From contig CAXXUA010000010.1 of assembly GCA_963663765.2 (NCBI GenBank), forward strand, positions 1 to 25,277: a stretch of 25,277 nucleotides of DNA, read 5' to 3'. Of the stretch, positions 1-25,277 are shown piece after piece (positions within the stretch are counted from its first letter, which is position 1; each line of letters starts with the position of its first letter). A program made the translations under genes and the position numbers. Under the pieces are notes generated by a model. That model did not search any database and was not told the origin of the DNA. It worked only from the letters and a program-made list of their open reading frames with translations. The stretch is from Candidatus Poribacteria bacterium. GTDB taxonomy: Bacteria > Poribacteria > WGA-4E > WGA-3G.

Positions 1-326
1 TTGAGTTTGGGTGAGTGCGTGGCGCGCTTATAAAGCACGCCTGCAGTGGGGGTATGCCAGCAGGTGAGGGTGGGGATGGCGCGCTTACAAAGCACCAAAT
101 CAAGAAATCAACGGTATGAATGCCATTTAGGCATTCCCCGGGTATGAATGCCATTTAGGCATTCCCCGCCTGCAAGGGAGTGCACGGGGTGCGCTTCCAA
201 AGCACCAAATCAAGTAATCAAGAAATCAACGGTATAAATGCCTTTTGGTATTCCCCCAAATCAACGCCGAATGCGCGTATGGCATTCGTCGGGTATGAAT
301 GCCATTTAGGCATTCACCGCCTACCG
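1..326. repeat. Cluster of REP family A (GCGCGCTTACAAAGCACGCCTGCAG/CTAC); two copies are interrupted by CAAATCAA micro-elements
   Basis: Three copies of the hairpin GCG(C/T)GCTT-ACA-AAGCACGC. Inserts at 96-167 and 206-318 split AAAGCAC|GCCT. Confidence 0.85.
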
Positions 327-441
327 TTTTTGCGTAAGTCCTGCATAATATTAACGGGATAGCAAAATATTATCAAAAACATTGAAAACTGAAGAACCCT
401 GTTCGGTGGATCAAAGGTATTCAATTGTCCGAAATGTACTA

Positions 442-521
442 TTGTGGGAGGAGTATCTCTTGTGGGAGGAGTATCTCTTGTGGGAGGAGTATCTCTTGTG
501 GGAGGGGTTTGTAACCCCGAT
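442..521 (+). repeat. 18-bp tandem (TTGTGGGAGGAGTATCTC x3) running into a REP family B unit (GTGGGAGGGGTTTGTAACCCCGA)
   Basis: Direct inspection. It produces the spurious LLWEEY repeats in ORF 382..714. Confidence 0.85.
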
Positions 522-789
522 TATCCAAGATTATAATCCGAGATTCAGCACCCTCACCGCGCCCTCCGCGATTCCAAAAACTAACCGCTGCAAGCCAACA
601 ACCAACCACCATTGGAAATATATTGGATATATATTGGATATCCCAATTAACAAACACACAAAAAACTCAGGTTTATTCAGTTTTAAGAATTATCAGTTAA
701 TGGGTGTTACTTAAAGTTAATACACGGTTTCGGTTTCCTAACCGAACTTTATGCATCAATTTTAGATTATTGAAACATGAACATCGCTC

Positions 790-1288
790 TTCAGTCCCGT
801 AGGGACGATATGTTTATAGAAAACAAGTACCCTTCCCAGTTCTTTAGTCCCGTAGGGACGATATGTTTATTCTTCTATGTCGTTCCTACGGAACTCAAGA
901 GAGTTAGATGGCATTTTTCTATAAACATATCGTCCCTACGGAACTCAAGAGGGTAGAAAACATTTTCTATAAACATATCGTTCCTACGGAACTCAAGAGG
1001 GGTAGAAAACATTTTCTATAAACATATCGTTCCTACGGAACTCAAGAGGGTAGAAAACATTTTCTATAAACATATCGTTCCTACGGAACTCAAGAGGGGT
1101 AGAAAACATTTTCTATAAACATATCGTTCCTACGGAACTCAAGAGGGGTAGAAAACATTTTCTATAAACATATCGTTCCTACGGAACTCAAGAGGGGTAG
1201 AAAACATTTTCTATAAACATATCGTTCCTACGGAACTCAAGAGGGGTAGAAAACATTTTCTATAAACATATCGTTCCTACGGAACTAA
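790..1288. repeat. REP family C array: two units in one orientation, then about 8 tandem 48-49 bp units in the other (TTTTCTATAAACATATCGTTCCTACGGAACTCAAGAGGGGTAGAAAACA)
   Basis: Palindromic core GTCCC-GTA-GGGAC / GTTCC-TAC-GGAAC; unit starts near 912, 961, 1010, 1058, 1107, 1156, 1205 and 1254. Confidence 0.9.
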
Positions 1289-1554
1289 ATGGTTTTCTCG
1301 CTATGTATTTGTTATTTGTTACCATTGATGATCTACTGCTTAAACAGATGATTACTGGGTTCTTCAGCATTGAAATTTTATTTTATGCTAAAATTAATTG
1401 CCGAAAGAACCACTAAAGACATGGACAAGAGGGTATTACATAAAACAAACACCCAAAAAACTACAAAAACTATATAAAATCACATATAATATATACAACT
1501 ATAGTTTGGACATATTCCGTTAGTTGCAAGTTGGTTTTCAAAAGTGTTTCTATT

Positions 1555-1845
1555 CAGGACTTACGCAGTTTTCATGATGATCCAATCAAGAATTAAGACG
1601 AAAACGATGTAGTTTTCAGCATTTTTTAGGTTTCCGGCGCGCTTACAAAGCACGCCTGCAGATGAGTTTGGGTGAGTGCGTGGCGCGCTTATAAAGCACG
1701 CCTGCAGTTGAATTTGGGTGAGTGCGTGGCGCGCTTACAAAGCACGCCTGCAGTTGGGTACGCCAGCAGGTGAGGGCGGGGATGGTGCGCTTACAAAGCA
1801 CGCCTGCAGTTTGAGTTCGTGGTGAGTGCGTGGCGCGCTTACAAA
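1555..1845. repeat. Dispersed segment starting CAGGACTTACGCA (second copy at 5801-5896), followed by a REP family A cluster
   Basis: About 95 bp near-identical to 5801-5896, then 5 family A units. Confidence 0.8.
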
Positions 1846-1907
1846 TCAAATCTCAAGAGATGCACAAACAAATTGCACTAATTCCTCACACAAAAAAGGA
1901 GACAATT

Positions 1908-2552
1908 ATGGACAACACAAGAACGCTCATATTCGTTGGAACAGAAGGAAGGTACCATGACCACCAAGGTAACGGGCAATACCTAACAACCATGCTCAAC
2001 GAAACCGACATCATCCAAGCCGACTTCTCACGCGACTACCAAATCCTCGCAGACGGGCTTGACACCTACAACACAGTGCTATTCTACACAGATATCGGTG
2101 AATTGACACCCGAACAAGAAACGGGTCTACTCAACTATATCAAGTCCGGCGGGGGATTCTTCGGACTCCACACCGCAGCCGCATCCTTCAGAGACTCCGA
2201 ACCATACCACCACATGCTCAACGGATTTTTCAACGGACACAGTCCTTATATGGACTTTACTGTTAAGGTGACAAATAACAAACATCCCATTACCGAGGGG
2301 TTAGCCGATTTTGAGGTAACTGATGAACTTTACTACCTAAAACACAACCCCGCAACATCACACCCCCTGATGTCAGCGTACGACAACACTAAAGACGAAA
2401 CGCATGTCATGGCGTTCCATCACAATTACGGGGATGGCAAAGTCTTCTATTTTGCTTTAGGACATGATATGGTAGTCTTGGAGAACGCAAGCTTTCAGGA
2501 GGTGATACGTAGAGGTGTTCTCTGGGTAGGTTCTGTTACACAAACATCGTAG
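1908..2552 (+). CDS. ThuA-like (trehalose utilisation / class I glutamine amidotransferase-like) domain protein
   Basis: Motifs GGGFFGLHTA, HPITEGLADFEVTDELY and GKVFYFALGHD. AAGGAG lies before ATG 1908; the upstream ORF extension is in repeat DNA. Confidence 0.85.
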   Translation: MDNTRTLIFVGTEGRYHDHQGNGQYLTTMLNETDIIQADFSRDYQILADGLDTYNTVLFYTDIGELTPEQETGLLNYIKSGGGFFGLHTAAASFRDSEPYHHMLNGFFNGHSPYMDFTVKVTNNKHPITEGLADFEVTDELYYLKHNPATSHPLMSAYDNTKDETHVMAFHHNYGDGKVFYFALGHDMVVLENASFQEVIRRGVLWVGSVTQTS

Positions 2553-2590
2553 GGGTACAGCAGGGGTATTCAGTTTTTAGCATTTTAGCT

Positions 2591-2629
2591 GTTTCCTGAG
2601 AAAATCGCGACCGGGAGGTCGCTCCTACC
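2591..2629 (-). repeat. REP family D unit (GTAGGAGCGACCTCCCGGTCGCGA...), inverted copy of 5596-5634
   Basis: GTAG plus the GCGACC..GGTCGC hairpin; 39-bp perfect reverse complement of 5596-5634. Confidence 0.8.
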
Positions 2630-2672
2630 GCGGGGTTTCTTTTTCAGAAATCCAAAAATATAGAAGGTTTTG

Positions 2673-3600
2673 CTATGACTGCGAAAGAATATCCGTTGCA
2701 GTACGAATGTCTCGACGAATCTGCTGCACTAACGCATGTATATTTGGGAACTCGCGTTCACTACGAATTTTCTCAACAAAAAATATCTCAATGGTTTCGC
2801 CATAAACAACTTCATCAAAATCAAATAGATGGCATTCAACCAAAAACTTTGACCCGTTAAAGGTGGGACGTGTACCGATATTCAGCACACCTCTTAACAT
2901 TCGTCCAGATAATTTTGCATGAACAGCATAAACACCATTGGGTGGACACAGTTGTTCACCGGGTTCAATATTTGCTGTCGGAAAACCGAGCTGCCGACCC
3001 GCGCCTATCGCCATGCACAATGTTACCACTCAAGGAATATGTGCGTCCGAGCAGTTGTGAGGCTAAACCAAGGTCGCCGCGCGCAATCGTTTCACGAATG
3101 CGTGTACTATGTACTGGCAACCCATTTAACTCTGTCGGCGGCACAACCGTCACGCCGAATCCAGTTTGCTTGCCGAGTGCCTTCAAGAGTTCTGCGTTGC
3201 CTTGCCGGTCTTTCCCAAATTGGCAAGCATAACCGACTACCACATGTTTCGCACGGCACTTGCCAAGTAATATGCGGTTCACAAACGTCTCTGGACACAT
3301 AGAAGCGATTCGTTCATTAAAGTTGACAAAAATAGAGATATCCATACCGAGGTGTTCAAGGATTTCTATACGTTTGGGCAAACACATCAGAACAGGAGGG
3401 CAATTTTCAGGTGAAAGAAACGCAAGGGGATGCGGATAAAAACCGAACAAGATAGTTGACAGTTGATCAGCATCGGCACGCGCACGTACTGCACCAAGCA
3501 CCTCTTGATGACCAACATGCAATCCATCAAATACGCCAAACGTAACAACCGAGTCTTGTGTAAAAACAGGGATAGAGTCCAAGTTAAAATAGGTTTGCAA
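2673..3600 (-). CDS. ribF: Bifunctional riboflavin kinase / FAD synthetase, split by a +1 frameshift at about 2998-3000
   Basis: N-part has GVFDGLHVGH and HSTRIRE; C-part has GRQLGFPTAN, GVLNIGTRPT and VECHLFDF. Removing one G from CGC GGG TCG restores GDRRGRQLGFPTAN. Confidence 0.92.
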
Positions 3601-3678
3601 AATTCTTCTCCACGAGTCTATGTCCCATGAACATACACCTTAGTTACATTTCATATTATCTGAACCGAGGTTTACGCA

Positions 3679-4659
3679 TCAACCATTTTCATCAATGTAC
3701 CGTTGTGCGCTGGCTACAATCATCTTTATAGCAGCTGCAGTCGGTAGTTCAATGCGACATCCGGAGGCACGTTCATGTCCGCCACCATTATACTCAGCAG
3801 CCAAGGCAGCGACATCAACTTTACCCGCACTCCGCAAACTCACTTTTGTATTGCCATCCGCCAACTCACAAACACATATAGCCACATCAACACCGCCAAT
3901 CGCTTGCACCTGATTCACAAACCCCTCAACATCATCCAAGGTCGTATCGGTATCATTCAACATTGCCTGTGTGACGCGAACCCAACCGATCTTACCATCC
4001 GGTGTCAGTTCTAATGTCCGCAGTGTTTGTCCTAACAAATACATCTTACCCATCAACACCTGTTCAAACACGTGTCGGTAGACTTCATCAGGAGCAAAGT
4101 TACCAATCTCTATCAGTTCTGCTGCGATACGATGTGTCTCAGGTGTCGCATTGCTAAACCGAAAACAACCTGTATCAAACATCACGCCGGTATATAAACA
4201 CAACGCACCTGCTTCGTCAATCGCAATGTCCGTAGACCTAATAAACTTGTATATAATTTCTGCAGTTGACGAAGCAGTAGTTTCAATTATGTTGTAATCC
4301 CCAAAAGCCTCCGCAGTGCTATGATGGTCAATGTTGACAACAGCGTGCATTGGTATCAACCGTTTCCGCAGAAAGTTACCAATCCGTTCTCTCGAACTTG
4401 CATCCAAAATGATGAGTACATCCGTGCAATAATCACTCGCTGCTTCCGCATTTTCAATGTTTTCCCAATACGGTAGAAACTGGTATTTTTCTGGCACTGG
4501 ATCCGTATTGAAAATTCTGACTGTTTTCCCTAACTTTTCCAGAAACAGGAACAGTGCCAACTCAGAACCGATAGCATCACCATCCGGATTAACGTGTGTT
4601 GAGATTGCAAACGTCTGATATTGTCGAAACAAAGCGAGGAGGGAACGAAAACTTTTCAT
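3679..4659 (-). CDS. nrnA: DHH/DHHA1 family bifunctional oligoribonuclease / pAp phosphatase
   Basis: HVNPDGDAIGS, IDHH, DTGCF, SLRS and GGGHERASG motifs; usual position after rbfA. Confidence 0.92.
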   Translation of the reverse strand: MKSFRSLLALFRQYQTFAISTHVNPDGDAIGSELALFLFLEKLGKTVRIFNTDPVPEKYQFLPYWENIENAEAASDYCTDVLIILDASSRERIGNFLRKRLIPMHAVVNIDHHSTAEAFGDYNIIETTASSTAEIIYKFIRSTDIAIDEAGALCLYTGVMFDTGCFRFSNATPETHRIAAELIEIGNFAPDEVYRHVFEQVLMGKMYLLGQTLRTLELTPDGKIGWVRVTQAMLNDTDTTLDDVEGFVNQVQAIGGVDVAICVCELADGNTKVSLRSAGKVDVAALAAEYNGGGHERASGCRIELPTAAAIKMIVASAQRYIDENG

Positions 4660-5045
4660 ATCAGTAAATCGTTTTCGGTTGATTTTTGCGAATCATCATC
4701 TTCATCACCTATTTCTTTTAAAAGTCCATCTATTTTCATCAGATGGTCAACAGAATCGTCTAAACTAAATCGGAGTTCTGGAGAATATCTGAGTACTAAA
4801 CGTCGGCTGATCTCACGTCGAATAAACCCGGCAGCACTCTTGAGTCCGGCAAGTGTTTCTTCCTTTTGCTCAAACTCACCGATAACACTGACTTTCACAT
4901 CCACATATTTCAGATCCGCGGATACATCCACATGTGTGACGGTGCAAAACGCAACACGCGGGTCCTTCACAACGCGATGAATAATCTCACTCAACTCTCT
5001 CTGAACAAGTGCTCCTACCCGGTCTTGTCTTCTATTTTCTATCAT
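4656..5045 (-). CDS. rbfA: 30S ribosome-binding factor A
   Basis: RRQDRVG..RELS, KDPRV, VSADL, AGFIRREI..LRYSPELRF..DDS. Confidence 0.96.
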   Translation of the reverse strand: MIENRRQDRVGALVQRELSEIIHRVVKDPRVAFCTVTHVDVSADLKYVDVKVSVIGEFEQKEETLAGLKSAAGFIRREISRRLVLRYSPELRFSLDDSVDHLMKIDGLLKEIGDEDDDSQKSTENDLLI

Positions 5046-5120
5046 GATTGTATCCCCTCAGTTTACTATTCTATCGGGGGTAAACCCAACCCACAAATGC
5101 GTCCCTTTACACAAACGTTC

Positions 5121-5405
5121 TTAGAAGAAAAAATCTGTCTCATAATCAACTAAAACAACAGAAGAATTCACTTCAATAAATTTAACGCACTGCGATAATA
5201 TTTGATTTACAAACTTTGCTGCGTTCGCAACTGAAACAATACCTAAGACAGCTGATTGATGTACATCAAGTGCTTCAACTTCTGCCACTGCGACGTTAAA
5301 TTTGTTTTTTATACGGGCAATTAGACTTTTTAGTACCCTCCGTTTTTCCTTCAGGGACTGACTCTCCGGTATATATAACTTGATTTTACAAACACCAATA
5401 TGCAT
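5121..5405 (-). CDS. ylxP: DUF503 (YlxP-like) protein
   Basis: SQSLKEKRRVLKSLIARIKNKFNVAVAEV signature; typical position between infB and rbfA. Confidence 0.9.
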   Translation of the reverse strand: MHIGVCKIKLYIPESQSLKEKRRVLKSLIARIKNKFNVAVAEVEALDVHQSAVLGIVSVANAAKFVNQILSQCVKFIEVNSSVVLVDYETDFFF

Positions 5406-5543
5406 CGCTTTTGTCTTGTTATATTACACTGAAATTGTTTCACAAACAAGTCTAAAAGACTCATTCGTCTTGCCTACAAATAATTAATCTTAAAACGTTT
5501 GAAATTAACTTTAAGATACGAATAAAAGAAAGATTTAAATATG

Positions 5544-5570
5544 ACGACTTGTGCCAGTTAACCAATTGTT
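5544..5570 (+). repeat. 27-bp terminal-like motif ACGACTTGTGCCAGTTAACCAATTGTT (inverted copy 7622-7648; related copy from 11894)
   Basis: Exact reverse complement of 7622-7648. Confidence 0.8.
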
Positions 5571-5595
5571 CGGATATTTCAAAATGAAACCCCCT

Positions 5596-5896
5596 GGTAG
5601 GAGCGACCTCCCGGTCGCGATTTTCTCAGGAAACGTGTATATTTGATAGAACTGTATAAGCCTGTGTCTACCGTTGTGTGCGTAAGTCCTGGTATAAACA
5701 TATCGTCCCTACGGGACTAAAGATGATGTACTATGACGTTTTTCTATAAACATATCGTCCCTACGGGACTGAAGATGATGTAGTATGACGTTTTCTATAC
5801 AGGACTTACGCAGTTTTCATGTTCCAATCAAGAATTAAGACAAAAACGATGTAATTTTCAGCATTTTTTTCGTTTCCGGCGCGCTTACAAAGCACG
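5596..5896. repeat. Mosaic: REP D (5596-5634), TGCGTAAGTCCTG, two REP C units, a CAGGACTTACGCA segment and a REP A unit
   Basis: Direct matches to families found elsewhere in the window. Confidence 0.8.
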
Positions 5897-6035
5897 TAGG
5901 TGTCAACTTAAGAAAATATTGTTTGCATTTTCTCTTGTGGGAGGGGTTTTCAACCCCGATTTGAGCGGAAATGCACTAAAAAATCGGGGTTGAAAACCCC
6001 TCCCACAAGAGGTAAAATCCTTAAGTTGACACCTA
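5897..6035. mobile_element. MITE/REPIN-like element: TA-GGTGTCAACTTAAG terminal inverted repeats enclosing an inverted pair of REP family B
   Basis: TAGGTGTCAACTTAAG...CTTAAGTTGACACCTA; internal CTCTTGTGGGAGGGGTTTTCAACCCCGATTT and its reverse complement. Confidence 0.75.
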
Positions 6036-6058
6036 TGGGTGCGTGCTTACAAAGCACA

Positions 6059-6208
6059 TAGGTGTCAACTTAAGAAAATATTGTTTGCATTTTTTCTTGT
6101 GGGAGGGGTTTTCAACCCCGATTTGAGCGGAAATGCACTAAAAAATCGGGGTTGAAAACCCCTCCCACAAGAGAATATGCCAACACTTTTTTCTTAAGTT
6201 GACACCTA
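6059..6208. mobile_element. Second copy of the same MITE/REPIN-like element
   Basis: Same termini and internal REP B doublet as 5897-6035. Confidence 0.75.
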
Positions 6209-6210
6209 TA

Positions 6211-6238
6211 GGTTTCGCTCACGCTCTACCCGACCTAC
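6211..6238 (-). repeat. REP family F unit (GTAGGTCGGGTAGAGCGTGAGCGAAACC); partial copy at 12080-12104
   Basis: GTAG followed by an imperfect hairpin; GGTTTCGCTCACGCTCTACCC is shared by both sites. Confidence 0.6.
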
Positions 6239-6391
6239 GATATTAATTCACGAATGTTATGAATATCTGCCAAAATATCTAAAACTAAATAACCCTGATC
6301 CTGCGATCTGTCCAGTCACCGCATCTCACATAACGTTGAAACAGGACTTGCCCGACACTCGGTTTGATGGATATGATTATAGCAATCGTAT

Positions 6392-6664
6392 TTATACCTC
6401 TATGGTCTCTTGGAAGTCCTGAAAAGAGGTTGCAAGTGAAGCATTAAGGTTCACCTGCTTGAGTTGGTTGATGTCAGCAATAGCCTCAAGTCTGGGGATG
6501 AGGACATTGACATCTGCATGCGGGAAACGTGCTTTGATGACTGCCAATGTATTTTCAATACTCGTTTGGCGCGCCCCTTGTTCAATGCCTTGTTCAATGC
6601 CTTGTTCAATGCCTCGTTCAATGCCTCGTTGGATCACATGTTCGTAAAAAGGTGAATCTTGCAT
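6392..6664 (-). CDS. Predicted internally initiated small isoform (RpnS-like, 90 aa, MQDSPFYEH...)
   Basis: In-frame GGAGG-caatc-ATG inside the gene, matching the known RpnL/RpnS organisation. Confidence 0.6.
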   Translation of the reverse strand: MQDSPFYEHVIQRGIERGIEQGIEQGIEQGARQTSIENTLAVIKARFPHADVNVLIPRLEAIADINQLKQVNLNASLATSFQDFQETIEV

Positions 6665-7303
6665 GATTGCCTCCAGTAAAGGGTCCTGAAAAAATTCTTT
6701 GGGATGTGCTAAACTCCCGAAAAGCGAGAGTGCAAATAAAAGGGTAGCCCGCATCTCTCTGTCAATATCAACTGTCTGGATCGTCTGAATACACTTCTCA
6801 ACCCAGCTTTGAGGAGTCATGTCTGCGGGCGGTTTCATCAAAGCCGTGAAAGGCAATAACCCTACAGCTTCGGGGTCCAAGAACGCCTCACCCTCCAACT
6901 CATAGATACGGATGACGTTATACTGAAACCACACGCCGCCACGTTGTGCGTTTCCATACCTATAGAAACCAGGGTCCCTTTGTCCCGCGGGTGGACGGAA
7001 ATACAACACCGTTGAATAAACATTCTTCTCATGTTCAAGGGCAAGAAAACTCGAATACGCCAGCATTCGTAAAGGCATCGGTTTATGGGTGCTGTCGTCG
7101 GTTTGTGCCTCTATATGTAGGATCGCCTCCTCATCGGGCAGGCGCACATGAAACGTCATATCACTATGATGCATCCGAACCGTGGCTTGCTCTGTGCTCA
7201 ACCGTTCCACGACTTCCACCTCTGACGTTTTCAGTGCTAACACTGCCAAGTCCTGTGGGAACTCCCCAGTAACGTGTTTGAAGATTTCATCATAATACGG
7301 CAT
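6392..7303 (-). CDS. Rpn family (recombination-promoting nuclease / putative transposase, PD-(D/E)xK fold) protein, copy 1
   Basis: YDEIFK start, HSDMTF..ILHIEAQT (D..ExQ), MPLRMLAY, LLPF, SPFYEH, GIEQG repeats and a helical tail. ATG 7303 chosen because a promoter lies directly upstream. Confidence 0.85.
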   Translation of the reverse strand: MPYYDEIFKHVTGEFPQDLAVLALKTSEVEVVERLSTEQATVRMHHSDMTFHVRLPDEEAILHIEAQTDDSTHKPMPLRMLAYSSFLALEHEKNVYSTVLYFRPPAGQRDPGFYRYGNAQRGGVWFQYNVIRIYELEGEAFLDPEAVGLLPFTALMKPPADMTPQSWVEKCIQTIQTVDIDREMRATLLFALSLFGSLAHPKEFFQDPLLEAIMQDSPFYEHVIQRGIERGIEQGIEQGIEQGARQTSIENTLAVIKARFPHADVNVLIPRLEAIADINQLKQVNLNASLATSFQDFQETIEV

Positions 7304-7309
7304 ATAATT

Positions 7310-7339
7310 ATTATACATGCATTTATGAAGAAATGTCAA
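7310..7339 (-). promoter_or_regulatory. sigma70 promoter TTGACA-N18-TATAAT ending 6 nt before the ATG (leaderless); also present in copy 2
   Basis: Minus strand reads TTGACA tttcttcataaatgcatg TATAAT aattat ATG, with no Shine-Dalgarno. Confidence 0.75.
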
Positions 7340-7440
7340 GATGTTTATAAGTATCACGAGTTGTGCTAAATAACTATATGTTAATCATTGTTTCACATAA
7401 GCATGGCGTTTTGCAGGTGTCCTTCATAGTTTGAAACGAT

Positions 7441-7650
7441 CTTTAGTCCCGCCAAATGCCATACGCGCATTTGGCGTTGATTTGGTAGGGACGATATGTT
7501 TATAGAAAAACGTCATAGTACATCCTCTTTAGTCCCGCCAAATGCCATACGCGCATTTGGCGTTGATTTGGTAGGGACGATATGTGTGCATTATAAACCT
7601 AATATATGTAATAACTTTGAAAACAATTGGTTAACTGGCACAAGTCGTTA
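7441..7650. repeat. Two REP C units, each split by a 34-bp micro-element (7451-7484, 7537-7570), then an 80-bp segment inverted relative to 11892-11971
   Basis: GTCCC|insert|GTAGGGAC, compared with uninterrupted GTCCCGTAGGGAC elsewhere. Confidence 0.85.
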
Positions 7651-7709
7651 CCATAGTGTTTCTTGTTGTTTAGGAAAGACATAACAAAATTATAAAAGAA
7701 ATGTAAAAT

Positions 7710-8026
7710 ATGAAAGAAATCAAAATCGGTTCTGGTAGAAACGACAATGGTCACATGAATAGACTGTTCTGAAATGGAAGGCACAAACGTAGTGACAGTA
7801 TGCGATACTCATCAGGAATCAGCGGATGCAGGGTGCTGCGAAGGTTGGTGTCATAGCATACACCGATGTCCGCAAACTTTTTGACAAGATGTCTCCTGAT
7901 GTTGTTGTACCTGCCCCGCTACATCATATCGTATCCTGCGATCTGTCCAGTCACCGCATCTCACATAACGTTGAAACAGGACTTGCCCGACACTCGGTTT
8001 GATGGATATGATTATAGCAATCGTAT
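7710..8026 (+). pseudogene. Degraded N-terminal remnant of a probable Gfo/Idh/MocA oxidoreductase
   Basis: Joined across about 3 frameshifts: MKEIKIG..GHMNRL / SEMEGTNVVTVCDTHQESADA / GAAKVGVIAYTDVRKLFDKMSPDVVVPAPLHHIVSC..HNVET / TLGLMDMII. This is recognition by eye only. Confidence 0.55.
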
Positions 8027-8949
8027 TTATACGTCTATGGTCTCTTGGAAGTCCTGAAAAGAGGTTGCAAGTGAAGCATTAAGGTTCACCTGCTTGAGTT
8101 GGTTGATGTCAGCAATAGCCTCAAGTCTGGGGATGAGGACATTGACATCTGCATGCGGGAAACGTGCTTTGATGACTGCCAATGTATTTTCAATACTCGT
8201 TTGGCGCGCCCCTTGTTCAATGCCTTGTTCAATGCCTTGTTCAATGCCTTGTTCAATGCCTCGTTCAATGCCTCGTTGGATCACATGTTCGTAAAAAGGT
8301 GAATCTTGCATGATTGCCTCCAGTAAAGGGTCCTGAAAAAATTCTTTGGGATGTGCTAAACTCCCGAAAAGCGAGAGTGCAAATAAAAGGGTAGCCCGCA
8401 TCTCTCTGTCAATATCAACTGTCTGGATCGTCTGAATACACTTCTCAACCCAGCTTTGAGGAGTCATGTCTGCGGGCGGTTTCATCAAAGCCGTGAAAGG
8501 CAATAACCCTACAGTTTCGGGGTCCAAGAACGCCTCACCCTCCAACTCATAGATACGGATGACGTTATACTGAAACCACACGCCGCCACGTTGTGCGTTT
8601 CCATACCTATAGAAACCAGGGTCCCTTTGTCCCGCGGGTGGACGGAAATACAACACCGTTGAATAAACATTCTTCTCATGTTCAAGGGCAAGAAAACTCG
8701 AATACGCCAGCATTCGTAAAGGCATCGGTTTATGGATGCTGTCGTCGGTTTGTGCCTCTATATGTAGGATCGCCTCCTCATCGGGCAGGCGCACATGAAA
8801 CGTCATATCACTATGATGCATCCGAACCGTGGCTTGCTCTGTGCTCAACCGTTCCACGACTTCCACCTCTGATGTTTTCAGTGCTAACACTGCCAAGTCC
8901 TGTGGGAACTCCCCAGTAACGTGTTGAAGATTTCATCATAATACGGCAT
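8027..8949 (-). pseudogene. Rpn family protein copy 2 with a -1 frameshift near codon 9 (8924-8925); the internal small ORF 8027..8311 is intact
   Basis: GTGTTGAAGA here versus GTGTTTGAAGA in copy 1. Otherwise ~99% identical, with 4 GIEQ units versus 3. Confidence 0.75.
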
Positions 8950-9089
8950 ATAATTATTATACATGCATTTATGAAGAAATGTCAAGATGTTTATAAGTAT
9001 CGGGTGTGTAAAGTTTTTGTAGAAACCCTGATATTATAGTGGATTTTAGAATTATTTTTACACTTTCAGGTGTAGGAGGGAACTCCTCT

Positions 9090-9433
9090 TTTGTGGGAGG
9101 GGTTTTCAACCCCGATTTGAGAGGAAAAGTGCATAAAATCGGGGTTGCAAACCCCTCCCACAAGAGGTGAAAATCCTTAAGTTGTCATTTCTCTTGTGGG
9201 AGGGGTTTTCAACTCCGATTTTAGAGGAAAAGTGCATAAAATCGGGGTTGCAAACCCCTCCCACAAGAGGTGAAAATCCTTAAATTGACGCTTATGGGGT
9301 GCGCTTACAAAGCACGCCTGCAGTTGGGGGTGGGGATGGCGCGCTTACAAAGCACGCCTGCAGTTTTTGGGAGTATGGAGCGCGCTTACAAAGCACGCCT
9401 GCAGTTGGGGGCGCGCTTACAAAGCACGCCTAC
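9090..9433. repeat. Two inverted doublets of REP B with degenerate CTTAAGTTG ends, followed by a REP A cluster next to the infB 3' end
   Basis: Direct inspection. Confidence 0.85.
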
Positions 9434-9455
9434 CGACCGTTGAACTACGTATCAA

Positions 9456-11582
9456 TCAAAGGGTACGTGCGATCTGTTCGTGGACGTAACATTCCAACAC
9501 ATCCCCAATTTCAATATCGTCAAATTCGTCTATACCGATACCGCATTCATAATTCGCTTGTACTTCGTTCACATTGTCTTTAAAACGTCTCAATGAATCG
9601 ACCTTACCTTCGTAAATCAAACGATTATCGCGTAGAACTCGGAGCGGTTGGTCCAATGCGATTCGACCCCAGTTAACATAACTGCCAGCAACTAATCCAA
9701 TACGTGGTGCTTTAAAGATTTCCCTGACCTCAGCTCGTCCGATAATCACTTCACGTACCTCTGGGTCTAACAGACCTTCCATTGCGGATCGGATATCAGA
9801 GATAATGTCGTAGATAACGGTATAGGTGCGGACATCAATTCCCTCGGTTTCGGTTGTTTTCACCGCTTCTGTTGTAGGGTGCACGTTGAACCCAACAACA
9901 ATAGCATCGGAGGCGGAGGCAAGTAGTATATCTGTCACTGTGATTCCACCCGTCGCTTCGTGAATTATATTGATCTTCACTTCAGGAGTGCTCAATTTTA
10001 TCAATGATTCCGCTATTGCTTGAACAGAACCTTGTACATCGCCTTTAACAATAACGTTCAGTTCCTTGATGTCCCCTTCCTGAATCTGCTGGAATAGGTC
10101 ATCCAAACTGACGTGGCTGTGTGTCCCCAGTTTAGAAATTCTGTACTTGTCTTGGCGTTCTTCACTGATAGCACGAGCGTCTTTTTCGGAGTCCACGACA
10201 AAGAATAGGTCCCCCGCTTCAGGTACTCCTGTAAACCCAAGCACCTCGACAGGCGTAGAAGGTCCGGCGACTTTAATCCTTTTGCCATCATCACTCATCA
10301 TCGCGCGAACTCTGCCGGAGTATCTCCCAGATACAAAAGTATCACCAACTTTTAGTGTGCCACTCTGTACTAAGACGGTTGCAATTGCTCCGCGACCTTT
10401 ATCCACTTGTGCTTCAATCGCAACACCGCGTGCAGATTTGTTTGGATTGGCTTTTAATTCCAAGAGTGCTGCTTCCAATAGCAACATCTCTAACAACAAC
10501 TCTATCCCTGTACCTTCTATGGCAGACACCTCTACACAGATCGTTTGCCCACCCCAATCTTCTGGTACCAAGTCATTATCTACCAACTGCTGTTTTACAT
10601 AATCTGAACGTGCACCTGGTACATCTATTTTGTTGATAGCAACCACAATCGGTACTTTCGCTGCTTTCGCGTGATTAATTGCCTCAATTGTTTGCGGCAT
10701 CACACCGTCATCCGCAGCAACGATAAGAACAACGATGTCTGTTGCTTGTGCACCACGCGCTCTCATTGCGGTAAACGCTGCGTGTCCTGGAGTATCAAGA
10801 AATACAATGTTGCCATTTTCTAATTCTACATGATATGCACCGATGTGCTGGGTGATGTTCCCCGCCTCAGATTCACTTACATTCGACTTGCGGATAGAAT
10901 CCAATAGGGATGTCTTACCGTGGTCAACGTGTCCCATAATCGTGATAACAGGTGCACGTGATACAAGCGATTCAGGCAGATCCTCTTCCTCAGACAAAAG
11001 TTTTTCTTCAAGTGTTTGTTCCGGCACTGCTTCAAAATCGTATTCTGCCCCCAACACTAACAATGTCTGATAATCTAACCTTTGGTTAATTGATGCCATC
11101 ACCTTCATTTTCATCAATTGCATAATCAAGTGTGTAGATTGCAAGTTAAGCAGTTTTGCCAACCCACCGACAGTAATACCCTCTTGTACTTGCGTACGTC
11201 TATCTGCAGGTGTTTTGTCATCTACTTCTTCAACACCACCTGCTTCTTCAACATCACCTGCTTCTTCAACATCACCTACTTCTTCAATATCACCTGTTTC
11301 TTCTTGTGTCTCCTTGTGGGTTTCTTCTTGTGTGATTTGTGACTCAGTTTCTTTTTTATCAATTATTTCTTGCTTGGGACTCAGTTCGGCTTCAACTAAC
11401 ATGATGGTATCCGGATCCAAAGAACTCATGTGATTTTTTATTGCCACACCTAAACCATTTAGTACATTAATAAGCTGCTTACTGCTTAATCCGTGGCGTT
11501 TTGCTAATTCATAGATTCTCACATTTTGGCTTTGCGTAGATTTTTTGGGAGTTTCAGCGGATTGCTGTTTTGTTTTTTTCAT
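9456..11582 (-). CDS. infB: Translation initiation factor IF-2
   Basis: VRIYELAK N-domain, [35 protein letters not shown]. Confidence 0.99.
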
Positions 11583-11862
11583 CGGCGATTATCTCCTTTT
11601 CAAGTAGTGCTTGTTTGAACTCGGTGATAACCGATTTCGTCAGGTGCACTCGTAGCAATGCGTTTATCCGTTTGGGTGCATTAAATGCTGCTTCAATGCA
11701 ACATTTAGAACGACAGACATAGGCGCCACGTCCGGGAAGTTTTTTTATTGAGTCCATTTCCAAAACGTTACCTATGCGACATACAAAACGGATTAACATT
11801 TTCTGTGGAAATTTAAAACGGCACCCAATACAGGTGCGAATAGGAACTTTCATACTTTTCAC
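11554..11862 (-). CDS. ylxR: YlxR / DUF448 family RNA-binding protein (start may be ATG 11853)
   Basis: PIRTCIGC...GRGAYVC..CC signature; overlaps the infB start. Confidence 0.92.
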   Translation of the reverse strand: MKSMKVPIRTCIGCRFKFPQKMLIRFVCRIGNVLEMDSIKKLPGRGAYVCRSKCCIEAAFNAPKRINALLRVHLTKSVITEFKQALLEKEIIADEKNKTAIR

Positions 11863-12105
11863 TGGCTGACTGTGTAGACAAGTTATTTTTATAACGACTT
11901 GTGCCAGTTACCCCATTGTTTTCAAAGTTTTTACATATATTAGGTTTATAATGCACACATATCGTCCCTACGGGACTAAAGAGGGTTTGTCAAGGATTTC
12001 TATAAACATACAGGGTTATTTAGTTTTAATAATTATCAGTTAATGGGTGTTACTTAAAGTTTATATCGTAGTCTATCATGTCGGGTTTCGCTCACGCTCT
12101 ACCCA

Positions 12106-13309
12106 TAGGTGTCAACTTAAGGATTCTGATCTCTTGTGGGAGGGGTTTTCAACCCCGATTTTATGTTCATTTCCACTCAAATCGGGGTTACAAACCCCTC
12201 CCACAAGAGAATATGCCAACAATATTTTCTTAAGTTGACACCTATCAAATGGGGGTTACAAACCCCTCCCACAAGAGAATATGCCAACAATATTTTCTTA
12301 AGTTGACACCTATCAAATGGGGGTTACAAACCCCTCCCACAAGAGAAAATGACAACAATATTTTCTTAAGTTGAGACCTATCAAATGGGGGTTACAAACC
12401 CCTCCCACAAGAGAATATGCCAACACATTTTTCTTAAGTTGACACCTATCAAATGGGGGTTACAAACCCCTCCCACAAGAGAATATGCCAACACATTTTT
12501 CTTAAGTTGACACCTATCAAATGGGGGTTACAAACCCCTCCCACAAGAGAATATGCCAACACATTTTTCTTAAGTTGACACCTATCAAATCGGTGTTACA
12601 AACCCCTCCCACAAGAGAAGTTGACACCTATCAAATCGGGGTTACAAACCCCTCCCACAAGAGAATATGCCAACAATATTTTCTTAAGTTGACACCTATC
12701 AAATGGGGGTTACAAACCCCTCCCACAAGAGAATATGCCAACAATATTTTCTTAAGTTTACACCTATCAAATCGGGGTTACAAACCCCTCCCACAAGAGA
12801 ATATACCAACAATATTTTCTTAAGTTTACACCTATCAAATCGGGGTTACAAACCCCTCCTACAAGAGAATATGCCAACTCAAATCGGGGTTACAAACCCC
12901 TCCTACAAGAGAATATGCCAACTCAAATCGGGGTTACAAACCCCTCCCACAAGAGAATATGCCAACAATATTTTCTTAAGTTGACACCTATCGGGGTTAC
13001 AAACCCCTCCTACAAGAGAATATGCCAACTCAAATCGGGGTTACAAACCCCTCCCACAAGAGAATATGCCAACTCAAATCGGGGTTACAAACCCCTCCTA
13101 CAAGAGAAGTTGACACCTATCAAATCGGGGTTACAAACCCCTCCTACAAGAGAAGTTGACACCTATCAAATCGGGGTTACAAACCCCTCCCACAAGAGAA
13201 TATGCCAACTCAAATCGGGGTTACAAACCCCTCCTACAAGAGAATATGCCAACTCAAATCGGGGTTACAAACCCCTCCTACAAGAGAATATGCCAACAAT
13301 ATTTTCTTA
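12106..13309. repeat. One full MITE/REPIN-like element (12106-12244) extended into a tandem array of about 20 REP B copies built from 68-, 46- and 44-bp units
   Basis: Core CAAAT(C/G)GGGGTTACAAACCCCTCC(C/T)ACAAGAGA, with optional ATATGCCAAC, AATATTTTCTT and AAGTTGACACCTAT modules. Confidence 0.92.
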
Positions 13310-13315
13310 ATGGGA

Positions 13316-14701
13316 TTATATATTCTCCTCAGATTCGGGTTCAGTTTCGATATCCGAATCATTTGTATTCTCTGAGAGAGTTTCAATAAGGTCTTCAGTG
13401 GCTGTTTCATCTCCATTGTCCGTAGACATCTCTTCGGGATTATCAGATGTATCTTCTGTTTCTGCTGTTTCTGCTGTATCCTCTGAGAGAGTTTCAATAA
13501 CGTCTTCAGTGGCTGTTTCATCTCCATTGTCCGTAGACGTCTCATCGGGATTATCAGATGTATCTTCTGTTTCTGCTGCATCCTCAGTTTCATTTGAATC
13601 CCCTTTAAATAACGTCTCCAGCGTAACAGGTGCTTCGGAATCGCTCTTTATGTCAATATGCCATTCGGTGAGTTTTGCAGCGAGACGTGCGTTTTGTCCC
13701 CTTCTACCGATAGCAAGAGACAATTTATCATCAATAACGATGACGTTTGCGATCTTTTCCTCTTCGTTGAGTTCAACTCGACGTATTTCTGCGGGTTTTA
13801 AGTTCAAAGCGTTAGAAATATAGGTACGTGGGTCCTCGCTCCATTCAATAATATCAATTTTCTCGTTTTTAAGTTCGCGAACAATTGTTTGTACTCGTGC
13901 GCCTCTAACACCTACACATGTCCCTAATGCGTCAATACCGTCTTCGGTAGCAGTGACAGCAACTTTTGCGCGGAATCCTGGATCTCGTACAACATTGAGT
14001 ACCCGGACCTGTCCATCATAAACTTCTGGCACCTCATGTTCGAATAACCTTGCTATTAGGTCTGGATGTGTTCGGGATACAACTATCTGTTCTCCAGTCA
14101 TGGTATCTTTTACTTCCAAGATCAGACACCGCAAGGAGTCGCCCCGAGTGTACCGGTGGTGTAGTGGGATCTGGCTTGCTGGCAATAGTGCCTCGGTGCG
14201 TAAGACGTCTGTTCGTTCCAAATCAATAATGGCATTTGGTCCGTCATACCGTTGTAGGTAGCCGACAATGATTTCGCCTTCTCGTCCTTCAAATTCACTG
14301 TAAATTAGTTCGCGTTCCGCTTCTCTAAGTTTCCCCAGTAGAATCTGCCGTCCTAATTGTGCTTGTATCCGTCCGAATTCGTCAGGACTGATTTCAACAT
14401 CGATCATATCCCCTATTTTCGCGTCCGGATCAAGTTTTTGTGCCACCTCAATAGGAATCTCAGTTGAGAAATCTTGCATGATATTAACGACCTTTTTTGG
14501 TACGTGGCACTTAATTTCCTCATTAGCAAGATTGATATCTACGGATACCTTTGACTCAGAACCGTAGTGTCGCAATGCGATTGAACGTAATGCATCTTCA
14601 ATAGCGCCGATAAAAACATCCTCCGGCAAATCGGTGTGTCCCATCATTTGCCGAATAGATTGCTGTAAACTTTCTCTTCTATCTTCAGTTCTCTGTTTCA
14701 T
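13316..14701 (-). CDS. nusA: Transcription termination/antitermination factor NusA with an acidic duplicated tail
   Basis: FGRIQAQ, S1 domain, SRTHP..EVPEV, RDPGFRAKVAV, CVGVRGARVQ, SLAIGRRGQNARLAAKLT. AGGAG precedes ATG 14701. Confidence 0.97.
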   Translation of the reverse strand: MKQRTEDRRESLQQSIRQMMGHTDLPEDVFIGAIEDALRSIALRHYGSESKVSVDINLANEEIKCHVPKKVVNIMQDFSTEIPIEVAQKLDPDAKIGDMIDVEISPDEFGRIQAQLGRQILLGKLREAERELIYSEFEGREGEIIVGYLQRYDGPNAIIDLERTDVLRTEALLPASQIPLHHRYTRGDSLRCLILEVKDTMTGEQIVVSRTHPDLIARLFEHEVPEVYDGQVRVLNVVRDPGFRAKVAVTATEDGIDALGTCVGVRGARVQTIVRELKNEKIDIIEWSEDPRTYISNALNLKPAEIRRVELNEEEKIANVIVIDDKLSLAIGRRGQNARLAAKLTEWHIDIKSDSEAPVTLETLFKGDSNETEDAAETEDTSDNPDETSTDNGDETATEDVIETLSEDTAETAETEDTSDNPEEMSTDNGDETATEDLIETLSENTNDSDIETEPESEENI

Positions 14702-14750
14702 ATTTCTCCTAATCATGGTGCAGTTCGTAAGTGGATATGATTCCGACTGA

Positions 14751-15218
14751 TTACCACACGAGTTGGATATATCCTTTACATACTCGCGCAATTTCAATAT
14801 GGACGGGTTCACCCGATGTTTGTTGCAAAGTTACACACCCATCAACGGCATTTATTATTTCTCCTTTAACTTCGTGCAGTTGTCCGTTGGATGCGGTAGC
14901 CTCAATTAGAACGGTTCTTCCTATATTTCGCTGAAAATCAGGTTCTGTTGTCAAAGGACGATCAATTCCTGGTGAAGCAATTTCCAGTTGTTTGAATTCT
15001 GTTAGTATCTGGTGTACTTCTAATATTGGACGAACCGTTTGATTCACTGCTTGACAATCTGATACGGAAAGACCGCCTTGTTTGTGTATTAGCAGACGTA
15101 ATATCTGATTTTTTCGGTTTTTTGCTATTTCTACAGCGACCAGTTCAAAACCCTCTGTATTAAGGAGAGGCGTTAACATATCTGCAACAGTTGCTTCAAT
15201 ACCATCTGCCATTTTCAT
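14751..15218 (-). CDS. rimP: Ribosome maturation factor RimP
   Basis: GFELVAVE, GGLSVSDC, LEIASPGIDRPL; first gene of the operon. Confidence 0.95.
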   Translation of the reverse strand: MKMADGIEATVADMLTPLLNTEGFELVAVEIAKNRKNQILRLLIHKQGGLSVSDCQAVNQTVRPILEVHQILTEFKQLEIASPGIDRPLTTEPDFQRNIGRTVLIEATASNGQLHEVKGEIINAVDGCVTLQQTSGEPVHIEIARVCKGYIQLVW

Positions 15219-15229
15219 AGGACCTCTAT

Positions 15230-15274
15230 AAAAACAAAAAACGCGATTGTTCTCTTTTGTGGAGAGCCTCGCGG
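15230..15274 (-). terminator. Weak terminator/attenuator-like hairpin in the rimP leader
   Basis: Minus strand: CGCGA-ggcTCTC-cacaaaa-GAGA-acaa-TCGCG followed by TTTTTTGTTTTT, just before the rimP RBS. Confidence 0.6.
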
Positions 15275-15509
15275 TTCTTCATTCGCGAAGTGTCCAATCC
15301 CAACGAAATAGGAATAGACCTGCGCTTTTACCACTGAAACAGTAGTAATCTGAATTTGACCTAAAACCTATAAAGTTAGCATGATAATACTTCCTTTTTG
15401 GGAATTATGTCATATTCAAGACGCACAAACAAGTTTCTTAAGACACCTAATAACTTCACCACTGAGTCCTCTGAATAAGTTTTCAGTTTAAGACGTATAT
15501 ACATTTAAT

Positions 15510-15538
15510 AGTTTAATCTATGTACAAACTTTTGTCAA
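15510..15538 (-). promoter_or_regulatory. Probable sigma70 promoter of the rimP-nusA-infB operon
   Basis: Minus strand: TTGACA-N17-TAAACT. Confidence 0.6.
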
Positions 15539-15548
15539 GATTTATTTT

Positions 15549-16470
15549 GGGTGTGTAAAGTTTTTGCACAGAGGTACTAACTTTTGTTCTCTTTAGTCCC
15601 GTAGGGACGCAATGTTTATAGAAAGACGTTATCACCCTCTCTTGAGTTCCATAGGAACGACATAGAAGAATAAACATATCGTCCCTACCAAATCAACGCC
15701 AAATGCGCCAAATCAACGGTATGAATGCCATTTAGGCATTCCCCGTATGGCATTTGTCGGGACTAAAGAGTATGTGCTATGGCGTATTTCTATAAACATA
15801 TCGTCCCTACCAAATCAACGCCAAATGCGCCAAATCAACGGTATGAATGCCATATGGAGATTAATAAATAAATTAGGTGATTCTATCTAACCCACCCTGG
15901 TAGGCATGTTGGCACATCAAGTCCCAATAGCGCGCTTACAAAGCACGCCTACCATCGGGGGCGCGCTTACAAAGCACCAAATCAACGGTATGGGTGTGTA
16001 AAGTTTTTGCACAGAGGTACTAACTTTTGTTCTCTTTAGTCCCGTAGGGACGCAATGTTTATAGATAGGTGTAATCACCCTCTCTTGAGTTCCGTAGGAA
16101 CGACATAGAAGAATAAACATATCGTCCCTACGGGACTAAAGAACTGGGAAGGGCACTTGTTTTCTATAAACATATCGTCCCTACGGGACTAAAGAACTGG
16201 GAAGGGCACTTGTTTTCTATAAACATATCGTCCCTACGGGACTAAAGAACTGGGAAGGGCACTTGTTTTCTATAAACATATCGTCCCTACGGGACTAAAG
16301 AACTGGGAAGGGCACTTGTTTTCTATAAACATATCGTCCCTACGGGACTAAAGAGGATGTACTATGGCGTTTTTCTATAAACATATCGTCCCTACGGGAC
16401 TAAAGAGGATGTACTATGGCGTTTTTCTATAAACATATCGTCCCTACGGGACTGAAGAGGATGTACTATG
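15549..16470. repeat. Repeat mosaic: ~140-bp direct repeat (15549-15688 and 15992-16131), nested micro-elements, a REP A pair and a REP C array of about 7 units of 52-53 bp
   Basis: GGGTGTGTAAAGTTTTTG starts (also at 9002); AAACATATCGTCCCTACGGGACTAAAGA units with two linker types. Confidence 0.88.
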
Positions 16471-16678
16471 ACATAAATAAAAATAACTTCAGGTTTTCGT
16501 TGAAGTATTTTTATTTATCATAGCGTCTAATTTGACGATAGAATCTGACAGAATAATTTATATGCACAATCTGGCAGAATGTGCTACAACTGCCCGCACA
16601 ATCTGGAAGAATGTCTATTATTGGCGAAGGTATTGATTTCTATCATAACTTGCTTGACGTTAGGGAACTGAGGACATC

Positions 16679-16705
16679 GTAGGGGCGGGGAGACCCCGCC
16701 CCTAC
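16679..16705. repeat. REP family E palindrome GTAGGGGCGGGGAGACCCCGCCCCTAC
   Basis: Perfect 12-bp stem starting with GTAG; single copy in the window. Confidence 0.65.
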
Positions 16706-16756
16706 GGCACAGTAACCAAAATTTTACACATCCCTTCGGTGCTTGACAGGAACAAT

Positions 16757-17181
16757 TGCAGGCGTGCTTTGTAAGCGCGCCATCCCCGCCCTCCCCTGCA
16801 GGCGTGCCTCGCCCTCCCCTGCAGGCGTGCTTTGTAAGCGCGCTCCGTTCTCCCAAAAACTGCAGGCGTGCTTTGTCCGCGCGCCATCCCCGCCCTCCCC
16901 TGCAGGCGTGCTTACAAAGCACGCCATCCCCGCCCTCCCCTGCAGGCGTGCTTTGTAAGCACGCTCCGTTCTCCCAAAAACTGCAGTCGTGCTTTGTAAG
17001 CGCGCCGTTTTTTTTTTGGCAGTCGTGTTTTGTAAGCGCGCTCCGTTCTCCCAAACTGTATGCGTGCTATGTAAGCGCGCCGATTTTATGGTAGGCGCGC
17101 TTACAAAGCACGCCTGCAGGTGCGGGGCAGGTGGGGGGCGCGCTTACAAAGCACGCCTGCAGGTGAGGGCGGGGATGGCGA
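16757..17181. repeat. REP family A cluster; orientation flips at about 17090
   Basis: About 9 GCAGGCGTGCTTTGTAAGCGCGC-like units, then 2 reverse units. Confidence 0.88.
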
Positions 17182-17238
17182 TTCTGAACACCAAATACAC
17201 AATACAAAGACATATAACAAACATAAACATAGTATGTG

Positions 17239-17786
17239 TTGACAAAATCCAATAAATATGATATAAAAATAGAACTGAACAGCATTCGCTTATCTACAAT
17301 AACAACACATAATAAAATGTCAAAAAATACAAATATCTATATATTATATTTGACAAAGACTTTTAATGATGCTATAATACTTAACTATAAGCATTTATTA
17401 GCACTATAAGAAGCAAATAAATCGCGAAAATATGGATTTATAACATATATAGTCAGATAAAGTAAATTTATTGAATATTTACTTGACAAAGACATGTAAT
17501 GATGTTATAATAAGTAAATAATTTAGTCAATACGGCAATTTATATTGACAAAATTTTGAACTTCTGTTTTAATGTGGAAAGAAATCATATATAGTGGTAA
17601 AATATAAGAAATTGGCAATAATATTTGACAAAGACTTATAATGGTGTTAAAATACGTAAATAATAGGTATTTACAACCGATTTGTTTATTTTGTAACGAA
17701 CGCGAATATATATACGTAATATATGTCATATAAATATATAGAATTGTAACTTTAACTTGACATAGACGTAATATGTGTTATAAAAT
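17239..17786 (+). promoter_or_regulatory. Array of six tandem near-consensus sigma70 promoters
   Basis: TTGACA at 17239, 17350, 17483, 17545, 17625 and 17757. Each has a TG-n extended -10 at a 17-nt spacer (16 nt for the last): TATAAA, TATAAT, TATAAT, TTTAAT, TAAAAT, TATAAA. Confidence 0.85.
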
Positions 17787-17796
17787 ATGTATAACC

Positions 17797-17983
17797 CGCA
17801 CTCAGAACTGAAAAGGCAAAACGGTGGTGAGTGCTTACGGAACTGAAAGTTCCAAAACTAAAAGGTTAGTAGAATAGATTCTTTCCCTGAATCTGTTCTT
17901 TATATTTGATAAGTAATTGAATTTACAATAACTTTGAATAGGTATTTCTCGGGTTGTCCGGTTATTAGGTGCTGAACACCCGA
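17797..17983 (+). other. Structured 5' leader, candidate cis-regulatory RNA
   Basis: Stems GCACTCA/TGAGTGC, GGAAC/GTTCC, AGAATAGATTC/GAATCTGTTCT with a T-rich tail, and TCGGGT/ACCCGA. Confidence 0.4.
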
Positions 17984-18030
17984 AAGGTTAATTAATAATT
18001 AGTAAGATTTTATTTAGAGGAGAACAAATA

Positions 18031-21000
18031 ATGAACCTGTCAAATAAATTGACATTTCACATAGTTTTTGCTGTGTTGTTTGCTGTTGGGATAATTTTTG
18101 CCCCAGCCGTGATGGCAGCGGAAAACGGTCCGACAGCGACCATCGTTATTGACGACTCACCAGCGATAGGTCCTGGTCCTGATGGTGATATAGACATGGT
18201 AGGTGACAACACTTCAGCAGATACAACGGATGGCGATAATGTATTGCTGACAAATACAGCTCGTACGGAACTTGCAGCGCCTGGTGAGACAGGTAATTTT
18301 CGTGTGAAGGTCACATTTAGTGAACCTGTTTTTGCAGATGCTGATCAGACCGATGTAGATGCAGCAACACTTGCAGCGGGTGATCTTGGTACTGGTACAG
18401 ATGAGTGGGGTATCGTGGCTGGCGCAGTTGTCGGTGGTACAGAGTTATCTGGTATAAGCATCTCAAGTGTTAGCCGAGTTGACACAAGGACTGCAGCGCA
18501 AATTGAAGCTGAGGATCCTGCAACTGAAGTATGGTCCAAGACCGAATTTCTGGTAACACTTTCAGTTTCTCATGATGATACACCGTTAGTATTGACCCTT
18601 ACACTCAACGCTGATGCTGTTTTCGGTGTTGGCACGGCTTTTCGAATTGTAAACGGAGTTCCACAGGCAGCAGTTCCTGGGATAGGTAGCCAAGAAGCAA
18701 GTAAGACTTTTACTATCATTCCGAAGACACTGTTAAGGCCGAATGTAGCAAAGTCTAAAACAAAGATTGGACTTGATGAAGATGTTAGGGTTACGTTAAC
18801 GTTTTCTACTGAACCCGCAGATGCGGATAAACCCAGACGTGCAGATCCCATTGCTGACCCCGCTGTTACAAGTAACTTTACAATTACAAATGGATTTCTT
18901 GTTGCCGATGACCCTGACACCACAGATGTTGATGAAGGATTACTGGTAAACTCCGATAAGACAGAATATACATTTGTCATTGTTCCTCAAGGTGGTATTG
19001 GTGACTTCTTTGATATTGAATTAGAAGCGGTAGCTGGAGCTCCTTTTATCCTATCGGCAGTAATTAAAGTAGACAGTCGTCCACTATCACAACGGATTGA
19101 TATCACAACAGATTCTAATGCAGGTGATCGAAAAGGTGGCGTGGCGTTTACAGTCAAAATTGAATATACTGTCGCACCATCAGCTAATCTTACCGCCGCT
19201 GGTGTTACAGTTACGGATGGTACAAAAGGAACGTTCAACAGACAATCATCAACTGTATACACTTTGGTTATTGATCCTGACGATCCTGCACCGGGCGCAA
19301 CGGGTAGAGTAACAGTCTCCGTTGGACAGTATAGTCAGAATTTCTCTATACCTGGTGCTGATGTAGATACTGAGACTGAGACTGAGACTGATCCAGGCGA
19401 TGTAACGTCTCGTGTCACAAGCGATTCAATTGAAATTCCAAAAAATAGTTTTGTCGTTGTTGTCAGAGATGCTACACTGCCGTTGATGGATGCCGATGGT
19501 GTCATAACGAAACCAGTCCCCGATGGACAGGTATTCCGTACAGGTGTTAATAAGGTAGCATGGTCAGCACCGGATGCAGATAACGTTATGCCGGACCTTA
19601 GAACACTTTTTGATAGAAACGCACCTGGTGGTGGTGGTGCACTCATTGTTGAAGATGCTGCAGGAGACAGTGGTACTATCGGTGTCGGAAGAGTCGGTAT
19701 CAGTGAAATCATGTGGGGTATTGATGAAGGCAAACTCGGTGATGAAGCCGGTGAAAAAGCTTCACAGTGGATTGAACTACACAATATTTCAAGTACTGAT
19801 GTTACTGTTACATTGACCTCATTGACCGGGCGTGAAATTACTGAAGAAAGTGCTATCACAGGGAGTCTCTCAGCACCTACAATAGATGTTGTGACGAACT
19901 TCTTTGACAATAGACCGGGGTTCGGAGCATGGGATGTACCGGGAGCAAACGGTAACAGTCTTACTGGTGGAAATTTCACCTCAATGTCACGTATTCTACC
20001 GGATAAGAAGTCTGCTTATGCCGATGCCGATGGTGCACGTTATAGCAATCGGGATGGACGAAACGACGGTCATTGGTCTACATCCGATACACCGTATATA
20101 CGTAGGTCAACGATTTATAACGATGTAACTGTGATTTATGAATATCATGGTACACCCGGACAAGTCAATTCGTTTAGACCCGAAACGCAACCGCATTTAA
20201 GAGATAGTCGTACAAGTGTTTCAAGCAATAAGGTTATCATTAACGAGGTTGCAAACCGTGCTAATGCACAAAAACAGTATGAGTGGATTGAACTTCGCAA
20301 TGTCTCCAGTAGTACAATTAATCTACGGAAATATAGAATTTCTAAGGTTACCAGTAATTCAAGTGACCAACTTCTAATTGATTTTCCGAACGATGATAAA
20401 ACGAAAATTGGAGCAGGACAAGTGCTGCTTTTAGTTGCATCTAATCCAGCAACAGATTTAGAACATCCGCTTCTTCCTGGACGCAATGTTGATAAGACGG
20501 AAGCAGAACATCTACAACATGAATGGAACAGTCCAGTTCGGTATAAGGTCATATCTTTCCAAAATAACGGTCTACCAGACGATGGTAAGTTCGTGTTGAT
20601 CGTGCGCAGACCCGACAATGCAGCTAAAAATGACCATGCTGAACTCGGTGCTAATGATCTGGATAAAATTGAAGATATTGCTGGATGGGACGACAATCTG
20701 TCCAAATCCAACTATTCTAATTCAGTTTCATCCACCGAGTTATGGCCACTGAAAGCGTTTAAGGTACCTTTAACGGACAAAAACAGTTTAAAAGTAAACA
20801 CTGTTCATCGTCGTCAGCATGTCACGACAAACGATGGTCGTAGTGGTGTTGGTGGAAATGGAAATCGCACCGGAGATGGTGATGCAGCATTCCGCGATGT
20901 TGGTTTCACAGGTGTTGGTTATAAACGTAGAATTACCAGTGGTAATATGTTTGGCGGAACACCTGGGTATGATAACGGCACACAGAAGTCATCTGGTAGT

Positions 21001-22095
21001 GCTGTCACAAGTCCAGTTTATATAAGTGAATTTATGTATGCTGATGGACCGGGTGGTGCATTACCACAGTGGATTGAACTACGTAATCCATCAAAAACTG
21101 TTGGTGTTAACTTACATAACTGGCGGCTGACCATCATCAATCATGATAGTATTGATGCTGCAGGTACAGAATGGCAAGGTAAACCTGATGCAAGTATCCT
21201 GCTTAATAATTTGAAACTTGATCCGAATTCTACTGTGCTGATTACCTCAGCCAGAGCGACTCGGAGTCAATTATACATGCCATCAGCTGATGTCTTCGTA
21301 TTGTATCCAACTCATAGGTCAACCTTCGGTATGACAGGTCCTGGCGATGATATTTTCAATCTCTATGGTTTTACACTCACACTACACACCAAAGGCAACG
21401 AAGCAAGTAGTAAGTGGGAGTTAGTTGACGAAATCAGCAACCTCGCTGCACGTAGAACAGCAGAACGAGGTGAGAGAACTGATACCGAACGTTATGATCC
21501 GCCACGATGGGCATGGCCTGATGCACACACCGCTGAGGGAGATCGTATCTCGCTTGCTCGTGCGAATGACGTTATGAATGATGGAAGTGGATCATTCACC
21601 AGTGGAATTTCTGACGGCACAGAACCAGGTGGTTGGATACTTTCCAACGCTGATGGTAGAACCGAAAGAATTGATCTCGTCTACTATGGAAACAAAGACG
21701 ATATTAGCACACCAGGTCAAACAGTGAAATCACCTTTGCCTGTAAACTTGTCCTCATTCCGTCCAGCATTGGAAAACGGCGAAGTCGTTATCCGTTGGAC
21801 AACCGAATCCGAACTTGACAACGCTGGATTTAATGTCTATCGTAGTGAAATTCGTGATGGTGAATTTGAGCAGGTCAACGCAGAGTTGATTCAAGGTGCT
21901 GGCACAACCGGTGAACGTAATACTTACAAATGGGTTGATGCTTCGGCGAAACCCGATGCTGTATATTACTACCAAATAGAAGATGTATCTTTCGCAGGTG
22001 AGCGTCAAATGCTTGCTACTACCAAGTTGAAAGGTTTGCTCTCGGCCAAGAACAAACTGACAACGACTTGGGGCGATTTGAAATTACAAGACTAA
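18031..22095 (+). CDS. Large secreted/surface protein: signal peptide, acidic beta-rich Ig-like region, three lamin-tail-like domains, C-terminal Ig-like domain and KLTTTWGDLK tail
   Basis: GAGGAG RBS; hydrophobic N-terminus ending VMA-A. ISEIMW..QWIELHN, INEVAN..EWIELRN and ISEFMY..QWIELRN; LPVNLSSF..WTTESELDNAGFNVYRS. Confidence 0.85.
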   Translation: MNLSNKLTFHIVFAVLFAVGIIFAPAVMAAENGPTATIVIDDSPAIGPGPDGDIDMVGDNTSADTTDGDNVLLTNTARTELAAPGETGNFRVKVTFSEPVFADADQTDVDAATLAAGDLGTGTDEWGIVAGAVVGGTELSGISISSVSRVDTRTAAQIEAEDPATEVWSKTEFLVTLSVSHDDTPLVLTLTLNADAVFGVGTAFRIVNGVPQAAVPGIGSQEASKTFTIIPKTLLRPNVAKSKTKIGLDEDVRVTLTFSTEPADADKPRRADPIADPAVTSNFTITNGFLVADDPDTTDVDEGLLVNSDKTEYTFVIVPQGGIGDFFDIELEAVAGAPFILSAVIKVDSRPLSQRIDITTDSNAGDRKGGVAFTVKIEYTVAPSANLTAAGVTVTDGTKGTFNRQSSTVYTLVIDPDDPAPGATGRVTVSVGQYSQNFSIPGADVDTETETETDPGDVTSRVTSDSIEIPKNSFVVVVRDATLPLMDADGVITKPVPDGQVFRTGVNKVAWSAPDADNVMPDLRTLFDRNAPGGGGALIVEDAAGDSGTIGVGRVGISEIMWGIDEGKLGDEAGEKASQWIELHNISSTDVTVTLTSLTGREITEESAITGSLSAPTIDVVTNFFDNRPGFGAWDVPGANGNSLTGGNFTSMSRILPDKKSAYADADGARYSNRDGRNDGHWSTSDTPYIRRSTIYNDVTVIYEYHGTPGQVNSFRPETQPHLRDSRTSVSSNKVIINEVANRANAQKQYEWIELRNVSSSTINLRKYRISKVTSNSSDQLLIDFPNDDKTKIGAGQVLLLVASNPATDLEHPLLPGRNVDKTEAEHLQHEWNSPVRYKVISFQNNGLPDDGKFVLIVRRPDNAAKNDHAELGANDLDKIEDIAGWDDNLSKSNYSNSVSSTELWPLKAFKVPLTDKNSLKVNTVHRRQHVTTNDGRSGVGGNGNRTGDGDAAFRDVGFTGVGYKRRITSGNMFGGTPGYDNGTQKSSGSAVTSPVYISEFMYADGPGGALPQWIELRNPSKTVGVNLHNWRLTIINHDSIDAAGTEWQGKPDASILLNNLKLDPNSTVLITSARATRSQLYMPSADVFVLYPTHRSTFGMTGPGDDIFNLYGFTLTLHTKGNEASSKWELVDEISNLAARRTAERGERTDTERYDPPRWAWPDAHTAEGDRISLARANDVMNDGSGSFTSGISDGTEPGGWILSNADGRTERIDLVYYGNKDDISTPGQTVKSPLPVNLSSFRPALENGEVVIRWTTESELDNAGFNVYRSEIRDGEFEQVNAELIQGAGTTGERNTYKWVDASAKPDAVYYYQIEDVSFAGERQMLATTKLKGLLSAKNKLTTTWGDLKLQD

Positions 22096-22140
22096 TCAGG
22101 GATATTCTAAACTAACCTAGATATTCTTACTAACCTTACC

Positions 22141-22184
22141 AACAGAATAAGCGATGGACGCTCGTCCATCGCTTATTCTGTTTT
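22141..22184 (+). terminator. Intrinsic terminator with a perfect 19-20 bp stem
   Basis: AACAGAATAAGCGATGGACG-CT-CGTCCATCGCTTATTCTGTT(TT), 45 nt after the stop codon. Confidence 0.85.
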
Positions 22185-22248
22185 GCGGGTGTGTCCGCAC
22201 TCACCCGCAGTCGTGTCGGCCCTAAACTGCAGGCGTGCTTTGTCCGCT

Positions 22249-22895
22249 CTTTAGTCCCGTAGGGACGATATGTTTATAGAAAACCAGTGCCTCCAAGGTC
22301 TTTAGTCCCGTAGGGACGATATGTTTATAGATAAAGCATTTCCTCCAAGGTCTTTAGTCCCGTAGGGACGATATGTTTATAGAAAACCAGTGCCTCCAAG
22401 GTCTTTAGTCCCGTAGGGACGCTATGTTTATAGAAAAGCATTTCCTCCAAGGTCTTTAGTCCCGTAGGGACGATATGTTTATAGATAAAGCATTTCCTCC
22501 AAGGTCTTTAGTCCCGTAGGGACGATATGTTTATAGATAAAGCATTTCCTCCAAGGTCTTTAGTCCCGTAGGGACGCTATGTTTATAGAAAAGCATTTCC
22601 TCCAAGGTCTTTAGTCCCGTAGGGACGCTATGTTTATAGAAAACCATTTCCTCCAAGGTCTTTAGTCCCGTAGGGACGCTATGTTTATAGATAAAGCATT
22701 TCCTCCAAGGTCTTTAGTCCCGTAGGGACGATATGTTTATAGAATAGGAACAGCATATAAGAATAAACATATCGTCCCTACGGGACTAAAGAGGGTGGGT
22801 GGGGTTCTTGTTTTCTATAAACATAGCGTCCCTACGGGACTAAAGAGGTTTTTTCACCGATTTCTATAAACATATCGTCCCTACGGGACTAAAGA
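22249..22895. repeat. REP family C array: 10 tandem 51-52 bp units followed by 3 inverted units
   Basis: TCTTTAGTCCCGTAGGGACG(A/C)TATGTTTATAGA plus a near-constant linker ending CCTCCAAGG. Confidence 0.92.
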
Positions 22896-22944
22896 CACAG
22901 ACAAGATAGTATCCCATAAAAAATAACGGCATAGCAAATAAATC

Positions 22945-23131
22945 GGCGCGCTAACAAAGCACGCATGCAGTTTTTTGGAGTATGGGGCGCGCGGACGAAG
23001 CACGCCTGCAGTTGATGGTGGGGATGGCGCGCTTACAAAGCACGCCTGCAGTGGGGGTGGGGATGGCGCGCGGACAAAGCACGCCTGCAGGTGAGGGCGG
23101 GGATGGCGCGCGGACATAGCACGCTTGCAGT
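22945..23131. repeat. REP family A cluster (5 units)
   Basis: GGCGCGC(TTACAA/GGACAA)AGCACGCCTGCAG variants. Confidence 0.85.
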
Positions 23132-23156
23132 TGGGTACATCCCAAACAGAAACACT

Positions 23157-23185
23157 TTGCAATCTACCATCAAACATGATATAAT
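23157..23185 (+). promoter_or_regulatory. sigma70 promoter TTGCAA-N17-TATAAT with an extended -10
   Basis: Direct match; AGGAGG at 23225-23230 lies downstream. Confidence 0.65.
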
Positions 23186-23244
23186 TACATAGATAAGATT
23201 GGATTTTCTTACACAACTTTACTCAGGAGGACAATATTAAACCG

Positions 23245-24492
23245 ATGAAACCGTTCTTACTTATTCTAACCACACTCACACTACTTGCAACGAATGTGCA
23301 ATCCGAAGAGATCACTTATAGCGAACATATCGCACCCATCCTACAGAAACAGTGCCAATCCTGCCACCGACAAGGTGAGGTTGCGCCATTTTCGTTGACC
23401 GACTACCGTGAAGCGAAAGCGTGGGCAACTGAAATCGCAGAATACACTAAAGCCAAGCTAATGCCGCCTTGGAAACCCGCACACGGCTACGGCGAATTCA
23501 AAAATGAAAGACGACTCACAGACAAAGAAATCAAAATGATTAGCAAGTGGGCAGCAGCAGGTGCACCTGCAGGTGATCTCTCAAAGACACCCCCCAACCC
23601 GACATTCCATCAAGGATGGATACTCGGTGAACCTGACCACCTCGTTGAAATGCCTGTTGAATACGAGATTGAACCGGAAGGTGAAGACGAATACCGACAC
23701 TTCATTATACCCACCAACTTTGATACAGATATGTATGTCCAAGCCGTTGATGTGCAACCGGGTAATCGCAAGACCGTGCATCATGTCATCGTCTATTTGG
23801 ATACTAAAGGTCAGGCGCGGAAACGTGCTGCAAGAGACCCGAAACCCGGCTATGTCACACAAGGCACAGGTCCCGGTATTGAAGTTGCGGGTACACTTGG
23901 GGGATGGGCGCCCGGTGTTACGCCGTCTGTGCTGCCAAATGGTGTCGGGTATCTACTGCCAAAAGGCGCGGACATTGTGCTACAGGTGCATTACTACCGC
24001 ACTGGACACACCGAACGCGACCAATCCAAAGTTGCACTCTACTTCTCAAAGACCGAGAAGACGACTCCCTTGCATATTGCATCCATGATCAACCAAAAAT
24101 TCGTAATCCCCGCAGGTAAAGCAAAACATGCTGTCAGAACACATAAACAGGTGAAGCAAGACAGTTATCTATTAGCTACGATGCCGCACATGCATCTCCT
24201 CGGCCGCGACATGCATATCACTGCAAAACCACCAACGGGTGACCCGATTGACCTTATCTGGATACAGGATTGGGATTTCAACTGGCAGGACATCTATCAT
24301 TACAACAAACCGATTTTCCTACCAGCAGGCACGCGTGTCTCCCTCGTTGCGCACTTCGACAACTCCGCAGAGAACCCCGCCAACCCGCATGACCCACCTG
24401 TCCCTGTCGGTTGGGGTGACAAAACCACAGATGAAATGTGTATCGGATTCTTGTATCTCGTTGATGCAAACAAATTTCAACCTGGGGAATAG
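23245..24492 (+). CDS. Exported protein with an N-terminal c-type heme motif and a copper type II ascorbate-dependent monooxygenase-like (PHM/PNGase F fold) domain
   Basis: Signal peptide; CQSCH..MPPW; VHHVIV, LQVHY, PHMHLLG, WDFNWQ and DEMC match the PHM CuH (HH..H) and CuM (HxH..M) ligand pattern. Confidence 0.8.
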   Translation: MKPFLLILTTLTLLATNVQSEEITYSEHIAPILQKQCQSCHRQGEVAPFSLTDYREAKAWATEIAEYTKAKLMPPWKPAHGYGEFKNERRLTDKEIKMISKWAAAGAPAGDLSKTPPNPTFHQGWILGEPDHLVEMPVEYEIEPEGEDEYRHFIIPTNFDTDMYVQAVDVQPGNRKTVHHVIVYLDTKGQARKRAARDPKPGYVTQGTGPGIEVAGTLGGWAPGVTPSVLPNGVGYLLPKGADIVLQVHYYRTGHTERDQSKVALYFSKTEKTTPLHIASMINQKFVIPAGKAKHAVRTHKQVKQDSYLLATMPHMHLLGRDMHITAKPPTGDPIDLIWIQDWDFNWQDIYHYNKPIFLPAGTRVSLVAHFDNSAENPANPHDPPVPVGWGDKTTDEMCIGFLYLVDANKFQPGE

Positions 24493-24515
24493 TAGGCGTG
24501 TGTTTCTTCGGAACG

Positions 24516-24964
24516 GTAGGCGGGGAATGCCATACGCGCATTCATACCGTTGATTTGGTGCTTTGTAAGCGCGCTGCACACTCAACTGCGGGGCGCGCTT
24601 ACAAAGCACGCCTGCAGTTGAGTGTGCGGCGTGGTTTGTAAGCGCGCCCCCCTACGTTCCCCTGACTGCAGGCGTGGTTTGTAAGCGCGCCCCCCTACGT
24701 TCCCCTGACTGCAGGCGTGCTTTGTAAGCGCGCTCCCTACGTTCCCCCTGACTGCAGGCGTGCTTTGTAAGCGCGCTCCCTACGTTCCCCTGACTGCAGG
24801 CGTGCTTTGTAAGCGCGCTCCCTACGTTCCCCTGACTGCAGGCGTGCTTTGTAAGCGCGCCTCGCCCTCAACTGCAGGCGTGCTTTGTAAGCCGCGCCCT
24901 CGCCCTCAACTGCAGGCGTGCTTTGTAAGCGCGCTCCGTGACTGTGCGTGCTTTGTAAGCACGT
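24516..24964. repeat. REP family A cluster directly upstream of the RAYT gene, with ~42-bp tandem units; the first unit carries a 36-bp micro-element (24522-24557)
   Basis: CTGCAGGCGTGCTTTGTAAGCGCGCTCCCTACGTTCCCCTGA repeated. Confidence 0.9.
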
Positions 24965-24996
24965 TTAAAAACTAATAACTGAAATATAAGACAAAT

Positions 24997-25277
24997 ATGG
25001 ATACTGTAAAAACATATCGTAGTCAAGAATTACGCAAAGGTAGACACTCTATCCAAGGGGCATACTATCATGTCACGACTGTAACGTATAAGCGTAAACC
25101 TATTCTTGCAAACGACGCAACTGCGTCCATCATTATAGGTGCCTTTAATTGGTTGAAAAAGAAGACCGTATTAGATGGATTTGTATTATGATAATGCCAG
25201 ATCACCTGCATACAGTTTTTCAGCTTGGTGAGACACATGACCTATCCAATGTAATACACTCTCTAAAAAGGTATACA
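24997..25277 (+). CDS. REP-associated tyrosine transposase (RAYT / TnpA-REP, Y1 HUH family); 5' part only, frameshifted at the A5 run 25156-25160
   Basis: LRKGRHS..GAYYHVTTVTYKRKPIL. After the frame change: EDRIRWICIMIMPDHLHTVFQL..LSNVIHSLKRYT (MPDHLH is the HUH motif). REPs are adjacent. Confidence 0.88.

Follow-up and report, generated by a model that had tools for sequence, protein, structure and literature searches.

We found that repeat units of 34–36 bp, each made of a conserved head followed by a single hairpin, interrupt other palindromic repeats in a Poribacteria genome, mostly at C|G steps and in a fixed orientation relative to the host. We read these units as a family of non-autonomous mobile micro-elements that, among the genomes sampled, belongs to one Poribacteria genus, and we give this reading a probability of about 0.7. 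That the unit is a truly mobile and site-specific element appears highly probable; at 34 bp, it would be one of the smallest site-specific mobile DNAs.

The window, that is, the whole stretch of DNA analysed here, is an entire contig of 25,277 bp (C10) from a 6.35-Mb genome in 15 contigs with about 41% G+C. It carries ordinary chromosomal genes (ThuA-like, ribF-like, and DHH genes, infB at 9456–11582, and nusA at 13316–14812) and also encodes a 1354-aa LTD-domain protein and a monooxygenase-like gene, and its intergenic DNA is crowded with hairpin repeats. The genome is that of a sponge symbiont.

Units in the window

Two types of unit share the head CAAATCAACG: type A, of 36 bp, has the body GTATGAATGC-loop-GCATTCCCC, and type B, of 34 bp, has the body CCAAATGC-GCGTATG-GCATTTG(G/T)C or variants of it with compensated stems. 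Allowing up to one mismatch, the window contains the head 12 times; 2.5 occurrences would be expected, and none of 100 shuffles reached 12.

At the left end of the window, the repeat REP A is split twice after AAAGCAC. The first compound insert (96–167, splitting REP A as AAAGCAC|GCCT) consists of a 44-bp A-type unit at 96–139 on the forward strand, with one extra 8-mer in its head (CAAATCAA GAAATCAA CG) and the hairpin body GGTATGAATGCC-ATTTA-GGCATTCCCC, and of a head-less 28-bp tandem copy (G plus an A body) at 140–167, likewise forward, after which the right half of REP A, GCCTGCAAG, follows. The second (206–318, all forward) consists of an A-type unit with two extra 8-mers in the head (206–256), a 34-bp B-type unit (257–290; CAAATCAACG followed by CCGAATGC-GCGTATG-GCATTCGTC) that enters CCCC|GGGTATG, and a head-less A copy (291–318) leading into the REP A right half GCCTACCG. 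Because the B unit lies between two A bodies, the step TTCCCC|GGGTATG is filled there and empty at 134–146.

Further inside the window, a 293-bp MITE at 7356–7648, one of 7 copies, has the inverted ends ACGAGTTGTGC.../...GGCACAAGTCGT and, in three copies, a 7-bp target duplication. Each of its two REP C hairpins holds a 34-bp B unit on the reverse strand at GTCCCTAC|GGGAC (7451–7484 and 7537–7570), and the second of these contains an extra nested A unit in two paralogous copies of the MITE. At 15689–15758 (forward), a B unit in REP C is itself split at GCGC|GTATGG by a 36-bp A unit (15709–15744). A simple 36-bp A unit with the loop GCGTATG occupies 24522–24557 on the reverse strand; the REP A copy that it interrupts is the first of an array lying upstream of a RAYT-like gene. 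REP A is the commonest host of A units, and all other copies of this array (24558–24960; GTAG/GCAG plus GCGTGCTTTGTAAGCGCGC) are empty.

All of these insertions had been reported in the initial annotation at the same coordinates, and the junctions that it listed in the window are indeed all C|G. Its list of copies lacked two truncated ones, both on the forward strand. At 15811–15853, the left part of a B unit (15811–15830) is followed by a nested A unit from 15831 that is broken within its loop by other repeated sequence (ATGGAGATTAAT...), and at 15978–15992 an A unit in REP A is cut short after 15 nt at the end of another repeat (GGGTGTGTAAAGTTTTTGCACA), with the same truncation junction at 4 places in the genome.

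Junction rule and polarity across the genome

A census of the whole genome with a recursive fuzzy parser gave 631 units (477 A and 154 B), and the exact head occurs 462 times. Insertion at C|G in REP-type hairpins, and also inside the unit's own copies, was borne out in 513 of the 631 units, and 597 have a G directly after the unit; the remaining 118 junctions are other than C|G, so that the exclusive C|G rule proposed for the window does not extend to every copy. The preference is nevertheless well above chance: CG accounts for 3.9% of all steps in the genome but for 67 of the 134 distinct 6+6 flank types, and the enrichment over background in the distinct flank types is 13- to 20-fold. The left junction reads C|C in most copies, and the commonest 12-base contexts 5' of the head are TATCGTCCCTAC (117 copies), CTTACAAAGCAC (102), and CGCCAAATGCGC (49).

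The two main hosts were also followed from their left halves. For REP C (n = 692), 418 left halves are empty, 43 are followed by a 34-nt insert, 30 by a 70-nt insert corresponding to B with a nested A, and 177 lack a right half in the next 250 nt. Among the left halves of REP A (n = 1632), 1039 run straight into the right half and 81 are followed by a 36-nt insert, and for 185 the next 250 nt contain no right half. Removal of the unit, said to restore the host consensus exactly, does so in the window, and in-silico excision recreates a 16-mer present uninterrupted elsewhere in the genome for 362 of the 631 units; for the other 269 it does not. In many of these non-restoring cases a head-less unit comes next, and others belong to host classes whose empty copies differ by 1–2 nt at the right junction.

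Both 25-nt flanks are repeated at least three times in the genome for 491 of the 579 units classed as simple for the flank analyses; only 25 have two unique flanks, and most of these 25 resemble diverged hairpin hosts. Moreover, the orientation within each host is absolute, the forward and reverse counts at six left junctions being 122/0, 198/0, 62/0, 18/0, 36/0, and 17/0. Tandem pile-ups reach about 10 units. Genome-wide, the junctions show no target duplication beyond a 1-nt ambiguity and no inverted ends. The length classes, the 631 units, and the polarity counts thus agree with the original description of a tiny, polar, and non-autonomous element.

Anatomy of the unit

The unit consists of an unpaired head, (C)AAATCAA, a near-invariant CG, a hairpin, and a final C. 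In an alignment of 56 unique B units (178 copies, from this genome and 79 loci of other genomes), head positions 3–9 are invariant in 55–56 of the 56, and position 1 is the most variable position of the head (C in 41, T in 10, G in 3, and A in 2). Double changes occur among the nine stem pairs of B, for example G-C in place of A-T at two of them and A-T in place of T-A at a third. Stem cells are paired in 90.9% of cases, whereas 500 shuffles averaged 83.7% and did not exceed 85.5%; the stem variation in this sample is narrowed by a search pattern that restricted some of the stem letters. The hairpin is kept intact by compensatory changes.

Positions 9–10 are CG in 497 of 506 units. Single-strand folding of five window units, each extended by the host base that follows it, left the first 8 nt free, and in all five minimum-energy folds C9 pairs with the host G at +1 and G10 with the last C of the unit. 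The fold strength relative to shuffles varies, with z = -4.3 and -3.5 for the two best units and z = -0.8 for an A2 unit. The pairing of C9 with the host G and of G10 with the last C after insertion places the cut at the foot of the hairpin.

Independent insertion and spread with the hosts

At least 11 host-site classes, with 2–13 element variants in each, were distinguished: the REP C loop, the 3' arm and the 5' arm of REP A, the B/A2 loop, the position directly after the A tail, a G-rich hairpin repeat, two sites in the REP family that flanks a second RAYT-like gene, two more GTAG hairpins, and the AGGATTTT repeat. An empty paralog, defined by at least 70 nt spanning the junction at 90% identity or more, was found for 290 of the 579 simple units. 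These units form 67 in-register flank families, 35 of them singletons; every family mixes filled with empty members and so requires a gain or a loss at least once. With at least 140 nt of flank on either side at 92% identity or more, empties were found for 55 units, of both A and B types and with 0–4 gap letters; some of these are neighbours in tandem arrays, and many lie on other contigs. In the MITE family, all seven copies have B in each of their two REP C units. Two of the copies have an additional A, of unlike loop variants, at the identical GCGC|GTATGG step, and in contig C3 a pair of adjacent MITE duplicates is distinguished by the extra A alone.

These observations can be weighed against a history with few true insertions, in which a handful of ancestral composites of host and unit multiplied along with their hosts, through REP arrays and MITE transposition, and were shuffled among filled and empty hosts by conversion or unequal recombination. 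Such a history would explain the strong association of variants with hosts, that is, 111 of the 115 copies of the B-CCAAATGC variant in REP C, all 15 copies of the TCAGAAGC/CCAGAAGC B variant in the G4 repeat, and 15 of the 19 CTATTG-loop A units in REP E. The flank families with 10–19 filled copies and the B units shared by all copies of the MITE fit it as well, and a fixed polarity is expected from descent. We nevertheless regard it as decidedly unlikely. Units in the 11 or more unrelated host-site classes obey one C|G or N|G rule and share one exact 5' boundary, and dozens more host classes occur in other species; the 67 flank families mix filled and empty members; a single site holds different A variants in two copies of the MITE, and the unit is all that separates a pair of adjacent duplicates; and long-flank empties occur on other contigs. 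Collectively, the host classes, the absolute polarity, the filled and empty families, and the MITE case argue against descent from one or two composites and for independent gains and losses, as the initial annotation had proposed. What it understated is hitch-hiking: variants track their hosts, each B variant being nearly confined to one host class, which indicates that much of the copy number arose in this way.

For 4–5 host classes, excision of the unit from a filled copy leaves a sequence that departs from the empty copies at 1–2 nt on the right side of the junction (GCTTAC vs GCCTAC; GCTCCTAC vs GCCTAC; GAGGTCGC vs GGGTCGC; AGGTCTC vs GGGTCTC; CAGGATTAG vs GGGATTAG), in some cases with A or GA in place of G, and comparable differences at the right junction occur in other species. 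Either rare host variants with G at +1 served as the targets, or letters of the donor flank were carried along.

Donor-like letters at the right junction (G, GGG, and GCCTAC in several host classes) are also what one might expect if no dedicated transposase were involved and the units were copied by polymerase template switching between hairpin repeats, during stalled replication or repair, through joints of 1–3 nt of microhomology. Other features fit such a process: extra 8-mers are reiterated 1–5 times in 187 of 644 heads (457 have none), 121 A copies are head-less and in tandem, 86 of them directly after CATTCCCC, and the searches for a driver described below yielded no cognate enzyme. Template switching is harder to reconcile with a 5' boundary and an 8–9-nt head that are invariant across host classes, with the absolute polarity and the enrichment of C|G, with a microhomology of at most 1 nt at the left joint, and with the compensatory changes in the stem, which are expected of a recognised structure. 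We therefore consider it unlikely and retain insertion of a mobile element as the preferred reading.

Public data bearing on presence and absence of the unit in other strains were sparse. The only public runs examined were in the form of Logan contigs, which break at every repeat and thus hold no filled/empty information; a metagenome scan with a unique 25-mer adjoining the insertion at 24522 gave no matches. In the nearest species, genes are only 65–90% identical and the intergenic repeats differ, so that entire composite blocks are different and no clean unit-only difference could be read at orthologous sites.

Distribution among Poribacteria

All genomes sampled from one Poribacteria genus contain the family; in the rest of the phylum, matches are about as frequent as chance would give. 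Thus, the B-type pattern was found in all 37 sampled congeners, with 2–180 matches each, and in the 21 other genera sampled it gave at most 4 matches per genome, a reversed-pattern control giving 0–2. The 20-mer CAAATCAACGGTATGAATGC, with 221 matches in this genome, has 1–144 matches in 23 of 24 other congeneric genomes and none in 16 genomes from three other families of the order. A collection-wide scan returned at least 79 loci; among the matches listed, 76 are from Poribacteria MAGs and 3 from entries named 'uncultured bacterium'. Parsing of 79 foreign loci (at least that many exist) gave 124 units, of which 76 are at C|G and 111 have G after the unit, in many further hairpin hosts. Stem variants vary by species.

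The conservation of the head and the covariation of the stem across at least 37 species could also mean that the unit is a structural module selected by the host and kept for a function, for example a protein site joined to a hairpin that acts on transcripts or on DNA topology. The units are intergenic and adjoin operons such as rimP-nusA-infB, and the sequence WATCAA in the head resembles half of the IHF consensus. REPs are described as binding IHF and gyrase and as stabilising mRNA in the account of PMC3733652. A host module leaves the nesting, the C|G rule, the pile-ups of about 10 units, and the truncated copies unexplained; moreover, the copy number of the exact 20-mer ranges from 0 to 221 among congeners, and no Rfam family matches the window at gathering thresholds. 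As the origin of the repeats it seems very improbable to us, and it is compatible with mobility rather than exclusive of it.

Search for a driver enzyme

The initial annotation suggested a RAYT-type enzyme as the possible mover and asked whether a RAYT or IS200-type gene is flanked by the unit. The window does contain a RAYT-like Y1 (HUH) gene, at 24997–25277 on the forward strand and cut by the contig end. Its reading frame shifts between 25188, where stop codons appear in the N-terminal frame, and a PDHLH motif in the next frame. Public contigs from three of four runs show a one-letter difference from the window within 24908–25277, and the single frame change may therefore be an assembly error. 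By its position, the gene is the cognate of REP A and not of the unit, since it is REP A, with one copy filled, that flanks it.

In the whole genome, the Pfam profile Y1_Tnp matches at six places, that is, four copies of an IS200/IS605-type element of about 1.75 kb and two RAYT-like genes. The left and right end hairpins of the four IS200/IS605-type copies are unrelated to the unit, and the second RAYT-like gene (C4:621598-622074; 159 aa; E = 1.3e-10) is flanked by arrays of another GTAG REP, REP E. None of 30 RAYT loci from the genus carries arrays of the unit, each having 0–2 stray matches to the head, which indicates that the unit has no REPtron of its own. These results lend no support to a RAYT link. 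Counts of the 20-mer do not track RAYT matches either: one genome (G001) with 80 matches gave no RAYT with the query used, and another (G020) with 3 matches gave one.

An autonomous parent was sought as pairs of head and reverse head 30–4000 bp apart, which yielded only three palindromic, double-headed 43-bp variants, the only ones in the genome, and chance pairs. The profile Y2_Tnp (PF04986) had no match in the genome, yet its control also matched in no genome. As to replication, 58–66% of the units lie on the G-rich strand, in a comparison in which the hosts are similarly split, the copies are non-independent, and there is little GC skew, its mean magnitude not exceeding 0.03.

Relation to known elements

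The unit works like a REP or the end of an IS200-type element, yet falls outside GTAG REPs, REPINs, REPtrons, IS200-derived minis, and MITEs. Like REPs and REPINs with their RAYTs (TnpAREP, a Y1 HUH enzyme; compare also the account of Bertels & Rainey 2011, PMC3116915), it is a hairpin of 20–40 nt behind a conserved 5' tag, high in copy number and intergenic, with neither inverted ends nor target duplication. According to Corneloup 2021 (PMC8266576), a RAYT cleaves REPs in single-stranded form on either the 5' or the 3' side of the hairpin, and complementarity to the tag sets the dinucleotide that is cut. For GTAG, where positions 4 and 3 (or 4 and 2) are the complementary ones, this is C|T or C|A; a GTGG tag shifts cleavage to CC, and a GTAC tag shifts it to GA or GT. 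REPs have also been described within other palindromes, the examples given being A. variabilis GTAG-15, T. roseum GTAG-23, and H. neapolitanus CGTC-1 (Di Nocera 2013, PMC3733652).

With a stem of 7–10 bp and 631 units, the unit has the palindrome length and copy number of GTAG REPs. The tag directly 5' of the stem, however, is AACG (497 of 506), preceded by a further conserved tail of 6 nt, and not GTAG; A bodies likewise contain GTAT instead of GTAG, and the junction is C|G rather than C|T or C|A. Each unit is a single polar hairpin, unlike the inverted pair of REPs in a REPIN, to which only the three double-headed variants come near. In contrast to a REPtron, in which a RAYT is flanked by its own REP, the RAYT-like genes here are flanked by REP A and REP E. 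Again unlike REPs, the unit is nearly confined to the interior of other repeats, among them the GTAG REPs that belong to the two resident RAYTs. The literature on REPs and RAYTs is said to include further work by Nunvar in 2010 and Ton-Hoang in 2012.

IS200/IS605 elements have a hairpin at each end and a target of 4–5 nt located 5' of the left end. The unit shares with them the lack of target duplication and inverted ends, the strand polarity, and a short fixed target, and for the unit we propose in addition a strand-specific, single-strand 'peel and paste' with hairpins recognised by their structure. It differs in having one hairpin and a 2-nt site, and its sequence is unrelated to the ends of the resident element, as would not be the case for a mini derived from it. 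Terminal inverted repeats and target duplication, the marks of a classical MITE, are missing from the unit and present in its 293-bp host.

Very small gene-less repeats that nest in one another and in other repeats are reportedly known from Nostocaceae, where Elhai et al. in 2008 are said to have described SDR4-6 as apparently mobile, nested sequences of 21–27 nt with no known enzyme. By description, SDR4-6 are set apart from the unit by the phylum and by apparently different sequences. Helitron and IS91 elements are polar, have a hairpin near the 3' end, insert at a fixed dinucleotide without duplication, and occasionally carry along 3' flank, as the unit may do; they are, however, kilobases long and encode a Y2 HUH enzyme for rolling-circle transposition, whereas the unit has 34–36 bp and no gene. 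The GC42 clusters of yeast mitochondria are mobile gene-less hairpins of about 40 nt with rapid turnover that merge into composites, by a mechanism likewise described as not known; in that description they are organellar, show a putative target duplication, and have no conserved unpaired head (Wu & Hao 2015, PMC4478555).

Resemblance to an integron attC site was rejected on the anatomy, by reasoning, as there is no GTT/AAC core pair, and an IS110-like system with a bridge RNA was rejected in the same way, a double-stranded circle of 36 bp being implausible. A literature search on Poribacteria palindromes, MITEs, and REP repeats gave, among the matches listed, no description of such elements.

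Possible mechanism

The layout of the unit, with a tag, a hairpin kept as a structure, and a cut at its foot, is that of REPs and of IS200/IS605 ends, which leads us to propose a Y1 HUH enzyme acting in trans. Judged from the anatomy, a single-strand mechanism of this kind is our best guess. The unit would move as single-stranded DNA, and a Y1 HUH enzyme, RAYT- or IS200-like, would bind its hairpin. C9 and G10 might then select the C|G at the 3' end of the unit and exposed C|G steps of other hairpins, and the strands would be joined without duplication. The targets are almost always other palindromic repeats (REPs, the MITE, and the unit's own copies), entered usually at C|G and in a fixed orientation. 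Once inserted, copies multiply further by riding their hosts, through tandem arrays, transposition of the MITE, and perhaps conversion.

In IS608 and ISDra2 of the IS200/IS605 family, a guide located 5' of the hairpin foot is described as reading the cleavage sites (PMC8266576). By analogy, the head sequence AACG may play the role of the GTAG 'guide' of REPs: the four bases 5' of the stem being AACG, the published guide rule predicts C|G, as is seen at the junctions and in the folds. This application of the rule to AACG is our own inference; the C|C left junction of most copies is not predicted by the rule and counts against it, and, because positions 9–10 never vary, covariation lends no support to the guide idea. 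We accordingly offer the guide-directed HUH mechanism only tentatively. Slightly less likely again is that the units represent a new class of single-hairpin ssDNA micro-transposon that carries its own 2-nt guide, is a parasite of REP hairpins, and is mobilised in trans by an unlinked Y1 HUH enzyme.

If the guide is indeed self-carried, changing two bases should retarget the unit, and the guide rule of RAYT and IS200 systems would become directly testable. The spread of REP-like hairpin repeats is still largely inferred. With its sharply defined 5' end, a target of only 2 nt, an orientation that is absolute, and filled and empty sites in the hundreds, the unit may serve as a minimal natural substrate for the study of HUH transposition and of the guide rule. 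It also explains much of the 'Russian-doll' intergenic architecture in Poribacteria, even within operons. The same nested architecture breaks short-read assemblies of uncultured sponge symbionts, in which public contigs end at repeats, and the units could act as fine-scale strain markers.

Head and variant forms of the unit

Within the head of every unit, the 34-36-bp micro-element nested in hairpin repeats, we found AATCAA, which resembles WATCAA, one half of the IHF consensus; reiterated heads would give several IHF-like half-sites per unit. The genome holding the window (G000) contains three palindromic "double-headed" variants (contig C4:107367, C4:719080 and contig C5:581182), in which the head and half body lead through a loop into their reverse complement, and at least one of which is hosted by a GTAGGTC|GACCTAC hairpin. 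Complete A units (the 36-bp type) also form head-to-tail arrays of roughly 5-10 copies with a period of 36 (C5:1377700-1378400 and contig C6:362300-362960). Moreover, two other repeated sequences break A units at recurrent points (window positions 15853 and 15992, and on contigs C4, C5, C11 and C13); for one, the junction from CAAATCAACGGTATG to GGGTGTGTAAAGTTTTTGCACA is identical at four places, and for the other, the A loop holds ATGAAGATTAAT... at about ten or more places. Each may itself be another mobile element, with the unit as its target.

Host repeats and associated genes

B units (the 34-bp type) reside inside each of the two REP C hairpins of a 293-bp MITE (window 7356-7648) that is present in seven copies in the genome, with inverted ends ACGAGTTGTGC.../...GGCACAAGTCGT and a 7-bp target duplication visible for three of the seven. 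Two ORFs (window 6392-7357 and 8027-8896) carry 12-bp tandem repeats, CCTTGTTCAATG; neither matched Pfam, and several congeneric genomes hold them in multiple copies, G009 for example in about ten. Hairpin repeats of 68 bp and 44 bp, with the core GGGGTTACAAACCCC, stand in tandem arrays that fill the nusA-infB spacer of about 1.7 kb (window 11583-13315), an unusual load for a conserved operon.

The RAYT-like gene of the window (24997-25277) has one frame change and is cut by the contig end; compared with positions 24908-25277, public contigs from three runs showed a one-letter difference and extended about 260 nt past the window end. The order of a monooxygenase-like gene followed by the RAYT is common to the window and two other species (G006 and G008). 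Two variant GTAG REPs form the long arrays that enclose a second RAYT, of 159 aa (locus L005, C4:620161-623487), and these REPs also host A units elsewhere in the genome.

Follow-up and report, generated by a model that had tools for sequence, protein, structure and literature searches.

Nested 34- and 36-nt hairpin modules in a REP element of a Candidatus Poribacteria genome: a composite copied ready-made, built from probable non-autonomous insertion units

Introduction

Insert-like micro-units have so far been described mainly from Nostoc cyanobacteria. The small dispersed repeats SDR1-8 of Nostoc punctiforme and its relatives were reportedly presented by Elhai, Kato, Cousins, Lindblad and Costa in Genome Res in 2008; their units are said to measure about 21-27 nt and to be associated with a tandem unit that is a heptamer, and they are reportedly high-copy, non-coding repeats, nested in one another or in MITEs, that are present or absent precisely and without target duplication. 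How DNA units of 20-40 bases move has been an unsolved question since that description. The work of Ton-Hoang, Chandler, Dyda and colleagues on IS608 and ISDra2 is said to deal with another kind of mobile DNA, the IS200/IS605 single-strand transposons. IS200/IS605 elements require two different subterminal hairpins, along with pairing between guide and target.

SDRs are cited in several later papers (PMC5861425, PMC3116915, PMC2884548), and excerpts of one of them report no SDR outside the Nostocaceae among HIP1-rich cyanobacteria (PMC5861425). REP/REPIN-RAYT systems have been treated by Bertels and Rainey (2011; PMC3116915) and Di Nocera et al. (2013; PMC3733652), and REPs have been reported to be regularly embedded in other palindromes (Di Nocera et al., PMC3733652), while excerpts of these two papers contain no description of micro-inserts within REP stems or loops. 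Nezha of cyanobacteria is an example of a MITE with terminal inverted repeats (PMC3733652). In titles and abstract openings, no literature was found that links Poribacteria with REP, MITE, RAYT or SDR repeats; among the papers listed, those on Poribacteria containing the word "palindromic" concerned sponge-microbiome or symbiont genomics and, in one case, CRISPR and defence, and none was on dispersed repeats.

Here we analyze a locus of a Candidatus Poribacteria bacterium in which two modules, A and B, are stacked inside a REP element, named REP C. The window, i.e. the whole 25,277-nt stretch of DNA analyzed, is an entire 25-kb contig made up largely of repeats.

Results and Discussion

Anatomy of the nested locus

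A preliminary description of this DNA had proposed a three-level nesting, with one micro-element inside another and both inside REP C, and the quoted string was found at exactly 15689-15758, in the order GTCCC, TAC, B-left, A, B-right and GGGAC (15759-15763) (Table 1). The 70 bp separating the two REP C stem halves consist of two small non-coding modules stacked in hairpin loops: B (34 nt) is placed in the REP C hairpin, at CTAC^GGGAC, and A (36 nt) at GCGC^GTATGG within the loop of the B hairpin. The 36-bp unit does sit at a C^G step in the orientation of its host, as had been described, with the qualification that pairs of filled and empty paralogues allow two readings of the insertion point, C^G and the step one base leftward. 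The 10-nt head CAAATCAACG, followed by a single 7-bp hairpin, is common to both modules, each of which inserts in a single orientation and at a single position; in A the head is followed by GTAT, the hairpin GAATGCC/GGCATTC with the loop ATTTA, and the tail CCC. The modules begin with CAAATC and end with CCCC or TGTC, and at other copies the head is seen expanded as an 8-nt tandem unit. Folded as DNA, the segment 15678-15766 forms concentric hairpins (-14.9 kcal/mol, z -2.5; 5 of 200 shuffles fold equally well), and A alone folds at -6.9 kcal/mol (z -3.75). Twelve heads (up to one mismatch) are present in the window against 2.5 expected, a number reached by none of 100 shuffles.

Table 1. Positions of the nested modules and of other repeats and genes in the 25,277-nt window.
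Feature	Position	Strand	Remarks
A-type compound: head and two tandem 28-nt hairpin units	104..168	+	period 28, 2.0 copies, 100% matches
B'-type 34-nt module, stem CGAATGC/GCATTCG, at CCCC^GGGTATG	257..290	+	
B without A in REP C loop, inside another MITE family	7451..7484	-	row C10_m_17668, state B-B
Second B without A, in adjoining REP C unit	7537..7570	-	
GGGTGTGTAAAGTTTTTGCAC, left terminal repeat of "MITE-G", the MITE-like repeat carrying the nest	15549..15569	+	exact copies at 15549, 15992
Empty REP C hairpin GTCCC GTA GGGAC, inverted, upstream of nest	15596..15608	-	inverted repeats
Host REP C left arm ATAAACATATCGTCCCTAC	15670..15688	+	stem GTCCC 15681-15685, loop TAC 15686-15688
B-left, 20 nt: head CAAATCAACG, then CCAAATGCGC, the 5' stem with half of the loop of the 34-nt B	15689..15708	+	
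Module A, 36 nt, in loop of B	15709..15744	+	
B-right, 14 nt, GTATGGCATTTGTC: remaining loop and 3' stem of B	15745..15758	+	
Host REP C right arm GGGACTAAAGAG	15759..15770	+	
Second REP C-left with its B-left and A-left, 122 bp further downstream	15792..15854	+	71-nt direct repeat, 94%
Left part of "MITE-T" (TGGAGATTAATAAAT...) in loop of second A	15855..15977	+	
Start of another A (CAAATCAACGGTAT) inside REP D of MITE-T	15978..15991	+	fifth nesting level
Tandem array of empty REP C, 6.6 units	16113..16458	+	period 53
REP D array (GTAG and GCGTGC TTTGTAA GCGCGC)	24510..24960	-	period 43, 7.5 copies
RAYT gene, REP-associated tyrosine transposase	24997..25277	+	Y1_Tnp; NF047646 positions 1-45 and 41-82

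The second copy of the composite breaks off within the loop of A, where the left part of MITE-T begins. REP D copies (15930-15953 and 15961-15977) are found in this left part, and the A that starts in it is cut off by the next copy of MITE-G, beginning at 15992. The MITE-T family also occupies A loops at about 10 further places in the genome, its full-length copies (about 155 bp) occur in REP C loops, and two MITE families, with repeat ends GGGTGTGTAAAG... and TGAAGATTAAT..., carry or interrupt composites. Elsewhere in the window, the B at 7451 provides an internal control for an empty B, and the first unit of the REP D array carries an A variant at 24516-24551. The 34-nt B-type unit at 257-290 was confirmed to lie within an A-type compound, with A-type hairpin units on either side of it at 222-256 and 291-318.

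Copies of the modules in the genome and their target sites

Genome-wide counts, which may be off because the organism is uncultured and its genome is assembled in 15 contigs, gave 487 A blocks with a head, 152 B-left halves and, on 11 contigs, the 33-nt B/A junction in 51 copies. REP C left arms numbered 892. Both arms were present at 805 REP C loci, of which 663 were empty, 65 contained B, 55 contained B plus an A-type insert and 22 had other inserts. All 55 inner inserts were located between positions 20 and 21 of B and in the orientation of B, so that site and orientation are fixed in this host. Their form varied, with 36-mers carrying the loop ATTAA (26) or ATTTA (10) and compounds of 43-72 nt (11), and the same architectures, either simple or with a double head and two units, were found where REP D is the host. 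The B-right 14-mer terminates 39 of the 55 occupied and 41 of the 65 unoccupied copies of B; the G/T difference in this segment was considered as a lineage marker and rejected, TTTGTC being the majority form both with and without A. Uninterrupted B-type copies (n=77) were found in REP C (65) and in A arrays (11), the single one scored as "other" being in a REP C with an extra C, and no B outside REP C loops or A arrays was found among these 77.

The hosts of A are much more diverse. Its 487 blocks lie in 172 distinct 7+7-nt contexts, many of them unrelated REP hairpins, and the main host is REP D, a GTAG-type REP that adjoins the RAYT gene at the end of the window and consists of an unpaired GTAG followed by GCGTGC TTTGTAA GCGCGC, with 1352 copies in the genome (up to two mismatches). 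Insertion at a C^G step was found for 349 of the 487 copies and in 86 of the 172 contexts, against a CpG background of 3.9%; the site is mostly GCRC^G, GCRC being present to the left of A in 284 blocks, and one host family shows the insert at G^G, without the leading C. The stem is intact (7 of 7 pairs) in 463 of 570 A units, and where both sides of a stem cell had changed, 52 cells were Watson-Crick versus 4 unpaired; B' likewise differs from B by a compensated stem pair, A-T to G-C. No Rfam family matched the modules, and a scan of viral contigs for A gave 0 matches.

The insertion of A into B (55 cases) and of B' into A arrays (11 cases) bears out the hierarchical and reciprocal nesting that had been put forward, except that the unit at 257-290 is a member of B', a sister subfamily, and not of the B of the nest. 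Orientation was polarized regionally, adjoining clusters agreeing in 181 of 282 cases for A and 159 of 252 for REP D, values reached by none of 2000 permutations, whereas REP C showed no regional polarity (103 of 197). No orientation switch was seen at dnaA, the GC skew is too weak to show replication polarity, and the three apparent switch points lie on three contigs.

Filled and empty pairs

Two sets of paralogues support the idea that A and B are separate, precisely bounded modules, as previously claimed, since the difference within each set is exactly one module, of 36 bp (A) or 34 bp (B). On contig 3, the only internal indel between two tandem 1.1-kb duplicates, about 98% identical, is a 36-bp A, whose surroundings show no conversion tract; two dispersed copies, located on contigs 4 and 5, differ by a 34-bp B and one extra unit. 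No duplicated target base was found in these pairs beyond the 1-nt ambiguity. In a tree of 49 MITE copies, these A-indel and B-indel pairs were the only two strongly supported sister pairs. The tree is star-like, with strong support for 2 of 46 inner branches and 34 open, and is therefore unable to count independent gains; the 15 and 21 state changes on it are raw counts and do not enter the argument. In public short-read runs (4 of 17, as assembled contigs), contigs stop at 15570; two of the runs contained a joint from 15707 to 15744 that skips the 36 bp, which, with just 23-26 nt on its shorter side, is indistinguishable from B-only copies elsewhere and so speaks neither in favor of excision nor against it.

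History of the composite

The nest at 15689-15758 was not built on the spot; it was inherited ready-made within a larger repeat. About 50 copies of the REP C[B[A]] composite exist in the genome, the doublet of composites 122 bp apart occurs at 5 loci inside larger MITE-like repeats, and, over the 37 genomes of the genus, the junction was present in 15, uninterrupted B in 34 and A in all 37, which together indicate that this copy was propagated as a unit. A paralogue on contig 2, 94% identical, spans 15549-15853 of the window, and terminates in an inverted copy of GGGTGTGTAAAGTTTTTGCAC; the insert junctions of this paralogue and of the congeners are not different at base level. The composite formed earlier, either before the species of the genus diverged or via transfer among them, and its copies have since increased along with the repeats that carry it, namely REP C tandem units and at least three MITE-like repeats. 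The copy in the window belongs to the MITE-like repeat whose terminal repeat starts at 15549, and an additional MITE landed later in the loop of the neighbouring composite copy. Of the sequential mobility proposed in the preliminary description, the existence of discrete modules remained supported genome-wide, but the locus itself is no record of three local insertions, the whole composite and even the 122-bp doublet being a propagated unit.

No orthologous empty site was found for this locus, because homology with the relatives that were aligned (L014, L015, L018 and L019) ends at 15548. The locus search matched all 39 other genus genomes and, among the matches listed, none went past about 15566. 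A BLAST comparison of this genome with the sequences flanking 37 junction loci of other genomes gave one clear orthologous pair, in which the other species has the composite within a MITE and the whole MITE is absent here. The number of A copies per congener ranged from 2 to 468, this genome being the maximum, and was not coupled to that of uninterrupted REP D (334 A and 13 REP D in G017; 6 A and 96 REP D in G030).

Insertion modules or passive copies

Considering the data as a whole, we favor, with a probability of about 0.7, the reading that A and B are insertion modules stacked in hairpin loops, in a composite that is inherited, and that they are non-autonomous micro-transposons moved in trans. 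The alternative that survives best, although it seems unlikely to us, does without dedicated mobile modules: rare illegitimate events would have made B in REP C and A in B, and all later spread would have been passive, by REP C tandem duplication, by transposition of MITEs and by gene conversion among the copies of REP C. Composite and doublet are plainly copied as units, B is limited to two host types, and neighbouring REP C units within an array are often in the same state (BA-BA in 9 arrays, B-B in 4). Filled and empty REP C also share arms that provide 20-25 bp of homology on each side, so that gene conversion could move inserts without a transposase, and the insert may have spread between REP C copies in this way. 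Passive copying is more difficult to reconcile with the presence of A, with identical boundaries, in 172 contexts of unrelated palindromes, which would require many de novo, precise, oriented insertions; it is also at odds with the different A forms that share one B site and reappear with the same architectures in REP D, and with the 36-bp indel pair devoid of a visible conversion tract.

It could also be argued that the nested hairpins are a selected structure located upstream of rimP-nusA, such as a terminator, an RNA stabilizer or a protein-binding site, rather than selfish DNA. The start of rimP lies about 470 bp downstream of the region, stems are kept by compensated changes, and roles of this kind have been credited to REPs in other bacteria (PMC3733652). 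We nevertheless regard this as very improbable, given the lack of Rfam matches, copy numbers that go from 0 to 468 among related genomes, the fact that the region is not conserved at the locus in any relative, and the existence of copies broken by further inserts.

A purely local origin through tandem duplication or slippage of the head CAAATCAACG, which the spacing of the heads (20 nt apart, at 15689 and 15709) and their 8-nt expansion elsewhere might suggest, was refuted and retains hardly any probability: what lies between the heads and behind them is an entire A, of which identical copies occur in unrelated hosts, uninterrupted B exists in 77 copies, this genome has the same junction 51 times and 14 further genomes of the genus have it as well, and the occupancy counts, the hundreds of copies elsewhere and the two exact paralogue pairs exclude it. 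Collapsed or chimeric repeats in this metagenome-assembled genome, conceivable in a window that is a whole repeat-rich contig where public short-read contigs break at 15570, are just as improbable, the exact 41-nt junction being present at 31 loci, all 31 in Poribacteria records that include single-chromosome assemblies, as well as at the 51 places on 11 contigs of this genome.

How the modules might move

If A and B are micro-transposons comparable to small dispersed repeats, and non-autonomous, they could be moved by a trans-acting enzyme that works on hairpin-forming DNA in its single-stranded state. Such an enzyme would join A at GCRC^G and B at YC^GGG steps of exposed REP hairpins, and could also take them out precisely. 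Our best guess, which is a tentative one, is that the mover would be an HUH Y1 transposase of the RAYT/IS200 type. The genome contains six Y1_Tnp matches, including two RAYT genes with flanking REP arrays and four IS200-type genes, and none of the A, B or REP motifs was found within 900 bp of the latter. The RAYT of the window, which has the REP D array directly upstream, is read in two frames (with a frameshift near 25150-25190) and is cut by the contig end; a full RAYT is present on contig 4, with which its parts share 43% and 52% identity. Neither A nor B was found to contain a guide-like complement of the target.

The absence of target duplication, the Y1_Tnp genes, the REP D adjoining RAYT and the polarity of A and REP D are compatible with HUH chemistry. 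Points against an HUH or mobility reading are the single hairpin, the IS200-type genes without nearby repeats, the frameshifted RAYT of the window and the uncoupled counts of A and REP D, to which the restriction of B to two host types, the lack of a dnaA switch, the unpolarized REP C, the missing guide-like complement and the host family with the insert at G^G can be added.

A more specific proposal, for which we see little likelihood, is that A and B are single-hairpin hyperparasites of REP-RAYT, cut and pasted by a RAYT- or IS200-type HUH enzyme at GCRC^G and CTAC^G of single-stranded REP hairpins. Were it true, no smaller DNA moved by an enzyme of this type would be known, and the strict nesting order would constitute a readable log of successive invasions in an uncultured sponge symbiont.

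Implications and comparison with known systems

Poribacteria represent a second, unrelated lineage with hundreds of copies of such units, and all intermediate states are present, from empty sites to B, B plus A and nesting up to five levels. The clean 34- and 36-bp filled/empty pairs, the short target steps and the association with REP hairpins and RAYT offer biochemical substrates with which the question of their movement becomes testable. A more general consequence is that nesting at a given locus is not necessarily the record of events that took place there, since entire nests are carried along when larger repeats are copied.

With respect to REPs, the resemblance concerns the host rather than the inserts: like the GTAG-tagged REPs, REP D has an unpaired GTAG and a 6-bp stem, is present in high copy number and flanks a RAYT gene (PMC3733652). 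A and B differ from REPs in lacking a GTAG or CGTC tag on both of their strands, in not forming doublets, and in sitting inside REPs without being REPs themselves. MITEs such as Nezha are likewise non-autonomous, multi-copy and capable of nesting, but A and B have neither terminal inverted repeats nor target duplication and are 3-10 times smaller. With the IS200/IS605 elements they share the absence of target duplication, a short specific insertion sequence, strand polarity and, putatively, hairpin dependence and precise excision; they differ from them in carrying one hairpin each instead of two subterminal ones, and from their miniatures in having no tnpA linkage, the four IS200-type genes being devoid of flanking A or B.

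The closest known kind appears to be the SDRs of Nostoc, especially SDR4-6, in a comparison of their reported features. Like them, A and B are very small, non-coding and hairpin-forming, are dispersed over the contigs in hundreds of copies, are nested in each other, inside MITEs and beside short tandem repeats, and show precise presence or absence without target duplication, in this case among paralogues only. They depart from SDRs in their size, 36 and 34 nt, made up of a 28-nt hairpin unit and an 8-10-nt head, compared with the 21-27 nt reported for SDRs; in the tandem unit, which is an octamer here and reportedly a heptamer there; in belonging to another phylum; and in their preference for REP hairpins as landing sites, including the REP of the RAYT gene.

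Organization of the nested locus

The preliminary description had read 15689..15758 as a three-level nest, with module A (36 nt, a head followed by a 7-bp hairpin) inside module B (34 nt) inside the palindromic host repeat REP C. The nested string that it quoted is present in the window sequence at these positions, and the layout that it gave for a second nest at 257-290 also matches the sequence. The window has 12 occurrences of the 10-nt head common to A and B, with 2.5 expected, and none of 100 shuffles reached 12. The predicted single-stranded DNA fold of 15678-15766 is a set of concentric hairpins (-14.9 kcal/mol; z -2.5); for A by itself the prediction is one hairpin of 7 bp (-6.9 kcal/mol; z -3.75). 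The features of the locus, which lies ~470 bp upstream of rimP-nusA (minus strand), are listed in the table together with others considered below.

Positions of the nested locus and of related features (window numbering unless a contig is given; G000, this genome; C3 and C4, contigs 3 and 4)
Feature	Position	Strand	Remarks
REP C stem GTCCC	15681-15685
REP C loop TAC	15686-15688
B-left	15689-15708
A, complete	15709-15744		36 nt
B-right	15745-15758
REP C stem GGGAC	15759-15763
Two B-only REP C units	7451-7484, 7537-7570	minus	intermediate state, in the window
REP D array	24510-24960		at least 8 GTAG-type units, directly precedes a RAYT gene
Stretch with the intact second RAYT (L011)	G000 C4:620161-623487		NF047646, 122.5 bits
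Tandem 1.1-kb duplication	G000 C3 offsets 579680, 580775	minus	spans gene end, MITE and next gene start

A history of three local insertions does not apply to the window locus, since the nest recurs as a copied unit. The 33-nt junction between B-left and A is present in 51 copies in the genome, and doublets of the composite REP C[B[A]], 120-122 bp apart, were found at five loci. The window copy and its paralogue in contig 2 have in common one MITE-like repeat (MITE-G), which starts with GGGTGTGTAAAGTTTTTGCAC at 15549, and they are 94% identical across 15549-15853, both composites included; the three other doublets lie within a different MITE-like repeat of ~400 bp. In another species the composite was located within a third MITE, which is missing from the orthologous site in this genome. 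Homology with relatives at the nested locus ends at 15548 in all of them. The recurrence of the nest at so many junctions, in MITE-like repeats and across relatives, shows it to be an old structure copied as a passenger, and the window nest is a composite inherited as a unit within a MITE.

The second composite (from 15792) ends in an A loop at 15854, where another MITE (TGGAGATTAAT...; MITE-T) starts, a family also found in ~10 other A loops and in REP C loops. This MITE bears copies of REP D, a GTAG-type REP that hosts A, and in the final copy a further A begins (15978-15991) but is truncated at 15992 by MITE-G, present here for the second time. Nesting in 15792-15991 is five levels deep. 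Elsewhere in the window, at 12177-13297, a separate hairpin repeat (GGGGTTACAAACCCCTCCCACAAGAG...) forms long tandem arrays with periods of 68 and 44 beside the end of the nusA gene, and further REP C-like tandem arrays occupy 880-1286 and 22248-22744, the GTTCCTACGGAAC variant having a period of 49 and REP C one of 103 or 154.

Census of the modules and their hosts

The genome searched comprises 6.35 Mb in 15 contigs, the window being the whole of contig 10. It contains 892 REP C left arms, 805 of them with a recognisable right arm at most 200 nt away; among these 805 the loop was empty in 663, held the 34-nt B in 65 and B plus an A-type insert in 55, the remaining 22 having other fillings, mostly a MITE. 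Every one of the 55 inner inserts separated positions 20 and 21 of B and had the orientation of B. They included 36-mers with the loop ATTAA (26) or ATTTA (10, the form of the window copy) and 11 compound forms (43-72 nt) in which the head is doubled, or two hairpin units are present, or both; the others were single variants, one with an extra hairpin module inside A. Uninterrupted B-type units numbered 77: 65 are in REP C, another is in a REP C copy that has an additional C, and the other 11 stand between hairpin units of A. A sister subfamily of B, B', with a compensated A-T to G-C change in the stem and one different base in the loop, accounts for ten of these 11, and the unit at 257-290 has a stem of this type.

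Blocks of A numbered 533 (658 hairpin units), and the 487 that have the head stand in 172 distinct 7+7-nt contexts, nearly all of them other small palindromes. The commonest host is REP D (sense strand GTAG GCGTGC TTTGTAA GCGCGC), in whose stem A occupies one or the other of two symmetrical positions. The left flank was GCRC in 284 of the 487 blocks, and the insertion step C^G in 349 copies and in 86 contexts, the CpG frequency being 3.9%; in one host family the insert is at G^G and its leading C is absent. The hairpins of the modules are maintained. Of 570 A units, 463 had all seven stem pairs. Among stem cells with both partners off consensus, 52 were Watson-Crick vs 4 unpaired, and one-sided changes numbered 139, these being counts of copies and not of events. 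Of 79 'split' A units, at least 43 have an additional hairpin module (CATGGCGAATGCC...GCGCATTCGCC or CATGGAGCATGCC...) inside their stem-loop, for instance at plus-strand offset 11157 of contig 2, and in one copy this module is nested in itself.

A and B as separate modules

In one MITE family, sampled through 59 left anchors (both anchors in 49 copies), each internal REP C unit is either empty or filled with B or B+A, in almost every combination. For part of the spread of the modules, gene conversion between REP C copies is a live alternative. The tree of the MITE flanks was star-like, with 2 of 46 inner branches strongly supported and 34 open, and its two supported sister pairs constitute the informative filled/empty comparisons. 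The 36-nt A is the sole internal indel between the tandem duplicates of contig 3, which are ~98% identical, and dispersed copies in contigs 4 and 5 differ by an exact 34-nt B in one REP C and by an extra unit with B+A. No target duplication was detected at either pair, apart from one base by which the cut position is ambiguous. To the extent that comparison can tell, A and B are separate insert modules. The independent mobility suggested in the preliminary description is well supported genome-wide, as ordered and independent insertion of A and B, but does not extend to the window copy, with its inherited composite.

Distribution among relatives

The exact 41-nt B/A junction was found at 31 loci in the species-representative genome collection, all 31 titled Candidatus or uncultured Poribacteria, so that a Nostoc-like cyanobacterium, at first suspected from the repeats, is rejected. 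Among 37 genomes of the same genus, A was present in 37, uninterrupted B in 34 and the junction in 15, and 24 genomes from three other families had none of the three. A sample of 151 genomes from across the phylum, this one included, had A in 89: 38/38 in this genus (this genome counted), 50/57 in a sister genus, 0/5 in a further three genera of the family and 1/51 elsewhere, as a single copy. Copy numbers of A in congeners ranged from 2 to 468, this genome having the highest, and REP D (at most 2 mismatches) reached 1352 copies here vs 0-117 in each of the 36 congeners searched. A scan of viral contigs revealed no A, and no Rfam family matched the window.

Possible mechanism of mobilization

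The modules have precise boundaries without target duplication, each takes a single orientation and a single position per host, and they favour short steps in or beside hairpins. A and B would be non-autonomous and moved in trans by an enzyme acting on single-stranded hairpin DNA, and because of this presumed substrate a RAYT/IS200-type HUH Y1 enzyme is our best guess. The absence of target duplication is in line with such an enzyme, although each module has one hairpin and not two, and a guide-like target complement was looked for and not found. Six Y1 matches exist in the genome, including two RAYTs (REP-associated tyrosine transposases), and the REP of a RAYT is the chief host of A; however, no linkage was seen between the IS200-type genes and A, B or REP repeats, and the numbers of A and REP D are uncoupled across genomes. 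The RAYT at the window end (region to 25277) lies in two reading frames and is truncated where the contig stops, and the outermost REP D unit of its array holds an A variant with the loop GCGTATG. The contig-4 RAYT has a different REP (…GGAGATCGCTCCTACA…) on both sides, in long arrays, and 15 copies of that REP likewise contain A.

The regional polarity of A and REP D also favours an HUH enzyme: neighbouring clusters agreed in orientation in 181 of 282 cases for A and 159 of 252 for REP D, and none of 2000 permutations reached either value. Against it, these clusters show no switch of orientation at dnaA (C5:1,282,439), and REP C lacks polarity (103/197). Cluster orientation was constant over hundreds of kilobases (contigs 3 to 6) and reversed at a few places, near C4:1.0 Mb, C6:0.2 Mb and C3:0.2 Mb, and no agreement with the orientation of long ORFs was found.

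Comparison with known systems

By the defining features tested, A and B are neither REPs, MITEs nor IS200 derivatives. Among known repeats they come closest to the small dispersed repeats of Nostoc, reportedly the subject of work by Elhai et al. in 2008. The host repeats match the GTAG-tagged REP/RAYT systems of PMC3733652 and PMC3116915. None of the papers found in a literature search connects Poribacteria with such repeats. Modules resembling small dispersed repeats are here found in a phylum new to the kind, and they may have a link to REP-RAYT systems.

Follow-up and report, generated by a model that had tools for sequence, protein, structure and literature searches.

In the early region of phage T7, three strong co-oriented promoters for E. 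coli RNA polymerase, A1, A2 and A3 (annotated at 498, 626 and 750), have starts 128 and 124 nt apart and are followed by a non-coding leader of about 175 nt and then by gene 0.3 at 925; all three are active promoters. In rRNA operons, two strong co-oriented promoters, P1 and P2, lie about 100-120 nt apart before one highly expressed unit, are distinctly regulated and give a stable RNA as product. S-layer mRNAs typically have a long structured 5' leader. Five promoters, reportedly described by Adachi and co-workers in 1989, precede the cwp S-layer operon of Brevibacillus brevis 47, and different ones are used in different growth phases (PMC4906056). A literature search on tandem promoters of S-layer genes returned nothing relevant. 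A stretch of E. coli DNA, finally, counts as a promoter island when PlatProm predicts 8 or more starts, on either strand, in each 100-bp window along 300 bp or more (PMC3661553). Such islands are tied to horizontally acquired genes and are nearly silent (Panyukov and Ozoline 2013; PMC3661553), and PMC7054387 argues that an excess of promoters can silence a gene.

The locus described here lies on a contig (C10, bases 1-25277) of a Candidatus Poribacteria genome of 6.35 Mb in 15 contigs; the whole of this 25,277-nt stretch of DNA is referred to below as the window. Genes rimP, nusA, infB, rbfA and further genes occupy its minus strand. Between the end of rimP at 15218 and the start of a plus-strand gene at 18031 there is a 2.8-kb gap in three parts, the second of which, 17239-17786, carries on its plus strand six TTGACA boxes, each followed after 16-18 nt by a -10-like hexamer. 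Sites were scored as matches to the -35 and -10 hexamers out of 12, with a spacer of 16-18 nt. The features of the region are as follows.

To about 17170: first part of the gap, REP-like arrays
17239-17786: second part of the gap, 548-nt tract, 22.4% GC
Up to the ATG at 18031: third part of the gap, 244-nt stretch, 33.6% GC
880-1286, 5693-6173, 9087-9411, 12177-13297, 15560-17170, 22248-23135 and 24628-24937: REP-like arrays of the window
17239-17267, plus strand: P0, TTGACA, 17-nt spacer, TATAAA, with TG at 17259-60; not of the repeated core type
17350-17378, plus strand: P1, core type W, TTGACA, 17-nt spacer, TGcTATAAT; 12/12 plus TG
17483-17511, plus strand: P2, core type W, TTGACA, 17-nt spacer, TGtTATAAT; 12/12 plus TG
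17545-17573, plus strand: P2b, TTGACA, 17-nt spacer, TGtTTTAAT, lacking the A at -10 position 2
17575-17603, plus strand: "seventh" extended -10, TGGTAAAAT, at 17595-17603, with a weak -35 (TGGAAA); 9/12
17625-17653, plus strand: P3, core type W, TTGACA, 17-nt spacer, TGtTAAAAT; 11/12 plus TG
17757-17786, plus strand: P4, proximal promoter, a relative of the W core; predicted start near 17793
17793-18030, plus strand: predicted 238-nt leader from P4
17798-17834, 17839-17853, 17871-17899 and about 17949-17985, plus strand: leader hairpins
17864-17899, plus strand: hairpin S3, sequence-invariant and terminator-like, an 11-bp stem followed by a T-rich tail
18016-18022, plus strand: Shine-Dalgarno-like AGAGGAG, 8 nt before the ATG
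18031-22095, plus strand: gene for a 1,354-aa protein with a signal-peptide-like N-terminus and two lamin-tail domains

The sequence of 17151-18600 is unchanged in contigs from two public DNA runs (X1 and X3), which may derive from the window's own sample, and the stretch 17200-19200 is present in five public DNA runs; no RNA run is listed for it. In two further runs (X4 and X5), long contigs that match the gene perfectly begin only at 17648 and 17823, with little or no cover of the promoter array (17210-17822); this does not count as a finding, though it could mean strain differences in the array.

The window as a whole is rich in repeats. REP-like hairpin repeats of at least three families, whose periods are about 40, 44-68 and 49-53 nt, are strung out in long tandem arrays, and these occupy nearly all of its intergenic spaces, including 1.7 kb between infB and nusA, that is, inside what is normally one operon. 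Two minus-strand ORFs of 321 aa (6392-7357) and 289 aa (8027-8896), neither with a Pfam match, have one 12-nt tandem repeat in common, present in 4.6 and 5.6 copies respectively, and look like paralogs or a duplicated element. A tRNA scan of the window found none.

The six boxes of the original prediction were all recovered in their single orientation; P2b starts at 17545, where about 17546 had been implied. Proper spacing of the -10 hexamers holds for all six, and so does the TG extension, with one restriction: P4 can be read with an 18-nt spacer, TAAAAT and no TG, or with a 16-nt spacer, TATAAA and TG, and is extended in the second reading only. The final base of the -10 is A rather than T in P0 and in the 16-nt reading of P4, and position 2 of the -10 is intact in five of the six sites, the exception being P2b. 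This site, 62 nt past P2, is the weakest of the six and doubtful as a promoter. The additional extended -10 that had been predicted at 17595-17603 is present as well, behind its poor -35. The tract is as AT-rich and free of REP elements as had been claimed, the REP-like arrays stopping near 17170.

Start-to-start distances from P0 to P4 are 111, 133, 62, 80 and 132 nt, and the four related units P1, P2, P3 and P4 recur at 133, 142 and 132 nt, matching the predicted period of 132-142 bp. The promoters are distinct and do not overlap; judged against the size of the RNA polymerase footprint, only the 62-nt gap between P2 and P2b is shorter than the footprint. All of the sites face one downstream unit, and the plus strand from 17239 to 17870 has no terminator-like site, the first being the leader hairpin at 17871-17899. 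The spacing of the related units resembles that of the T7 promoters, as does the position of a leader (238 nt here) between the last promoter and the gene. Unlike the T7 array, which comprises three promoters in a phage early region, the array of the window has six sites, four of them homologous copies, before a chromosomal gene of an uncultured bacterium; the T7 promoters are known to be active, whereas the window sites are known as sequences. rRNA operons have two promoters in tandem, against six here.

Clustering of this kind is not expected by chance. In 5,000 dinucleotide-preserving shuffles of 17200-17800, sites scoring at least 11/12 occurred at a mean of 0.09 and a maximum of 2, none of the 5,000 reaching 3, compared to six observed. 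The TTGACA hexamer itself is present six times on the plus strand, where shuffles yield 0.26 copies; the minus strand has it once. Over the whole genome (6.35 Mb, both strands) there are 672 sites of at least 11/12, and the array is their densest cluster, no other cluster exceeding 3. Perfect 12/12 sites number 98 genome-wide, against 7 for a reversed-pattern control, which indicates that the consensus is genuinely in use in this genome; 11/12 sites number 574 against 213. Among 3,827 ORFs, which are crude calls, the gene at 18031 ranks first for sites of at least 11/12 in the 1-kb upstream region (3,356 ORFs have none, 457 have one, 12 have two, one has three, and one has six).

P1, P2, P3 and P4 align as one homologous unit with 44-nt cores. 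Across the 44 columns, identity among the cores of P1-P3 is 80-84%, and between P4 and these three it is 59-70%. Conservation extends beyond the hexamers to the spacer, with 13-14 of 17 positions common to P1-P3, and to the first transcribed bases. Columns outside the core are 29-51% identical, and segments between cores resemble one another no better than shuffled sequences do (z -0.7 to 1.9). The homology of the four units and the divergence of the DNA between them agree with the original prediction. Such identity of the cores amid flanks at shuffle level suggests selection on each core. The units look like the product either of an old duplication of which only the cores were kept, or of short cores copied in, and would be constrained in either case. 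The core type of the window was found only here: a degenerate form of it, searched without mismatches in 40 genomes of the genus, matched only the three window sites, matches with 2-3 mismatches in the same genomes were single scattered promoters, and a metagenome scan with a shorter form of the core gave 18 single matches and no arrays. Conservation can therefore be demonstrated for the design, not for these very units.

This restriction to one lineage is among the points in favour of a sparser account, in which only the proximal P4, perhaps with one more site, drives the gene, and the upstream copies, be they relics of a recent duplication or neutral resemblances arising in AT-rich sequence, contribute little. 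Two sites, P2b and that at 17575-17603, clearly fall short of the rest, most of the multi-copy leaders in two other Poribacteria genomes have one promoter only, about 180 nt upstream, and very high expression is not indicated by codon bias, itself a weak signal in this genome. Neutral decay, however, would affect cores and flanks alike, which is not what the contrast between the two shows; chance in AT-rich DNA yields 0.09 sites rather than six, and not their strict co-orientation; and relatives retain four to six sites with conserved hexamers. We therefore regard this account as unlikely.

The relatives deserve closer description. Conservation of the boxes elsewhere had been proposed as a check on the array, and it turned out that tandem promoters are retained before matching or paralogous genes. 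Upstream of 36 Poribacteria copies of the leader (see below) there are 61 same-strand sites scoring at least 11/12 and one on the opposite strand, in a count where two loci with two leaders each were entered twice. Four to six co-oriented sites of at least 10/12 with conserved promoter elements were found at ten related loci (L086, L099, L067, L070, L075, L105, L022, L062, L053 and L072), and three at a locus on contig C3 of the same genome (L027). Promoter subtypes recur at these related loci, mostly in the same order, each with its own conserved spacer and downstream bases. In an alignment of 7 species, conservation falls into islands that match the elements of four promoters in a row, and the DNA between promoters is variable, rich in indels and takes up REP insertions. 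The leaders before paralogs on contig C5 of the same genome and in G001, G012 and G018 form a second class, whose distal promoter is of a "Y" type that includes P4 of the window; the Y-type promoter is single or a tandem pair (103 nt apart in G001 and 109 nt in G018) and is followed by a proximal promoter.

The locus of genome G022 is taken as orthologous on three grounds. Its protein gives a full-length match of 40%, the same leader-hairpin variant lies directly upstream of its gene, and a gene 85% identical to the 415-aa gene of the window lies directly downstream. This ortholog also has six sites, of other sequence types than those of the window, and it follows that promoter number is kept and the sequences are not. 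The sequence comparisons point to a conserved design, namely many promoters, a structured leader and a secreted-protein gene, in which the four-copy core of the window is apparently a lineage-specific replacement. Synteny with RimP or NusA was not found in the available stretches of G022 and of G021. A side observation concerns L070, in one closed relative. There, what comes after the battery and the leader (2501) is a short stretch from the start of a lamin-tail-domain gene, apparently degenerate, and then, about 1 kb on, an ortholog (83% identical) of the 415-aa gene at 3514-4704, so that the large gene seems to have been largely deleted and its control region kept.

Conservation that reaches past the hexamers, into spacers and first transcribed bases both in the window and in each promoter subtype of the relatives, could also mean that the 44-nt cores serve mainly to bind a regulator, i.e. 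an operator array laid over promoters, in which the number of units sets cooperativity rather than output. By eye, however, the cores have no dyad symmetry or known operator motif. No regulator gene adjoins them, the neighbours being rimP-nusA-infB and a cytochrome-like gene, and conservation of the spacers can be explained equally by common descent or by promoter kinetics. An operator array could coexist with a promoter battery; as the main function of the cores we consider it improbable.

The resemblance to the promoter islands of E. coli also has to be weighed. Like these (Panyukov and Ozoline 2013; also Bykov et al. 2020), the tract combines AT-rich DNA with an excess of promoter-like sites before a gene. 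It might act as a silencer or polymerase sink, holding polymerase and a nucleoid protein, H-NS in the case of the E. coli islands, and keeping the gene low. The low GC content of the tract, its many look-alikes of polymerase-binding sites, the poor transcription of promoter islands as described in PMC3661553 and PMC7054387, and the unremarkable codon bias (again, a weak signal in this genome) are all consistent with this. The density, in contrast, is far from that by which islands are defined: a simple consensus scan, which is not PlatProm, finds about 10 sites of at least 9/12 in the 600 bp of 17200-17800, both strands included. The promoters of the window are discrete, well spaced, co-oriented and near-consensus, and their elements and overall design are conserved between species. 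Nor does the gene resemble a recent import, since its family is native to the clade: of 24 genomes sampled from the genus, 23 have it, and relatives such as G022 have matching loci. A silencing role is thus very improbable.

The reading that we prefer, and hold to be rather probable, is that the stretch is a working tandem sigma-70 promoter battery. Within it, P1, P2, P3 and P4 are probably active, and probably P0 too. Between P4 and the gene lies the predicted leader, which is unusually stable as a fold (minimum free energy z -2.78; 0 of 200 shuffles as stable). Its S3 hairpin is common to leaders in 22 of 40 genomes of the genus, with at most one mismatch. The leader motif mostly occurs in 1-2 copies per genome, two genomes having 27 and 15. 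The 17-letter core of S3 was found in 87 stretches of the genome_contigs collection, of which roughly half are from Poribacteria; the other half or so are what chance would give for a 17-mer there. A four-helix structure was drawn by hand on 35 leaders and then scored on the same sequences, which favours it in the control: 90.7% of cells are paired, a figure that drops to 22-47% once the partners are shifted by 1-3 columns. Compensatory changes occur in 13 of 30 pairs in these 35 leaders, ten of them in the last helix. RNAalifold, run on the raw MAFFT alignment of 40 leaders, recovered only two helices. We read this DNA as encoding an RNA element because of its fold stability and compensatory pairing. 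Rfam gave no family at gathering score in the window and none at E<=1 in 17150-18100, and a multi-copy leader returned chance-level rows only. By these comparisons, the leader represents an undescribed structured RNA family of Poribacteria, with members in the window and at loci L037-L110, L027 and L022.

Half of the 36 leader copies (18) are followed within 600 nt by an ORF of at least 80 aa preceded by a Shine-Dalgarno sequence, and a crude hydropathy test rates the N-terminus of 15 of these 18 ORFs as signal-peptide-like or membrane-like. Of the 18 copies lacking an ORF, nine are no more than 450 nt from where the available DNA stops. Further copies in the same genome may be mentioned for their arrangement: the one at C8:35114-35152 (minus strand) is apparently an orphan with no obvious gene behind it, and on C3 a tandem pair of complete leader modules (1819-1858 and 2361-2400) precedes a paralog with three promoter-like sites. 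Two other ideas were dropped. A specialised NusG paralog acting on the leader was abandoned upon finding a single NusG match in the genome, and a link to the promoter of a DUF1670 element was rejected, the 11 DUF1670 matches, on C2, C3 (near 572 and 609 kb) and C13, all lying away from leader copies.

The position of the S3 hairpin bears on the suggestion, made in the original prediction, that the array produces small RNAs. If each unit yielded one small RNA rather than mRNA, the regular spacing of 132-142 nt would find a ready explanation, and the terminator-like hairpin at 17871-17899 could end a set of nested short transcripts. A terminator-like site is absent, however, within and between the units; RNA of the array (17385-17792) is not unusually structured (z -1.73, 5 of 100 shuffles folding as well); the DNA between cores is not conserved from unit to unit; and no Rfam match was obtained at E<=1. 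The suggestion was not borne out, and of the explanations considered we give it the least credence.

The gene behind the leader encodes a protein for which the predicted surface or secreted location is fitting: a signal-peptide-like N-terminus, which starts MNLSNKLTFHIVFAVLF and runs to AVMA, is combined with the lamin-tail domains. A C-terminal domain of about 130 aa is shared by 10 loci of this genome and by many paralogs in the genus, the protein being one of 10-12 paralogs. For this domain, Pfam gave only DUF6134 at E 0.018, below the cut-off, NCBIfam gave nothing, and a comparison with PDB sequences gave nothing meaningful; Atlas feature matches to clusters of type-IX sorting domains (0.77) are a lead only. 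In its likeness of codon usage to a reference set (27 genes for ribosomal proteins, elongation factors and RpoA), the gene falls at the 56th percentile, which is uninformative here, as the signal is weak and the set itself exceeds the mean by only about 1.3 sd. Literature linking Poribacteria with an S-layer or lamin tail names, in the parts available, no protein forming an abundant envelope lattice. The adjacent 415-aa gene (23245-24492) has weak matches to cytochrome c and to both copper type II monooxygenase domains, all below Pfam cut-offs, and is 83-85% conserved in two relatives, compared to 40% for the lamin-tail-domain gene next to it.

Several of these signals, i.e. the leader of 238 nt, its stability (z -2.78) and the signal-peptide-like N-terminus, are those of S-layer-type expression. 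As in the B. brevis cwp operon, promoters are stacked before the gene of a secreted envelope protein. Unlike those of B. brevis, the promoters of the window are all near-consensus and give no hint of a division between growth phases. The protein, moreover, is one of 10-12 paralogs, and a role in an S-layer lattice is putative. That the array had been called unusual is tempered by the three strong tandem promoters of T7 and by the five of the B. brevis S-layer operon; within this genome, no other locus has more than three sites.

In a working battery, all promoters would fire in one direction into one unit, comprising a structured leader of about 240 nt and then the lamin-tail-domain protein gene. 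Because the spacing of the main units, 111-142 nt, exceeds the footprint of one polymerase, several polymerases could load at once, and transcripts begun at upstream promoters would run on across those further down, so that one mRNA would have a nested set of 5' ends. What would probably be gained is a high or robust rate of initiation. Since the spacer and the first transcribed bases are conserved besides the hexamers, the battery could also allow separate regulatory inputs. Firing of the sites, the number that fire and a high output are what we infer from the arrangement. At promoters with full consensus, escape of the polymerase can become the limiting step, and promoters in tandem can interfere by occlusion, so that more sites need not mean more RNA. 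The four related cores probably arose by local duplication of one promoter type within this lineage, the duplicated cores replacing an older series of five promoters that is still kept at the matching locus of relatives.

It is tempting to speculate further, and we offer the following as a possible though doubtful extension. Selection might maintain the number of promoters and not their sequence, with initiation permanently saturated by many promoters and the real control exerted at the conserved leader RNA; the batteries all lead into one and the same invariant, terminator-like hairpin. Such control could tentatively be pictured as attenuation, processing or stabilisation, and might be shared by the secreted-protein genes of Poribacteria, a two-stage arrangement that would be unreported in bacteria. 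At the matching gene, relatives have a series of five promoter types, in whose place the window has four copies of another core and two further sites.

Stacks of promoters as such are not new, since T7 early genes and S-layer genes have them too. What would be new is a number of promoters conserved while their sequences turn over, together with an undescribed leader. If active, the array would, among natural stacks of near-consensus sigma-70 promoters that serve one cellular gene, be one of the largest, and it would supply well-defined parts for studying how tandem strong promoters add up or interfere. The matching loci of relatives may be regarded as a natural experiment on selection for promoter number, and the leader hairpin as a new, testable RNA element tied to secreted-protein genes. 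To our knowledge, Poribacteria are a phylum without a cultured member and without described promoter biology. In this organism, the gene at 18031 may be the one at which initiation is strongest, and its product, a variable secreted lamin-tail-domain protein, may dominate the surface that the cell shows to its surroundings or host.
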